The notes below the pieces were generated by a model. The model did not search any database, was not told where the DNA came from, and saw only the letters and a program-made list of their open reading frames with translations. The position numbers were made by a program, and so were the translations under genes. A DNA stretch of 64,000 bases from Clostridia bacterium (GTDB lineage: Bacteria; Bacillota; Clostridia; Christensenellales; UMGS416), in assembly GCA_030637745.1 (NCBI GenBank), contig DAOWFX010000127.1:237-64236 (forward strand), given 5' to 3'. Shown here piece after piece: positions 1 through 64,000 of the stretch. Within the stretch, counting starts at the first letter, position 1, and the number at the start of each line of letters is the position of its first letter.

Positions 1-2
1 CG

Positions 3-740
3 GAAATGGGGCAAAAAATTCATCGAATTATCAGAGAAGAATTTAAAAACATAGATCCATATTTTGAAATCAAGAACCGATCTAGACAATGCGCAAATGA
101 TTTGATATTTACTATTAAAGAGGAGATATCTTTATCGTCTACTCCTTTTGCGGATGCACTTCGATATGCGATTGCAGGAAATATTTTGGATTTTGCATTG
201 ATATCATCATGGAATGCACAAAAGATAAAAGATACATTTGATACTGCAATATCCCACCCGATAAATCAAGAGATGGTAGATGCATTAAAGATAGAGATTG
301 AGGAGGCATCTACCATCTTATATCTTGCAGATAATGTGGGTGAAATTACTTTTGACAAGGTATTCATTGAGACATTCAATAGTAAAGCTGTGATATATTT
401 TGCAGTGAAAGATTCTCCAATTATTAATGATGCAACAATAGAAGATGCAGTAGAAGATAACCTAGATGCTTTCTGTACAATAATATCAAACGGTACTGAT
501 GCACCCGGCACACTACTTAACCAGTGTTCTGAGGAGTTCATGAATATCTATAATCAAGCAGATGTGATCATCGCAAAAGGGCAGGCAAACTTTGAAACAT
601 TAAACCAAGTTGATAGAAATATATACTTTCTCACACAGATAAAATGCAGTACAATTGCACAACGCTATGGTTACTGCGTTGGTGACTGGTTGATGACAAC
701 AATGAATAAACTCCAAGCATATGATGAGGTCCTACTGTGA
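3..740 (+). CDS. DUF89/ARMT1-like metal-dependent phosphatase family protein, probably 5'-truncated by the window edge
   Basis: The frame is open back to base 3, with no stop before the Met at 6. Motifs LADNVGEITFDKVF and IIAKGQANFETL resemble the DNxGE..D and KGxxN(Y/F)E signatures of DUF89. The TGA stop overlaps the GTG start of the next gene (GTGA at 737-740). Confidence 0.55.
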   Translation, partial: EMGQKIHRIIREEFKNIDPYFEIKNRSRQCANDLIFTIKEEISLSSTPFADALRYAIAGNILDFALISSWNAQKIKDTFDTAISHPINQEMVDALKIEIEEASTILYLADNVGEITFDKVFIETFNSKAVIYFAVKDSPIINDATIEDAVEDNLDAFCTIISNGTDAPGTLLNQCSEEFMNIYNQADVIIAKGQANFETLNQVDRNIYFLTQIKCSTIAQRYGYCVGDWLMTTMNKLQAYDEVLL

Positions 741-1591
741 TAATTGCTGTAGCTTCAGGGAAAGGTGGGACAGGAAAGACCACTATATCTACTGCGTTGG
801 CTGAAGCCTTGGAAAAGCCAGTACAACTGCTGGACTGTGACGTTGAGGAACCAAATGCACATATCTTCTTCAATACTGAAAATGAAACAAAAGAAAATGT
901 ATATGTTAAAGTACCACAGATAGCAAAAAACAGCTGCACTTTATGCGGTAGATGTGCACAGATATGTGAATTTAATGCTTTGGCTGTGATTAAAGAGCAA
1001 GTCATGGTATTTGATGAACTATGCCATAGCTGTGGTGGCTGTAAATTGGTGTGTCCGGAAAAAGCTATAAGTGAAGTGGATATGCAAATCGGGAAGTTAA
1101 AAAGAAGTACTACAGATGGCATTACCTTGATTCAAGGAGAGCTGGATGTAGGGCGTGCAATGTCACCACCAGTGATTCGTGCTGTAAAAAAGCATATCAA
1201 ATCAAAAATAATCAATATCATTGATTGTCCACCCGGCAATGCATGTCCATTGGTAACGGCAGTTAGCAATGCGGATTATGTCATATTGGTAACAGAAGAC
1301 AGTTTGTTTGGATTAAATGATTTGCTGATATCTATTGATACCATCAAGAAGATGAACATTCCAATGGGAGTGATCGTCAATCGATGTGGAATATCAGAAA
1401 AATCAATCACAGAACATTTGAGAAAAAAGAAAATCGATATTCTGCTTGAAATTCCTGAAAACATTGGTATTGCGAAGGCATATTCCAATGGAGGCTCGAT
1501 ACTGTCTGTTGTGCCAAGCTTAAAAAATCAGCTAGTACAAATTATTGCAGAGATATCAAGAGGTGTTTATGAAGCAAATACTCATCGTTAG
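737..1591 (+). CDS. MinD/ParA-superfamily P-loop ATPase with inserted 2x[4Fe-4S] ferredoxin domain (COG1149 type)
   Basis: Deviant Walker A IAVASGKGGTGKTT. Two cluster motifs, CTLCGRCAQIC and CHSCGGCKLVCP. GTG start overlaps the upstream stop. Confidence 0.85.
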   Translation: MIIAVASGKGGTGKTTISTALAEALEKPVQLLDCDVEEPNAHIFFNTENETKENVYVKVPQIAKNSCTLCGRCAQICEFNALAVIKEQVMVFDELCHSCGGCKLVCPEKAISEVDMQIGKLKRSTTDGITLIQGELDVGRAMSPPVIRAVKKHIKSKIINIIDCPPGNACPLVTAVSNADYVILVTEDSLFGLNDLLISIDTIKKMNIPMGVIVNRCGISEKSITEHLRKKKIDILLEIPENIGIAKAYSNGGSILSVVPSLKNQLVQIIAEISRGVYEANTHR

Positions 1592-2441
1592 CGGAAAAGG
1601 TGGTACGGGGAAAACCAGTATCACAGCTTCTTTGGCTTCATACTTTGAAAGCCTTGTTCTTGTAGATTGTGATGTGGATGCATCAGATTTATATTTGATT
1701 TTAAAACCAGAAGTACAGCAAACCTTTGATTTTATCAGCGGACATACAGCCCATATCCTACAAAAAGACTGTACGCAATGTAGTATGTGTCTGAACGTTT
1801 GTAAGTTTGATGCTGTGAAAGTAGGGAACAAAGGAACACTATGTATTGATGCCATTGACTGTGAAGGCTGTGGAGTATGCATATGGATGTGTCCTCAAAA
1901 GGCAATTGAATTTCCTGAGAGTCTTTGCGGACAATGGTTTTTTTCAAACACAAGACATGGACCAATGGTGCATGCAAAGCTTGCAATTGGTGCAGAAAAC
2001 TCTGGGAAATTGGTTAGTGAAATAAGAGGATATGCAACCAAAATCGCAAAAAATCAAAAGAAAGACATTATATTAATTGATGGTCCTCCCGGCATTGGAT
2101 GTCCTGTCATTGCATCACTTACAGGTGTTGACTGTGTTGTTGTTGTTACTGAGCCAACACTATCTGCAATCCATGATATGGAACGCATTATTGCACTTGC
2201 AAAACACTTTGGAATTAGCACATATGTATGTATTAATAAATCCGACATTAATGAAGAATTGACTCAAACAATCAAGAAAAGAATCAAAGTACTTGACGTA
2301 GAATTGGTTGGAGAAATCCCTTATGATACAGCATTCACAAGAGCACAAGTTCAAAAGAAGAGCATCGTTGAATACTCTAACGGGAAAACAACCGAATGTA
2401 TAGAAGAACTGGCTCAGAAATTAATGAGCAAAATTATATAA
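1569..2441 (+). CDS. Second MinD/ParA-superfamily ATPase with 2x[4Fe-4S] ferredoxin domain
   Basis: Walker A IVSGKGGTGKTS plus CTQCSMCLNVC and CEGCGVCIWMCP. ATG 1569 follows GAGGTG. The longer ORF from 1545 is probably an overextension. Confidence 0.85.
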   Translation: MKQILIVSGKGGTGKTSITASLASYFESLVLVDCDVDASDLYLILKPEVQQTFDFISGHTAHILQKDCTQCSMCLNVCKFDAVKVGNKGTLCIDAIDCEGCGVCIWMCPQKAIEFPESLCGQWFFSNTRHGPMVHAKLAIGAENSGKLVSEIRGYATKIAKNQKKDIILIDGPPGIGCPVIASLTGVDCVVVVTEPTLSAIHDMERIIALAKHFGISTYVCINKSDINEELTQTIKKRIKVLDVELVGEIPYDTAFTRAQVQKKSIVEYSNGKTTECIEELAQKLMSKII

Positions 2442-2455
2442 TAAGGAGCAAAAAA

Positions 2456-2794
2456 ATGAAAATAGCAATACCGGTAGCAGATGAAAAGCTTTGTTTGCAC
2501 TTTGGTCACTGTCAACAGTTTTATCTGTATGAAGTGGATGAAGAAGAAAAACAAATCCTAAGCACGACTAAGCTAACACCACCACCACACGAACCAGGAG
2601 TCCTGCCGAGGTGGCTCTCGCAAAATCAAGCAAACTTGATTATTGCAGGTGGCATGGGACAAAGCGCACAGCGATTATTTAAAGAAAATGGCATAAAAGT
2701 ATGGACTGGTGCACCGCTGGATTCACCAAAGACAATAGTGGAGAAATATCTCAAAGGAACCTTGGTTGCAGGGGATAATGCTTGCGATCATTAA
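2456..2794 (+). CDS. NifB/NifX/NafY-type FeMo-cofactor-binding-domain protein (COG1433, MTH1175-like)
   Basis: MKIAIPV..HFGHCQQF..IIAGGMGQSAQRLFKENGIKV is typical of this small domain. AAGGAG lies at 2443-2448, 7 nt before the ATG. Confidence 0.8.
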   Translation: MKIAIPVADEKLCLHFGHCQQFYLYEVDEEEKQILSTTKLTPPPHEPGVLPRWLSQNQANLIIAGGMGQSAQRLFKENGIKVWTGAPLDSPKTIVEKYLKGTLVAGDNACDH

Positions 2795-2815
2795 TAAATA
2801 ATAAGGAAACATAAT

Positions 2816-3640
2816 ATGAGTGAAAATTGTAATCAGGACTGTGGCGCATGCAGTCAAGAATGCGAAGATAGAAAAGAAAAAAACGAATTCGCGATTGATC
2901 TTCATGAATTAAGTAATGTCAAAAAAGTCATTGGGGTTGTTAGTGGTAAGGGTGGAGTTGGAAAATCATTAGTTACATCTTTGATGGCAGTTGCAATGAA
3001 TCGATGTGGATATAAGACAGCAATACTTGATGCAGATATCACAGGACCTTCTATCCCGAAAGCCTTTGGATTGAAGAAAAAAGCGATAAGTATTGATGGT
3101 GGATTGATTCCGGTAGCCAGTAAAACCGGTATTGAGATCATGTCGATAAACCTGTTGCTTGAAAATGATACAGATCCTGTTGTGTGGCGTGGTCCATTAA
3201 TTGCAGGGACAGTGAAGCAATTCTGGTCTGATGTGATTTGGAAAGATATCGACTATATGTTTGTAGACCTACCTCCGGGAACTGGTGATGTTGCACTCAC
3301 AGTGTTTCAATCCATACCCATTGAAGGAATCATTGTAGTAACATCTCCACAAGAGCTGGTATCAATGATTGTTGAAAAGGCTGCGATGATGGCGAATATG
3401 ATGAATGTTCCCATACTTGCATTGGTAGAGAATATGTCATATTATCAATGTCCCGATTGTGGCATACGCCATGATATATTTGGAACAAGTACTATTGAGG
3501 AAATTGCAGATAAGCATGATATTGATACATATTCCAAGATTCCTATAGATACAAAGATAGCGACTGCATGTGATAAGGGATTAATTGAATTACTAAATTT
3601 TGATTTCTTAGAAAATGTGGTTGATAAGATTGAAAAGTAA
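2816..3640 (+). CDS. Mrp/NBP35/ApbC-family Fe-S cluster carrier ATPase
   Basis: VIGVVSGKGGVGKS Walker A, DLPPGTGD, CPDCG motif, and a Cys-rich N-terminus (CNQDCGACSQEC). Confidence 0.9.
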   Translation: MSENCNQDCGACSQECEDRKEKNEFAIDLHELSNVKKVIGVVSGKGGVGKSLVTSLMAVAMNRCGYKTAILDADITGPSIPKAFGLKKKAISIDGGLIPVASKTGIEIMSINLLLENDTDPVVWRGPLIAGTVKQFWSDVIWKDIDYMFVDLPPGTGDVALTVFQSIPIEGIIVVTSPQELVSMIVEKAAMMANMMNVPILALVENMSYYQCPDCGIRHDIFGTSTIEEIADKHDIDTYSKIPIDTKIATACDKGLIELLNFDFLENVVDKIEK

Positions 3641-3659
3641 AATAGAATATTTTGATAGG

Positions 3660-3701
3660 TTTAGATAAAAGGAGGAATCACCCTCCTTTTGTTTTATCTA
3701 A
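3660..3701. terminator. Long hairpin, bidirectional intrinsic-terminator-like, after the mrp-like gene
   Basis: ttagataaaaGGAGG-aatcac-CCTCCttttgttttatctaa. GC core flanked by A/T runs on both sides. Confidence 0.7.
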
Positions 3702-3710
3702 ACAAATTCA

Positions 3711-3719
3711 TGATATAAT
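3711..3719 (+). promoter_or_regulatory. Extended -10 promoter (TGaTATAAT) 7 nt upstream of the ATG at 3726; possible leaderless mRNA
   Basis: tgatataat at 3711-3719. No Shine-Dalgarno sequence between it and the ATG at 3726. Confidence 0.35.
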
Positions 3720-3725
3720 ATCAAA

Positions 3726-4784
3726 ATGAATAAAGAAACACTATTTCAAAACCTCACCGAGACTCTTGAAAAACGGCAGGAGCAGTATGTTGTTTTTTCA
3801 GGCAACATATATACATTTGAATCTGCATTCAATGAAATACTTGCATTGCAAGAAGGTGCAAAGCTTGTAAAGTGGCTCAATGCACAAAGTGCGATTGTTT
3901 ATCTGCCGGATGGGATGAAAGCATTTTACCGAAATCTCAAGCAACATCCACCTATATATATTCAGCATATATTCCCGATACAATATGTTTTTGCAATTGA
4001 CAACTTTGATCTATTTGCAGAAAGTTTAGCAAGTCTATGTGGGGAGTTCACTGTTGGTAAAACTTTTTCTGTACAAACAACGATATTTAGCAGTGAAATA
4101 GAATTGAGCACATTTGATATCAATAAAAGGACATCAGACAGCATAGCAAGAAAAGGAAATACACTTGATACAAAAAATCCATATTACGTGATATCTATTG
4201 CAGTAGAAGGTGCATTCTTCTATGTTGGGATATCCACTGCGAAAGAAAACTTGAGTAAATGGACATGCGGCAAAGTGCATTATTCTAAAGAAATTAATAG
4301 GGCAGAATATAAGCTTGTAGAATGCATTGAGCACTTTGAGATAAATATCGAAGGGGAGAAGGCGTTAGATATTGGTGCAGCCCCCGGTGGATGGACCAAA
4401 GCACTATATGACAGAGGATATAAAGTGTGGGCGGTTGATCCTGCGATGCTACAATATGAGATATTAAATCATAAAAACGTGGTATACATGCAGATGACAG
4501 CACAAACATTCTTAAAAGACAATACAGAAGCATTTGATATTATCGTCAATGACATGATACTTGATTGCAGAGAGTCTGCCCGTATTATGAATGAAGCATC
4601 AAAACATCTGCATAGCGAAGGATGTGGAATATTCACAGCTAAACTGCCTAAGAAGGGATATAACAAGAGACTAAAGACAGCAATAAAAATATTAGAAAAA
4701 GAATATATAATTAGTGGAGTGCGCCAACTTCCGTCTAACAAGTCAGAAGTGACTATTGTGCTAAAGAGAAATATAATTAGATAA
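3726..4784 (+). CDS. RlmM/FtsJ-like SAM-dependent RNA 2'-O-methyltransferase with N-terminal THUMP-like region
   Basis: ALDIGAAPGGWTKALYDRGYKVWAVDPA matches the FtsJ/RlmM SAM-binding motif. DMILD lies downstream. Confidence 0.6.
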   Translation: MNKETLFQNLTETLEKRQEQYVVFSGNIYTFESAFNEILALQEGAKLVKWLNAQSAIVYLPDGMKAFYRNLKQHPPIYIQHIFPIQYVFAIDNFDLFAESLASLCGEFTVGKTFSVQTTIFSSEIELSTFDINKRTSDSIARKGNTLDTKNPYYVISIAVEGAFFYVGISTAKENLSKWTCGKVHYSKEINRAEYKLVECIEHFEINIEGEKALDIGAAPGGWTKALYDRGYKVWAVDPAMLQYEILNHKNVVYMQMTAQTFLKDNTEAFDIIVNDMILDCRESARIMNEASKHLHSEGCGIFTAKLPKKGYNKRLKTAIKILEKEYIISGVRQLPSNKSEVTIVLKRNIIR

Positions 4785-4789
4785 TATGA

Positions 4790-4817
4790 ACCCCCTAGCC
4801 CTCAAATTCTAGGGGGT
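4790..4817 (+). terminator. Hairpin after the methyltransferase gene
   Basis: aCCCCCTAG-ccctcaaatt-CTAGGGGGt. The T-tract is weak. Confidence 0.55.
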
Positions 4818-5074
4818 ATCAATTCTGATGATCCTTACTTGAGCTTATATCTATTTGTAGAAGTCTTTCTATATAAGGTTCATCGTTCAAAACTATTTCA
4901 CGTATTACTTTTGGTAATTACACACTAGGTTTCTCGATTATGTAAGTGCTTTCATTTTGTTGTATTTTTAATCGCTATGTTTGTATAATCATGCAATTCT
5001 GTTTATGGATATACTTATTATAGATGAAGTAGTATTAAATAAAAATACTTATATCAGACGAATACTTATCATTT

Positions 5075-5977
5075 TTAGACATGTAATGTATTGTTTCGAT
5101 ACCTTCCCGGAGGATAACCCTCTTCTCTTTTGAAAAACTTATTGAAGTAGTATTCACTTGAAAAGCCAACCATACCTGCAATCTGCTTTACGCTGTATTC
5201 GGTATTTTTTAGTAATTCTTTGGCTTTGTCACGCTTTAACAAGTTAATATACTGTTTGGTTGAAAGCTCTGTTTCTGCTTTGATTATCCGACTTACCTGC
5301 TTATCAGAAAGATGAATATAGCTTGCAATATCACTTGTCATTATTGGACTTGCGATGTTTTCATTGATGTATTGAGATATCTTGAGAAATCTAAGATCAT
5401 TCTTCTTTTGCTTATGAGGAATATCATACTCTTCAAGTGCATCAAGACTAATAGTTTTTGTGATTGCAATTAGAATCAGGACAATATAATGCTTAATTTC
5501 ATTATAATAACCAAATTTCTCATAAAACGCACTCTTTAGTGAGCATTCTATTAGTCCACATACACCATTTTTATCATTATATGGTGCACATTGTGTATTT
5601 TTCAGCTGGTGATATAGAAATCCAGATTCTTGATCTGCATTATCATTAAGATTGATGGACCAATTAATCGAGTACTCAATATATTGGGGACTATTGAATG
5701 CTTTTTGTCGATGGTACTCATGAGGTTTGGTAATATAGAATTGATTTTCATTCACTACAAACTCATTATCATCTAATACCACCAGAGAATTTCCTTTTGC
5801 AACATAGTGTAATTCGTAAGAAGAGTGAGTATGCCTGACAATATGCCAGTCATCCTTTTTCTCCATGATACGAAACCAAAAAATCTCTATATCAAAAGCG
5901 CCCAAGCTGTAATTGAGCTCCAGTAAAGACAGCTTCTCTGATGCTTTCAAGATATCTATATCTTTAACTATATCCAT
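5075..5977 (-). CDS. AraC-family transcriptional regulator (cupin N-domain plus HTH_18)
   Basis: C-terminal SVKQIAGMVGFSSEYYFNKFFKREEGYPPGRYR is the AraC HTH signature. Confidence 0.85.
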   Translation of the reverse strand: MDIVKDIDILKASEKLSLLELNYSLGAFDIEIFWFRIMEKKDDWHIVRHTHSSYELHYVAKGNSLVVLDDNEFVVNENQFYITKPHEYHRQKAFNSPQYIEYSINWSINLNDNADQESGFLYHQLKNTQCAPYNDKNGVCGLIECSLKSAFYEKFGYYNEIKHYIVLILIAITKTISLDALEEYDIPHKQKKNDLRFLKISQYINENIASPIMTSDIASYIHLSDKQVSRIIKAETELSTKQYINLLKRDKAKELLKNTEYSVKQIAGMVGFSSEYYFNKFFKREEGYPPGRYRNNTLHV

Positions 5978-6109
5978 AGTACAATTGTATCGCTAATAAT
6001 GAGATTTTACAAGAGAACACTTTTTGTAAAACAAAATAGTGTTGTGATATAATTTGTGTAGAAATATATTATAAGCTTTTTAATGAATATTATAAAAAGG
6101 GTGGAAAGA

Positions 6110-7246
6110 ATGAAGGTAGTAAAAGTAAGAACAAATAAACAGATGAGAGCATTTGTACGGATACCAAAGATTCTATTTGGTGACCATCCATGCTATGTAC
6201 CGCCGATCTGGATGGAGGAGAAAAGAGCTTACAGCGGAAAAACCAACCCAATACTAAAAAATTCAGACTTTGAGCTTTTTTTATTGGTAGATGAGGACAA
6301 CCAGCCGATTGGTCGCACCATTGCATATGTTGACTTTAATCACAATAAATTTTACAAAACCAAGATGGGTTTTTTCGGAGCGTTTGAATGCATTGACAAT
6401 CAAGAAGCCGGGAAGCTGTTGATGGATGTTGCAGAAACTTGGATAAAAAAGCAGGGGATGAATATCATCCGAGGACCGATACATCCGGTTGCAGAAAACT
6501 GGGGATTTGTGTTTGAAGGATACGAAAGTCCACCAATGTTCATGTCACCATGGAATCCACCATATTACCATGATTTCTTCACAGATACTGGATATGAAAA
6601 ATCAAAGGACTTGTTGGTGTATGAAATAGATTTGTTGAAGGGATACACACTCCCTGAAAGATATGAGACCTTCTATGATAGCTTCATGAAACGTAATTCT
6701 ACAATCAAAATTCGTCGCATCAATATGAAAAATATAAAAAAGGATGCGTATGCGATCTGGGAGATTACAAACATTGCACTAAAAGACAACTGGGGGTATG
6801 TCCCATTGGAACTTTCTGTAATGGAAGACATGCTGCGCAAACTAAAGCTCATCGTAGACCCGGATGCTGTATGGATCGTTGAAGATGATGGAAAGGCAGT
6901 CGGATATTGCTTGGGATTCCCGGACATTAATGTGATATTGAAAAAAATTCGCGGGAAAGTATTGCCATTTGGATGGACGAAACTGTTATTTGGCGTAAAG
7001 AAACTACGCGACTATCGACTGTATGGACTTGCAGCGCTTCCTGAATATCAAGGCAAAGCACTCGATGCACTGATGTATATTAACCTCTATAGACATCTGG
7101 TTAAAAAGAATGTACGAATGGAAGCAAACTACATCCTAGAAGATAATTTCAGAATTCGAAATGCGCTTGAAAAGTTAGGGATGTATTATACGAAAACATA
7201 TAGGATTTATGATAAAAGCTTAATTGTAGATGAAATGCATGTATGA
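6110..7246 (+). CDS. Putative GNAT-like acyltransferase (family recognised only loosely)
   Basis: About 378 aa. The LYGLAALPEYQGKALDALMY segment resembles a GNAT acetyl-CoA-binding motif. ATG 6110 follows GGTGG. Confidence 0.4.
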   Translation: MKVVKVRTNKQMRAFVRIPKILFGDHPCYVPPIWMEEKRAYSGKTNPILKNSDFELFLLVDEDNQPIGRTIAYVDFNHNKFYKTKMGFFGAFECIDNQEAGKLLMDVAETWIKKQGMNIIRGPIHPVAENWGFVFEGYESPPMFMSPWNPPYYHDFFTDTGYEKSKDLLVYEIDLLKGYTLPERYETFYDSFMKRNSTIKIRRINMKNIKKDAYAIWEITNIALKDNWGYVPLELSVMEDMLRKLKLIVDPDAVWIVEDDGKAVGYCLGFPDINVILKKIRGKVLPFGWTKLLFGVKKLRDYRLYGLAALPEYQGKALDALMYINLYRHLVKKNVRMEANYILEDNFRIRNALEKLGMYYTKTYRIYDKSLIVDEMHV

Positions 7247-7267
7247 TAAAATGAACCAAGCTAGACA

Positions 7268-7999
7268 ATGAGTATAGGGATAGATGTAAATGCATTTAGA
7301 AACGGTAATTCGATGAACTTTAACAGTATATTTGATGTGATAGGTCCTGTCATGATTGGACCTTCAAGTTCGCACACCGCAGGAGCTGCGAAAATCGGAT
7401 ATTTGTCAACGCAGATATTTGATAAGCAGATTACTGCTGTTGAGTTCTATCTGCATGGATCATTTGCAAAAACCTACAAAGGACATGGTACAGATAGGGC
7501 GTTACTTGCAGGAATTATGCGGATTAAGCCTGATGATAGCAAATTAAGAAAGGCTTTTGAAATCGTGCAAGAAAGAGGCATTGAATATAATTTTTATAAA
7601 GAAGATCTAGGAGATGTGCACCCAAACAGTGTGCGCATCGTGTTGTTTGGGATAGATGACACTAGTGAGCAAATCATTGGATCATCCGTAGGTGGTGGCA
7701 GAATACTCATTAGTAGAATCGGACAAACGGATGTCGAAGTTGATGGCGACTATGCAACGTTGATTACAAAGCACTTTGACAAGCCCGGAGTGATTGCAAA
7801 GGTGTCCACTATTTTGTCTGCCTACGGTATCAATATAGCTTTTATGAAAGTATTTCGTCAATTGCGTGGCGCACAGGCAAGCTTGATTGTTCAAGTTGAT
7901 GAGATATTAAAAGAGGAGATACTCAACAAAATACAGGAATTAGATGAAATACAAGAAGTGAAATTCATCAATAGTCTTCGGCAGGCAGGTGTCATATGA
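7268..7999 (+). CDS. sdaAB: L-serine dehydratase, iron-sulfur-dependent, beta subunit
   Basis: FDVIGPVMIGPSSSHTAGAAKIG plus a C-terminal ACT-like domain. An alternative start at 7313 (MNFNSIFDVIG) is at least as likely. Confidence 0.9.
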   Translation: MSIGIDVNAFRNGNSMNFNSIFDVIGPVMIGPSSSHTAGAAKIGYLSTQIFDKQITAVEFYLHGSFAKTYKGHGTDRALLAGIMRIKPDDSKLRKAFEIVQERGIEYNFYKEDLGDVHPNSVRIVLFGIDDTSEQIIGSSVGGGRILISRIGQTDVEVDGDYATLITKHFDKPGVIAKVSTILSAYGINIAFMKVFRQLRGAQASLIVQVDEILKEEILNKIQELDEIQEVKFINSLRQAGVI

Positions 8000-8877
8000 T
8001 GATAAAAAACTCGCTGGATATAATAGAAATCTGTACAAAAGAGAATGTTCCAATATGGGAAGTTGCTATTTCCTATGAAGAAGCGCAAAGTGGCTTTAGT
8101 CGCGAAGAAATCGTTGAGAAGATGGGTAGGCACTTTTCCCAGATGCAAAAATCAATCGATACAGGACTGGATTTGGACGATAGAAAAATCAGAAGCAAAA
8201 TGTTCAGAGATGATGCGAAAAAACTCATGGTGTATAGAAAGAAGAATAAACCACTATCAGGAACGACTATCTCAAAAGCAGTTGCATACGCATTGAGTGT
8301 GATGGAACTCAACTGCTCGATGGGACGTATTGTTGCATCACCCACTGCAGGTTCGTGTGGCGTACTGCCGGCGGTTATAATATCCGCGATGGAAACACTG
8401 AAGATGAAGAAAAAACATGGTGTCAATGCACTATTTACAGCAGGAATGGTCGGTACAATTATCGCAAAGAATGCATCACTCTCCGGTGCAATCGGTGGAT
8501 GCCAAGCAGAGATAGGATCTGCATCTGCAATGGCTGCAGCAGCTGTTGTTGAAATGGCAGGAGGATCGCCACAGATGGCTTTTGATGCAGCGGCTATCGC
8601 GCTCAAGAGTGTTATGGGTCTCATATGTGATCCGGTTGCAGGATTGGTTGAAGTACCGTGTGCTAAAAGAAATGGTATGGGTGCAAGCAATGCACTTATT
8701 GCAGCGGACATGGTATTGGCTGGAATTCCATCGGTGATTCCGTTTGACGAGGTAGTGTGGGCGATGAACAAAGTGTCACAAATCATGCCCAGTGCACATA
8801 AGGAAACCTCAGAAGGTGGTATCGCAATCACCCCAACAGGACAAAGATTGAGAGATGAAATATTTGGAGAAGATTAA
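7996..8877 (+). CDS. sdaAA: L-serine dehydratase, iron-sulfur-dependent, alpha subunit
   Basis: SPTAGSCGVLPAV and GGCQAEIGSASAMAA motifs. ATGA start/stop overlap with sdaAB. Confidence 0.92.
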   Translation: MMIKNSLDIIEICTKENVPIWEVAISYEEAQSGFSREEIVEKMGRHFSQMQKSIDTGLDLDDRKIRSKMFRDDAKKLMVYRKKNKPLSGTTISKAVAYALSVMELNCSMGRIVASPTAGSCGVLPAVIISAMETLKMKKKHGVNALFTAGMVGTIIAKNASLSGAIGGCQAEIGSASAMAAAAVVEMAGGSPQMAFDAAAIALKSVMGLICDPVAGLVEVPCAKRNGMGASNALIAADMVLAGIPSVIPFDEVVWAMNKVSQIMPSAHKETSEGGIAITPTGQRLRDEIFGED

Positions 8878-8883
8878 ACTTTA

Positions 8884-9696
8884 TTAGACAACTTTGTTTT
8901 TTGATCGATAAACAGTTGGTGACTCCCCAACCCATTTTTTGAAAACTCTCGAAAAATACAATGCATCATTATATTGAAGTTCATAAGCTATTTCCTTTAT
9001 ACTTTTTGAAGTAGTCAATAGTAATAGCTGTGCTCTTTGTATGAGTATTTGTTGTAGAAACCATTTTAAAGTATGTCCTGTTTCGGACTTATATATTTTT
9101 GATAGCATTGATTGACTAATGTTTAGATAGTTTGCTAAATCATTCGTTCTTGTCTTTGCTGTTATGTCATCTTTGATAAAGCGATATAGCTTTTTTATTT
9201 TGGGAGATAATGATAAATAAATATCTTCAAATGAATCAAGTTTGAAGTGACTTACAAATCTGAAGATTAATTTGGTGAAATCCCCTTGAATATCATAGTA
9301 ATAGGAGGAATCCTTGTTTTCAAGTGCATTATAATATTCTAAGTATTTTGCTATATCAATTTTTAACTTAAGCACCTTGTCTACCCCATCAAAAATCCCT
9401 GTGCTGAACGTTTTATTTATATTAAAGTGCGAAAATATCTTTTTGAGGTGATTGGGAGTATAGCATCCAAAGCTATAATTTGGAGGTATAATGTAGGCGT
9501 ATCCCGCATCGAGTGCTATTTGCTTATTGGGTCTTATGATAATTCCTTTACCGTCTAAAACAATATATAACCTAGCAAATGGCGCACTTAAGTCATCATG
9601 CTTCCAATCGTTCCCGAATAAAAGTCCATTATCAATAAACTTTAAATCGATTGATTTGCAAAACCTATCAAACTCAAATTGCCTTAAAATTGGCAT
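8884..9696 (-). CDS. AraC-family transcriptional regulator
   Basis: C-terminal SIKEIAYELQYNDALYFSRVFKKWVGESPTVYR. Divergent from fucI. Confidence 0.85.
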   Translation of the reverse strand: MPILRQFEFDRFCKSIDLKFIDNGLLFGNDWKHDDLSAPFARLYIVLDGKGIIIRPNKQIALDAGYAYIIPPNYSFGCYTPNHLKKIFSHFNINKTFSTGIFDGVDKVLKLKIDIAKYLEYYNALENKDSSYYYDIQGDFTKLIFRFVSHFKLDSFEDIYLSLSPKIKKLYRFIKDDITAKTRTNDLANYLNISQSMLSKIYKSETGHTLKWFLQQILIQRAQLLLLTTSKSIKEIAYELQYNDALYFSRVFKKWVGESPTVYRSKNKVV

Positions 9697-9936
9697 ATTA
9701 CCGCCTTACACTCAAATAAAGTGATATAATTATACTATTATTATAATAGATTAATTCAAATAAATCCATGTTTCGTTGTTGTTTTTCCATTTTAATGTGG
9801 GGGGGAATAATATATGATGAAAAAGTATTCGATGATAGATATATCTTTAAAAACTTATCATTGTTGGATAGAAGACAAATTAAATGTCACCAAACGGTGG
9901 TATTAGAATATTAAATGAATGATAAGGAGAATCATT

Positions 9937-11727
9937 ATGACAAAAAAATCAAACCGTTTTGAAGCCCCAGCACCGAAAATCGGTATACGTCCTACAATTG
10001 ACGGTCGCCTCGGTGGAGTGCGAGAATCTCTTGAAGTGCAGACCATGAACATGGCAAAAGCAGCTGCGGACTTACTTGTTAGTAATCTGCGTCATCCCGA
10101 TGGCAGTGCAGTTGAATGCGTCATCGCAGACACAACAATCGGTGGTGTGAAAGAAGCACAGGCGTGTGCTGAGAAATTTGCACGTGAAGGTGTGGGCGTA
10201 TCGCTTACAGTGACTCCATGTTGGTGCTATGGCTCTGAAACAATGGATATGGACAAATCAACACCCAAAGCTATTTGGGGATTCAATGGAACTGAGCGCC
10301 CAGGCGCTGTATATTTGGCAGCTGTATTGGCTGCGCATAATCAAAAGGGCATTCCTGCATTTTCAATCTATGGACAAGACGTACAAGATGCAGAGGATAC
10401 GACAGTACCTGAAGATGTGAAGCAAAAGCTTTTGAATTTTACGAAATCCGGGCTTGCAGTAGCATGGATGAAAAATAAAAGCTATCTCTCCATGGGTGGT
10501 ACATCCATGGGCATCGCAGGATCCATCGTCAGTCCTGATTTCCTTGAAAAGTACTTGGGAATGCGTGTTGAAAGCGTTGACATGAGTGAATTTATCAGAA
10601 GGCTCAATTTGGATATCTATGATAAGCAAGAATACGAAAAGGCATATAAATGGGTAAAGGAAAATGGCAAAATAGGTCTTGACCCGAATGCAGAGGATGT
10701 GCAACACACAAAAGAGCACAAGGAAGAAACACTCCAAACATCCATCAAAATGACATTGATTGCAAGGGACTTGATGGTAGGTAACCAAAAGCTTGCAGAC
10801 ATGGGCTATGCAGAAGAAGCACAGGGTCATGGTGCAATTGCTGCTGGATTCCAAGGACAGCGCCACTGGACAGACTTCATGCCTAACGGAGACTTCATGG
10901 AAGGCATGCTCAACACTTCATTTGACTGGAATGGAACACGTCAACCCTACATCATGGCAACAGAAAATGATTACCTCAATGCTGTAGTGATGCTGTTTTC
11001 ACATCTACTCACAGGAAGTGCACAAGTATTTGCAGATGTACGTACCTATTGGAGCCCAGATGCTGTTAAAAGAGTCACGGGACATACACTCACAGGTAAT
11101 GGTGCAAATGGATTGATTCACTTGATAAACTCAGGATCTGCAGCACTTGATGGTAGCGGAAAACAGAAAATCGATGGAAAGCCTGCTATCAAATCTTGGT
11201 GGGACGTCACAGATGAAGATGTTAAAAATACAATGGATGTAACATCATTTTGCTATGGTGACCTTGGATACTTCCGAGGTGGCGGATACTCCACACTCTT
11301 TAAGACAGAAGGGGGTATGCCTGTTACCATGTCGCGCATTAACTTGATTGATGGCTTAGGCCCTGTGCTGCAGATTGCAGAAGGATATACTGTATCACTT
11401 CCTGATGATGTGCACGATGTGTTGGATAAACGTACCAATGAAACATGGCCAACGACATGGTTTGCACCCATTGTATCAGGAGATGGTGCATTCAAAGATG
11501 TATATTCAGTCATGGCCAATTGGGGCGCGAACCATGGTGCGTTCTCATATGGACATATCGGCGATCAACTCATCACCTTAGCTTCCATGCTACGCATCCC
11601 TGTGAATATGCACAATGTATCTGATGATCGTATATTTAGACCTACTACATGGGCAGCATTTGGAACCAAAGACCTTGAAGGTGCAGACTATCGATGCTGT
11701 GACAATTTTGGTCCATTATATAAATAG
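9937..11727 (+). CDS. fucI: L-fucose isomerase
   Basis: About 596 aa. The N-terminus [21 protein letters not shown] is characteristic of FucI. AAGGAG lies 7 nt upstream of ATG 9937. Confidence 0.9.
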
Positions 11728-11828
11728 AAATTAGCATAAAAAAGGACTATGATTTATTGAATTGTAGTCTTTTTTTATTTGGGTTGAAATTGATGTATAT
11801 GAAACACAGTGCAACGAAGCATATAGTA

Positions 11829-12707
11829 TTACTTTTTGATAAAAGCAATCATTTCATTAATGGCGGTTTCTGCTTGCATTACCGGTAGAAGCGCAAAGTC
11901 ATGTTGCATTTCTTCATATTCATAATAGGATAAATCATATCCATCAATTTCTGCTTTGCTTTTAAAATTGAGTGCATCGACATGCAATATATCTTTTGTA
12001 CCAATAAACAGCGCAATAGGTCCTACATCCTTTGAGTCACCATATAATGGTGAGCATAAAGGATCTTTGGTATCTAACTTGCCTGCATAGGCAATACCAC
12101 TTGCGTGTAAATGTTCAATATTAAGAATTAAATCGTTTTTATCCAGTTGCTTAGATATGGGTGCTGTCATGGATACATTCAGCCATGGTGAGAGTAGTAC
12201 GATTTTATCGGGTTGCTTACTTGCTTTATCTTTTGCTAGTTGCTGCGCAATGACCAATGCAAGACCTGCACCTGCGGAGTCTCCTAGGAGTACAATCTTT
12301 TTGTCAGGATTGTTGCTTTGGATATGCTTGGTTGCCTGTAGTGCCATATTAACAGTATCAGTGCACTGATATTCGGGTGCTAGAGGGTAGTCCACACATG
12401 TTACCATGCACGGATATTGCTTCAAGAATTTCTCTGCAAACCGCCAGGTTACTGTTGATGCTTGCTTTTTGTATCCACCACCATGAAAATAAATGATATG
12501 GGTTGAAACATCGGGTTTATTAATCAGCTCAAAGCAATTGTGCTTCAATACCGTATATTCTCTAACCTGATACTTTCTATAGAAGTGTTTGGGTGGCCTT
12601 GCGTGGGCTTCATCACGTGCAGAAGGCCGTCTCTCGTTGAGGCCATTGCTTTTTAGATTGATTAACTTGAGTATCTTTTCTGTAGTTTGTGTGCTTAAGT
12701 GTGGCAT
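11829..12707 (-). CDS. Alpha/beta hydrolase, hormone-sensitive-lipase-type esterase
   Basis: HGGG oxyanion motif (IIYFHGGGY) and GDSAG nucleophile elbow (LLGDSAGAGLA). Confidence 0.85.
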   Translation of the reverse strand: MPHLSTQTTEKILKLINLKSNGLNERRPSARDEAHARPPKHFYRKYQVREYTVLKHNCFELINKPDVSTHIIYFHGGGYKKQASTVTWRFAEKFLKQYPCMVTCVDYPLAPEYQCTDTVNMALQATKHIQSNNPDKKIVLLGDSAGAGLALVIAQQLAKDKASKQPDKIVLLSPWLNVSMTAPISKQLDKNDLILNIEHLHASGIAYAGKLDTKDPLCSPLYGDSKDVGPIALFIGTKDILHVDALNFKSKAEIDGYDLSYYEYEEMQHDFALLPVMQAETAINEMIAFIKK

Positions 12708-12717
12708 ATGATATCCT

Positions 12718-13056
12718 TTACATCGTGATTATTTCATATCCTTTGTCTGTGTATGCTGCCATGGGCACATGTCCGTGCATTTCTCCATTGATGGGGATGC
12801 CTACTGATTGATTGTATTCATAGACTCCAAGCTTCACAGAGCATGCCTTGCAAATGCAGTCGATGAGCCCTTTTTCCTTCGCCATTTTGTATAGCGGATT
12901 CTTCGACTCTTCAAACTCCTTAATGAGCGTGACCGCCTCGCCTTCAATGATGATTTTGACATCGTATTCTTTGCTGCTTAAGTCAATTGCGTTGAGTAAG
13001 ACGTGTACAAAACACATCGAATTTCCTTTGAATGCAAATAATGCTATCTTCTTCAT
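12718..13056 (-). CDS. Small DsrE/DsrF-like family protein (tentative)
   Basis: 112 aa. MKKIALFAF..MCFVHVLLNA..CKACS pattern recalled from DsrE-like small proteins of Clostridia. Likely co-transcribed with the esterase. Confidence 0.4.
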   Translation of the reverse strand: MKKIALFAFKGNSMCFVHVLLNAIDLSSKEYDVKIIIEGEAVTLIKEFEESKNPLYKMAKEKGLIDCICKACSVKLGVYEYNQSVGIPINGEMHGHVPMAAYTDKGYEIITM

Positions 13057-13206
13057 AATATGACCTCCTTAACGAATACTTCCTACTACTTACTATATCA
13101 CGATATATGGATTTTGTAATGTAAACTTTCGCAAGGTATGATAGTCGATTTGCCATTAAGATTGTATCGGAATATAATAAAATCATTCTGATTAGCAGGT
13201 GATATG

Positions 13207-14346
13207 ATGAAATATTTATCCATGCTTGTAGCTGTCGTGCTGATATTTTCCGCATGTACTATAAGAGATGCGCAACTTCCTGAAAAGGCGATTGAAAATA
13301 ACATCCAGACCAAGCTTGATGCATTGAGTACTGATGACTTAGATTTATATTTGTCAACCGTCACTAAAGATAATGAATATTACTACAATGAGCAGGGCAG
13401 ATGGTTCAAGGAGATGACCAATGGGAAGATTCAAGACATCCAAATAGAGATTGAGAAAATTCTCATTAAAGATGATACAACCGCTGTTGTGAGCATTATT
13501 CAAAAACATGTTATGGATAAAGTGTATGACTTTAATTATCCATTGTTATTTAAGAAAGAAAATGATCAGTGGGTGGACAGTGGCTATAACTTCAATATCA
13601 TGGACAAAGGTCAATATGTCCTCAAATATATGGACGGTGAAACGCAGGCAGATGAATTTGGTGTGATGATGGATATGGTTTATGAAAACATCAAAACTAT
13701 CTATGAAGAAAGCCCAGATGAGCAGTATGAACTCAAGCTATTTAATGACCAGGAACTACTAAGGCAACGTACCGTTCCCTCAAACGGATGGCTCTTTACC
13801 GGATGGGCAGAGCCTAATGAATCGCTCAAAATATACACAGGACATGAGGGCTATGACGGATATCCGGGGGTGCTTCAGCATGAAATGGCGCATCATATCA
13901 CCATCAACATCTGCAACAATAATCTGCCGGTATGGATGTTTGAAGGCATTGCAATGCATGATGGGAGTGCCTACTACGGAAACAGCAAATCAGGATTACT
14001 TGCAAACATCACTAAAGAGCAGGTACAGCTATCGATTGCATATCTAGAGTCAGTAGATATGAGCACTGCAGAGACAGCAGTTGTGCGTGCCTTCTACAAT
14101 GCATCGTATATGTATATGGTATATATTACAGAAAACTATGGACATGACAAGCTAATGGCGCTCTTTTATGAAGCGGGGAAAAAGCCATTCAACGACTCTG
14201 TGACGAATCCACAATTTGAAATAAACAATATAGAAACTATGAAGGAAGTGCTACAAGATATACTTGGCATTTCAAAAGATACTCTCTCACAAGATTATAT
14301 GGAGTGGCTTGACATAACAGATTTCTTTGAAAAAGACCATGGGTAA
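13207..14346 (+). CDS. Lipoprotein with NTF2-like N-domain and HExxH zinc-metallopeptidase-like C-domain
   Basis: Lipobox LIFSAC after a signal peptide. HEMAHH motif. AGGTG lies 5 nt upstream of ATG 13207. Confidence 0.55.
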   Translation: MKYLSMLVAVVLIFSACTIRDAQLPEKAIENNIQTKLDALSTDDLDLYLSTVTKDNEYYYNEQGRWFKEMTNGKIQDIQIEIEKILIKDDTTAVVSIIQKHVMDKVYDFNYPLLFKKENDQWVDSGYNFNIMDKGQYVLKYMDGETQADEFGVMMDMVYENIKTIYEESPDEQYELKLFNDQELLRQRTVPSNGWLFTGWAEPNESLKIYTGHEGYDGYPGVLQHEMAHHITINICNNNLPVWMFEGIAMHDGSAYYGNSKSGLLANITKEQVQLSIAYLESVDMSTAETAVVRAFYNASYMYMVYITENYGHDKLMALFYEAGKKPFNDSVTNPQFEINNIETMKEVLQDILGISKDTLSQDYMEWLDITDFFEKDHG

Positions 14347-14363
14347 GTATATAAACTTATTAT

Positions 14364-17258
14364 TTATCCTAAGAAGTCTTGTTGAATCATGTTTTGGAAG
14401 TCATCGATTTCTTTGAAACACTCTCTTAGTACAACTTCTTCAAGCTCGCTCAATTGATCGGGGTCTATCCAGTTGTCTATCTGTTGGTTTTTCTTAATAG
14501 CAAGCGCTTGGTTCCATAACCTAAGTCGCATCAGTGTTTCATAGGCTAAAACAATATCGCGGTGCTTGGAGTCTAAGATGATTCCTAAGCCTTTGATCGC
14601 ATCAAGTTGCAGAAGTGTGTTTGATTCTTGAATGGTATTTTTCAATGCATAAAGCCTTGCAAATGTGACAATCGCCATAGCAGGAGTTTTCACATCTATC
14701 CTTCCAGGATGATCTTTTCCTCCAGAGGTCATGATGTTTCCAAATAACCTAAAAGGCGTCTTGAAAATCAATGCATTTTGAGCGATTTGTGTTAAGAAAA
14801 AAGGTGTTTCATTGATTTCTGAATAGATAAATTCACGTAACTCTGATGCTATTTCTGCATCCCCTGATACTGTACGAAAATCGAACAGAATGCTAAACTC
14901 TATAACCTGCTGTGGTTCGGAATTACGTATCCACTCTGTAAAGTATGATTTCCAGATAGATAAGGGTTTACACCACTCGGGGTTACTTGCAATCTTCTTG
15001 CCTGTGCACTTTTCAAACCCTGCAAGCTCCAATGCATCACACACAATGGTTGCAAGCCTTAAAAAATATGCTTGAACAACTTCTTTGTCCTCGTCTCCTG
15101 TAAGCGTATATACGATTGCATTGTCTTGGTCGCTAAATAATGTTTGCGATTGCCTTCCATGACTTCCAAGTGCCATGAAAGCAAAGGGTGCGGGTGGTTT
15201 CCCGATTTCATCGATACTGAGCTTAATAATTTTCTGTGTTGTTAAATCAGATATTACTGATATCATGTATGCAATTGCGATAGAAGACGTACCGTTTTCA
15301 AGTAAAGATACTACAAGGTCCGACTTCTTGTTGCTCAATGTTACGACTTCATCTACATTGTATGCGTTCTTGATAGAATCAGCGAGGTCGGTAGCTAGGC
15401 TATTGGGTATGTGTAAAAGACGATTTAGGGCAACATGCGCACCGGTGTGTTCTGTTAGATCAACTGAGCGCCGAACTAATATCATGAATCCAGACTGAGC
15501 ATTGTTGAGCCCACTTTTTACTGAAAGATGGCAGCTAAGTAGTGTGCCATCGCATCGTCTGATGACACCGTTTATACCACCTGAAGAATCATTTTCATTG
15601 CTTGCAGCCAGTGACTTTAGCCATTGTTTGTTGGCTTTTAGTTGCGGAAAAATATCCTGAAGATTCAATAGTTCAATCTTATCCGGTGTGCATCCAAGAA
15701 GCTCATACATCACGGTATTTGCATATCGACATCGTCCATCAAAAATGAATAAAGCACCCTCTGTTGCAGCTTCGCTTAATGCTTGATAACGATCTACCGA
15801 CTCTAGTAGTAACTTTTCTGCTTCCTCACGAGACTGCTCGAGCAACATGCCTTGTCTTATAAGGTAGATCAAAAGAAGAAGAACAATTGAAATGACAGCT
15901 AAAGAGATCTTTACAATATAGCTTCTAAGGTTTGCTATCTCTGCTTGTACATCATTGATGTATATACCCGTTCCGATTATCCATTCCCATGGCTCAAATA
16001 GCCGGATGTATGATTCTTTTGGCTCAAGTCTGTCTGTGTCATCTTTCCATTGCCATACATAGCTGAAATATCCTTCACCTTTTTCCAATACAAGATTTGA
16101 AAATTCGACGAATATTTTAGTACCCTGTGCATCTTCAAAATCGGACACATCCTGATTGTTTAAATCTGTTCTATAGGGGTGCATTAATATTCGAGGTGAA
16201 GTATCTTGTATCCAAAAATAGTCCTTATTTTCAGTACCATAGCGCATTGCAGCAATACGATTTTTGGCCATTGTTTGAGCTTGATCCAAGGTGAAGTCGC
16301 CGCTTTTTACTTCCTGTGCAGATTCATTGAGTACACCCCATGCAACTTGCGTCAGCTGACGTATATTTTCACGCTTTCTATCCATTAGAGTGTTTTCAAA
16401 ATAGGGGAGTAAAAAAGCAAATAATGCGATGATGAATAGCGCCAAAGATAAAAAGGCGGGCAAGAAAATATTGAGTATAAAAGAAAACCATTTATTTTTT
16501 GGTTTTTTCAGATATAAATTGGTTTGAAGCGCTGTTTCTTGATCTAGATTTGACGATGTTTTAAGTAATGCATTACGAAAAGAATTCCATTGTTTTGCGG
16601 TAATGGTTGTACCCGGAGTTTCTTTTTGTGCGTGATAATCACTTCCTGCTGTGGCTATTAGCGCATACTTTTCTGCCAGTTGCAACACTTCATTGTTCTC
16701 TTCGGTGGTGTTTCTTTCATAGAGTGCTTCGATTGCATCCAGTTCCAACTTATGCAATTCTTTAATCAATACTTTTAGCTTTCTTCTATCCGGTTCTGTC
16801 TGCAAGGGATGTGCTAATGAGACAATACCGCCTGCATTGTGCACAAGCTCAATGATTTCACCCGCAGTTAAAAAGCTATGTAATGTTGTATAACGCGTAA
16901 CGTCATTATTGTTTTTCTTCTTGGTGAAAAGAGAATTCAGCTCAGGATTGTCGATATCAAATCCATATGCCAATAGATGAATAAAGTGGTTTTTGTGTTC
17001 TGTGGTGATTTCAACACCTGAAACAAAGCCTATTGAGTACTTTGCGAGTGCCAGACGAAAAGATGGCAATCCAGAAAGTGTGTTGTGATCGACAAGTGAT
17101 GCATATTTGATGTCGGCATCGTGCAAGTTTTTTGCAATTTCTTCAGGGGACATGTTGCCATCGCTAAATGTTGAATGGCAGTGCATATCTACATGAATAT
17201 GACTGAAATTTGCCTCATCCCATATTGAATTTAGAGCTTGTTGCTGTTTGTTTGACAT
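14364..17258 (-). CDS. Multidomain membrane sensor: PHP phosphoesterase, TM, single-Cache, TM, PAS, DUF294 putative nucleotidyltransferase plus DUF294_C
   Basis: PHP: HVDMHCHSTFSDG..VDHNT..LAHP..AGSDYH (aa ~20-210). Hydrophobic spans at aa ~257-287 and ~447-467. Cache: DYFWIQD..ILMHPYRTDLNNQDVSDFEDAQG..GEGYFSYVWQW..ESYIRLFEPWEWIIGTGIYINDV. DUF294: ALGSHGRQSQTLFSDQDNAIVY. Confidence 0.75.
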   Translation of the reverse strand: MSNKQQQALNSIWDEANFSHIHVDMHCHSTFSDGNMSPEEIAKNLHDADIKYASLVDHNTLSGLPSFRLALAKYSIGFVSGVEITTEHKNHFIHLLAYGFDIDNPELNSLFTKKKNNNDVTRYTTLHSFLTAGEIIELVHNAGGIVSLAHPLQTEPDRRKLKVLIKELHKLELDAIEALYERNTTEENNEVLQLAEKYALIATAGSDYHAQKETPGTTITAKQWNSFRNALLKTSSNLDQETALQTNLYLKKPKNKWFSFILNIFLPAFLSLALFIIALFAFLLPYFENTLMDRKRENIRQLTQVAWGVLNESAQEVKSGDFTLDQAQTMAKNRIAAMRYGTENKDYFWIQDTSPRILMHPYRTDLNNQDVSDFEDAQGTKIFVEFSNLVLEKGEGYFSYVWQWKDDTDRLEPKESYIRLFEPWEWIIGTGIYINDVQAEIANLRSYIVKISLAVISIVLLLLIYLIRQGMLLEQSREEAEKLLLESVDRYQALSEAATEGALFIFDGRCRYANTVMYELLGCTPDKIELLNLQDIFPQLKANKQWLKSLAASNENDSSGGINGVIRRCDGTLLSCHLSVKSGLNNAQSGFMILVRRSVDLTEHTGAHVALNRLLHIPNSLATDLADSIKNAYNVDEVVTLSNKKSDLVVSLLENGTSSIAIAYMISVISDLTTQKIIKLSIDEIGKPPAPFAFMALGSHGRQSQTLFSDQDNAIVYTLTGDEDKEVVQAYFLRLATIVCDALELAGFEKCTGKKIASNPEWCKPLSIWKSYFTEWIRNSEPQQVIEFSILFDFRTVSGDAEIASELREFIYSEINETPFFLTQIAQNALIFKTPFRLFGNIMTSGGKDHPGRIDVKTPAMAIVTFARLYALKNTIQESNTLLQLDAIKGLGIILDSKHRDIVLAYETLMRLRLWNQALAIKKNQQIDNWIDPDQLSELEEVVLRECFKEIDDFQNMIQQDFLG

Positions 17259-17355
17259 AACTTAATCCTTGATATACGAAATCATTATAAATATCACAAT
17301 CTATTGATGTTCAACAAAATCTTATTTAAACATCCAAACTAAGTATATTATAACA

Positions 17356-17688
17356 TTATTTTTTCATATGAGCATGTCTGCTCAAAATAAATTCAATGAA
17401 AAGCTTTGTCCATAGTGTTGTGCCGACAACTGCTGTCCATATCTCATAGTCGAGTCCAACGATGATTACAAGAAGAATCATTGCTGCAAATATGAGACCT
17501 GCAATGAGATTAATTGCTAAAGAAAAGATGGCATACTTTTTAGGATTTTCGGGAGGGAGTCCTTTTTTGAGTGCGACATAGGAATAGTCTTTCTTGATGC
17601 CGATAAGCCACGCTCTCCTTAACCAGAAAATTGAAAGTGGAAACAATCCCAAGAACATTAACCTAGTTAATACTACATATATATTCAT
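17356..17688 (-). CDS. Hypothetical small membrane protein (about 3 TM)
   Basis: 110-aa hydrophobic ORF lying between the symporter terminator and the sensor gene on the same strand. No family recognised. Confidence 0.45.
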   Translation of the reverse strand: MNIYVVLTRLMFLGLFPLSIFWLRRAWLIGIKKDYSYVALKKGLPPENPKKYAIFSLAINLIAGLIFAAMILLVIIVGLDYEIWTAVVGTTLWTKLFIEFILSRHAHMKK

Positions 17689-17709
17689 ATAACTTTCTTT
17701 CTATAAATA

Positions 17710-17739
17710 ACAGTGCAGATACATAGGTATCTGCACTGT
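17710..17739 (-). terminator. Perfect 13-bp-stem hairpin downstream of the symporter gene
   Basis: ACAGTGCAGATAC-atag-GTATCTGCACTGT, with AT-rich flanks. Confidence 0.7.
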
Positions 17740-17760
17740 CATAATATAACTAATTTTTTA

Positions 17761-19563
17761 TTATTCTGTACCCTTTGCTTTTGCTGTACGAGGAATACGA
17801 ACAGCTTGAACCAACTCCTGCACTTCCAGAGGTGGATCTTTTGTGAATTTGCTGACTACGATTGCAACAATAAAGTTTACAAATGCGCCAACGGCTCCAA
17901 ATGCTTCAGGTGAAATGCCAAAGAAGAAGTTGGGTCCGCCAAAAGCATCTGTATACTGTGTGCCCTGTATGAAGAATATGCCTTTGTGTGCAAACACATA
18001 GAACAATGTTATGAATAGACCTGTAAGCATACCTGAGATAGCCCCATACTTATTCATCTTGATTGAGAAGATACCGAGCATGAGTGCAGGGAATAGTGTC
18101 GATGCTGCTATACCAAAGGCTAGCGCCACCGTCCCCGCTGCAAATCCCGGAGGATTCAACCCCAACCATCCTGCAAATACTACCGAAAGAGCCATGGCGA
18201 TTTTGCCTACCAATAGTTCCTGTTTATCGGTTATTTTTGGAGCAAATATGTTTTTAACAAGGTCATGAGATATAGCAGATGATATCGCCATGAGTAGTCC
18301 ACCTGCTGTTGATAGTGCAGCTGCCAAGCCACCTGCTGCAACCAAAGCGATTATCCAGTTTGGCAACATTGCAATCTCTGGGTTTGCAAGCACAATGATA
18401 TCATTATTAACTGTAAGCTCATTGCCTTCCCAGCCTGCTTCGCTAGCACTTGCAAGTACTGATGCATCTTCTGTTTCATCATTATAATACTGGATTCTTC
18501 CATCATTATTCTTGTCTTCCCACGCCAGTAGTCCTGTATTTTCCCAGCGCTTCATCCAGTCGGGACGTTCATCACCCTTGAGGCTGGATTCTTCTGCAAA
18601 TATGTCAGCACTTTGTTCGATGCCTGAATTGACTGTTGTGTGAAGATTGTATCTTGCCATTGCTGCAACAGCAGGAGCTGTTGTATATAAAAGAGCAATG
18701 AATACCAATGCCCACAGCGCAGATTTACGTGCTGCTGAGACTGTGGAAACTGTGAAGAATCTCATGATAACATGTGGCAGACCTGCGGTTCCTATCATGA
18801 GTGAAAGAGTAAACAATACCATGTTCAGCTTAGACCCCGTACCCGTTGTCGTATATTCATTGAATCCGAGATCGGTTACAATCTGGTTTAGGCGAGCAAG
18901 AAGCTCAGTGCTTGAGCCTACCATTTTTGAACCTAGACCAAGTTGAGGAATGGGATTGCCTGTAAGTTGTAATGAAATAAAGATTGCGGGTATTGTATAT
19001 GCCATGATTAAGACAACATATTGTGCAACTTGAGCGTATGTGATGCCTTTCATGCCACCGAATACAGCATATGCAAATACAACTGCCATTCCGATGAATA
19101 TTCCGTTACTGCTGGACACACCTAAAAAGCGTGAAAAAGCAACACCAACGCCTGTCATCTGACCGACGATATATGTTAGTGATGCAACCAGTAAACAAAT
19201 AACAGCAACTGCTGAAGCTGATTTTGAATAGAATCTGTCTCTTATGAACTGTGGAACTGTGAATTTACCAAATTTCCTTAAGTATGGAGCGAGGAACATT
19301 GCAAGAAGCACGAAGCCACCTGTCCAACCCATTAGAAATACGCTTCCGCCGTAGCCCATGAAGGATATCATTCCTGCCATAGAGATGAAAGATGCTGCAG
19401 ACATCCAGCCTGCTGCTGTAGCCATTCCATTGGTAATCGGGTGTACATTTCCTCCAGCAACGTAAAAGTCGCTTGTTGATTTTGCGCGTGACCATATTGC
19501 AATACCTATATATAATGCAAAAGTTATGCCAACTACTAGATAAATTGTTGTTTGTAGACTCAT
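17761..19563 (-). CDS. Sodium:solute symporter family permease, ActP-like (VC_2705-type large subunit)
   Basis: 600 aa, about 13-14 TM. N-terminus SDFYVAGGNVHPITNGMATAAGWMSAASFISMAG is typical of ActP-like SSS. A large hydrophilic loop sits in the middle. Start overlaps the DUF4212 stop. Confidence 0.88.
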   Translation of the reverse strand: MSLQTTIYLVVGITFALYIGIAIWSRAKSTSDFYVAGGNVHPITNGMATAAGWMSAASFISMAGMISFMGYGGSVFLMGWTGGFVLLAMFLAPYLRKFGKFTVPQFIRDRFYSKSASAVAVICLLVASLTYIVGQMTGVGVAFSRFLGVSSSNGIFIGMAVVFAYAVFGGMKGITYAQVAQYVVLIMAYTIPAIFISLQLTGNPIPQLGLGSKMVGSSTELLARLNQIVTDLGFNEYTTTGTGSKLNMVLFTLSLMIGTAGLPHVIMRFFTVSTVSAARKSALWALVFIALLYTTAPAVAAMARYNLHTTVNSGIEQSADIFAEESSLKGDERPDWMKRWENTGLLAWEDKNNDGRIQYYNDETEDASVLASASEAGWEGNELTVNNDIIVLANPEIAMLPNWIIALVAAGGLAAALSTAGGLLMAISSAISHDLVKNIFAPKITDKQELLVGKIAMALSVVFAGWLGLNPPGFAAGTVALAFGIAASTLFPALMLGIFSIKMNKYGAISGMLTGLFITLFYVFAHKGIFFIQGTQYTDAFGGPNFFFGISPEAFGAVGAFVNFIVAIVVSKFTKDPPLEVQELVQAVRIPRTAKAKGTE

Positions 19564-19844
19564 TTTTCATTACCCCCATCAATATTTTCATGAACGTCAT
19601 ATTTTTTGTCTATTTTGCCCATGAAGAATAGATAGACGAGAATAAGTATTACATAAACATAAATTGAACCCTGCTGTGCAAACCAAAAACCTAAGGGGTA
19701 GCCTCCCAGACTAAATTTGTTGAGAAACTCTACAAATATAATGCTTGCGCCAAATGAAACGGTTATCCATACAACTAGGATAGCGCCCAATAATTTAAGC
19801 GTAGCAAACCAATAGGCTTTGCTTTTTGTTAATTCCTTTGCCAT
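19560..19844 (-). CDS. DUF4212 putative solute:sodium symporter small subunit
   Basis: 94 aa, 2 TM. YW..LKLL..VW..VSF and GYPLGFWFAQQGSIYVYVILILVY match the DUF4212/TIGR03647 pattern. 4-nt overlap with the symporter gene. Confidence 0.8.
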   Translation of the reverse strand: MAKELTKSKAYWFATLKLLGAILVVWITVSFGASIIFVEFLNKFSLGGYPLGFWFAQQGSIYVYVILILVYLFFMGKIDKKYDVHENIDGGNEK

Positions 19845-20267
19845 TCACCTTCACCTTCTTCTATTTATTTATATAAACCCAAAAATTTTTGGAAATTATA
19901 TCAAAGTTATTAACTAGTATATTGAAAACAAATACTTTGGAGCGTTATTGTGTTTTAAGATAAAGGTAACAGCTCGAAATTGTAGTAAAATCATGCTTTA
20001 TCATTTGGGAGTAGACTTCAGTAAAGCAAGTTTCACTATATACATATATATTTTATCAATATTACTTAACATATTAAGTCTTTAGTAAAGCACTGTCAAG
20101 CTTTCCGGTATAAAAAAGTTGTATAAAAAAGCACATATTAATGGATTCTTATATTGTTTGTATTTGCACAATCTAAATCAAGCGATGCTTAATGATTTGT
20201 GATAGTATTAAATTATGAAAAAGAACAATAATCAGCAGAAACAAATATGTACAGATGCGATGATTAA

Positions 20268-21035
20268 TTACATCAATGAACACTTGATGGGTCTTCGTTG
20301 AACATAGATAACATTTTGTAGATTGCCTGATATGAGGGAGCGTGCATGCTGGTAGCCTGCACCAAGCTCTTGCACACTGTGGGCATCTGAGCCAAAGGTA
20401 ACATATCTTCCACCTGCTTGCTTGTAGATATCAAGCAAGGCTTTGTCAGGCATGGAGCAATCGAGTCCTTGTCTGAGTGTTGAAGTATTGATCTCCATTG
20501 CAATGTTATTGCGTATCATTTTCTTGCATACGCTAATGATGGACTTTTCTGAGTATAAAAGCTCTCCGTAGTATCTTTTGGGAAAATCAAAGTGTGCAAG
20601 GCTATCAAACCCACCAAAGGATACCGCTGCATATACTTCCTGCCAATATCTATTGAATGCTGTTTTTGCAGAAATATTGCTTTTTTTCATTTTTGTGGGA
20701 AAGAGATCATCAACCCAAAAATGAATGCTACCGAGGATGAAATCGTATGGCATCTTTTGATACATTTCAAATTCTTTTGGATAAACGTGTGGCTCTGAAA
20801 ACTCCACACCACACAACAAGGTAAGATTATCTACATATTTTTCTTTGAGAGGATTGAATTCTTTAAAAAAGAGTGAAGCATCATAATATCCATAGCCATA
20901 GTCCGCTTTGTTAAAATCAATATGATCTGTAAAGCAGATGTACTCCAAGCCCAATTCAACCGCTTTTTTGCAGTAGCTGTCAAGACTTGTCTTGGAATCA
21001 CAAGAATGATGGGTATGGATATGTAAATCATGCAT
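20268..21035 (-). CDS. PHP-family histidinol-phosphatase-like (HisJ/HisK type) phosphoesterase
   Basis: MHDLHIHTHHSCDS N-terminal PHP motif; FTDHIDF; GSDAH near the C-terminus. Confidence 0.8.
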   Translation of the reverse strand: MHDLHIHTHHSCDSKTSLDSYCKKAVELGLEYICFTDHIDFNKADYGYGYYDASLFFKEFNPLKEKYVDNLTLLCGVEFSEPHVYPKEFEMYQKMPYDFILGSIHFWVDDLFPTKMKKSNISAKTAFNRYWQEVYAAVSFGGFDSLAHFDFPKRYYGELLYSEKSIISVCKKMIRNNIAMEINTSTLRQGLDCSMPDKALLDIYKQAGGRYVTFGSDAHSVQELGAGYQHARSLISGNLQNVIYVQRRPIKCSLM

Positions 21036-21079
21036 CGTGGTGCTCCAATAAATCTAACATTTGATATATCATAGCATAA

Positions 21080-21109
21080 AAAAAGACGAAGTATACACTC
21101 CGTCTTTTT
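21080..21109 (-). terminator. Intrinsic terminator after the 72-aa membrane ORF (bidirectional A/T runs)
   Basis: aaaaaGACG-12 nt loop-CGTCttttt. On the minus strand it is followed by a T7 run. Confidence 0.7.
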
Positions 21110-21125
21110 ATGATTGTGTTTGGCT

Positions 21126-21344
21126 TTATCCTTTTGTTGCTGCGAGTACGATAAACACAACGCACGCTACAGCCATAATTACAGCCATGACCAGGCTAAG
21201 TTTGATTGCACCCTCATCAGTCATTTTTTTACCCATTTTCATTTTAACAATCTTGATAAGTCCAGGTGACTTTTTAAGAGCAAGCCCTCCAACTGCCACA
21301 GCATAGATTCCAGTTAGTAATGCGCCTATTGCCCATCCGTTCAT
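21126..21344 (-). CDS. Small 2-TM membrane protein, last gene of the TetR/ABC-2 operon
   Basis: 72-aa hydrophobic ORF followed by a terminator. Confidence 0.45.
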   Translation of the reverse strand: MNGWAIGALLTGIYAVAVGGLALKKSPGLIKIVKMKMGKKMTDEGAIKLSLVMAVIMAVACVVFIVLAATKG

Positions 21345-21422
21345 AATACTTCTCCTTTCATTAATAAAGTAATCTGATAAGGTTCTATTTATACATATTA
21401 TACAATGAATATGTAGTAATCT

Positions 21423-22430
21423 CTAGTTTTCTAAGCCTTTTCTGATACGCGGTGCAACATATGCAAATACCAGTGCTGCAATGCCGAGGACAATGGCACT
21501 ATGCCATAGAAGTTCAAGCCAAGTAAAGTCTCCATTTAATATCGATAGGTTGCCTTTGTATACCCAATAAAAAGGTGACCAGTACATTACCCACTGCCAT
21601 TTGGCTGATAAAAACTCGTATCCTGCAACAGAGGCTGCAAGCGGCAGCATAACCATCTTGGTGCTTGCAACTGCAGTCATTACATCATCGCTGTTCACAC
21701 CTTCTAGGAATCCGATCATGATACTGATAAGCGATGAGACGAATACGAAGATAAGTAGTTGTAGGAAGTTTACAGTGCCTGCAAGTCCCAATATCAAAAC
21801 CATGGCACTACACCCTATCAGTGCAACGAGTATGCCCATGATGCTTTTGCCGAATATCCAAGCTGTCCTTGAAATGGGTGCAACGTTGATTGCGCTAATG
21901 GTGTTGTCCATCTTCTCTTCTACGATATTGAGTGATATCAGCATGCCTGCAAGTAGACTGGTAAGGAGTATTCCCATGTTGGCCCAAAGGATCTTTGTAG
22001 GGGAAGTTTTTACTCCAAAGTCTTTGATTATCGCTGTTGAGTCTTCAACTTTTCTATCGTACTCTGAGTAAGTTTTTAACAGCTTTGCAAACATCACCAC
22101 ATCTTCAGGTTCATTTCCTTGAGTGAGGATATAAGCATCTTCACCTTCTCCGACAAAACCTACGATATTATCTCTTCTCAGTACTCTTTTTTCCAGTGAA
22201 TCGTAGTCTTTGACTTTGGTTATTTTTGCAAAGTCTTCAAGGTATGCGATAGTCTCCGTATTTTCGCCTTCGATAAAGACGAGATTTACTGTGGTATCTT
22301 CAATACCGGGCGCAAAGGCATTGACTGCGAATGCGAGTATTATCGGGATGACTATCATGAATAGCGACATGAAATCTCTATAGCTTACATGCAAGTCTCT
22401 CTTAAATATTGTTAACGTTTTTTTAAACAT
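21423..22430 (-). CDS. ABC-2 type transporter permease
   Basis: N-terminal TM, a large extracytoplasmic loop, then 5 C-terminal TM. Adjacent to a second permease and the ATPase. Confidence 0.75.
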   Translation of the reverse strand: MFKKTLTIFKRDLHVSYRDFMSLFMIVIPIILAFAVNAFAPGIEDTTVNLVFIEGENTETIAYLEDFAKITKVKDYDSLEKRVLRRDNIVGFVGEGEDAYILTQGNEPEDVVMFAKLLKTYSEYDRKVEDSTAIIKDFGVKTSPTKILWANMGILLTSLLAGMLISLNIVEEKMDNTISAINVAPISRTAWIFGKSIMGILVALIGCSAMVLILGLAGTVNFLQLLIFVFVSSLISIMIGFLEGVNSDDVMTAVASTKMVMLPLAASVAGYEFLSAKWQWVMYWSPFYWVYKGNLSILNGDFTWLELLWHSAIVLGIAALVFAYVAPRIRKGLEN

Positions 22431-22439
22431 GTAGACCTC

Positions 22440-23549
22440 CTAAACCGACAGCGTTTTTTTATAACGCGCGTTTGCCCAAGCAAACAGTATCGAGGACACG
22501 ACTAGATATCCCAGTGCAATCAACAGGATGAATCCGGTGTCGCCTTTGGTGAATATTTCTTTAAATCCATAAACGATGTAGTAACTTGGTATAAACTTTA
22601 ACCACATTGGATCCCAGCTTGCGATAAAGTAAGATAATGTTGGCATCATCATTGCAATCATAAGTAGATACATCACGCCGAATGACTTGACCATGTCATC
22701 AAAATAGCTGGCGATCAGTAGTCCCAATGCTGATGCGAAGAATCCTGTTGGTATCAAGAACACAATTAGCAATAGATAGTTGATTCTTGTGCCCATGATG
22801 GGCAATATCAATATTAGTGATGTAGTCAGCGCAGTGACGGTTAGAATCAACACCTTACTTAGGAGATATTTCCATACAGGAGAGGGGGTGATTGCGTATG
22901 CTTTGATAACGCCTTCTTTTTTGTCGAGGAATACATAGGCTGCCATGATGAAAAGTCCCATCAGTGAACCGTTAAATGTCAAGAACACCGGAAGAACATT
23001 TTCTCGGTCGCTGAGTACTACATAGTCCGTTGAAATGGTTTTCACCGGTTGACCTTCTAGCTCTTTGTATAGCAGTGCATCATCAGGTCCATGTATGATT
23101 TTTAATATATTACTAAACTTTTCAGTCTCATTGCCCTGTGTGTAGTAGGTATAGTTCAACTCATTTGCTTCATTCATCTTGATGGATACCCCGAGCTTAT
23201 GCTTCTTTTCTGCAACCTTGGCCATATCTTCTTCAGTGTCGAAAACATATATCTCCTTGTCTTCGGTGACATACAAAGTAGAGTTAATCTCTTCCTTGTC
23301 AATTTTAAATGGATCTTCGGGTGTTTTTCCTTTTCCATCTAAGTCATTAAATGATTCGATATACATTTGCTGGGACTGTGCATTTGGAAACTCTAAGTAC
23401 AAGTATTGAGTCTCTTTGTTATCAAAGTTGTTCGGAATAACAAATAGCAGTACAAATAGTAGTATTGCTGCCATTGCAATCTCTACATAGAAGTAAAAGC
23501 CCCTTGATGCAATCGTTAACTCTTTAACGAAACTTGACCATAACTTCAT
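22440..23549 (-). CDS. ABC-2 type transporter permease
   Basis: Same architecture as the neighbouring permease (TM1, about 170-aa loop, 5 TM). Confidence 0.75.
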   Translation of the reverse strand: MKLWSSFVKELTIASRGFYFYVEIAMAAILLFVLLFVIPNNFDNKETQYLYLEFPNAQSQQMYIESFNDLDGKGKTPEDPFKIDKEEINSTLYVTEDKEIYVFDTEEDMAKVAEKKHKLGVSIKMNEANELNYTYYTQGNETEKFSNILKIIHGPDDALLYKELEGQPVKTISTDYVVLSDRENVLPVFLTFNGSLMGLFIMAAYVFLDKKEGVIKAYAITPSPVWKYLLSKVLILTVTALTTSLILILPIMGTRINYLLLIVFLIPTGFFASALGLLIASYFDDMVKSFGVMYLLMIAMMMPTLSYFIASWDPMWLKFIPSYYIVYGFKEIFTKGDTGFILLIALGYLVVSSILFAWANARYKKTLSV

Positions 23550-23550
23550 A

Positions 23551-24405
23551 CTAAATCAGCTCCCTTCCAGTCACCTTGATAAAGATTTCCTCTAGGGTTG
23601 CCTCCTTGGTGTGCATTGTCTGGATATTTTGCTTTGCAATGATATCTGCAAGTTTTTTCTTGTCTTTTTCATCCAGCGTTGAGAAAGTCTCGGTTTTCAA
23701 TTTGCCGTTATCGCCATATTCCACTTCAACTTTGCTTTCACCATATTCAAGCTTTAAGTTTTTGGGACTATCAATGAGGTGTATGTCACCATCTATAATG
23801 AATGCGACGCGATCACATAATTCATCTGCAATGTACATGTTGTGGGTTGTTAGAAATACAGTGACGCCTTTTTCATTTTGCTCTTTTACAATGCCCTTGA
23901 TAACGGATGCAATCGCAGGGTCCAAGCCTGTTGTGGGTTCGTCCAAGAACCATAGTTCTGGGTTGTTTAGCATGCTTCGAGCAAAGGTTAGGCGATGCTT
24001 CATACCTTTTGAAAACTCTCCTGCACGGATCTTTCCCTTGCCTTCGAGTCCCACGATTTCCAGTAGTTCATCTGGATCACGTGTGGGAACATCAAATAGT
24101 TTTGCATAAAACTTGAGGTTTTCTTTTGCAGTCATTTTGCTATATACATTGGACTGCTCAAAAGACATGCCAATTTGGTTGAACATCTTTCTTTTGATTT
24201 CCTTAACATCATAGCCTGCAACCGTTACATTGCCTTTTTGCAACTGCAGAAGACCTGTTAAAATTCCTTGAGTGGTTGATTTGCCTGCGCCGGAGGGTCC
24301 AAGGAAACCAAAGACTTCACCTTTGGGAATCTCAAAGCTGACATCCTTCACAGCATAGTTGTCATCCTTGTTATAAGAATGATATAGATTTTGAACAGTA
24401 ATCAT
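23551..24405 (-). CDS. ABC transporter ATP-binding protein
   Basis: Walker A GPSGAGKST, signature FSKGMKHRL, Walker B WFLDEPTTGLD. Confidence 0.92.
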   Translation of the reverse strand: MITVQNLYHSYNKDDNYAVKDVSFEIPKGEVFGFLGPSGAGKSTTQGILTGLLQLQKGNVTVAGYDVKEIKRKMFNQIGMSFEQSNVYSKMTAKENLKFYAKLFDVPTRDPDELLEIVGLEGKGKIRAGEFSKGMKHRLTFARSMLNNPELWFLDEPTTGLDPAIASVIKGIVKEQNEKGVTVFLTTHNMYIADELCDRVAFIIDGDIHLIDSPKNLKLEYGESKVEVEYGDNGKLKTETFSTLDEKDKKKLADIIAKQNIQTMHTKEATLEEIFIKVTGRELI

Positions 24406-24482
24406 GGAATTGCTCCTCTCAAAACAAATATTTAAAATAATTTCTTATCGTGTGGTTGTTCGGTCGACTTTGTGCTGTGTTC

Positions 24483-25112
24483 TTACTTATAAAAGGTCTT
24501 TTTTAAAATACTAATATATTCATCCATATCATTTATTGCTTTTTCAAAATCCATATCCTGAATATCATCTAATGCAAGTATTTGTTCTTCACCATATTTT
24601 TCGATCGTCCAGCGAATTACATTGATAGATTGGGCTATTGTGCTTTGATCACGAAACTTTGAGTAATCAATATTTTTGGTAAACACATCGCCAATTACTG
24701 ATTGAAAATCAATTCCGTATTTTTCATATAGTTTTATACTATCTTCAAGTTTTTTCACATTATTTCTTGATATAACTTTGAGCATGAAGTCAAACATATT
24801 TGGATATACTTTGCTGATTTTCATTTTAATTATTGCAATCTGTTTTATTCTTTCAAATATATCAGATTCATGCCAATCGATTTTCTCTGTAATTTCATCA
24901 TACATTTTGTTTATAACAAATCCGACAAGCTTATCATATAAATCTTGTTTGCTTTTAAAATAATGAAACAGCAATCCTTTTGATATACCGGCAGACTTAA
25001 CAATGTTATTAGTTGATGCTTTTTCATAAGGATAGAGTGAAAACTCCTCGATTGCTGCGTTAATTATTCTGTCTTTTTTATCACTATCTATGTTTGCTAG
25101 GGTATAGTCCAT
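24483..25112 (-). CDS. TetR/AcrR-family transcriptional regulator
   Basis: N-terminal HTH: AAIEEFSLYPYEKASTNNIVKSAGISKGLLFHYFKSKQDLY. Confidence 0.9.
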   Translation of the reverse strand: MDYTLANIDSDKKDRIINAAIEEFSLYPYEKASTNNIVKSAGISKGLLFHYFKSKQDLYDKLVGFVINKMYDEITEKIDWHESDIFERIKQIAIIKMKISKVYPNMFDFMLKVISRNNVKKLEDSIKLYEKYGIDFQSVIGDVFTKNIDYSKFRDQSTIAQSINVIRWTIEKYGEEQILALDDIQDMDFEKAINDMDEYISILKKTFYK

Positions 25113-25144
25113 AATAATTTCCTCTCAGGATCATCTTTACAGCT

Positions 25145-25326
25145 GACCAATGTGGTTAATCGGTGTTTTTGCTTTTCAAAACACGTTATGGCTTGTGAGT
25201 TTCATGAAGATTATTTCATCACATTAATCATTCCAGACCAATGTGGTTAATCGGTGTTTTTGCTTTTCAAAACACGTTATGGCTTGTGAGTTTTGAAATA
25301 ATATTTCTCTCACATAATCAGTTACC
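25145..25326. repeat. Tandem direct repeat with 91-bp period: two units whose first 58 bp are identical
   Basis: gaccaatgtggttaatcggtgtttttgcttttcaaaacacgttatggcttgtgagttt occurs at 25145-25202 and 25236-25293. The unit tails are related (catcacattaatcattcca versus ctcacataatcagttacc). Confidence 0.9.
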
Positions 25327-25390
25327 GACCAACTCGGTCAATCTCATACTAGCATAGCAGACCAGTGTGGTCAATGACCAATGTGGTCAA
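25327..25390. promoter_or_regulatory. Cluster of three palindromic GACCA-N3-(T/C)GGTC motifs; candidate TetR operators
   Basis: gaccaactcggtcaa at 25327, gaccagtgtggtcaa at 25360 and gaccaatgtggtcaa at 25376. The last is the perfect inverted repeat TGACCA-atg-TGGTCA. The same 15-mer family heads each 91-bp unit. Confidence 0.4.
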
Positions 25391-25505
25391 ACTCAAACGT
25401 TTTGCTAAAAACCATCATGAAGCGTCCGAATGATGCAAATATTCCGCTGAAAGCAACAAATTTGTGGTTAAAGTGTCATTTGCTTATAGGAATGATTATA
25501 TTTTG

Positions 25506-25534
25506 TTGCAGCCAAGTAACACTGATGCTATAAT
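25506..25534 (+). promoter_or_regulatory. Candidate sigma-A promoter for the tyrS leader (TTGCAG-N17-TATAAT with TGn extension)
   Basis: ttgcag at 25506-25511; tgc-tataat at 25526-25534. Confidence 0.45.
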
Positions 25535-25560
25535 TGCCATATTATTTTGAAGGATACAAT

Positions 25561-25647
25561 ATGAAAAATAACACACTACAAACTTATAACACATCTCTTT
25601 ATTACGCATATTATTATAGTATGGGGGCTTTTACTGTTGTGAGTTAG
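25561..25647 (+). CDS. Candidate 28-codon Tyr-rich leader peptide (MKNNTLQTYNTSLYYAYYYSMGAFTVVS)
   Basis: GAAGGA lies 6 nt upstream of the ATG. Six of the 28 codons are Tyr, five of them within codons 14-19 (tat tac gca tat tat tat). It sits between a promoter-like element and a terminator hairpin directly upstream of tyrS. Confidence 0.5.
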   Translation: MKNNTLQTYNTSLYYAYYYSMGAFTVVS

Positions 25648-25666
25648 TTTAAAATTAACCAACTAT

Positions 25667-25701
25667 GGCTTGAGGCTCTTAAATGGCTTCAAGCCTTTTT
25701 T
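25667..25701 (+). terminator. Intrinsic terminator/attenuator 30 nt upstream of the tyrS start
   Basis: GGCTTGAGGCT-cttaaat-GGCTTCAAGCC, an 11-bp stem including G-U pairs, followed by T6. Confidence 0.7.
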
Positions 25702-25731
25702 ATTATCAAAAAATAAAAAAAGGAGGGTAAA

Positions 25732-26904
25732 ATGACTAAACAAAGTATCATCGAGACAATCAAGTGCGAGGCTGTAGGCATTTATTCTGAAGATGAATTT
25801 GACCTACTAATGGACTCGAGAAAAACATTGACCATCAAACTGGGTGCAGATCCGAGTCGACCGGATCTACATTTGGGACACTCTGTAATCCTTCGCAAGC
25901 TAAGACTCTTTCAAGAATTGGGACACCAAGTGGTGTTTGTCATCGGAGACTTTACCGGTATGATTGGAGATCCGACTGGGAAGTCGAGAACAAGACCTGC
26001 ACTAACACTTGAGGAGACTCGAGAGGCAGGGAAAACATATTTCCATCAGGTTACAAAGATACTGGATGCGAGTAAGACATCCATTCGGTATAATTCTGAG
26101 TGGCTTGATGAACTGAAATTCAAGGATGTAATACACCTTGCATCTCAATACACATTGGCTCGTATAATGGAGCGAGATGACTTTAAAACACGATTTGAGA
26201 GCAATCAACCTATTTCACTACATGAGTTATTTTATCCGTTGATGCAAGGGTATGACTCCATAGCACTCGATGCAGACATTGAAATTGGTGGAACAGATCA
26301 GACATTTAATATGCTGGTAGGTAGAACGCTACAAGTGCACTATGGTCAAAAGCAACAAGTAGTTATCACATATCCCATTATTGCAGGACTTGACGGAGTG
26401 GAGAAGATGAGTAAGTCGCTGGATAATTATATCGGCATTGATGAGCCTGCAGATAGCATGTTTGAAAAGTGTATGAAGATACCGGATACGATATTGAAGG
26501 ATTACTTTGTGTTGACTACTGATATCAAAGAAGTTAAAGCACAAGGGTTGATTGAAGAAGATATCAGAGAAGCGCACTTTGCATATGCTGAACGGATTGT
26601 TGCTATGTATCATGATGAGAATGCTGCAATCAATGCAAAACAAAGGTACATTGAAGTAGCAAAAGGGAGTGTTCCTCAAAATCTAAAGACAGTAGAAATC
26701 ACGCAAGAGAGCATATCGATTATTGAGCTAATCAAACTTGCAGGATTTGCATCATCTAACGGAGAGGCGAGGAGATGTATCCTCGGAAAGGGAATAAAGA
26801 TCGACCAGATAGTGATAGAAAATGCGAACCTTGTTGTGTGTGTTGAACAACCGATCGTATTGCAGTTTGGGAAAAATCGATTTGTAGAAATCAGGCAGAA
26901 ATAG
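25732..26904 (+). CDS. tyrS: Tyrosyl-tRNA synthetase
   Basis: HIGH-type motif PDLHLGH, KMSKS present, and a C-terminal S4-like domain (GFASSNGEARRCILGKGIKID). AAGGAGGG RBS. Confidence 0.88.
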   Translation: MTKQSIIETIKCEAVGIYSEDEFDLLMDSRKTLTIKLGADPSRPDLHLGHSVILRKLRLFQELGHQVVFVIGDFTGMIGDPTGKSRTRPALTLEETREAGKTYFHQVTKILDASKTSIRYNSEWLDELKFKDVIHLASQYTLARIMERDDFKTRFESNQPISLHELFYPLMQGYDSIALDADIEIGGTDQTFNMLVGRTLQVHYGQKQQVVITYPIIAGLDGVEKMSKSLDNYIGIDEPADSMFEKCMKIPDTILKDYFVLTTDIKEVKAQGLIEEDIREAHFAYAERIVAMYHDENAAINAKQRYIEVAKGSVPQNLKTVEITQESISIIELIKLAGFASSNGEARRCILGKGIKIDQIVIENANLVVCVEQPIVLQFGKNRFVEIRQK

Positions 26905-26964
26905 TTGGTGGCTCAAGATGAATAGTAGTGTATAATATGTAGGATATGAAGATAAGGAAGTTCT

Positions 26965-27831
26965 ATGATTGATTTATTGATTGCCATCGTGCTCAGTGCC
27001 ATCATTCCTAATTTGTTTAAATTGGCACAGAAAAAAGAATGCAGACAACCACCCATTATTACATTGAACTATTTGATGTGTGTAGTGATAGTCATTGCGA
27101 ACTTTTTTATCAGTAAATCACAAGGCGCGATATTTGGTGTAACTTTAACTGATGTGGAGATGAACAGCATCATATTATCTGCTGTAATCGGTGTCGTATG
27201 TGGTGTGTTTTACTATCTTGGATTTTATTTTTTCCAGAAAGCGGTACGACAAAGTGGAGCTGCACTATCTTCTGCATTTGGGAAGATGGGGATTCTCGTT
27301 CCGATAATACTGTCTGTTATCATATGGCGTGAATACCCAAAAGCACTTGCGGTAGTGGGCATATGCTTATCAGTATTTGCAATATTTTTCACATACTTTG
27401 ACTTCAAGTCATTTCGCTTTAATCAGATCCATGCGGTGCTGATAGTCCTGTTCTTGTTCGGTGGCATGGGCGACTTTTCTAATAAACTTTTTCAAAAGTA
27501 CTGCCTACAAAGCCATAGCATGATATTTTTATTCTTCATATTCGTATCAGCATTATTGGCGAGTTTGAAGGATATGAAAAGCATCAAGAATATTACAAAG
27601 AATGAATTCATTATTGGATTGTTCTTAGGTATCCCCAATATGCTGACTGCAACCTTCTTGATAAGAGCGTTATTTGCACTTCCTGCATTTATTGTATTTC
27701 CGATGTTCTCAGGTGCGACTATAATATTGGCGATGCTTCTAAGTGCTCTTTTCTACAAAGAAATTCCATCCAGAAAGCAACTGGTTGCGATTTGCATGAT
27801 TATTGTTGCGCTTGTGATGATCAACTTGTAA
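26965..27831 (+). CDS. Polytopic membrane protein (about 10 TM; possibly DMT/EamA-like)
   Basis: Hydrophobicity pattern only. Confidence 0.35.
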   Translation: MIDLLIAIVLSAIIPNLFKLAQKKECRQPPIITLNYLMCVVIVIANFFISKSQGAIFGVTLTDVEMNSIILSAVIGVVCGVFYYLGFYFFQKAVRQSGAALSSAFGKMGILVPIILSVIIWREYPKALAVVGICLSVFAIFFTYFDFKSFRFNQIHAVLIVLFLFGGMGDFSNKLFQKYCLQSHSMIFLFFIFVSALLASLKDMKSIKNITKNEFIIGLFLGIPNMLTATFLIRALFALPAFIVFPMFSGATIILAMLLSALFYKEIPSRKQLVAICMIIVALVMINL

Positions 27832-27892
27832 TCACGAGGGATATATTGGATAATGTAGAAGGCAGTTCGTCTGCTGATTTGGGGGCAAAGGC

Positions 27893-29353
27893 ATGAAGAA
27901 GATTGTATTATTGGTTGTTGTGATCATAGCGATTATTACATTTTCGCTTATTTCGTATGAAGTTAAAAATAATAATGAAGACATTTTACCTACAAACTCT
28001 GAAATTATTGAAAACACTTCGAGTCCTACAGTGCAAATCATTGAATCAACACCTACCACAGCACCCACACCCACTGAAATACCGATTGAATATGATATCA
28101 AATATATATTCTTGTTTATTGGCGATGGTATGGGATTTGACATCGTAGATGCTGCGAATGATATATTGATGCATAATGAGGATAGGCAGCTATGCTTTTT
28201 AGACTTTGAAAGCAAAGGAGAGGTCATTACAACCTTGGAAAGTGGTGCTGCAACTGATTCGGGTGCAGCTGCAACCAGTTTGGCAACGGGTGTCAATACC
28301 TATGATGGTGCAATTGGCGTAGATAGCAATGGGAAATCAGTTGAAAACCTCATAGAATATATTGCAGCCCGAAACTTAAAAACAGGGGTAATCTCTACTG
28401 TTACCATTGACCATGCAACACCAGCAGGCTTTTATGCACATCAAAAAAATCGGAGCATGTACGATGAAATCATCAAAGATGCAATAGCCAGTCCGTTGAA
28501 TGTGCTTGCAGGTGGATATACGAGCGCAGGAGTTAGCAAAACAACGATGCGAAAATGGGCGAAGGGTACGGGATTTGAAATATCTAGCGTAGGCAGTGGG
28601 GATGAATTTTCTGCAGATAAAGGAATTTATTTGGCGGATATCCCATTTGTCAATGATAATGACGGTTCGCAATCGACACTTACAAGCCTGCTCACCCATA
28701 CTGTTGAAAACCTATATAGTGATAGTGGTTTCTTCATCATGGCAGAAGCCGGAAAAATCGACTGGGCGATGCATAATTGGAGTTGGGCTGATGGTGTGAG
28801 TGAATTGCTGGATATGGAAGAGGCAATCTCTTATGCTGTTGACTTTTATGATGAACACCCAGATGAGACGATGATTATCATCACTGCAGACCATGAGACC
28901 GGAGGGTTCATATACGATGGGCAATCCAATCATGAACAATTTAATGCAATAGATACATCGTACAGTCGCTTGAATAGTTACATCAAGTCTGCAAAGAAAA
29001 AAGGATTGAGCACGGGATATGTGAATTTGAAAGAATATCTCATTGGGAGATTTGGTTTTGACTATGCAGATGGCACACAAAATGCAACCTGGGTATCAAG
29101 TACCAATTCTAATCGGATATATGATGCATTTAAAGATTATTGTTATAATCGAACATCATCATCGGATGTGATGGATATAATCTTTGATGTTATAAACTCT
29201 ATCGCAGGAGAGCGATTTACCACAACTGTGCACTCCAAGAAGAATGTTCCTGTATATGCATTGGGCAGATATGCAAAGATATTTGAAGGCGTATATGACA
29301 ATACCATGATCTATCATAAAATTAAAAATATCATCGATATCTATTATCCCTAA
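27893..29353 (+). CDS. Alkaline phosphatase family protein, membrane-anchored
   Basis: FIGDGMG, active-site region ATDSGAAATSLATG, ADHETGG. N-terminal TM plus a Pro/Thr linker. Confidence 0.85.
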   Translation: MKKIVLLVVVIIAIITFSLISYEVKNNNEDILPTNSEIIENTSSPTVQIIESTPTTAPTPTEIPIEYDIKYIFLFIGDGMGFDIVDAANDILMHNEDRQLCFLDFESKGEVITTLESGAATDSGAAATSLATGVNTYDGAIGVDSNGKSVENLIEYIAARNLKTGVISTVTIDHATPAGFYAHQKNRSMYDEIIKDAIASPLNVLAGGYTSAGVSKTTMRKWAKGTGFEISSVGSGDEFSADKGIYLADIPFVNDNDGSQSTLTSLLTHTVENLYSDSGFFIMAEAGKIDWAMHNWSWADGVSELLDMEEAISYAVDFYDEHPDETMIIITADHETGGFIYDGQSNHEQFNAIDTSYSRLNSYIKSAKKKGLSTGYVNLKEYLIGRFGFDYADGTQNATWVSSTNSNRIYDAFKDYCYNRTSSSDVMDIIFDVINSIAGERFTTTVHSKKNVPVYALGRYAKIFEGVYDNTMIYHKIKNIIDIYYP

Positions 29354-29412
29354 AGAGAACAAAAAAAGACGTCTTGCTTTTGCAAAACGTCTTTTTTGTA
29401 GTTATACAAGGA

Positions 29413-30024
29413 TTATTCTTCTGTATCACGGATCATTCTTCCGCGACCGCCTTTACCGCCCTTGTCACCTCTGCGTGGAAGGTCTTCTCTATCGATAAAG
29501 TCGTCGATGTGTGCATCACCTGCTGTGATACTGTCTGCTTGTTCTTGTGTAAGCATTCCGTCTTCAACTAGCTTTGCAAGCAATTCTTCGGGCATCCCTT
29601 CGCCATGCATTCCACGACCACCTTCAGGTCTTAGACCTTCTAAGTCTTCTTTATCGATGAAGTCACTGATGTGTGCATCGCCTGCTGCGATTGAATCTGC
29701 TTGTTCTTGTGTGAGTAGTCCGTCTTCAACGAGCTTTGCAAGTAATTCTTCGGGCATTCCTTCGCCGTGCATTCCACGACCGCCTTCAGGTCTCATTTCA
29801 TCTAATGTATCACAGTCGATGAAGTCATCGATATGCGCATCACCTGCTGTGATACTATCTGCTTGTTCTTGTGTGAGTAGTCCATCTTCAACTAAGTCTG
29901 TAATTCTTTCTTCGTGACGTCTGAAACCGCGCCATTCTCCTTGGTCATCTGCAAAAGCTATTGTTGTTCCAACCGCAATGGTTAATAGGACAGCTACTAC
30001 GATAATCCATAATTTCTTTTTCAT
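29413..30024 (-). CDS. Secreted protein with three 54-aa tandem repeats, each carrying an LTxxQ motif and a Gly/His/Met-rich segment
   Basis: Signal peptide MKKKLWIIVVAVLLTIAVGTTIAFA. Repeat unit LVEDGLLTQEQADSI(T/A)AGDAHI(D/S)DFID..RPEGGRGMHGEGMPEELLAK. Confidence 0.7.
   Translation of the reverse strand: MKKKLWIIVVAVLLTIAVGTTIAFADDQGEWRGFRRHEERITDLVEDGLLTQEQADSITAGDAHIDDFIDCDTLDEMRPEGGRGMHGEGMPEELLAKLVEDGLLTQEQADSIAAGDAHISDFIDKEDLEGLRPEGGRGMHGEGMPEELLAKLVEDGMLTQEQADSITAGDAHIDDFIDREDLPRRGDKGGKGGRGRMIRDTEE
29478..29905. repeat. 162-bp-period tandem DNA repeat (about 2.7 units) inside the secreted-protein gene
   Basis: Anchor cc(g/a)tcttcaac recurs at 29558, 29720 and 29882. Confidence 0.85.
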
Positions 30025-30144
30025 TGTATTTCCTCGCTTTCATATTATTTAAGATATATTAAGTATGCATTATAAATATGGTGAGGCTTTCATGAAATTG
30101 TTAAGAATGTGTTAACGCAGATAGAGTTGGATGTGTGAAAAGAT

Positions 30145-30723
30145 TTAGTGATTCACAATAGTACTTAGCCATTGATATGCTTCTCGCATACTAGGATGAA
30201 CCAGGGTATCACTACGGTTGATTAGATAATCAATATATCGATATGCTGCTTCATGTAATGAGTGCTTCAGACCTTCTTCCATTTGATACTGCCAAGGTGA
30301 TATACCGATACCATCCCAGGCGATTTTATCAGAAATGAATAGTATAAGATCAACCTCTGATGCAGTTGTTTTTAGTGTTGTATGGCAGGAGATAGCAGAT
30401 AAAACTTCTGGATCTGCGATATAGAATTTCTTAATTGCGATGGATTTGGATAGCTTTTGATGTAGAAGTAAAGGGTGTTCATGCTCTTCGGGAAGAATAT
30501 GAATGCCGGATGAGGTGGCTTCCTTGATCCAATTCTCCTTTGGGATGATTACACTGATATCATGTAATGCACTTGCAAGGCGTAGTTGATCTTCCATATA
30601 GATAATGTTATTGCACATGGAAATAGCATATTTTGATACATTCTTAGAATGGGTGATTGTACTAAGCTTCTCGTGCGTCTCTAGCAATGCATATATTGAA
30701 TTCAACTTTTGTGTAATGTTCAT
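30145..30723 (-). CDS. HD-domain phosphohydrolase (YqeK-like)
   Basis: H..(THSKNV) and LHDISVIIP HD motif. ATG 30723 follows GGAG; the ORF-track start at 30750 is less likely. Confidence 0.5.
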   Translation of the reverse strand: MNITQKLNSIYALLETHEKLSTITHSKNVSKYAISMCNNIIYMEDQLRLASALHDISVIIPKENWIKEATSSGIHILPEEHEHPLLLHQKLSKSIAIKKFYIADPEVLSAISCHTTLKTTASEVDLILFISDKIAWDGIGISPWQYQMEEGLKHSLHEAAYRYIDYLINRSDTLVHPSMREAYQWLSTIVNH

Positions 30724-30787
30724 GATGACTCCAATAGTAACTGTTTTCAAACGGGAGCAACTTACGCTACTCCCTTTAGTATACTAC

Positions 30788-31873
30788 TTATTCAGATACA
30801 ATGCCTCGATAAATAAAGTCATGCATTGCTGACAACGTATATTCCTTATCATATTGGATAATGGCCATACTGTTGTACCTGGCTGTTTCGTAATGGTCAT
30901 CAAAGGGTGCGCGTGTTGTTCTGAAGGTGCCCTCTCGAAGTTTGTAGAGTTGATTGGTAATAGAGACTAGCTGCAATGGATCCATATCTGTCTTAACCCA
31001 GTCGGACACGGTCTTCATGAGGTCATCCAATTCACTTAAAGAAATGGTTGACAGCTCATCTCTGGCTGCAGCGAGGACCTTTTTCTGCCGTTCGTCGCGC
31101 ATAAAGACGCCACCTTCTTTACGTACACGCATATATGCAACCGATTGAATGCCATTGAGTCGTATTGAGCCGAAACTATTGACTTCACTTCTGTGGGTAC
31201 TGTATCCATATATTTTGTTCATCTCTTGAATGAGTCCATTCATCTGCCAGACCTCTTCGTGAGAGACATGCACACGAACACCACCGAGTGCGTCAATAAT
31301 ATTTTTGACACCTTTGAAACTGGAGATAATAAAGTGGTCGATATCAATGTTGAATTCTTTTTCTATTGCGACAACCGCACCTTCCGGGCCTTTCTCGTAC
31401 ACGATGGCGGCATTTATTCTATTGTAATCGTCCTGAGAGGGAAGATATATGAGAGTATCGCGCATGATGGATGTCATACGTACTTCATTGTTATTGGTAT
31501 CAAGTGTGAGAATGATATTGACATCACTACGACCGGAAAAACTCTTGTTGTATCTGTTGTCCATGCCAAAGACCATAATATTGATAACACCAAAGTCTTC
31601 ATTGGTTATGGGTGTAAATGTAGGCTCGGGTGTAGTGAGCGTTGCAGGATCCACGGTAGAAAGAGAAGGATCAGATGTTTCGCTTTGATCTTCTTTTATG
31701 ATATCTATGATATCGTTTTCACTGGGCGCATCGAGTTTGCTTGCATTATTCAATATGGAATACATATATATACCGATTCCAACAAGTGCTGCAACCAGTA
31801 TGATAAGAACAGTTACCAGTAATACTTTAACTGGGCTCTTCTTCTTGATGATTTTTTTTGTATCTTCGCTCAT
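30788..31873 (-). CDS. LytR-CpsA-Psr (LCP) family cell-wall glycopolymer transferase
   Basis: N-terminal TM. INIMVFGMDNR..GRSDVNIILTLD..MTSIMRDT core motifs. Confidence 0.88.
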   Translation of the reverse strand: MSEDTKKIIKKKSPVKVLLVTVLIILVAALVGIGIYMYSILNNASKLDAPSENDIIDIIKEDQSETSDPSLSTVDPATLTTPEPTFTPITNEDFGVINIMVFGMDNRYNKSFSGRSDVNIILTLDTNNNEVRMTSIMRDTLIYLPSQDDYNRINAAIVYEKGPEGAVVAIEKEFNIDIDHFIISSFKGVKNIIDALGGVRVHVSHEEVWQMNGLIQEMNKIYGYSTHRSEVNSFGSIRLNGIQSVAYMRVRKEGGVFMRDERQKKVLAAARDELSTISLSELDDLMKTVSDWVKTDMDPLQLVSITNQLYKLREGTFRTTRAPFDDHYETARYNSMAIIQYDKEYTLSAMHDFIYRGIVSE

Positions 31874-32113
31874 GACTACCTCATATTTAATTGATTATAC
31901 ATATATTGGATTATGCATATGTGTTATGGTAACTGAAATTGTTACAAATGTCAATCAAAAAAATTACGATAAGATTACAAGTATTAATATATAGTGTAAT
32001 AAAGTGCTTTAATATATTTCTCTTTGGGGTCAGTACATGTGTCCGAGGGGGAATATCTTTGCTAATAATTATTATAAGACTATGTTTTTATGAAAATCAC
32101 ATAAACAGAATGA

Positions 32114-33934
32114 TTAGGTCGGCGCTGCGGTAGGCTCGGTAGTCGGCGCTGCGGTAGGCTCGGTAGTCGGCGTTGCGGTAGGCTCGGCAGTCGGTTCTGT
32201 TGTGGGCGCAGGAGTCGGTTCTGCTGTGGAGTTTAATGGTACGATATATGTTCGTACATTGCCTCCTAATTTTGCACCATTCTTATAATATGCCGTTATG
32301 CTAAAATAGTATGTTTTACCAGACTCCATGTTTTCAATGTTAATCCATTTGTTGCTGTTATCACTATAATTTACAACTGAGTATAATAGGCTAACATTAG
32401 GTTCGCCAGCAATAGGAGTACTGTCTACGCTCGAATAAACTACATTGTAGGAATCTAACTCACTATGTTCTATTTTATCAAATGCAAAATGAAATTTCCC
32501 GTTTTCAACATAAAATGTACTTAGATTTGGAGGTTCTATTGGATCTTCTCCTAGACCAGATTCTCCAAGTAATGTTATTCTAAATGATCCTGTTCGGGAT
32601 TTTATTGAGTCTCCGCTTGATCCATAATAAATCGCCCATATGTTAAAAGTATATGTTTCGCCTGCCTTGAGCGGTCTAAGTCTAGCTCCGCTGCTCCCTA
32701 AATAACCATCATAAACGGTTAAGCTTGTATTGTTTATACCATACATTTCTTGTGCAAAGTATCCTCTCGTATAATAGGGTTCTGATCCATCTACAAAACA
32801 GTTCATAAAATAATACTTGAAATATTTAGACTCTGATTTTGTCCAATTCAGTATGATTTTATCTCCGCTTAAATAACCTGAGAGTTGAATGTTTTCTAGT
32901 GTAACATCATCATCACTAGTAGGAACTTTGTCACTATATGGCATGGTGACTCTTATTACATTCCCCGATATGGTGTTATCATCATCATAAACTGTTGCAA
33001 TACTATAGTATGCTGATTCTCCAGGCTTTGTTCCCTTATATGTATGTGGCAAAATAGTATACTCTGCAGGACCCGCTTGACTCGTACCAGTGAGGTACCC
33101 TTCACCGGGATAAGTAAGTTTTGAATTTGTTGCTGAGTGCAAAACATAGTATCCACCAACATGTTTGTCGTCAATTTTGTTCCATGTAAGCTTTACAGAC
33201 CCATCATCACTAGCCGTTGCTTTTACAGTTACCTTTTTCATATCATACTTTGGTGCATGATCATCATCTTTTATTTTAGTGCCTGAGTCATCACTTGTTC
33301 CATCCTCATTTGACAGGTTGTCTGTAGCATCTTCTTTAGTAATTGGAGATACTGTAGTTGATGGAATTGGCGTATATGAATGCATATTTGTTTGAGTAGG
33401 AGTATTATTTTCTATCATAAAAGTCTCTAAAAGTTTCTTTTTTGCCGGATTTTCACCTTCTTTTTCCGCAGAAATTTTATAAGCATAAGAATCTGACACG
33501 ATTGTAAAATTGCAAAATTTTTCTGCATCTTTAGATATATAGCTATTAAGCATATTTATCGCATCATCTGTTTCTTCACCGAAATATCCAATTAATATTT
33601 CATTATCCTTATTTTCGATTATATATCCCTCTGCTATCATCAGTTGCAAAAGATCATCTATCACTTGAATAACAGAAAGATCTTGATATTGATATCCATT
33701 CAACAGAAAATTGCCTTCTTCATTTCTTGCAGATATTTCTAAAACATTGTTTTGATTATTCGTGCTTAATATAAAACTTGGGTTAACATCTAGTGTGTAA
33801 TAGTTTTGTACGATATCAGTGGATTCCAAATCATCTTGATTTGCTAGAAGAAAAGGAAGAACAACAGTTATGAGTATTACGACAAATAGGATACCTATAA
33901 CAAATATTGTTTTTTTACTAAATTTTGATTTCAT
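32114..33934 (-). CDS. Membrane-anchored surface protein: N-terminal TM, RsgI-like juxtamembrane region, three Fn3-like modules, C-terminal Pro/Thr repeat tail
   Basis: TM at IFVIGILFVVILITVVLPFLL. LDVNPSFILSTNNQNNVLEISARNEEG. Recurring L(T/N)W(N/T)K..Y modules. Ends ..TEPTAEPTATPTTEPTAAPTTEPTAAPT*. Confidence 0.6.
   Translation of the reverse strand: MKSKFSKKTIFVIGILFVVILITVVLPFLLANQDDLESTDIVQNYYTLDVNPSFILSTNNQNNVLEISARNEEGNFLLNGYQYQDLSVIQVIDDLLQLMIAEGYIIENKDNEILIGYFGEETDDAINMLNSYISKDAEKFCNFTIVSDSYAYKISAEKEGENPAKKKLLETFMIENNTPTQTNMHSYTPIPSTTVSPITKEDATDNLSNEDGTSDDSGTKIKDDDHAPKYDMKKVTVKATASDDGSVKLTWNKIDDKHVGGYYVLHSATNSKLTYPGEGYLTGTSQAGPAEYTILPHTYKGTKPGESAYYSIATVYDDDNTISGNVIRVTMPYSDKVPTSDDDVTLENIQLSGYLSGDKIILNWTKSESKYFKYYFMNCFVDGSEPYYTRGYFAQEMYGINNTSLTVYDGYLGSSGARLRPLKAGETYTFNIWAIYYGSSGDSIKSRTGSFRITLLGESGLGEDPIEPPNLSTFYVENGKFHFAFDKIEHSELDSYNVVYSSVDSTPIAGEPNVSLLYSVVNYSDNSNKWINIENMESGKTYYFSITAYYKNGAKLGGNVRTYIVPLNSTAEPTPAPTTEPTAEPTATPTTEPTAAPTTEPTAAPT
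32118..32230. repeat. 24-bp-period tandem repeat encoding (T-E-P-T-A-A-P-T)n at the 3' end of the surface-protein gene
   Basis: gtcggcgctgcggtaggctcggta at 32118-32141 and identical at 32142-32165. The third unit has 2 mismatches, then degenerate units follow. The array is GC-rich relative to its surroundings. Confidence 0.9.
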
Positions 33935-34149
33935 ATAATAATTTTCCTCTTTGCACAATTGCACATATTATATAAAATATTGAAAAGAAATACTAGTACT
34001 ATTTCTTTGACCTACTGAAATCTGTATTGTTTTATCTTCAAGATTTTAAGAGCGCAGACTATTTAAAGCAAGAACTGGTGGATATATGTTGCTATTGCTT
34101 CTTTTGCAAGATAAATAAAGTCCTGTTAAATGTATTTCTCTAGTTATTG

Positions 34150-34440
34150 TTACTTTTCTTCAAGAACCGATTTTCTTTTATGATATTCTTCATCGGTTAT
34201 TTCACCCAATGCATATTTATTTTTCAATATCTCAATTGCTTGAGTGCTTTTTCTCTTATTTTTTCTTGAAAAATGTATGATGAGTATTACTGTAACGATA
34301 AGCACAACAGCTGCCAGTGCAATTAACATATACCATCCACTGTTCCAATTACCGTATTTGAAATAGTCACCATCCATCATTCCATGATGAAAATAATCAT
34401 TATCAAAAAAGCGCGTCATAAAACTATTTTTATAAAACAT
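34150..34440 (-). CDS. SHOCT-domain membrane protein
   Basis: One TM, then YALGEITDEEYHKRKSVL, a SHOCT-type C-terminus. Confidence 0.65.
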   Translation of the reverse strand: MFYKNSFMTRFFDNDYFHHGMMDGDYFKYGNWNSGWYMLIALAAVVLIVTVILIIHFSRKNKRKSTQAIEILKNKYALGEITDEEYHKRKSVLEEK

Positions 34441-34449
34441 AATTGCCTC

Positions 34450-34632
34450 CTATTTACTCAGCGTATCTTTCATCGCTTTGTATGTCTGTTCATCAATTTC
34501 ACCATTAGCGTATCGTTCACCTACGATATCTAATGGACTTTTACTGCTGGCTGATTGATTGGTCTTCAAAGTACCGTTCTTTACTAAAAAATATATTGCT
34601 ACTCCAATGAGTATTACTGCAAAAAATCCCAT
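34450..34632 (-). CDS. SHOCT-domain small membrane protein
   Basis: One TM, then RYANGEIDEQTYKAMKDTL. ATG 34632 follows GGAGGTG. Confidence 0.65.
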   Translation of the reverse strand: MGFFAVILIGVAIYFLVKNGTLKTNQSASSKSPLDIVGERYANGEIDEQTYKAMKDTLSK

Positions 34633-34884
34633 GTTGCACACCTCCATGCTTTTTCTATTTTCATTATCAGCTTAAAATGTGTCAGGCGGGTGATAAGAAT
34701 ATGTACAATCGATGAATAATGCTGACTAAATTAGTATGGAATAACAATTATTTGCATAAAAGCATTATCTGAAAACAATCAACAGGGTTTATAGAAAATT
34801 AGTTCTTGTTATGCCCATTGTTTACATGAGCAAATAATCGTGTTAAATTGATAATATATTAAATAATATTTGTGGGGTATAGAT

Positions 34885-35793
34885 ATGACATATTTCAATC
34901 AAAAAATGATTACTTCATTGTTAATGGATAAAGAATATAAGTCTCAAATGGTATCTACCAGCCACCTGAAGGAAATACAAGATGAAATTGAGGGATTGAA
35001 GGATAGAATATATCCAAATATTTATGAGCATTATCTTAAATTTGACTATGATCTAGGTGCGGTTGATTTTGATGCAAAATCAATAATCATTATTGGTATG
35101 AAATCTAAAATAACGAAAGTTGAATTTAATATTGATTCAAGAAAAATCAAAACAGTAATACCACCAACATATATAACATCCAAAAAAGATAGAAATCAAA
35201 TAACTGAATTGTTTTCTGATATAACAAAAAAGCATGGGTTTCATTTTAAAAGATGTTATTTACCACAAAAATTATTATCTGTTAGAAGCGGATTATCAGA
35301 ATACGGAAGAAACAACATCAGCTACATCAATGGGATGGGCAGCTTTTATAGATTGGAAACATTCTTTACCGATATTCCTGTAGATGATGAAGTATGGCAA
35401 GATATCAAAATTATGGACAGATGCAGTTCTTGTACTATTTGTGCAGATAAATGCAAGACGGGTTCAATAGAAAAAGACGGTACTTTGATAGATGCTTCAA
35501 AATGCATAACATACTATAATGAAATAGAAGGCGAGTTTCCTGAATGGATTAACTCCAAATGGCACAATGCAATCATAGGATGCATGGATTGCCAAATGGA
35601 ATGTCCTGAAAATAAGAACTATATTGAGAGCAATGATGAAATTGTCGTTTTTTCAGATGAAGAAACTCAAATGATCACTGATGATACTGAGTTTGATAGT
35701 CTTAAAGCTTCAACAAAAGAAAAACTTAAGACTATTAGTGTTGTAGGATATTACACAACTTTTGTTCGAAATCTAAAAGCTTTGATTTCTTAA
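34885..35793 (+). CDS. 4Fe-4S double-cluster protein, epoxyqueuosine-reductase/reductive-dehalogenase-like
   Basis: CSSCTICADKCKTGSI and CMDCQMECPENK ferredoxin-type motifs in the C-terminal half. Confidence 0.45.
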   Translation: MTYFNQKMITSLLMDKEYKSQMVSTSHLKEIQDEIEGLKDRIYPNIYEHYLKFDYDLGAVDFDAKSIIIIGMKSKITKVEFNIDSRKIKTVIPPTYITSKKDRNQITELFSDITKKHGFHFKRCYLPQKLLSVRSGLSEYGRNNISYINGMGSFYRLETFFTDIPVDDEVWQDIKIMDRCSSCTICADKCKTGSIEKDGTLIDASKCITYYNEIEGEFPEWINSKWHNAIIGCMDCQMECPENKNYIESNDEIVVFSDEETQMITDDTEFDSLKASTKEKLKTISVVGYYTTFVRNLKALIS

Positions 35794-37094
35794 TCACTGA
35801 TACTTCTTACAGATAGCACATAATTGTAGACATACCTTATATCACCTTGTGGACCAAAGTACTGCGGGTAGTCGCTTTGGTTACCGCTCTTGGGATCGCT
35901 TCTGACGGCGCCTGCACCATGCACATCCATGATGGTACTATTCATCATACCCAGTGCTTCACCAAATGCAACATAAGAGGCACCGTCATATAGATTTCTA
36001 CCATCAAGGTGGGATGTTGCTGTCCAATAGAAACCGTAATTGTCTTCACCTCTGGGATCGGTTATCTTTGTTAATGAAAACATATCATCGATAGCAGCAG
36101 AGCCTGTAGTCTGCATGCTTTTGGTATAGTCTACGATGCTTTGCAACTCTTTGGCTGATGGCAATCTCCAGTCATCATAGCCTGCAAGGGTAAGAGCTTC
36201 ACTATAAGCTAATGCTTCTTGCCAATCTTTGCTGTCACCATCGTCTGTCATCTGCCACATAAGTCCTGTAGCCAAATCAGTAATTGTGCCATCGCCATTG
36301 TCAACAAAGTCATTGATGCCATAGTTTTCATTTCCTCGAACTAATCGCACATACATTACTTTAGATTCACGATTACGAGGATTGGTTGTTCCATATCCTT
36401 TTATTCTTCCATCTATGAAATTAACACCAAAATATGTGATGTCAGCTTTCATTGTAAGTCCTACATATTGCGTGCTGGACCATACTTGAGCATCTATTTC
36501 TCTTTCGCCAATAGAAGTATCGCCAATGGGTTGGTCAAAGAAATTGGTATCTATAAATAATGTACCTGCAGTTTCTCCGCCACTTTGACCGGTAAAGAGT
36601 ATGAGTGAAAACAATTCTTTGATGGTAGGCATACGCCAATCATCATATCCTGCAAGGGTTGAATTATCAGCATAAGCGGTGGTTTCCTGTATAGTCATCT
36701 TGTTATCCATGGTCTTTTGCCACATGAGTCCTGTCACATTGTCTGAAATAGTACCGTCTTGATTGTCGGTATAGGAAGGTGAATTGATGATATAGTTTCC
36801 ATCTTGTCCGTAAAATGGATCGCCTTCATTGACATTCGATAGCATTGTCTTATCGCTATATAGTGAAGTAATTCCTGTACCTACAATGGGATAAGCACTG
36901 AGGTAGTCTGTAGGTTCATCCGGAGATACAGTAGCGTCTGTGTTATCTACAGATGGGGATGCTTGTGTTTCTTTTGTAACTTGCACTTTTGTGGGGACAT
37001 ATGTGTTGTTAGGCGTACTCTGATTTGCAGGGGTGCAGCCGGTGATGATGAGTGCAAGGCTTAATGCGATGATGATTAATATTTTGTGTTTCAT
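35790..37094 (-). CDS. Lipoprotein with two DUF1566 (Lcl C-terminal-like) domains
   Basis: Lipobox LIITGC. Duplicated GYDDWR(M/L)P..KEL..I and GLMWQ motifs. Confidence 0.7.
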   Translation of the reverse strand: MKHKILIIIALSLALIITGCTPANQSTPNNTYVPTKVQVTKETQASPSVDNTDATVSPDEPTDYLSAYPIVGTGITSLYSDKTMLSNVNEGDPFYGQDGNYIINSPSYTDNQDGTISDNVTGLMWQKTMDNKMTIQETTAYADNSTLAGYDDWRMPTIKELFSLILFTGQSGGETAGTLFIDTNFFDQPIGDTSIGEREIDAQVWSSTQYVGLTMKADITYFGVNFIDGRIKGYGTTNPRNRESKVMYVRLVRGNENYGINDFVDNGDGTITDLATGLMWQMTDDGDSKDWQEALAYSEALTLAGYDDWRLPSAKELQSIVDYTKSMQTTGSAAIDDMFSLTKITDPRGEDNYGFYWTATSHLDGRNLYDGASYVAFGEALGMMNSTIMDVHGAGAVRSDPKSGNQSDYPQYFGPQGDIRYVYNYVLSVRSISD

Positions 37095-37168
37095 AATTTT
37101 CTCCAGTATTCACTTTATATTATAAAGTATTGCCTACTTATATGTCATGAGTGTAGTGAATATATGAA

Positions 37169-37219
37169 TAACCTGTAAAATGCAGGTTACTTGACAATTA
37201 TATTTGAATCACTTATATT
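37169..37219 (+). promoter_or_regulatory. Candidate promoter (TTGACA-N17-TATATT) preceded by the 7-bp-arm palindrome TAACCTG-N7-CAGGTTA
   Basis: Palindrome at 37169-37189, -35 at 37191-37196, -10 at 37214-37219, upstream of the TetR gene at 37256. Confidence 0.45.
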
Positions 37220-37255
37220 AAATGAGCGACCACTCAGCGAGGAAGGAATATTGAT

Positions 37256-37843
37256 ATGAATAATCGGGTGATACAAAAAAGTGAAACTCGTAAGAATATA
37301 CTAATGTGTGCATTGGATGAGTTTGTGGAAAACGGATTCCTGAATACAACCACCAAGACCATTGCAGACAAAGCCGGCGTTGCGCATGGTACGCTATTTT
37401 TACATTTTGAAAACAAGGACATACTCATTAGACACGTTCTTGAGGAAAAGCTATTAGATATTACACAACAATTAGATGAGATATTATCAGGCATAAGTCA
37501 AATAAAAGCCTTACTAAATTGTTATCTTGATTTTATACAAAGCAACGAGGACTTCTACTCTGTACTCAACAAGGAATTACCTTTTTATGAAGAGCCCATT
37601 CGAAGCGAAATCTTTTTAAAAGAGAGTTCAGTACGAAATTATTTTTATGAAGCCATTAATTCAGGTATAGCAGATGGACGCTATAAAGAGGTGGATATAA
37701 CAATGGCCATCACATTTTTATTTGGTACGATTAATTATTTGCTTGCAAATAGTGATTGCTTCACCGATGGGAAAATCTTCGAATTTATTAAGCAGTCTAT
37801 TATCGATACATTTATGCAGATCATTGAAAAAAAGGAGAGCTAG
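37256..37843 (+). CDS. TetR/AcrR-family transcriptional regulator
   Basis: N-terminal HTH CALDEFVENGFLNTTTKTIADKAGVAHGTLFLHFENKD. Confidence 0.88.
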   Translation: MNNRVIQKSETRKNILMCALDEFVENGFLNTTTKTIADKAGVAHGTLFLHFENKDILIRHVLEEKLLDITQQLDEILSGISQIKALLNCYLDFIQSNEDFYSVLNKELPFYEEPIRSEIFLKESSVRNYFYEAINSGIADGRYKEVDITMAITFLFGTINYLLANSDCFTDGKIFEFIKQSIIDTFMQIIEKKES

Positions 37844-37845
37844 AA

Positions 37846-38091
37846 ATGGAAAAGAAATATTGTGACAGTTGCGGTATGCCTATGGTTGAATCTCAAGACT
37901 TTGGTGGAGGAGACGTTGAAAACCGCTGTTGTGTACACTGCTGTAATGATAAAGGAAACCTCAAATCCTACGATGAAGTGCTAAACGGTATGGTGGCATT
38001 TGCGGTAAAAAATACAGGTGTGAGCCATCAAAAGGCAATGGATGCTGCAAGAGAAAATATGAAGCAGTTACCTGCATGGAGAATTGACTAA
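37846..38091 (+). CDS. Zinc-ribbon domain protein
   Basis: CDSCGMPM...CCVHCC motif typical of small Zn-ribbon proteins. Starts 3 nt after the TetR stop. Confidence 0.6.
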   Translation: MEKKYCDSCGMPMVESQDFGGGDVENRCCVHCCNDKGNLKSYDEVLNGMVAFAVKNTGVSHQKAMDAARENMKQLPAWRID

Positions 38092-38325
38092 AGATAGGAT
38101 AAATTAATCATCTTGACTGAGAATCCTTCGGTGTATTTTGCAAACTATATACTTTTGTATAGACAATACTATTGGGTTTAGATAAGTATGCATATGATAG
38201 TCTTGCTTTTAACTAATATATTTGTTCAAATAAATAATCGAAAAAATCTTTTAAAGAACTACAACAACAATTCATAGTATTGAATGAATATGGTATAATA
38301 TGAGAAAACTTTTAGGAGCAACTGA

Positions 38326-38925
38326 TTGTCAAACAGAGATCTACAACTTTTAGATAAAGCGTTAAGCGGTGATATCGCTGCATTTGAAGAACTGGTTTCT
38401 TCAAACTATACGCATATATATAATCTCTGTTATCGTATGATGAGAAACAGTGAGGATGCAGAGGATATGCTGCAAGAATCTATGCTCAAATCATGGCGGA
38501 AGTTGAGTTCATTCAAAAAGACAGCATCATTTTCAACTTGGCTGCATAAGATCGCAGTCAATACTTGCTTGGATGCCATCCGAAAGAGAAAAGATAATAA
38601 AGTATCGATGGAAGTCTTGGAAGAAAAGGGACGACATCTGGTAGATGATACATCCAGCGACTTTGCAGAGCACTCTATACAAAAAGAAATGATACAAAAG
38701 GCACTGTATATACTTAAAAAACGTGACCGTGTAATCATTGTACTCAAGGATATTCAAGGATACTCGTATGAGGAAATTAGTGTGATACTCAAGTGTCCAA
38801 TGGGTACTGTGCGCTCAAGGCTGTCGCGCGCGCGATCTGCGATGGTAGAAGTTTTAGGAGAAATGGAACAAAACAACGAAGGTTTGCGTCATAATAGGCG
38901 AAAGAGGAAACAAAGTGAACTGTAA
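38326..38925 (+). CDS. ECF-type sigma-70 family RNA polymerase sigma factor
   Basis: Region 2 (YNLCYRMMRNSEDAEDMLQES..WLHKIAVNTCLDAIRKR) and region 4 (GYSYEEISVILKCPMGTVRSRLSRAR). TTG start after AGGAG. Confidence 0.88.
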   Translation: MSNRDLQLLDKALSGDIAAFEELVSSNYTHIYNLCYRMMRNSEDAEDMLQESMLKSWRKLSSFKKTASFSTWLHKIAVNTCLDAIRKRKDNKVSMEVLEEKGRHLVDDTSSDFAEHSIQKEMIQKALYILKKRDRVIIVLKDIQGYSYEEISVILKCPMGTVRSRLSRARSAMVEVLGEMEQNNEGLRHNRRKRKQSEL

Positions 38926-39775
38926 ATATGCAAATCAAAAAATATCGCTTTACTTAGATGGTCTTCTAGACATGAAAGAAACCATGCTACTGATGGCGCA
39001 TATTGATGTATGCGATTTTTGCAGAGATCACTTGGTTACAATGCAGAAAACGACTTCGATGTTGAAGGATTTGCCTGAAGTTACATTACCTGCGGGTTTT
39101 GAAAACCGTATGCACTTTGCATTCAAGCATGAAGCGGCGGCGAAAAAGAAATCCAGGCTCTATAAAGCAACGATGATTGCAATGCCGGTGACGGTTGCTG
39201 TATTTGCAGCGATTATCGGGTTCAATTATGTGTTTTCCGGTGGCTTGCTTGGCGCGATGAAGTCAACCAATCAAGCAGATGGTATCATGGCTATGGAAAT
39301 GGCAGAAGCACCGATGGTGGATGCAACGTACGCAGTACAAGGTGATGCAATGCAAAAATCTGAGGCTGAAGGCGATAGTGAAAGCTTTGGTGCATCACTT
39401 AAGGAGAACGTCGTAATGGATGAAGCTGAAACTTTGTCAGAAGCACGTGATACAGAAAAAGCAGCTACGTTTTTGAGCATAAGAGATGAAGTTGTGATAT
39501 TTGTAATGCTCACAGGAGATGCATATGAAGAGTTTCAAAGCATGATAAATGAGTTGGTTGAACCGCTGAAGATGCAACAGGGGGTAATCATTGCACAAGA
39601 TGGTGCGTACAGTGTGACTACAAGTATCTCTATGGAACACTATGCAGTGTTGATTGATTTGATAGCATATGCACAGTTTGCTTCACTTGAAGAGGCACAT
39701 GGCGTCAAAAACCTTGTGATTGATGAAAACAATTACTTTGAAGTGACATTCCTTTTTCAACAAAATAATCATTAA
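38915..39775 (+). CDS. Anti-sigma factor (zf-HC2 type), single TM
   Basis: HIDVCDFCRDH zinc-finger motif, TM at IAMPVTVAVFAAIIGF. Overlaps the sigma gene by 11 nt. Confidence 0.75.
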   Translation: MNCKYANQKISLYLDGLLDMKETMLLMAHIDVCDFCRDHLVTMQKTTSMLKDLPEVTLPAGFENRMHFAFKHEAAAKKKSRLYKATMIAMPVTVAVFAAIIGFNYVFSGGLLGAMKSTNQADGIMAMEMAEAPMVDATYAVQGDAMQKSEAEGDSESFGASLKENVVMDEAETLSEARDTEKAATFLSIRDEVVIFVMLTGDAYEEFQSMINELVEPLKMQQGVIIAQDGAYSVTTSISMEHYAVLIDLIAYAQFASLEEAHGVKNLVIDENNYFEVTFLFQQNNH

Positions 39776-39802
39776 GCAAAAAGCTTAATCAGGAGGAAAA
39801 TC

Positions 39803-40546
39803 ATGAAAGACAATAAATTACTATTAATAATCATTGCAGCACTATTGGTGCTATCTATCGTTGCAACCGGTGTACTCATTTTCGGAAAAACAGGAAGCCA
39901 AGCGACTGCAACCAAAACACTGCTCAACACCATATCCGTATCCAGCAAAGGCTCTGTAACGGTGATTCCCGATGTAGGATATATCTCACTCGGTGTTGAA
40001 ACAGAAGATGCGAATGTGAAGACTGCAGAAGAGCAAAACTCAAAAACCATGAATGCAATTGTTATTGCATTGGGTAAACTTGGTGTTGAAGAAACGGATA
40101 TGAAGACAACCAACTATAATATATATCCGCGCTATAGAGACTATGAAGATGAAAAACCAATGAGCTACTCTGTAAGCAGTACTATACAGGTAACTGTGAA
40201 GAATATTGAAGATATCAGCGACATCATCGATGATGCAATCACAGCTGGTGCCAACCGTGCACACAGTATACGCTTTGATGTACTCGACCGCGAAGCATCA
40301 TACAACGAGGCACTCAAAGATGCTATTGCCAATGCAAAGGCACGCGCAGAAGTGATTGCAGGTGCTGCGGATGTACAAATCGTAGGTGTTGTATCCGTCA
40401 GTGAAAACAGCGCAATGCCCAATGTATACTACACAGATACACTCAGAGGTGCATCAATGGATATGGAAGAATCATTTGCACCTGTAATATCTACAAGGGA
40501 CATGGAGATATCAGCTAATGTGTCGATTACATATGAAGTAAAGTAA
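39803..40546 (+). CDS. SIMPL-domain (DUF541) protein, membrane-anchored or secreted
   Basis: N-terminal TM, then ISVSSKGSVTVIPDVGYISLGVETE and the ..Y.VS..I.V pattern of SIMPL. Confidence 0.75.
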   Translation: MKDNKLLLIIIAALLVLSIVATGVLIFGKTGSQATATKTLLNTISVSSKGSVTVIPDVGYISLGVETEDANVKTAEEQNSKTMNAIVIALGKLGVEETDMKTTNYNIYPRYRDYEDEKPMSYSVSSTIQVTVKNIEDISDIIDDAITAGANRAHSIRFDVLDREASYNEALKDAIANAKARAEVIAGAADVQIVGVVSVSENSAMPNVYYTDTLRGASMDMEESFAPVISTRDMEISANVSITYEVK

Positions 40547-40618
40547 AAATGTAAATAATATAATTAAAACTCACGGAAATATTTCCGTGAGTTTTGCTTT
40601 GTCGGAAAAGAATAATAG

Positions 40619-41428
40619 TTATCGTGTATGAATCGGAACTTGGATTTCTGTTATCCAATCCGCTTCATCGTCTTGGTTCCAAATACCGTCGATATAGGAT
40701 TCTCTAGGTTCTCCGACGAGGTCATAGTTGTTGTCATTGATCCACTGATAGACAAATGTATAGGCTTCTCGAAGTAAACTATAAGGACCCTTGTGAATAA
40801 TGCATACTGCTTCTTCGACTTTGTCTATTTTCTTGTAGCAAACAGTATCTGAATCCTTGCATGGTGCTATCACCGATTCACATACTTCTACGTCGATATC
40901 CTTTTCTCTATACTCTTTATCATGGTAGATGTTGAAGCAATAGGTAGGGGATGCACACACTGCACACGCTTTTTTCATCTCTTCTCCCATCTTTGGAATG
41001 ACATCAAAATACACATCATAGCTGTCTGCTGTGAATCGCATGGATGCAACAGTTACTTCCGGTAGATTTTTGATTACTGGATTATATTTCATGGATAATT
41101 CTCCTTTATTTCTTTTAATGTAGTTTTTTACTTGTATTAGTTGTTGGTTTTTTTGTTTGATTTCAAGATTGAGTTCATCTTCTTTACCTTTGAGTAGTAT
41201 TTCTATATTGATAGGCGTATCGATGATTTCCTTGATATCATTCAAGCTGAGCCCCATCTGTTTGAGTGCTATGATTTTATTGAGCTTATGTATCTGTCCG
41301 CTGGAGTAGTATCGATATCCTGTGAAGCCATCAATACACTCAGGCTTGAGCAAACCAATAGAATCGTAGTGACGTAATGTCTTGGCTGTGATTCTATTCA
41401 TTTTTGAAAACATACCGATTTGATACAT
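40619..41428 (-). CDS. MerR-family transcriptional regulator with GyrI-like effector domain (BmrR-like)
   Basis: MYQIGMFSKMNRITAKTLRHYDSIGLLKP HTH, a coiled-coil linker, and a C-terminal GyrI-like region. Confidence 0.85.
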   Translation of the reverse strand: MYQIGMFSKMNRITAKTLRHYDSIGLLKPECIDGFTGYRYYSSGQIHKLNKIIALKQMGLSLNDIKEIIDTPINIEILLKGKEDELNLEIKQKNQQLIQVKNYIKRNKGELSMKYNPVIKNLPEVTVASMRFTADSYDVYFDVIPKMGEEMKKACAVCASPTYCFNIYHDKEYREKDIDVEVCESVIAPCKDSDTVCYKKIDKVEEAVCIIHKGPYSLLREAYTFVYQWINDNNYDLVGEPRESYIDGIWNQDDEADWITEIQVPIHTR

Positions 41429-41436
41429 GAGTGCTC

Positions 41437-42183
41437 CTAATATTCGTACCTAAATGTTTTGATTGCGACGATTGTGCAAACTACTGCAATAGCTGATAGC
41501 AGTATAATAGAGAAAGTGAATTGACCGATATCATAGCCCAACGAAATGCCTTTCAAGACCTTGATGCCATGTGTAAGGGGTAGAATGTTTGAAAATATCT
41601 GCAAACCTCTTGGCATGATTTCGTAAGGTACTGTGGCACCTGACAGGAAAAATGTTGGAAAGTACACCAAAGATGCCAGCAGATTCACCATCTTTACAGA
41701 GCTTGATACACTAGCGATCAGCATCCCTATGGCGTAGATTGCAACCACTACCAATAAGTATATCACAGTGAATAATCCGATTGAACCAATCATAGTGTAT
41801 CCAAAAAACAATACTGCGATGATAGTTACAAGCACAGATGATACGATGGCGAACAAAAAGCTATTGAGAAACTGTGCACCGAGTAAGGTGACTGGCGAGG
41901 TGGGGGTGACAACAAAGCGCTTGAGAATCTTCTTTTCTCGATATCCTGAGATTGTTGTGGGAAGTCCCATGAGTCCTGTTGCACAGATACCCAGCGTAAT
42001 CACCGCAGCGTATGATTGCTGTAGCATGGTGTAGTTTACATTCTCATCAGCAGGTTTGTCACCAAATATTACACCCAGAAGTAGCATTAGTCCAACTGGG
42101 AGGATGATGGCGAACAAGATACCCGAGCCTTCCCTGAGTCCTAGCTTTACTTCAATCTTAAATAGTACCCATAGTGATTTCAT
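41437..42183 (-). CDS. ABC-2 type transporter permease
   Basis: 6-TM 248-aa protein. Overlaps the ATPase gene's 3' end. Confidence 0.8.
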   Translation of the reverse strand: MKSLWVLFKIEVKLGLREGSGILFAIILPVGLMLLLGVIFGDKPADENVNYTMLQQSYAAVITLGICATGLMGLPTTISGYREKKILKRFVVTPTSPVTLLGAQFLNSFLFAIVSSVLVTIIAVLFFGYTMIGSIGLFTVIYLLVVVAIYAIGMLIASVSSSVKMVNLLASLVYFPTFFLSGATVPYEIMPRGLQIFSNILPLTHGIKVLKGISLGYDIGQFTFSIILLSAIAVVCTIVAIKTFRYEY

Positions 42184-42904
42184 CTCTTTGCTCCTCCTCT
42201 ATAAATTCAAGATACGCATCCTCTAAATTTGTTTTGCCTGACTTTCTCACCACTTCATCTGGGGTATCGGTGATGATGATTTGTCCTTTGTCGATAATAG
42301 ACATTCGATCGCACAAAAAGTGTACTTCATCCATATAGTGCGATGTCAAAAAGATAGTCAGACCCAATTGCTTCAATGACTTTAAAAACTTCCAAACAAC
42401 TCTACGCGCTGAAGGGTCAAGACCTGTGGTGAGCTCATCCAAGAACACTACTTTGGGTTTGTGTGGCAGTGCAAGGATAACAGATAGCTTTTGCTGCTCT
42501 CCGCCGGATAGCGATGCGACCATCTGATTCTTCTTATCACCCAGATTGAATTTTGTGAGCATTTCCTCCCAGCTTTGTGTGTTGGGGTATAGCGATGAGA
42601 TGAGTTCACACATTTCATATACTTTGATACGGTCAGGATAGAAGCTTGATTGAAACTGTACGCCTACTTCTTGAAATACTTTCTTGCGGTCGACGATAGG
42701 ATCCATGCCGAGGACTTCAATGGTTCCTGCATCCTTCTTCTTGGTGCCCAGTATACATTCGATAGTGGTTGATTTCCCTGCACCATTGGGGCCCACCATG
42801 CCATAGATTTCACCTTGGTTGACTTGGATATTCAAATGATCGATTGCCAGCTTCTGTTTGTATGATTTGGTGAGATTGTCGATTTTGATTATGGGTTGCG
42901 TCAT
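42158..42904 (-). CDS. ABC transporter ATP-binding protein
   Basis: GPNGAGKST, LSGGEQQKL, VVFLDELTTGLD. ATG 42904 follows AAGGAG; the upstream extension to 42973 is unlikely. Confidence 0.9.
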   Translation of the reverse strand: MTQPIIKIDNLTKSYKQKLAIDHLNIQVNQGEIYGMVGPNGAGKSTTIECILGTKKKDAGTIEVLGMDPIVDRKKVFQEVGVQFQSSFYPDRIKVYEMCELISSLYPNTQSWEEMLTKFNLGDKKNQMVASLSGGEQQKLSVILALPHKPKVVFLDELTTGLDPSARRVVWKFLKSLKQLGLTIFLTSHYMDEVHFLCDRMSIIDKGQIIITDTPDEVVRKSGKTNLEDAYLEFIEEEQRDEITMGTI

Positions 42905-43038
42905 AAACACTCCTTTGTTATGTTTTACTTGGTAGTTCAACGATATTACAAAACAAATCTCTTTTCTTGACATGAATTGTGCAATATGCGACCTACTTTT
43001 TAACTATGAAACGTTTCATATAAGTTGTGCACAAATAA

Positions 43039-43069
43039 AGCGTACACCTTTTCCCACGGGCAAAGTCAA
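43039..43069 (-). promoter_or_regulatory. MerR-type promoter: TTGACT-N19-TACGCT with an imperfect dyad in the spacer
   Basis: Minus strand: ttgact (43069-43064), 19-nt spacer ttgcccgtgggaaaaggtg, tacgct (43044-43039). The dyad CTTTnCCC-nn-GGGnAAAG lies within the spacer. Confidence 0.5.
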
Positions 43070-43137
43070 GGGGTAAAATTGTGCAAATAAAAAAAACACT
43101 TGATGCGATGCATCAAATGCTAGTGATTTCTATTGAT

Positions 43138-43905
43138 TTATTTACCCGCGGCTTTATAGACCATATCCTGGTGCAGTGGATCCTTGGCATCACGAATGTG
43201 CGTTTTGGAATTTAAGAAATGGATGCAAACATGACCTTTCATGCTATTTCCGGAGATCATATCATACGCATGCGGAAAGCCATTCATCGATGCTGCGATA
43301 TACTCACCATCGAGTCTTACAATAATAGCATGTCTCTCCCACGACCATTCGCCACCATAGGCTTCCTTGATCTTCTTGGTATCGGAACTGGAAACGGGCT
43401 CGACGTCAGCATGGTTACTGCCACCAACACGTACCATATAGAAAGTAATGCCTGTATCAACATCATACACCTTGATCTTCTCTCCGCGATCAAAGCGAGG
43501 ATAGACATAGCTGAACCAATCTTTTAGTTTGCCTGTTGGAACAGATGCTTTTTTCACTTTGGGTTCCGGCTTTTTCCGCTCTTCAATGGGCTTTCTAACA
43601 GCTGCATTTGAAAACAGGATTCTTGATGTTTCTGGACCTAGTACACCATCGGCACCTAGCTTGTTGTTCTTTTGGAATTCTGCAAGGGTTAGCATGGTAT
43701 ATTTCCCGAAAAAGTTGGTGATTTTATAATTAAAATACCCCAAATCACGCAACCTGAGTTGCACTAGAATTACATCGTCGCCAGTATCGCCCTCTTTAAG
43801 CATGTTGGATTCGGTGTCTTCTTCTGCCAGTGCACCGCCGGATGAGAGCATAAATACAGTAATTATGAAGAGTATTATGAATACACTTGATATTTTTTTG
43901 AACAA
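43138..43905 (-). CDS. Secreted peptidoglycan-binding-domain protein with an uncharacterised C-terminal domain
   Basis: Signal/TM region. PG_binding_1-like GDTGDDVILVQLRLRDLGYF..LGADGVLGPETSRILF. Confidence 0.65.
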   Translation of the reverse strand: MFKKISSVFIILFIITVFMLSSGGALAEEDTESNMLKEGDTGDDVILVQLRLRDLGYFNYKITNFFGKYTMLTLAEFQKNNKLGADGVLGPETSRILFSNAAVRKPIEERKKPEPKVKKASVPTGKLKDWFSYVYPRFDRGEKIKVYDVDTGITFYMVRVGGSNHADVEPVSSSDTKKIKEAYGGEWSWERHAIIVRLDGEYIAASMNGFPHAYDMISGNSMKGHVCIHFLNSKTHIRDAKDPLHQDMVYKAAGK

Positions 43906-44089
43906 ATTGTCACCTCAAAATACAATACGTTTGCATTTTATCATAATATCTCAAACTTGTAAACGGGATGTAACACTTTATTAACATGTCGTTTTGTACT
44001 AAATCACTGTAAGTACACAACTCTTGCACAGACTTTCATATTAAGATATAATTTTATAGAATATAAACAAAGAATCCATGGAGGTAGTA

Positions 44090-45073
44090 ATGTATACAAT
44101 CGCAATTGACGTAATGGGTGGAGACAATGCACCTAATGAGATTATTAAGGGTGCACTGGATGCACAACGTGAAATAGAAGATATAAAGATCATACTTCTT
44201 GGACAAAAAGATGTTATCCAAAAGCAATTGGACATTCATAACGAGAAGGCAGAGATTATTGATGCACCACAAGTCATTCACACGGGAGATAAGCCATTGA
44301 TTGCTATTCGAGAGAAAAAGAATTCTTCCTTGATTCAAGGTCTGTTGATGGTCAAAAAAGGAACTGCAGATGCATTTGTATCAGCAGGAAGTACCGGTGC
44401 AATATTTGCAGGAGCATTGTTCAATGTAGGTAGAATAAAGGGTGTGGATAGACCCGCACTTGCAACAGTACTTCCATCGGGAGAAGGCAAAGCACTGTTG
44501 TTAGATATCGGTGCCAATGCAGACTGCAAAGAGAAGTTCCTCATTCAATTTGCAAAGATGGGAAGAACCTATATGAAGCTGGTTGAAGGGGTAGAAAATC
44601 CAACGATGGGTTTGATCAACATCGGTGCAGAAGAAGAAAAAGGCAGTGAGCTCTATAGAGAAGTCAATAAACTCATGCGTGAAGATGACTCTCTGAACTT
44701 TGTTGGGAATGTAGAACCCAGAGATATGTTCACAGGCGTAGCCGATGTCTTGGTATGTGACGGCTTTACAGGGAATATTCTAATCAAAACACTTGAAGGT
44801 ATGGCAACGTTTCTATTTAAGAATATTAAAATTGAACTATATCGCAATATCTTTACAAAGCTTGCAGCAGCTGTTTTGAAAAAGGGCTTTAAGAACGTGA
44901 AAAGCAAACTGGATCACAAAGAATTTGGCGGAACACCACTGCTTGGTGTCAATGGCTGTGTTATCAAGGCACATGGATCATCAGATGCATATAGCTTCAA
45001 AAGAGCGATATATCAAGCGAAGAAATATCTGGACAAAGATGTTACTAATGTCATTCGCGATACGGTTGAATAA
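44090..45073 (+). CDS. plsX: Phosphate acyltransferase PlsX
   Basis: MYTIAIDVMGGDNAP, SAGSTGA, GFTGN motifs. GGAGGT RBS. Confidence 0.93.
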   Translation: MYTIAIDVMGGDNAPNEIIKGALDAQREIEDIKIILLGQKDVIQKQLDIHNEKAEIIDAPQVIHTGDKPLIAIREKKNSSLIQGLLMVKKGTADAFVSAGSTGAIFAGALFNVGRIKGVDRPALATVLPSGEGKALLLDIGANADCKEKFLIQFAKMGRTYMKLVEGVENPTMGLINIGAEEEKGSELYREVNKLMREDDSLNFVGNVEPRDMFTGVADVLVCDGFTGNILIKTLEGMATFLFKNIKIELYRNIFTKLAAAVLKKGFKNVKSKLDHKEFGGTPLLGVNGCVIKAHGSSDAYSFKRAIYQAKKYLDKDVTNVIRDTVE

Positions 45074-45172
45074 ATGTGTATTGTAACCGTTTGATGGGGC
45101 TGTTATAATGAATAACATCATAAAAAAAGATAAATTACACTTAAATAAAATTAATGTTCACAGGAGGACAAA

Positions 45173-45400
45173 ATGGTATTAGACAAAGTGAAAGATATTA
45201 TTGCAGATCAATTGGAACTGGATGTTAAAGACATCACAGCAGAATCATCACTGACAGAAGACCTAAAGGCTGATTCGGTAGACGTGGTGGGTATCATCAT
45301 GAACCTAGAAGCAGAATTTGGATTAGAATTCCCATATGAAGACTTAGAGAAGATCGCTACAGTGGGCGATGCTGTAAACTACATTCAGTCACAACAGTAA
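45173..45400 (+). CDS. acpP: Acyl carrier protein
   Basis: 75 aa. DLKADSVDVV contains the phosphopantetheine-attachment DS motif. Confidence 0.92.
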   Translation: MVLDKVKDIIADQLELDVKDITAESSLTEDLKADSVDVVGIIMNLEAEFGLEFPYEDLEKIATVGDAVNYIQSQQ

Positions 45401-45419
45401 AATTTAGAAGGAATCTCAT

Positions 45420-46121
45420 TTGAAAACACAATTTTCAATAGATGGATTGCAGCAGAAGATTGCATATCAATTTAATGATTCATTGCTTCTTTTGCGAGCA
45501 ATCACTCATTCTTCAGCATTATCTGAAGGATTGGGCGACAAATCATACGAACGGCTTGAATACTTGGGAGATGCAGTCCTTGAACTTTTGGTAACACGAC
45601 TGCTTTTTTCTGCATATCAAAATGCAGACGAAGGACAAATGACCAAAATCCGTGCTGCGGTGGTTTCAAAAAAGCCACTGATGGAAATTGCGATACAATT
45701 GGGATTGGGAGACTACTTGATCCTCGGCAAGGGGATGGAGCGATCCGGCGGTCGGAAGCTATCTTCAATACTTAGTGACACGGTAGAGGCGATACTAGGT
45801 GCAGTTTACCTCGATGGGGGCATTGAAAGTGCAGAAGCATTCATCATGCCCTATATGATTCCCAAAATAAAACAAGCCTATGAAAAGGGATTCAGCAGGG
45901 ACTATAAGACGCGTCTTCAGGAATACCTGCAACGAAAAGGTCCTGTCCACATCAAATACAAGACCACATCCGATACTGGGCCTCCACATGACAAGACGTT
46001 TGTATCTACTATGTATGCAGATGGAAAAACTTTGGGTGTTGGTGAAGGAAAAAGCAAGAAGCTTGCACAGCAGCAAGCAGCAAAAGATGCATTAGTAGGT
46101 CTTGATATTATTAAGAAATAG
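45420..46121 (+). CDS. rnc: Ribonuclease III
   Basis: ERLEYLGDAVLEL signature and a C-terminal dsRBD (GPPHDKTF..GEGKSKKLAQQQAAKDAL). TTG start. Confidence 0.93.
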   Translation: MKTQFSIDGLQQKIAYQFNDSLLLLRAITHSSALSEGLGDKSYERLEYLGDAVLELLVTRLLFSAYQNADEGQMTKIRAAVVSKKPLMEIAIQLGLGDYLILGKGMERSGGRKLSSILSDTVEAILGAVYLDGGIESAEAFIMPYMIPKIKQAYEKGFSRDYKTRLQEYLQRKGPVHIKYKTTSDTGPPHDKTFVSTMYADGKTLGVGEGKSKKLAQQQAAKDALVGLDIIKK

Positions 46122-46240
46122 CCTACTACATTTTGTAAATATTCATTAAACAAAGAAATATATAGTATGTTCGTATTGTCATATCCACTAGATATGGTAT
46201 AATTCCTGTATAAAGATAAAGATAAAGAAGGTTAAACAAA

Positions 46241-49200
46241 TTGCATTTAAAGAAATTAGAATTGTATGGCTTTAAGTCGTTTGCAGACAAAGTCGAAATA
46301 AACTTTGACGAGGGAATTACCGGTGTTGTAGGTCCTAACGGAAGCGGCAAAAGCAACATTGGCGATGCCATGCGTTGGGTTTTAGGCGAAAGCAGTGCAC
46401 GTTCATTGCGCGGCGCACGCATGGAAGATGTTATCTTCAATGGCGCACAAAAGAGAAATCCACTGGGTTGGTGCGAAGTTACATTGATTTTTGACAATAG
46501 CGATAGTGTATTGCCCATTGAGTTTACAGAAGTTGCAATATCCAGACGTGTATATAGAAACGGCGAAGGTGAATACCTTATTAACCGCGCAGCATGTAGA
46601 AGAAAAGACATCGTAGAGCTCTTTCGTGATACGGGAATCGGAAGAGAGGGATACTCCATCATCGGGCAAGGCCGTATCGCTGACATGCTGAGTCATAAGC
46701 CGGATGAGCGCAGAGACGTGTTCCACGAAGCTGCAGGTATCATGAAATACAGAGCACGCCGCGATGAAGCACAACGCAGGCTGGATGGTACTCGAAATAA
46801 CATCCAACGCTTAAGCGATATCATGGAAGAAATGGAACGTCAGCTTGGACCGTTAAAGCGTCAGTCCAAGAATGCACGTAGATATATTGATATATCCACC
46901 AATTTAAAGGAACTGGAAATCAATCGTTTCTTGTGCGATTATGCTCGCCTGCACAAGAATATTCAACAATCAATGCAGGAAATCAATGAATTCGAATCCC
47001 ATACAAAGCAAGAAGTTGATACCATCGATCAAAACAACAACACGCTCAATGAATTGACACTATCTGTTGCGCGCTATGAAAATGAAATACAAAACACAAG
47101 AAACAGCATTGAATCGATGACTACACGAATTTCTGAGCGTCATGGAACAGAGATTATACTAGAAGAACGCTTAACCTATGCACAGCAAGAGCAAATCCGT
47201 CTATTAGACGAGATAGATATTGAACACAACAGAGCGCAAGAGTTACTGACAGAAGCACAGGAACTACAAGATGCACTCGATAACAAAGGTGGCGACTCAG
47301 AGAAGATACAGCAAGACATACTAGATATTAAATCTCGCATTAAAGCTATTGCACTTGAAATAGATACACGCCAACAAGACATCGATGAAAAGAAAAACAT
47401 CATGATGCAAGAGCTGTCGCATATGGCAGACATCAACTCATCATCAGGACGCTTGGAAGCAATGATTGAATCGTACACATCAAGAAGAGGTGAATTGCAA
47501 GAAAACCTTAATAATGCATCACGCCAAAAGGAAATCTACGATGATATCCGCACTGAGATGAAAGATGCAGTGGATAGTTTGTATGATACCATTGCACATC
47601 TACAAGAAAAAACAGACAATCATACACAAAAGAGAAATGATTATAGGCAAAACCGAGAAGCGCTGGAGAAAGACTTGCAATCAAAGCGCGATCGAGAACG
47701 CAACCTTGAAACGCGCATTCAGATGCTCAATACATTGATTAAGGACTATGATGGATTTAGCAACCCTGTCCGTTTCTTGTTTTCTCAAAATGATACTAAA
47801 AACTTAATGATGGGCGTCGTTGCAGATATCATTGACGTACCAAATGATTATACTTCCGCTGTAGAGCGTGCGCTGGGTGGTGCAATGCAGCATATCATAA
47901 CATCATCTGACTATGAAGCGAAAGAACTCATCGGCATGCTTCGAAAAAACCAAGCAGGTAGAGCGACATTCTTGCCCATCGACGCTATCAAAGGAAGATA
48001 CCTAAAAGAACATGAACAGCACATTCTAGACCTTCCGGGGTGTATCGGTGTGGCAGCTGACTTGATGAACTTTGATGAAAAGTACAGAGAGATCGTATAC
48101 TCATTGTTGGGACGTACAGTAATCTGTGACAACATCGATTCTGCTGTTGCTCTTGCAAAGAAAATCAGGTATGCATGTAAGTTTGTAACACTCAAAGGAG
48201 ATGTTGTGAATCCTGGTGGCTCAATGAGCGGCGGTAGCAGAAACACCAAAGAATATTCACCTATCGCCAGAAGAAACCAACTTGAAGAACTGGGCAAGCT
48301 GGTGATTGTCGCAACTAAAGATGTTGAGGAAGTCAAAGAAAAACTGACAAGTATCGTATCTCAAATGGACACGCAACGTACGCAAATGGATACGGACGTT
48401 AAGGACTTAAACGAAGCACGAATAGCGTATGCACGAGAAAAAGAACGCTTTGATAAGCTCCAAGCATCCACAGAAGATAATGATACTCAAATGAATGAAA
48501 TCAAAGCACAGCTTGAAAGAATAAATGAAAACATCGAGGATGCTAATAGGGAAATCACAAATATCAGCACAGCATCCCAAGATGCACAGAAAAAAGACAC
48601 AGTTTCTCGTGAGGAAATCGCAAAAGCACAAGTTCAAGTGAATGCTTTGCGTGAAAACCATGACGAAATGAAAGAGCACCTAGATAAGCTCATGTCCCTC
48701 GGTGCTGCTGATGAAAAGGAACGTGCAACAGCCTCTCAGCGCATACTGTGGCTACAAAAAGAAGCACAACGCTTAACAGATCTCATCGAAAAAAAGAAAC
48801 AGCAGCATACAGAAAATGAGGAATTATCCGTTCAACAGAAAGATGAATTGGTAGATTCTAAAACATCAGTGGGTGATGAGAAATCGCAGTTAGAAAACTT
48901 GAAAACTCAACTAGAAGATAAGATCAATGCACAAGAAGATGAGCGCAATAGACTCACCTCTATTCAAGAATTGATATCAGTATCACAAAACAGACAAGTG
49001 GAGCTTGGTGATAGAAAACACCAGCACCAGATGAAATATGAAAAAAGCACAATGGAGCTCGAGCAAATACAAAATAGGATTTGGGATTACTATGAGCTCA
49101 CTTATCAAGGGACGCTTGAGTACAAAAATGAGCAATTGGACCTGACAGATGCAGATGAGGAAATCGACCGTATGCGTCGTCAAATCAAAGCGATGGGCAC

Positions 49201-49795
49201 GGTGAATGTCAATGCAGTGCGCGACTTTGCAGAGCTCAACGAACGCTATACAGAGCACAAAATGCAGTGTGATGATTTGGTAAAGGCAGAAAGTGATTTA
49301 CTACAGGTCATTGAGGGGCTCAACAAACAAATGCGTGAGAAATTTGCAAAAGAATTTAAAATGCTCAATGAGTTCTTCTCATATAACTTCACAAAGCTTT
49401 TCGGCGGCGGCACTGCGCATCTATCACTGTCGGACGAGGAAGATATCCTAAACAGTGGTATCATAATTGAAGCACAGCCTCCGGGGAAGAAGCTTCAAAT
49501 GCTGTCTCTCCTATCCGGTGGAGAAAAGGCGTTGACTGCAACAGCCATACTCTTTGCAATGCTTAAGCATCGTCCATCACCATTTTGCTTGCTGGACGAG
49601 ATTGAAACAGCACTTGATGATGCCAACCTACATCATTTCACTGATTTCCTAAAAGATTATTCAACAGATACACAATTCGTACTCATCACACACAGAAGGC
49701 CCACAATGGAATCGTGTGATATCCTCTATGGAGTGACGATGGAGGAGAAGGGGGTATCGAAGATGGTGTCTGTTAAGATCGCAGATTACGCATAG
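46241..49795 (+). CDS. smc: Chromosome partition protein Smc
   Basis: 1184 aa. N-terminal FKSFA..GPNGSGKSNI, long coiled coils, a hinge, and C-terminal LSGGEKALTA..LLDEIETALD. TTG start. Confidence 0.95.
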   Translation: MHLKKLELYGFKSFADKVEINFDEGITGVVGPNGSGKSNIGDAMRWVLGESSARSLRGARMEDVIFNGAQKRNPLGWCEVTLIFDNSDSVLPIEFTEVAISRRVYRNGEGEYLINRAACRRKDIVELFRDTGIGREGYSIIGQGRIADMLSHKPDERRDVFHEAAGIMKYRARRDEAQRRLDGTRNNIQRLSDIMEEMERQLGPLKRQSKNARRYIDISTNLKELEINRFLCDYARLHKNIQQSMQEINEFESHTKQEVDTIDQNNNTLNELTLSVARYENEIQNTRNSIESMTTRISERHGTEIILEERLTYAQQEQIRLLDEIDIEHNRAQELLTEAQELQDALDNKGGDSEKIQQDILDIKSRIKAIALEIDTRQQDIDEKKNIMMQELSHMADINSSSGRLEAMIESYTSRRGELQENLNNASRQKEIYDDIRTEMKDAVDSLYDTIAHLQEKTDNHTQKRNDYRQNREALEKDLQSKRDRERNLETRIQMLNTLIKDYDGFSNPVRFLFSQNDTKNLMMGVVADIIDVPNDYTSAVERALGGAMQHIITSSDYEAKELIGMLRKNQAGRATFLPIDAIKGRYLKEHEQHILDLPGCIGVAADLMNFDEKYREIVYSLLGRTVICDNIDSAVALAKKIRYACKFVTLKGDVVNPGGSMSGGSRNTKEYSPIARRNQLEELGKLVIVATKDVEEVKEKLTSIVSQMDTQRTQMDTDVKDLNEARIAYAREKERFDKLQASTEDNDTQMNEIKAQLERINENIEDANREITNISTASQDAQKKDTVSREEIAKAQVQVNALRENHDEMKEHLDKLMSLGAADEKERATASQRILWLQKEAQRLTDLIEKKKQQHTENEELSVQQKDELVDSKTSVGDEKSQLENLKTQLEDKINAQEDERNRLTSIQELISVSQNRQVELGDRKHQHQMKYEKSTMELEQIQNRIWDYYELTYQGTLEYKNEQLDLTDADEEIDRMRRQIKAMGTVNVNAVRDFAELNERYTEHKMQCDDLVKAESDLLQVIEGLNKQMREKFAKEFKMLNEFFSYNFTKLFGGGTAHLSLSDEEDILNSGIIIEAQPPGKKLQMLSLLSGGEKALTATAILFAMLKHRPSPFCLLDEIETALDDANLHHFTDFLKDYSTDTQFVLITHRRPTMESCDILYGVTMEEKGVSKMVSVKIADYA

Positions 49796-49886
49796 AGCTC
49801 ACTGGCGTGAGCTTTCGATTCAAATAAAATGAATTTGAATCGAGTGTCTTGAAAAACTCAAAAAACTCGGTGGCTTTTAAGCCACC
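49795..49886 (+). terminator. Three consecutive hairpins immediately after the smc stop
   Basis: gaGCTCAC-tggc-GTGAGCtt at 49795-49814. TCGATTCAAAT-aaaatga-ATTTGAATCGA at 49815-49843. GGTGGCT-ttta-AGCCACC at 49869-49886. Confidence 0.55.
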
Positions 49887-49939
49887 TTCGTGCATTTTTA
49901 AGTTTTCCGCTTTATGATGTGCAGATATTAGCCATAGAT

Positions 49940-50010
49940 TAACATTCCCGGCACATGTCCGTGAATGTTTGCATACTTCGTGTTGGGGATTAGTAGAAAT
50001 TTTTACTTGG
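49940..50010. repeat. Copy 1 of an approximately 72-bp intergenic repeat containing AACATTC-N15-GAATGTT
   Basis: taacattcccggcacatgtccgtgaatgtttgcatacttcgtgttggggattagtagaaatttttacttgg. Confidence 0.8.
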
Positions 50011-50147
50011 ATACAAATCTCGAAAAATCTTCTATTACTTATAAACGCTCTTTACTAAATAAATACGCTCACTTATTTACTTATCAACCTCACGACATCT
50101 TGTAGCGTTTTTATGTACGACTACTGTGTACATGCTATGTTAAGAGC

Positions 50148-50220
50148 TAACATTCCCTGCAGATGTCCGAGAATGTTTTTATACTTCGTGTTGGTGAATT
50201 AGCAGAAGCTTCTTGATTGG
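50148..50220. repeat. Copy 2 of the same intergenic repeat, 208 bp downstream
   Basis: taacattccctgcagatgtccgagaatgtttttatacttcgtgttggtgaattagcagaagcttcttgattgg. Confidence 0.8.
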
Positions 50221-50275
50221 AGATCATCATTAGGTCATTCTACGATTTACCACAGTATGGTATAATGCATTTCTT

Positions 50276-50923
50276 ATGGAGAATATGAAAAAACAAAATA
50301 AGCTTGCAAATTATCTTATTATAATACTCGTTACTTATATACTAGTTACTGTGTTGAGTCGGGTTGGGTCTTCTGTGACGTTTGAAATGATGATGAATGG
50401 AAAGATAGAAGAGTCAGTATATATTACAATAAGCAATGTTACAGCATTGCTTACGATAATTATTGTTAGCTTTATCATTTCATTGGTAGTAACTATATCG
50501 GGATTTATTCTTTCAAAAAACCCAGAATCAATGAGCGGTATATTGGCAGATAATTTTGAGACAACATTCATCATATCAAGTATCTACTATTATGCAATGA
50601 TGCTTTTACCTGTGCCTTTTTACATTTTGATTTTGTTCAGAGAAGGAAAGAAGATTAACTGGTTTATTCTCCTAAAGCTTGCAACGCTATTTACAATAGT
50701 TATCAAAGATATCAGTACTTTGATGAGAAATTTCCTAGATTACAATCTAAAAATAATCTCAATATTCGATTTTGATACGAAGTTTCCGATACTTGGATTC
50801 ATACGAACCAATAGAGTTATATCTACTATCAATTCTTATCTTTGGGTGGTCGGGGTCATCATTATAATCATACAGGTCAAAAAAGCGTTGAAAGCGCAAA
50901 ACGATTTATTGGATGAAGTGTAA
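50276..50923 (+). CDS. Hypothetical polytopic membrane protein (orphan) inserted between smc and ftsY
   Basis: 215-aa hydrophobic ORF. TGgTATAAT lies at 50256-50264, just upstream. The start is uncertain (50276 or 50285). Confidence 0.45.
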   Translation: MENMKKQNKLANYLIIILVTYILVTVLSRVGSSVTFEMMMNGKIEESVYITISNVTALLTIIIVSFIISLVVTISGFILSKNPESMSGILADNFETTFIISSIYYYAMMLLPVPFYILILFREGKKINWFILLKLATLFTIVIKDISTLMRNFLDYNLKIISIFDFDTKFPILGFIRTNRVISTINSYLWVVGVIIIIIQVKKALKAQNDLLDEV

Positions 50924-51136
50924 GATTAGAACAATTTATTTATTAATCTTTTGTCCTCTTGCGTTGCCATACATACCTTCATAATATCTCCTGCTAAAAT
51001 TATTTTCACATTAACTATATGCTATCATATCTAAAATATGAATAATAAACGGTTATTAAAGGCTTGTGAAAGTTAAAATATATTGAGATTCACCATCATT
51101 TGGTTTATGATAATAAAAAAGTTATAGGGGACCGAT

Positions 51137-52036
51137 TTGCCATCATTAATTAAAAAATTGAAAGAGAAATTAGCCAAAACGCATCATGCGATATCCTCGC
51201 GAGTAGATGATTTGTTGAAGTACTATAAAGAAATTGACGATGACTTCTTTGAAGAGCTCGAAGAAGTGTTGATTGCATCGGATATGGGAATGGATTTGTC
51301 CCTTGAGATTGTAGAAAGCGTCAAGAAACGCATAAGTGAGAAGAAGACCGGGGATGTAGGTGTCATCCATGGCATACTGCGTACAGAGATTATTTCTAAA
51401 ATGGATACACACAAACAAGAGGTTGCAACACCCGCAGTAATACTGTTGGTAGGTGTAAATGGTACCGGAAAGACAACCACAGCTGCAAAGCTTGCAGCAC
51501 TTCACAAAGCAGAAGGCAAAAAAGTAATGCTATGTGCTGCTGATACATTTCGTGCAGCAGCTATTGACCAACTCCAATTATGGGCAGATAGGGTGAACGT
51601 GGAACTCATCGCACAAGGTGAGGGTGCAGACCCCGCAGCAGTGGTTCATGATGCGATTGGTGCTGCAAAAGCACGGAGCGCAGATGTGTTGATTTGCGAC
51701 ACAGCAGGCAGGCTTCACAATAAGAAAAACTTAATGAATGAATTGGAGAAAATCAATAGAATCATTAATACGCAGTGGCCGGATGCACATCGCTATGTCT
51801 ACTTGGTCATCGATGCAACCACAGGACAAAATGCATTGATGCAGGTAAAGCTTTTTAGCCAAACATGTGATGTATCAGGCATTGTAGTAACAAAGCTTGA
51901 CGGTACTGCAAAGGGTGGTGCTATCGTAGCTGCTCGAAAGATGACAGGACTCCCCGTGGTGTATATCGGTGTCGGCGAAGGTGTAGATGATTTGCTAGAA
52001 TTTGACGCAGAAGCATTTGCTACTGCGATTATATAA
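51137..52036 (+). CDS. ftsY: Signal recognition particle receptor FtsY
   Basis: [25 protein letters not shown] motifs. TTG start. Confidence 0.93.
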
Positions 52037-52131
52037 ACAGTGAATACTTTGATTTACAAACTATTTAGTGGATTCCTGTTTTGACATAATCATAATGGTG
52101 TATCATATAGATATACATTGAGGATGGTAAG

Positions 52132-52626
52132 ATGCTAGAAAGATTAAAAAACAGAATTACGACACAAAAGTCTATTTTTGCGCTATTTGCAATAATGACA
52201 TGCTTCTACATGTTCAATACCATTATATTTTCAGTTTCATTTATAAAAGACCTCAAATCACTGGGGATGGCGTTTTATATTGAAAACCCACTATTGCTGA
52301 TATCTTACGTACTTGAGTCACCTGTCAGCATGGTCCTGTTTTTGATATTATTAAGCAATCAATATAAAATTGCATGGGATGAGAAAAGAACAGGAAATAA
52401 TCATGCGATTGTGCTAACGGTTTTCTTAATCATGATAAGGTTTGCCAGTGAAATCACTTTCTATATTGCGAAAAAAATATTGATGGAAGGGCAATACTCA
52501 GTACAGACGTATTTACTTTCTTATGTGTCTGTCTTTGGAATGGTGCAAACTGTTGTATTCGCTTTTTCAATATACTATTTAATCAATTTAATCAAGCTAA
52601 AAAAGGCATCTGCAGACAAGCTTTAG
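52132..52626 (+). CDS. Hypothetical membrane protein (orphan) between ftsY and ylxM
   Basis: 164 aa, about 4-5 TM. No family recognised. Confidence 0.45.
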   Translation: MLERLKNRITTQKSIFALFAIMTCFYMFNTIIFSVSFIKDLKSLGMAFYIENPLLLISYVLESPVSMVLFLILLSNQYKIAWDEKRTGNNHAIVLTVFLIMIRFASEITFYIAKKILMEGQYSVQTYLLSYVSVFGMVQTVVFAFSIYYLINLIKLKKASADKL

Positions 52627-52643
52627 GTGTAAAGCAAAAATAC

Positions 52644-52671
52644 TTGACATCAACATAGAATCATGTATAAT
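52644..52671 (+). promoter_or_regulatory. Sigma-A promoter TTGACA-N16-TATAAT upstream of ylxM-ffh
   Basis: ttgaca at 52644-52649 and tataat at 52666-52671. Bracketed by the 13-bp direct repeat ggtgtaaagcaaa (52626-52638 and 52679-52691). Confidence 0.6.
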
Positions 52672-52727
52672 GACATAGGGTGTAAAGCAAATAAGCTTTA
52701 CGCTTTATTTTTATTCAAGGTGCGTTT

Positions 52728-53078
52728 ATGGAAAAGAATGTTGAAATATCGATACTACTCGATTTATATGGGCCACTACTGACCGATACACAGCGTCAGG
52801 CCATTTCAGAGCACTATGATGAAGACCAGTCTTTCAGTGAGATAGGGCAACGATTGGATAAAACCCGTCAAGCAGTACATGATGCTGTATCCAAGGGCGT
52901 ATCCTCATTGTATGAATTTGAAGAAAAACTGGGCATGATGAAGCGATACCTTACATTTGAAGAAGAGATTGCTGTATTGCAGGAAATCGCCGAAATCCAA
53001 GATGCCAGTACATGGATGAAACTCAAAGAATCTATAGACAAACTGCGTGCATTGTGGGAGGAAAATGATGGCGTTTGA
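52728..53078 (+). CDS. ylxM: YlxM/UPF0122 putative DNA-binding protein
   Basis: LLDLYGPLLTDTQRQAISEHYDEDQSFSEIGQRLDKTRQAVHD, and its position immediately upstream of ffh. Confidence 0.88.
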   Translation: MEKNVEISILLDLYGPLLTDTQRQAISEHYDEDQSFSEIGQRLDKTRQAVHDAVSKGVSSLYEFEEKLGMMKRYLTFEEEIAVLQEIAEIQDASTWMKLKESIDKLRALWEENDGV

Positions 53079-54393
53079 AGGCTTGAGTGAAAAGCTAAAT
53101 GCTATATTTTCAAGGCTTACACAACGTGGAAAGCTTACAGAAGCAGATGTGAAAGTTGCCATGCGTGAAGTGCGCCTTGCACTACTTGAAGCGGATGTCA
53201 ACTATTTGGTCGTCAAGGACTTTGTAAAGAAAGTATCTGCACGTGCTATAGGTAGCGAGGTACTAGAAAGCCTTACACCGGGACAGCAGGTCATCAAGAT
53301 CGTGAATGAAGGGCTGACTGCTTTGATGGGCAAAAAAGCAGAGAAGATAAATTATACTCAAAATCCACCAACAGTCATTATGTTGTGTGGTCTGCAGGGT
53401 GCAGGTAAGACTACAACAGCTGCAAAGCTTGCAAAGCTGATGGTAGAAAAGGAAAACAAACGTCCGATGTTGGTGGGCTGTGATATTTACAGACCCGCAG
53501 CGATGAAGCAATTGCAAGTGGTAGGTGACAGCGTGGGCGTACCGGTCTTCATTAAAGAAGGTAAGAACCCAGTAGAGATTGCAAAGCTTGCACTCAAAGA
53601 AGCAAAAAAACAGGGACGCGATGTCGTAATATTAGATACTGCTGGTAGATTGAGTATTGACAGTGAACTGATGGATGAGATTGAAAACATCAAAAAAGCA
53701 GTTTCCCCACATGAAATATTGCTAGTGCTGGACGCGATGACAGGACAAGACGCCGTGAACACAGCTACAGCTTTTGATGAAAAGGTAAGCATTACAGGTG
53801 CTATCCTTACAAAGCTAGATGGTGACTCTCGTGGTGGTGCGGCGCTTTCATTGCGACATGTTACAGGAAAGCCTATCAAGTTTGCAACTATCGGTGAAAA
53901 GCTAAAAGACATCGAGCTCTTTCACCCTGAACGCATGGCATCTCGTATACTGGGTATGGGCGATATGCTGACGTTGATTGAAAAGGCTGAAGCAAGCTTT
54001 GATGAGAAAACTGCAATATCGCTTCAAAAGAAGATGAAGACTGCTTCATTTACACTCGAAGATTACCTAGGTCAGTTTGAACAGATGAACAAAATGGGCG
54101 GACTATCATCCATCATGTCGATGATGCCGGGTGCGAAGGGATTGAATGCTGATGATATCGATGAAAAGCAAATCGATAGAACAAAAGCGATTATCCTCTC
54201 GATGACACCGATTGAAAGAAGAAGACCAAAGATACTGAATGCATCACGCAAAAAACGTATCGCAAGAGGTTGTGGGATGCAAGTACAAGACATCAACCGA
54301 CTGCTCAAGCAATTTGAGCAAACGAAGGTGATGATGAAGCGCATGACCAGTGGCAAAAAAGGTGGTGGTATGCCATTTGGGATGCCTTTCTAG
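53068..54393 (+). CDS. ffh: Signal recognition particle protein Ffh
   Basis: MAFEGLSEKL N-terminus, GLQGAGKTTT, DTAGR, TKLDGDSRGGAALS, and a Met-rich M domain. GGGAGG RBS. Confidence 0.95.
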   Translation: MAFEGLSEKLNAIFSRLTQRGKLTEADVKVAMREVRLALLEADVNYLVVKDFVKKVSARAIGSEVLESLTPGQQVIKIVNEGLTALMGKKAEKINYTQNPPTVIMLCGLQGAGKTTTAAKLAKLMVEKENKRPMLVGCDIYRPAAMKQLQVVGDSVGVPVFIKEGKNPVEIAKLALKEAKKQGRDVVILDTAGRLSIDSELMDEIENIKKAVSPHEILLVLDAMTGQDAVNTATAFDEKVSITGAILTKLDGDSRGGAALSLRHVTGKPIKFATIGEKLKDIELFHPERMASRILGMGDMLTLIEKAEASFDEKTAISLQKKMKTASFTLEDYLGQFEQMNKMGGLSSIMSMMPGAKGLNADDIDEKQIDRTKAIILSMTPIERRRPKILNASRKKRIARGCGMQVQDINRLLKQFEQTKVMMKRMTSGKKGGGMPFGMPF

Positions 54394-54432
54394 TATGACA
54401 GCTTGAAAGCACTACTAACCACCGCGATCCTA

Positions 54433-54481
54433 AAAATCGAAATACGTCATTTATGACGCGATAAACTTCTTTTTCGATTTT
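54433..54481 (+). terminator. Nested hairpin after ffh; possible partial terminator
   Basis: AAAATCGAAA ... TTTCGATTTT, a 10-bp outer stem enclosing CGTCA-tttа-like tetraloop hairpin cgtcatttatgacg. The 3' arm is U-rich. Confidence 0.35.
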
Positions 54482-54643
54482 GAATCTCACGATGTTTATC
54501 AGTACTTTGAAGCTCTCATACAATAATGTGGATTAATAAAGAATGATATTAAATATGGTTACCATATTGGAATATAAAACAAAGTAATGGATGTGAAGAG
54601 AAGACAGATACATCGGTTGCAAAAATAAACGATGGAGGAAACT

Positions 54644-54889
54644 ATGGCAGTAAAAATTCGACTAAAGAGAATGGGCGCAAAAAAGAAACCATTTTATCGT
54701 ATTGTTGCAGCGGATTCGCGTGCACCAAGAGATGGCAAGTTCATTGAACAATTAGGTTACTACAATCCAACAGTGAAGCCTGTAGAACTTAAAGTGGATG
54801 CTGAAGCATGCAAAAAATGGCTCGCAACCGGAGCACAACCAACAGAAACCGTACGCAGCTTGCTTAAAAAAAGCGGCGTAATAGAGTAG
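54644..54889 (+). CDS. rpsP: 30S ribosomal protein S16
   Basis: [26 protein letters not shown] lies 5 nt upstream. Confidence 0.95.
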
Positions 54890-54896
54890 GTGCATG

Positions 54897-55136
54897 ATGG
54901 ATAGAGTAAAAGATCTTGTAGAATATGTTGCAAAAGCACTGGTACATGACCCTAGTTTGGTTAAAGTGAATGTTGTGGACAAAGACCGTGTTGTGGTGAT
55001 TGAACTCAATGTTGGCGAAAAAGACATGGGACGCGTAATCGGTAAGCAAGGACGTATCGCAAAAGCAATCCGTGCAGTGGTAAAGAGTGCAACAGTAGAT
55101 GAACAGAAGAAATATCTTGTGGAGATCGTCGACTAA
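54897..55136 (+). CDS. KH-domain RNA-binding protein (YlqC/UPF0109)
   Basis: VGEKDMGRVIGKQGRIAKAIRAV, a KH GxxG motif. Conserved position between rpsP and rimM. Confidence 0.88.
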   Translation: MDRVKDLVEYVAKALVHDPSLVKVNVVDKDRVVVIELNVGEKDMGRVIGKQGRIAKAIRAVVKSATVDEQKKYLVEIVD

Positions 55137-55137
55137 G

Positions 55138-55653
55138 ATGGAAAAAAGATATGTTGTTGCAATAGTGACAAAACCACACGGGATTCGTGGAGAGGCGAAA
55201 CTTACATCACTGGGAGATGATCCGTCCGAACTGTTGGAGCTTGAAAAAGTCTATACAGCTCAAAGCGGAGATAATTTCTTAACTATTACTAAGTCGTGGC
55301 GATATAAAGACACGGTTTGTATGGCATTTGATGAGGTCACATCTCGTGAGGATGCAGAAGCCCTACGCGGAAAATCTTTGTACATAAACACTAGTGATAT
55401 GCCACCTCTTGATGAGAATGCATACTATCTAAGAGACTTGATTGGATGTATCATCAAAGATGAAAATTGTGTGGTACTAGGAAAGATACATAATGTACTG
55501 CAACATGGCGCAGCGGATGTATATGTAGTTAAGGGAGAAAAAAACTTCATGATGCCTGCTGTAAAACATGTGATTGAAAGCGTAGATGTTGAAGGCAAAG
55601 TAATTGTTGTAAACTCTATATCGTTAGATGAAGTGATTGTCTATGAAGATTAG
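55138..55653 (+). CDS. rimM: Ribosome maturation factor RimM
   Basis: VAIVTKPHGIRGE N-terminus, a PRC-barrel C-terminus, and synteny. Confidence 0.9.
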   Translation: MEKRYVVAIVTKPHGIRGEAKLTSLGDDPSELLELEKVYTAQSGDNFLTITKSWRYKDTVCMAFDEVTSREDAEALRGKSLYINTSDMPPLDENAYYLRDLIGCIIKDENCVVLGKIHNVLQHGAADVYVVKGEKNFMMPAVKHVIESVDVEGKVIVVNSISLDEVIVYED

Positions 55654-56350
55654 CATACTAACACTGTTTTGTGAGATGTTTGAAGGCTACTTCAATACAT
55701 CTATTGCAAAGCGAGCGATTGAAAATGGACACTTGGATGTAGAAACAGTGGACATTAGAGCATTTTCAACCGATAAGCACAAGAAAACCGATGACTATCC
55801 CTTTGGTGGAGGCGCGGGACTTGTGATGACATCACAACCCATCTTTGATGCGATGACGCATGTGCAGAAAAACAACAGCAATGCAAAGGTGATTTATCTT
55901 TCGCCTCAAGGTGTAACGCTCGATTATAAAATCGCAAGAGAACTTGCACAAGAAGAAGGACTCATCCTTCTATGCGGACACTATGAAGGCGTAGACCAGA
56001 GAGTCATTGATGAACTGTGCGATATGGAGCTTTCCATTGGGGACTATGTATTAACCGGTGGTGAAATCCCAGCGATGGCATTGGTGGACACAATGATGCG
56101 TTTTATCCCAGGAGTTGTAGGCAATGAAGATGTACATGTGGATGAATCATTTGAAGATGGAATGCTTGAGTATCCACAATACACACGTCCTGCAGACTTT
56201 CGAGGAAACAAGGTGCCTGAAGTGTTGCTTTCAGGACACCACAAGAAGATCCAAGAATGGCGAAGGAAAAAGCAACTGGAAAAAACACAGAAAGTGCGTC
56301 CTGATTTGATATCGGACACACGAACAAAGGATAAAAAATTAAAGTCCTAG
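55643..56350 (+). CDS. trmD: tRNA (guanine37-N1)-methyltransferase TrmD
   Basis: MKISILTLF.., DDYPFGGGAGLVM, LLCGHYEGVDQRV, IGDYVLTGGE. Confidence 0.95.
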   Translation: MKISILTLFCEMFEGYFNTSIAKRAIENGHLDVETVDIRAFSTDKHKKTDDYPFGGGAGLVMTSQPIFDAMTHVQKNNSNAKVIYLSPQGVTLDYKIARELAQEEGLILLCGHYEGVDQRVIDELCDMELSIGDYVLTGGEIPAMALVDTMMRFIPGVVGNEDVHVDESFEDGMLEYPQYTRPADFRGNKVPEVLLSGHHKKIQEWRRKKQLEKTQKVRPDLISDTRTKDKKLKS

Positions 56351-56372
56351 ATAGGCTCAAGGATGATGTGGC

Positions 56373-56469
56373 TTGAATTGCACAAAGCGCTTTGATATAA
56401 TATGTGCGCAAAATGGAAATTCAAAGATAACTTATCTTTCCTATAAGGATAAGAAAGGATGAAAATATT
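56373..56469 (+). promoter_or_regulatory. rplS promoter (TTGAAT-N17-TATAAT with TGn) plus an approximately 60-nt structured 5' leader; possible L19 autoregulatory leader
   Basis: -35 at 56373-56378 and -10 at 56396-56401. The leader contains CTTATC..GATAAG and CTTTC..GAAAG pairings that overlap the AAAGGA RBS. Confidence 0.45.
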
Positions 56470-56817
56470 ATGATTGATATGAAGACATTAGAACTCGAAC
56501 AGATGCGTGATGACCTTCCTGAATTTTCAGTGGGTGATACTGTTCGTATATTGGTAAAGGTAGTTGAGGGCACGCGCGAAAGAACACAAGCCTTTGAAGG
56601 CTTGGTAATTGCAAAAAGAAATGGCGGCATTAACGAAACATTCACCGTAAGAAGAATATCATACGGTATTGGAGTGGAACGTACATTTTTGGTGAACTCT
56701 CCACGTATTGCAGGTATTGAGATTATACGTAAAGGTAAAGTACGACGTGCAAAGCTATACTACATGCGTGCACTCAGAGGAAAGTCTGCAAGAGTGAAAG
56801 AAAAAAGCCGCAGATAA
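56470..56817 (+). CDS. rplS: 50S ribosomal protein L19
   Basis: [42 protein letters not shown]. Confidence 0.95.
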
Positions 56818-56902
56818 CTACATGGCAGCACAGTGAAGTTTCATTGTGCTAGCATTATGTAAAAAACTACTGCATTTATAAGTAAACCAAGGAGGTTTAT
56901 AC

Positions 56903-57475
56903 ATGAGTAAAACATTTTTAGTAGAAGTATCTGCACGGCAGAGACATCTGGATAAAGAGACTCTCGAGATTTTATTTGGAGAGGGACATGAATTAACTAT
57001 AAAACGCAGACTTTCAATGCCTACTGAGTATGTGTGTGAAGAAAGACTGGACATCATTGGACCCAAGCGCACCATATCTAAGGTGAGTATTTTAGGACCG
57101 TTGCGTTCAAAGACACAAGTGGAAGTATCACTGACTGATTGCTACACATTAGGGCAAGTTGCTCCGGTAAGAAATTCTGGAGACACTGTAAATACTCCTT
57201 CAATACGACTCAAAGGACCTGCAGGCGAAGTAGAGCTTGAAGAAGGCTTGATTGTTGCCAAAAGACACATTCACATGAATGCAGAAAATGCAGAGTTGTT
57301 AGGTGTAGAAGATAAGCAGATTGTATCAGTTTCTGTAGAAACTGAGCGTCCTGTGATTTTCGGCGACTGTGTTGTAAGAGTACGAGACGACTTCTCGCTG
57401 TCGATGCATATCGATACCGATGAAGCAAATGCAGCGCTCATAGGCAGAGCGGGCTGTGAAGGAACTATTGTATAA
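56903..57475 (+). CDS. pduL: Phosphate propanoyltransferase PduL-type phosphotransacylase
   Basis: VEVSARQRHLDKETLEILFG and AKRHIHMNAENAELLGV..VRVRDDFSLSMHIDTDEANA are the two PduL repeats. AAGGAGG RBS. Confidence 0.85.
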   Translation: MSKTFLVEVSARQRHLDKETLEILFGEGHELTIKRRLSMPTEYVCEERLDIIGPKRTISKVSILGPLRSKTQVEVSLTDCYTLGQVAPVRNSGDTVNTPSIRLKGPAGEVELEEGLIVAKRHIHMNAENAELLGVEDKQIVSVSVETERPVIFGDCVVRVRDDFSLSMHIDTDEANAALIGRAGCEGTIV

Positions 57476-57519
57476 GCAGCTTCTAAAACTTAAAATAATA
57501 AACAAAGCATGTTACATGC

Positions 57520-57553
57520 GAGCTGTTCTTTTATGAAGGGAACAGCTCTTTTG
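57520..57553 (+). terminator. Intrinsic terminator after pduL
   Basis: GAGCTGTTC-loop-GAACAGCTC followed by ttttgctt. Confidence 0.7.
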
Positions 57554-57628
57554 CTTGATATTTGCATGCAAAATGTGTATTATTTATACTATAAGAATAG
57601 ATTAGCAGATTATGGGAGAGATTACTCT

Positions 57629-58255
57629 ATGGCAATAAAATGTGATTATAAAATATCCGGAAATGCAATGCAGATTTCAGCCCCTCGAGGACTTGATTTG
57701 CTACCGGGTAGATTGATACGGAAAATTGTAAAGAACATAGAATCAAAATATCAAATATGTGAATACAGTGAAGTCAAAGGACGTAAAGAAGCAGAGATGA
57801 TGGATGATGTTGTTGGATCTATATATCTTAAAGGTGGTATTGGAGCATGGCTCTTTGGCAATACTCCGATTGCTGTGTTTCAAAGGATACACACCAGCTT
57901 GTATGATCCAGACTTCTTGCGACTTGAAGATGAAGAGACGATGGAATTTCAAAACAGATTACCAGATGATGAGCCCTTCAACTATGAAGACTTTACAGTT
58001 TCCATGCCTTCAGACTATCATATTATGATTGCGCCATCGACAAGTAAGCTAATTGAGGTAGTATCGCACCTTCGTCCTGATAACTTTGATGATGTACGTA
58101 AGGCGATCTCAAGGATCGCTGTTGCATCCATTACTGTATATGATGAAGCGGATATGTATATTGAATACACAGACAAAGAGTTCCCGATAGTTTTTGCACA
58201 AGGGGTCGATGAATGGCTCAATGAACCGCAAGAAGTTGAATATTTGGATTTTTAG
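57629..58255 (+). CDS. Hypothetical protein (acidic, no family recognised)
   Basis: ATG 57629 lies downstream of the pduL terminator. The ORF-track start at 57509 would span that terminator. Confidence 0.45.
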   Translation: MAIKCDYKISGNAMQISAPRGLDLLPGRLIRKIVKNIESKYQICEYSEVKGRKEAEMMDDVVGSIYLKGGIGAWLFGNTPIAVFQRIHTSLYDPDFLRLEDEETMEFQNRLPDDEPFNYEDFTVSMPSDYHIMIAPSTSKLIEVVSHLRPDNFDDVRKAISRIAVASITVYDEADMYIEYTDKEFPIVFAQGVDEWLNEPQEVEYLDF

Positions 58256-58298
58256 GACACTACTGTTCGATTTTATAGTAAGATAATAAAGCTTTTAT

Positions 58299-58330
58299 AC
58301 TTTCTCGGCTTCCCCCGAGGAAGTTTTGTT
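58299..58330 (+). terminator. Intrinsic terminator
   Basis: aCTTTCTCGG-cttccc-CCGAGGAAGt followed by tttgtt. Confidence 0.7.
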
Positions 58331-58445
58331 ATTGTTGGACAAACTCAAGGTTTCTTTAAAATAATAGGATTCTTGAAAGAAGCGATGTGCAATATTGCTT
58401 TTAATAGTGGTTATTTGCTATAATATAGCAACTTAGGAGGGTAAA

Positions 58446-60113
58446 ATGAGAACAGATATCGAAATCGCAAGAGACGCAGAAATGCAACCCATAACACAAA
58501 TTATAGAAAAACTTGGTGTTGATGAAGATCAATACGAGTCCTACGGGAAGTATAAAGCAAAACTGAGTGCAAAATACTATAATCAGTTGAAAGATAAAAA
58601 ATCAGGCAAGCTCATACTAGTGACTGCAATGAACCCAACACCTGCAGGAGAAGGAAAAACAACCATCACAGTCGGCCTTGCAGATGGTTTTTCAAAGATT
58701 GGTGAGAATGTTTGTGCAGCACTTCGCGAACCATCACTAGGACCTGTCTTTGGAATGAAAGGCGGCGCAGCCGGTGGTGGCTATGCACAGGTCGTCCCCA
58801 TGGAAGACTTGAACCTCCACTTTACAGGAGACATGCACGCAATTACTGCTGCTAATAATTTACTTGCAGCACTTATAGATAACCATGTTTATCAAGGCAA
58901 TACACTGAATATCGATATAGAAAAGATCCTATGGAGACGATGCCTTGATATGAACGATCGACAGATTCGAAACATCCAAAGTGGTTTGGGTAAAAAGTCG
59001 GGTGTTCCGCGCATGGGTGGCTTTGATATCACTGCAGCCTCTGAAGTCATGGCAGCATTTTGCCTTGCAACGAGCTTGGATGACCTGAAGAAACGATTGG
59101 CACGTATCACTGTAGCACTAAACACTGACGGTAATGCGGTAACAGCAGGTGACATCAACGCACAAGGTGCGATGACGGTACTTTTGAAAGATGCCTTCAA
59201 TCCCAATGTAGTACAGACCTTAGAGAATACGCCCATACTGGTACATGGTGGACCCTTTGCAAACATCGCACATGGATGTTCAAGCTTAATTGCAACCAAA
59301 ATGGCGACAAAGCTGTGTGATTATACCATCACAGAAGCCGGCTTTGGCGCAGACCTGTGGGCTGAGAAATTCATTGATATCAAGTGTCGCATGGGAGGGA
59401 TTAGCCCCGATGCGGTGGTGTTGGTTGCGACCGTTCGTGCGCTCAAATATCATGGAGGAATTGCCAAGGAAAACCTCACAGAAGAAAATGTAGATGCGCT
59501 AAAAGCAGGGCTCACAAACCTAGGCAAGCACATCGAAAATATACAAAATCTTTTCAAGCTCAATGTGGTAGTTGCGATTAACAAATTTAGCTCAGATACG
59601 CAAAGTGAAATGGAAGAGATTAAGAAATATTGCACTACATATGATGTCGAAGCTGTGCTTGCAGACGGCTGGGATAAAGGTGGCGCCGGAATGTGTGATC
59701 TTGCAAAGCAAGTGATTAAGTTGTGTGATAATAATGAGCAGACAATGGAATTCATTTATGATACCGCAGATAGTATAAAAAAGAAGATGGAGATGCTTTC
59801 AAAGTACTATGGTGCAGGAAGTGTGGAATATACAGAACGCGCAGAAGAAGACATCAGGATGATACAAAGACTCGGGCTTGAAAAGCTCCCTATTTGTGTT
59901 GCGAAAACGCAGTATTCTCTATCTACCAGTGTAAAAAAATTGGGACGCCCAGAAGGCTTCAACATGAAAGTGCGAAGATTATTTGTATCCAGTGGTGCAG
60001 GATTTATCGTCATCGCAACAGGCTCAATACTGAGGATGCCGGGGTTGCCGAAGGTACCTTCAGCCAACAGTATTGATATCAATGAAGATGATGAAGTAGT
60101 TGGGCTATTCTAG
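58446..60113 (+). CDS. fhs: Formate-tetrahydrofolate ligase
   Basis: 555 aa. PTPAGEGKTT, EPSLGPVFG(M)KGGAAGGGY, and overall unmistakable FTHFS sequence. TAGGAGGG RBS. Confidence 0.95.
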   Translation: MRTDIEIARDAEMQPITQIIEKLGVDEDQYESYGKYKAKLSAKYYNQLKDKKSGKLILVTAMNPTPAGEGKTTITVGLADGFSKIGENVCAALREPSLGPVFGMKGGAAGGGYAQVVPMEDLNLHFTGDMHAITAANNLLAALIDNHVYQGNTLNIDIEKILWRRCLDMNDRQIRNIQSGLGKKSGVPRMGGFDITAASEVMAAFCLATSLDDLKKRLARITVALNTDGNAVTAGDINAQGAMTVLLKDAFNPNVVQTLENTPILVHGGPFANIAHGCSSLIATKMATKLCDYTITEAGFGADLWAEKFIDIKCRMGGISPDAVVLVATVRALKYHGGIAKENLTEENVDALKAGLTNLGKHIENIQNLFKLNVVVAINKFSSDTQSEMEEIKKYCTTYDVEAVLADGWDKGGAGMCDLAKQVIKLCDNNEQTMEFIYDTADSIKKKMEMLSKYYGAGSVEYTERAEEDIRMIQRLGLEKLPICVAKTQYSLSTSVKKLGRPEGFNMKVRRLFVSSGAGFIVIATGSILRMPGLPKVPSANSIDINEDDEVVGLF

Positions 60114-60115
60114 TA

Positions 60116-60318
60116 GAGCACTCAAAATGGCACAAATACAATGCGATGTCCATCATCAAAACTCGATTACATATGTTTGGATATGCGCACTCGTTCGATA
60201 ATAAGCCTCAGACCGCCTTGCGCGTATTTTGAGCACTCTTTGTGATTTAAGAGTAGAAGATATATGATGAGCACTTAAAATGGTACTGATATGATGTGAT
60301 GTCTGTCGTCGAAATTCG
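60116..60318. repeat. Two diverged approximately 50-nt direct repeats (60116-60165 and 60269-60318) in the fhs 3' region
   Basis: gagcactcaaaatggcacaaatacaatgcgatgtccatcatcaaaactcg versus gagcacttaaaatggtactgatatgatgtgatgtctgtcgtcgaaattcg. About three quarters of positions are identical and most differences are transitions. A third gagcactc lies at 60231. Confidence 0.75.
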
Positions 60319-60338
60319 TAATAATAGTTATAAATAAC

Positions 60339-60371
60339 AAACTCTCTCTGCACATGACGTAGAGAGAGTTT
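60339..60371. terminator. 11-bp-stem hairpin closing the fhs 3' region
   Basis: AAACTCTCTCT-gcacatgacgt-AGAGAGAGTTT. The T-tract is weak. Confidence 0.5.
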
Positions 60372-60504
60372 ATATATTATCAGCTAATATGTCTTATACT
60401 AAGAGAAGACTTAGATAATGGATATAGAATTTTATAGAACAGTTTAGGTAAACTACGTTGAGTTTCATAGATAAGAAGTAGTATAATATATTTGAGGTAA
60501 AATA

Positions 60505-61383
60505 ATGAAACTTGCAAGCTATAAATATCAAAACAAACAGAACTGGGGCATAGTGGACACTATAAATCAGTTGGTTTATCCGAGTGCAGAAGTATTTGGA
60601 GAAGATTGTGCTGCAAGTTTGTTGGAGCACATAAAAGCCAATGGATGTGATGCATTTACATCTTTTGATTTGATGGAAGTTGAAGGAATTCCGTTTGTCG
60701 ATGTGACACTACTATCGCCGATAGTAAATCCTTCGCGAAATGTTTTCTGTGTTGGGAAGAACTATATTGATCATATCAAGGAACTGGAACAGTTTGACAC
60801 ACAACAATTCAAGCTCAATGAAGAACGACCTATCTTCTTTACCAAATGTACAACATCAGTGATGGGTCCTTATGACAACATTCCACTACATGAAGGAATA
60901 ACAGAAGCAGTGGATTATGAAGCAGAGCTTGCGATTATCATTGGAAAAGAAGGTATCAATATTAAAAGAGAAGATGCACTGGAGCATGTATTCGGATACA
61001 CAGTACTCAATGACGTTACTGCGCGTGACTTGCAAAAAGCGCACAAGCAATGGTTTAAAGGAAAGAGCTTGGATGGGTTTTGCCCGATGGGGCCTTGGAT
61101 CGTTACTCGAGATGAGATAAGGGATCCACAGAACTTGGACATTAGCACATATGTGAATGATGAAGTGCGTCAAAGCTCCAATACGCAGAATATGATATTT
61201 GACATCGCAACACTGATTGAGTGGTTATCCCAAGGTATCACACTCAAGCCCGGAGATATATTAGCTACAGGAACACCAAGTGGTGTGGGACTTGGAATGT
61301 ATCCACCGCAGTTTCTAAAAAGCGGTGATGTAGTTCAGATTACTGTGCAAGATATCGGGACGATTAAAAACAGGGTTAAATAA
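60505..61383 (+). CDS. Fumarylacetoacetate hydrolase (FAH) family protein
   Basis: VFCVGKNY.DH, DYEAELAIIIGK, GKSLDGFCPMGPWIVT, GDILATGTP. Confidence 0.88.
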   Translation: MKLASYKYQNKQNWGIVDTINQLVYPSAEVFGEDCAASLLEHIKANGCDAFTSFDLMEVEGIPFVDVTLLSPIVNPSRNVFCVGKNYIDHIKELEQFDTQQFKLNEERPIFFTKCTTSVMGPYDNIPLHEGITEAVDYEAELAIIIGKEGINIKREDALEHVFGYTVLNDVTARDLQKAHKQWFKGKSLDGFCPMGPWIVTRDEIRDPQNLDISTYVNDEVRQSSNTQNMIFDIATLIEWLSQGITLKPGDILATGTPSGVGLGMYPPQFLKSGDVVQITVQDIGTIKNRVK

Positions 61384-61395
61384 ACAAAGGATACT

Positions 61396-62028
61396 ATGTG
61401 TAAAATCACTTCCATTACAAGACAAGTCAAGAACAAAAATCGTGTCTCCATTCATGTGGATGGTAGCTACTTTGGTGCGCTTGATGAAAAGACTTTCTTG
61501 AGTAGTGGATTAAAAACCGGAGATACACTGTCTGAAGATATTTGGGAGCGGTTGTTTGCACAAGCAGAGAATGAAGCTGCGTTTAATAAAGCACTAGGAT
61601 ACATTTCGCGCTTGATGCGAAGCAAAAAGCAGATGATAGAGTACCTCAACAAGAAAGGCTATGAGGCGCAATCCATTCAATATGCAATCGATAAACTGAA
61701 AGAGTACAAATACATTGACGATGAAAGTTATGCACGGATGATCTTGTCACATCAAGTGAATGTTAAGCATGCAGGGATGATGGCAGTGAAAAATGCTATG
61801 TATAAAAACGGAATAGATAAACAGACATCAGAAAAAGCGATCTTAGAGTATGACAATGAGAAACAACGAGAAAATGCTAAAATTTGCGCTGAGAAACTAT
61901 TGAAAAAGTATCATAGGATACAAGACAGACGCGAAAAAAAGCACAAGATCTCACAAGCCATGATGCGTCGCGGATACAACTGGGATATGATTAATTCTGT
62001 GTTGCGGGGCGATGACGAAGAGAATTAA
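61396..62028 (+). CDS. recX: Recombination regulator RecX
   Basis: Three-repeat helical protein. ALGYISRLMRSKKQMIEYLNKKGY. About 210 aa, typical of Firmicutes RecX. Confidence 0.75.
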   Translation: MCKITSITRQVKNKNRVSIHVDGSYFGALDEKTFLSSGLKTGDTLSEDIWERLFAQAENEAAFNKALGYISRLMRSKKQMIEYLNKKGYEAQSIQYAIDKLKEYKYIDDESYARMILSHQVNVKHAGMMAVKNAMYKNGIDKQTSEKAILEYDNEKQRENAKICAEKLLKKYHRIQDRREKKHKISQAMMRRGYNWDMINSVLRGDDEEN

Positions 62029-63988
62029 AAAATGATTTCAACAAAAAATCAATATACTTGAAAATCCCTAACTTCCTTCTGGAATACACAAGCAAAGCTT
62101 TATGATAGGTGAAGATAGATAGCATATCTTTGTCCGTTAGGTCTTGTTGTGCATAAATCATTTTGCTAATAACTTCCGCTACCTTTTGATACTTATACCC
62201 ATATAGATTAAGCCATTCATCTACCATAATTGCATGTGCATTTAATGTGGTACCTGGTGGCTTGTCATACTTATAGTAAGAAAAGAGCTTCAGAATAGTC
62301 TTATAATAAAACACTACAATCTCATTGTTGTTTTTATATCTTTTCTTGACTGCAAACAAACTTAAACGTATTCTGCTGATTACAAGTAGTGCAGCAAACA
62401 GCAGTACAATCGTAGAAATCGTGATGATAATTGCCACAATTGGCATTGAAGTGGTTGGTTGCTCTATTGGAACATCTACTTCTTCAACAAACTCTTCATT
62501 AAAGAATTCTTCTTCAAATGGGATGGTCTCACCTGATGAGACTATTTGATTGTTGGTTCTTGTCTCCGGTTCAAAAGGTATCCAACCAAATCCTTCAATA
62601 TAGACTTCAGCCCATGCATGTGCATTTTTTCCCGTGATCACCTGTGGTAGGTGGGGCTGCGCTTTAGGGTCAGTTCTAAAGCCTTCAACATATCGAGAGG
62701 GGATACCTGCACTGCGTGCCATAACAGCCATTGCAGAAGCAAAGTATGTGCAATAACCTCTTTTTGTTTCAAGAAAATGTTCCACAAAACCCATATCTTC
62801 AGGTGGAATATCCGGGGATAGAGTGTAGGTAAATCCATCTTCTAAGTACTCCATGATAGCAACTGCTTTCAGGTAGTCACTTTCTACATCTTCAGTAATC
62901 TTTAATACAGTTTCATGAACGCTTGCAGGAATGTTTTCCGCGACTTTAGTAAAATTTCTATCAATCAATTCTCTTTGATTAGAATAATCATCTGACAAAT
63001 TACTTTGTACTTTTTTCACGTAGTTTTCAAAACTTGCTGCCTCATATAAAAGAAAATCCACTTTTATCTTGTAGCCAATTCCTGATTCAATATTACGAGA
63101 CGAAAAAACTTCACCTATCGTGTTGAATGAGGGTATCATTGTCAGCATCTTGTCTGCTGAAACTTTCATCGTTCTAAAAGGTGTAAAAAGTGTTGAGGAA
63201 CCATTTGATATCGGAGAGATGGATACATCAACTTTTCTAAAGAATAATGGATTTCTAGCATCTCCTTGCGGAAGATAAAGACTAAAAACTTGGTCTTTTA
63301 CATTTTCATTTTTCAAATTGAACCTGTAACGATAACTATCAGAATCATCAATCCAACTATTTCCTGTATAGGTGTTTTTGATGTTTCCAATAAGCAAAAC
63401 AGGTCTATCCGTTTGGACATACATAATTTCTTTGTCTGACAACTCAACAGGACCACCCAATCTGTTATTTAATGGTTGATAACCTACTGAACTTATATTG
63501 AATATTGTACGCTCTCTAGTGTTTCCTGTAAATTCTGATATGTAATCCCCAATAATATTAGTACGCAATGATAACCATTCCCATTTACTATCAAGTTTCT
63601 TGCCATTTGCTAGAGAAACAAGCATTATTACAAGTAAAGCAGCTACAGGAATCAGCCATGCTGAATTCAGGTTTCTTACAGTTTTAATATTTTCCCCCGG
63701 TTTAGGTTTGAGCCCATGGGCGAAGAATACTAATAAACAGCCAAATACTATGGATGTTTCATACAGTATAGATAATCCTCTTTGATCCCATTGCAATATA
63801 ACCAGAGTGATGCATATTATTAAAGTCGCTGGGAAAAAGGAAAATGCTAACGTCGGTATATATATGATAAGCGAAATTATTAATATAGATAATATGCATA
63901 AAAGATTGGTATATTCAAGAGAAAGGGGAGCGTTGTCAAACAAGAATTGTTTTGATGCATTAAAAAAGTTCAGTACTTCACTTTGCAC
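61991..63988 (-). CDS. Transglutaminase-like domain membrane protein; the N-terminus probably extends beyond the window
   Basis: Core GYCTYFASAMAVMARSAGIPSRYVEGF...HAWAEVY (Cys-His transglutaminase fold) with multiple N-terminal TMs. The frame stays open from the GTG at 63988 to base 64000. The 3' end overlaps recX by 38 nt. Confidence 0.8.
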   Translation of the reverse strand: MQSEVLNFFNASKQFLFDNAPLSLEYTNLLCILSILIISLIIYIPTLAFSFFPATLIICITLVILQWDQRGLSILYETSIVFGCLLVFFAHGLKPKPGENIKTVRNLNSAWLIPVAALLVIMLVSLANGKKLDSKWEWLSLRTNIIGDYISEFTGNTRERTIFNISSVGYQPLNNRLGGPVELSDKEIMYVQTDRPVLLIGNIKNTYTGNSWIDDSDSYRYRFNLKNENVKDQVFSLYLPQGDARNPLFFRKVDVSISPISNGSSTLFTPFRTMKVSADKMLTMIPSFNTIGEVFSSRNIESGIGYKIKVDFLLYEAASFENYVKKVQSNLSDDYSNQRELIDRNFTKVAENIPASVHETVLKITEDVESDYLKAVAIMEYLEDGFTYTLSPDIPPEDMGFVEHFLETKRGYCTYFASAMAVMARSAGIPSRYVEGFRTDPKAQPHLPQVITGKNAHAWAEVYIEGFGWIPFEPETRTNNQIVSSGETIPFEEEFFNEEFVEEVDVPIEQPTTSMPIVAIIITISTIVLLFAALLVISRIRLSLFAVKKRYKNNNEIVVFYYKTILKLFSYYKYDKPPGTTLNAHAIMVDEWLNLYGYKYQKVAEVISKMIYAQQDLTDKDMLSIFTYHKALLVYSRRKLGIFKYIDFLLKSFFNSLRHRPATQN

Positions 63989-64000
63989 AGTTGCATCAAG

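Follow-up and report, generated by a model that had tools for sequence, protein, structure and literature searches.

The gene for tyrosyl-tRNA synthetase (tyrS) in a 64,000-nucleotide stretch of DNA from a Clostridia bacterium (hereafter, the window) is most probably controlled by a classical ribosome-mediated leader-peptide transcription attenuator of the trpL/pheM type, which would sense charged tRNA-Tyr. We infer the transcription start, the translation of the leader, ribosome stalling and the response to tyrosine from sequence and RNA folding. The initial annotation had proposed ribosome-mediated attenuation of this gene, and the proposal is supported by 18 further loci, by antiterminator folds in 17 of 18 folded leaders, and by a test of cognate duplexes. 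The distribution of these elements suggests that, in one TyrS group of uncultured Clostridia, a Tyr leader with a GGGCUUU-type core took the place of the Tyr T-box.

The regulated gene, which, like all features of the window described below, is on the + strand, occupies positions 25732-26904 and encodes a tyrosine--tRNA ligase of 390 aa (PF00579, 232 bits; TIGR00234, 331 bits). Direct reading of the sequence places its Shine-Dalgarno (SD) sequence, AGGAGGG, at 25721-25727 and a predicted sigma-70-type promoter at 25506-25534, upstream of the leader ORF. This promoter comprises a -35-like TTGCAG (25506-25511), a 17-nt spacer, and an extended -10 element, TGcTATAAT (25526-25534). The -35 hexamer matches only three of six consensus positions, and a scan for consensus promoters omits the site. 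The leader ORF (25561-25647) has 28 codons, MKNNTLQTYNTSLYYAYYYSMGAFTVVS, and a stop codon. It follows a 26-nt 5' UTR that includes an SD sequence, GAAGGA (25549-25554), which a 6-nt spacer separates from the start codon, ATG, at 25561. Tyr is specified by six codons in total, five of which lie within the six codons 14-19 (UAU UAC GCA UAU UAU UAU, 25600-25617). We propose that this regulatory cluster is the stall site. The cluster is not an artefact of composition, as five Tyr codons within a stop-free stretch of six codons arise in only 4 of 5000 shuffled versions of the 619-nt intergenic region (p about 8e-4).

The putative attenuator is an intrinsic terminator (25667-25701) that consists of an 11-pair hairpin (25667-25695, -16.5 kcal/mol) and T6 (25696-25701). 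It begins after a gap of 19 nt from the leader stop codon, and its T-run ends 30 nt before the tyrS ATG at 25732. The initial annotation had listed the extended -10 element, the GAAGGA, the 28-codon ORF with its Tyr codons, and this hairpin, and all are present as it described them. The hairpin is the sole terminator-like site on the + strand in 24400-27100. When the 64-kb window was scanned for terminators preceding genes in combination with small ORFs that contain amino-acid runs, no second attenuator was found, and the tyrS site stands alone.

Firmicutes aminoacyl-tRNA synthetase (aaRS) genes are the textbook domain of T-box RNAs. The initial annotation had found neither the T-box sequence nor a specifier-loop arrangement in 25400-25731, and searches with Rfam models agree: no T-box is among the matches in 25000-25900 even at E<=10, and no Rfam family matches anywhere in the 64-kb window at gathering thresholds. 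The gathering score of the Rfam 15 T-box model (RF00230) is 93 bits, which is above the scores of genuine Tyr T-boxes (65-89 bits). Because this threshold misses real T-boxes here, we relied on searches in E-value mode with positive controls, and on an nhmmer profile of our own. In the same E-value mode, the T-boxes of tyrS homologues in loci L003, L004, L009 and L011 were detected with 65-89 bits (E 1e-12 to 1e-18), and no T-box was found in the leader-bearing loci L001, L002, L005, L070 and L071. The nhmmer profile, trained on the positive-control T-boxes, identified 70 T-boxes among 158 upstream regions. It was negative, even at E<=10, in 18 leader loci (L166 not included), and a T-box motif search was negative in these same loci. 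The element in the window lacks a Stem I, a specifier loop and the T-box sequence. Curated Rfam leader families (Trp, His, Leu, Thr, Phe and others) also give no match at E<=10 in 25000-25900. The best Rfam match in this interval is to the trpB motif, which scores 23.4 bits versus a gathering score of 59 and aligns essentially to the terminator alone.

The initial annotation had suggested that 25622-25631 (UGGGGGCUUU) pairs with 25672-25681 (GAGGCUCUUA) as a possible antiterminator, and had called this pairing weak. The pairing proves to be real, as the outer helix of an extended imperfect hairpin (25622-25681, -15.8 kcal/mol) whose inner helices include 25643-25649 with 25653-25659. Five of ten pairs in the outer helix are G-U, but the helix is part of this longer hairpin, and its counterpart in relatives is much stronger. 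The antiterminator sequesters eight of the 11 stem nucleotides in the 5' arm of the terminator, so the two folds are mutually exclusive, and the energy comparison that the initial annotation had advised puts the terminator at -16.5 versus -15.8 kcal/mol for the antiterminator. The window's hairpin is only marginally better than shuffled sequences (z -1.5 to -1.7). The two-strand duplex taken by itself (-12.7 kcal/mol) is equaled by 4% of shuffles and is thus unconvincing alone; the argument is carried by the extended hairpin and the family context.

According to the mechanism that we propose, transcription would start from the promoter (25506-25534), and the leader, 28 codons in length, would be translated. 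When Tyr-tRNA-Tyr is plentiful, the ribosome would reach the stop codon at 25645 and cover or sterically block the antiterminator strand. The terminator hairpin (25667-25695) with its U6 would then form, and most transcripts would end before tyrS. When Tyr-tRNA-Tyr is scarce, the ribosome would stall in the Tyr cluster (25600-25617), and UGGGGGCUUU, located just beyond the leading edge of the stalled ribosome, would be free to pair with the terminator 5' arm. The resulting hairpin (25622-25681) would prevent formation of the terminator, such that RNA polymerase would read into tyrS.

State-by-state constraint folding, in which a 28-nt mask represents the ribosome in silico, is consistent with this scheme. 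The model predicts the full antiterminator when the A site is at 25600, 25603 or 25609, a slightly shorter one at 25612, and a largely masked one at 25615. A ribosome on the stop codon at 25645 prevents the antiterminator in the model. For the full leader at equilibrium, the terminator is predicted to win, accompanied by a long-range pairing of 25582-25593 with 25636-25646. The minimum-free-energy fold of the full leader contains this pairing as one of two weak anti-antiterminator elements within 25582-25646; 25582-25649 folds with -12.4 kcal/mol, and a small hairpin at 25605-25625 has -4.1 kcal/mol. These elements would correspond to what is called the 1:2 element in classical attenuators, and because this element is weak in the window, the antiterminator is still predicted in nascent RNA that carries no ribosome. 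Basal read-through in the window may therefore be high, and with so feeble a 1:2 element, termination would hinge on a ribosome reaching the stop codon.

Comparison of tyrS upstream regions shows that the Tyr-rich ORF described in the initial annotation is conserved. In 18 further distinct loci, all from uncultured Clostridia, a small ORF with a Tyr cluster and an intrinsic terminator lie directly upstream of an orthologous tyrS without a T-box. The leader is present in all seven of the nearest TyrS relatives whose contigs were fetched. These counts treat L163 as a duplicate of L162 and L083 as a duplicate of L005, and set aside L165, which is identical to the window (0 differences in 468 upstream positions). 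No TyrS with more than 70% identity to that of the window was present among GTDB representatives, JGI metagenomes or a set of 5.8 billion proteins. At 55-70% TyrS identity, upstream regions form clear classes: many have T-boxes, and a distinct set has a Tyr leader plus terminator. In a neighbor-joining tree of TyrS, the leader loci cluster together and adjoin T-box lineages. Five loci within the leader cluster of this tree (L085, L086, L088, L092 and L012) have neither a leader nor a T-box. T-box-bearing relatives have a conserved small ORF between the T-box and tyrS.

The leaders fall largely into three subtypes. Subtype C, to which the window belongs, includes the complete peptides MKNMIATTSYINYEKESVYYYYDIVALVDVS (L161), MITNITNCAYYAPEYYMVRAFGDV (L162), MNKNIAKKAYYYAGYYYDIRAFRDV (L166), MNKNTAAKAYYYAGYYYVIRAFRDV (L168) and MNISIAAKSYYVAGYYCNTRAFCDV (L169), the L164 peptide, which differs from that of L162 by the substitutions M17T and D23V, and the L071 leader, which ends in SAYYYKKGAYFSMH. 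The pattern YY(Y)A..YY(Y)..(G/R)AF..V(S), followed directly by the stop codon, is common to the leader ORFs of the window, L161, L162-164, L166, L168 and L169. In subtype A (L001 and L002), both leaders contain STAAYYYYYSKS, and the subtype-B leaders (L005, L070, L082, L084, L089, L025 and L081) have in common the segment SVSYYYGNRLW. L117 and L167 do not fit cleanly into subtypes A, B or C. Clusters contain from two to six Tyr codons across the leaders, and the Tyr runs use both codons (65 UAU and 20 UAC). In 18 of the 19 distinct leaders, the Tyr triplets share the frame of an upstream start that either has an SD sequence or is leaderless, with no intervening stop; in L071, an SD-preceded GTG is out of frame with the Tyr run.

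The arrangement of signals around these ORFs is also conserved. Each leader has its own promoter, which in relatives resembles TTGACA-N17-TATAAT and is found at the equivalent place. In most relatives, the leader start codon either has an SD 6-8 nt before it or is leaderless and 7 nt past the -10 element. The latter geometry, TTGACA-N17-TAnnnT-N7-ATG, occurs in L161, L162-164, L166, L168 and L169, whose sensing ORF is probably translated from leaderless mRNA. The leader stop codon is 7-35 nt before the terminator in every leader locus, and the terminators have energies of -14 to -27.5 kcal/mol. From the end of the terminator to tyrS there are 24-60 nt, except in L161 and L166, in which extra DNA is inserted. 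This extra sequence has no credible Rfam match as a known RNA. The L166 leader lies about 450 nt upstream, and was found with a covariance model (99.7 bits).

This covariance model was built from a seed of six subtype-C leaders and was run on both strands of about 945 kb, made up of the window plus the full set of 169 loci. All sense-strand matches at E<=0.5 are upstream of tyrS, and among them are leaders outside the seed, namely L117 and leaders of subtypes A and B, with E from 3e-4 to 0.5. The remaining matches at this threshold are images of the terminator on the antisense strand. The sole sense-strand match elsewhere, in L123, is marginal (E 0.8).

A strand of the GGGCUUU type is located just past the Tyr run in all subtypes, as GAGCUUU in subtype A and GGC(C/U)UU in subtype B, and its complement is found in the 5' arm of the terminator (GAAGCC, GAGGCU, AAGCUC, CAAGGC and similar sequences). 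We took the segment of nascent RNA between the stalled ribosome's leading edge and the terminator loop, predicted its fold, and compared it with dinucleotide shuffles. In 17 of 18 folded leaders, the GGGCUUU-type strand pairs with the terminator 5' arm within an extended hairpin; the exception is L071, in which the stall mask is misplaced. These antiterminator hairpins range from -13 to -38 kcal/mol (z -0.9 to -4.9). In most relatives, the Tyr codons lie within a further hairpin, the 3' arm of which coincides in part with the antiterminator strand. Such a 1:2 element is much stronger than that of the window. A subtype-B example is CCAGUCUGUUUC[UUAUUAUUAC]GGAAACAGGCUUUGG, which is 93% paired on alignment A2.

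As the helices are conserved, there is little conventional covariation. On alignment A1, the antiterminator has 88.9% of its cells paired (29-47% when the strands are slid) and a single pair in which both sides changed; the corresponding values for the terminator are 100% and two pairs. Taken together, the helices on alignments A1 and A2 are 89-100% paired, versus 17-60% when slid, and are almost invariant; the subtype-B hairpin that presents the Tyr codons has no pairs changed on both sides. MAFFT left the subtype-B terminators out of register. Since formal covariation gave little, we compared cognate with non-cognate duplexes of antiterminator strand and terminator arm. For 14 non-redundant loci, cognate duplexes average -14.6 kcal/mol versus -11.2 kcal/mol for non-cognate combinations, and none of 20,000 permutations was as good (p<5e-5). 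By this test, the antiterminator strand and the terminator arm co-vary. The changes include replacement of G-C by A-U between subtypes C and A, and also between L082 and L025.

These conservation data bear on whether the ORF is related to tyrS expression at all. It could be an independent small gene, encoding a Tyr-rich micro-protein or an sRNA, that happens to precede a tyrS with its own promoter and without regulation by the leader. Small ORFs are common, the AT-rich spacer at 25696-25731 could hide a weak promoter, and attenuator leader peptides can have functions in trans (PMC7298713). However, only 30 nt separate the T-run from the tyrS ATG, most of them belonging to the SD region, and no promoter-like site is listed there. 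Moreover, linkage to tyrS is constant in the 18 further distinct loci despite differing flanking genes, the peptide is not conserved between subtypes beyond the Tyr run and the antiterminator strand, and the latter co-varies with the terminator arm. We therefore consider a chance neighbor to be very unlikely.

If the leader does govern termination, a second question is what it reports. Transcription and translation have been reported to be functionally uncoupled in B. subtilis, which in principle disfavors ribosome-mediated attenuation in Firmicutes. Antibiotic-sensing, ribosome-mediated transcription attenuators nonetheless work in this organism (PMC4191407, PMC6851288). Since these known Firmicutes examples respond to antibiotic-induced stalling and not to an amino acid, the translated leader might control termination according to general translation capacity or ribosome slowing, instead of tyrosine. 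Yet Tyr is the one residue that is enriched in all leaders, and is the commonest residue when they are pooled (18.9%, versus 3.5% in TyrS proteins), and the regulated gene is always tyrS. The composition also follows the operon. In L167, serS overlaps the end of tyrS, and the leader, MRRFNTTSSYSSYSYSSVSSYRNGLSLYMRK (which includes SSYSSYSYSSVSSY), is rich in both Ser and Tyr, such that the codon mix shifts once serS joins the operon. A general sensor of translation is, in light of these observations, highly improbable.

A Ser-plus-Tyr leader in front of tyrS and serS is expected if ribosomes read the codons, and it has few other ready explanations. It is thus also pertinent to the idea that the switch is non-ribosomal, with the UAU/UAC triplets, which many relatives display in the loop of a conserved hairpin, read directly by the anticodon of tRNA-Tyr, or with the leader bound by TyrRS or another protein. 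In either case the attenuator would be non-canonical, resembling a T-box or acting in autoregulation. The element occupies the position of a T-box, the Tyr codons of subtype B occupy the apical loop of a 10-12-bp hairpin that is conserved, and a UGGU in some antiterminator strands could pair with ACCA. On the other hand, there is no T-box signature, UGGN is not conserved, and neither L168 nor the window has a usable one. In addition, the triplets are in frame with an SD-associated or leaderless start in 18 of 19 leaders, with the stop codon at its 7-35-nt distance from the terminator, and multiplicities of two to six Tyr codons are typical of leader peptides and unneeded for anticodon pairing. 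We accordingly give little credence to a switch that works without ribosomes. One specific form of direct reading, in which a hairpin that displays UAU/UAC in its loop (clearest in subtype B) is read by TyrRS or the anticodon of tRNA-Tyr, in place of the ribosome or alongside it, is a long shot, but it would have distinctive implications. Such an RNA would sense tRNA independently of a T-box, or would be a living intermediate stage between Stem I of a T-box and an attenuator of the leader-peptide type, and the small ORF that T-box-bearing relatives have between T-box and tyrS could be part of that transition.

If, as we favor, the leader is a ribosome-mediated attenuator, this Clostridia lineage has at tyrS a ribosome-based sensor of tRNA-Tyr charging instead of a T-box. 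Because related TyrS lineages use either the T-box or the leader, they allow the exchange of one sensor for the other to be studied in parallel. The family further offers probable leaderless sensing ORFs and an apparent dual Ser-plus-Tyr leader for a tyrS-serS operon. An attenuator of this type would also imply that ribosomes and RNA polymerase are sufficiently synchronized in these Clostridia, a point that bears on the debate about uncoupled transcription and translation in Firmicutes. On a practical level, these small ORFs call for a leader-peptide annotation, and an Rfam family could be seeded from the covariance model.

The amino acids with known leader-peptide attenuators are Trp, His, Phe, Leu, Thr, Ile/Val, Cys and Met. 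We found no leader peptide with Tyr codons, and no leader-peptide control of tyrS, in Rfam 15 or the searchable literature. What is new here is the amino-acid specificity, the target gene and the lineage, while the mechanism itself is well known. In its organization, the element resembles E. coli pheST, in which an aaRS operon follows a short ORF (pheM) rich in cognate codons, and alternative antiterminator and terminator hairpins allow the ribosome to sense tRNA charging. The E. coli system differs in that it senses Phe and not Tyr, belongs to Gammaproteobacteria, and has no sequence similarity to the tyrS leaders.

Further precedents come from Gram-positive bacteria. The view that Firmicutes aaRS genes are never regulated by leader peptides is not strictly true, since a His leader has been reported before a hisS paralogue and hisZ in bacilli, and its discoverers described leader peptides as replacing T-boxes in Firmicutes (Naville & Gautheret 2010, PMC2965389). 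Classical attenuators were also predicted for trpS and leuS in Streptomyces, in a study that stated that classical attenuation was then known for no Firmicutes aaRS (Seliverstov et al. 2005, PMC1262725), and his operons have His-leader attenuators in several Firmicutes lineages (PMC9413887). The bacilli and Streptomyces elements are thus, like ours, predicted classical leader-peptide attenuators that precede Gram-positive aaRS genes. However, their signals are His, Trp or Leu, and a duplicated paralogue is involved in the Bacillus case, whereas the tyrS leader is specific to Tyr, is found in uncultured Clostridia, and is common to a whole group of related TyrS sequences. The probable leaderless ATG of the leaders in L161, L162-164, L166, L168 and L169 is reminiscent of the leaderless polycysteine sORFs of mycobacteria, which are Cys-responsive attenuators (bioRxiv 10.1101/834739). 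The amino acid, the phylum and the downstream genes differ from the mycobacterial case, and the leader in the window has an SD sequence and a 26-nt 5' UTR. A further comparison is with the Tyr T-box of tyrS (B. subtilis type, RF00230), which neighboring TyrS lineages carry at this gene. The two elements share the gene, the position, an output based on a terminator and an antiterminator, and the charging of tRNA-Tyr as signal. They differ in the sensor: the T-box binds the tRNA directly, whereas in the tyrS leaders this role is predicted to fall to the translating ribosome.

Translation of the tyrosine-codon-rich leader ORF appears to begin differently among relatives of the window's own subtype, C. 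In six of these (start codons at L161 2653, L162 2219, L164 770, L166 923, L168 1339 and L169 1340), exactly 7 nucleotides separate the -10 hexamer from the leader ATG, no Shine-Dalgarno (SD) sequence is present, and the pattern TTGACA-N17-TAnnnT-N7-ATG is shared by all. With this geometry and the missing SD, the sensing ORF in these six relatives is probably translated from a leaderless mRNA. By contrast, the window leader has a 26-nucleotide UTR and an SD. In another subtype C relative, L071 (2815-2906), the Tyr run UAU UAU UAU lies in a different frame from a GTG with a strong SD, GAGGAGG, whose frame translates as ...RLLL followed by a stop; the sole start in frame with the run is a TTG that has no SD. 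The mismatch may be an indel introduced during assembly or a sign that the leader is decaying, or translation may begin at a different start.

Outside the clean subtypes, the leader of L167 (1277-1372) precedes an operon in which tyrS (1501-2727) and serS (2720-3985) overlap by 8 nucleotides. Because both Ser and Tyr codons are abundant in its predicted peptide, MRRFNTTSSYSSYSYSSVSSYRNGLSLYMRK (followed by a stop), the sequence suggests that this leader is an attenuator with dual specificity.

Two of the subtype C relatives carry extra DNA between the leader terminator and tyrS, and a credible Rfam match was found for neither. That of L161 (2835-2995) is a MITE-like, long imperfect inverted repeat of roughly 165 nucleotides (fold z = -5.9) that has inserted immediately 3' of the old SD, and that of L166 (1055-1500) is approximately 440 nucleotides long and rich in hairpins.

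In the window, an EamA/DMT-family transporter gene (26965-27831) begins 60 nucleotides after tyrS, and no terminator-like site was found in the gap, which starts at 26905. The transporter gene may be co-transcribed with tyrS, in which case it would share the same Tyr-dependent control. An alkaline-phosphatase-like gene follows (27893-29353), and the order of these three genes is identical in L165, whose sequence is the same as the window's.

On the other side, a TetR-family gene (24483-25112, minus strand) diverges from the tyrS leader and heads an ABC-transporter operon (21423-24405). The intergenic stretch between this gene and the leader promoter includes 25145-25390, where two tandem 91-nucleotide repeats (25145-25326; 80% identity) and five copies of a palindromic box, GACCAATGTGGTYAA (at 25145, 25236, 25327, 25360 and 25376), are probably an array of operators to which the TetR regulator would bind.

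The window as a whole (1-64000; 38.6% GC) is chromosomal, with genes that include plsX, smc, ftsY, ffh and formate-THF ligase. It also encodes a 203-amino-acid protein (29413-30024, minus strand) that matches DUF2680 (PF10925, E 6e-13) and in which a unit of about 45 residues occurs three times in nearly identical form, with the pattern ...EELLAKLVEDGLLTQEQADSI.AGDAHI.DFID.EDL....

At gathering thresholds, Rfam yielded zero matches across positions 1-64000, and thus no tRNA, rRNA or riboswitch. For T-boxes the gathering score in Rfam 15 is 93 bits, and genuine Tyr T-boxes upstream of tyrS in these AT-rich Clostridia escape it (65-89 bits in L003, L004, L009 and L011, with E down to 5e-18), so the lack of a T-box at this threshold is no evidence that a member of this group has none.

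Many T-box-bearing tyrS relatives carry a conserved small ORF after the T-box terminator and before tyrS (L011, about 2890-2990; also L015, L019, L026, L027, L031, L032, L035, L037, L043, L045, L048, L050, L058, L060, L062, L065, L075, L110, L118, L150-L156 and others), for which Rfam, consulted with L011, gave no match. A strong SD, GGAGGTGAT, precedes this ORF, whose peptide consensus is MTQWFxMKxIIQGFFY..., often with additional Tyr codons downstream, and in some relatives its stop codon directly adjoins the tyrS ATG. The ORF could encode a micro-protein, provide a second layer of translational control, or represent an intermediate between T-box and leader-peptide regulation.
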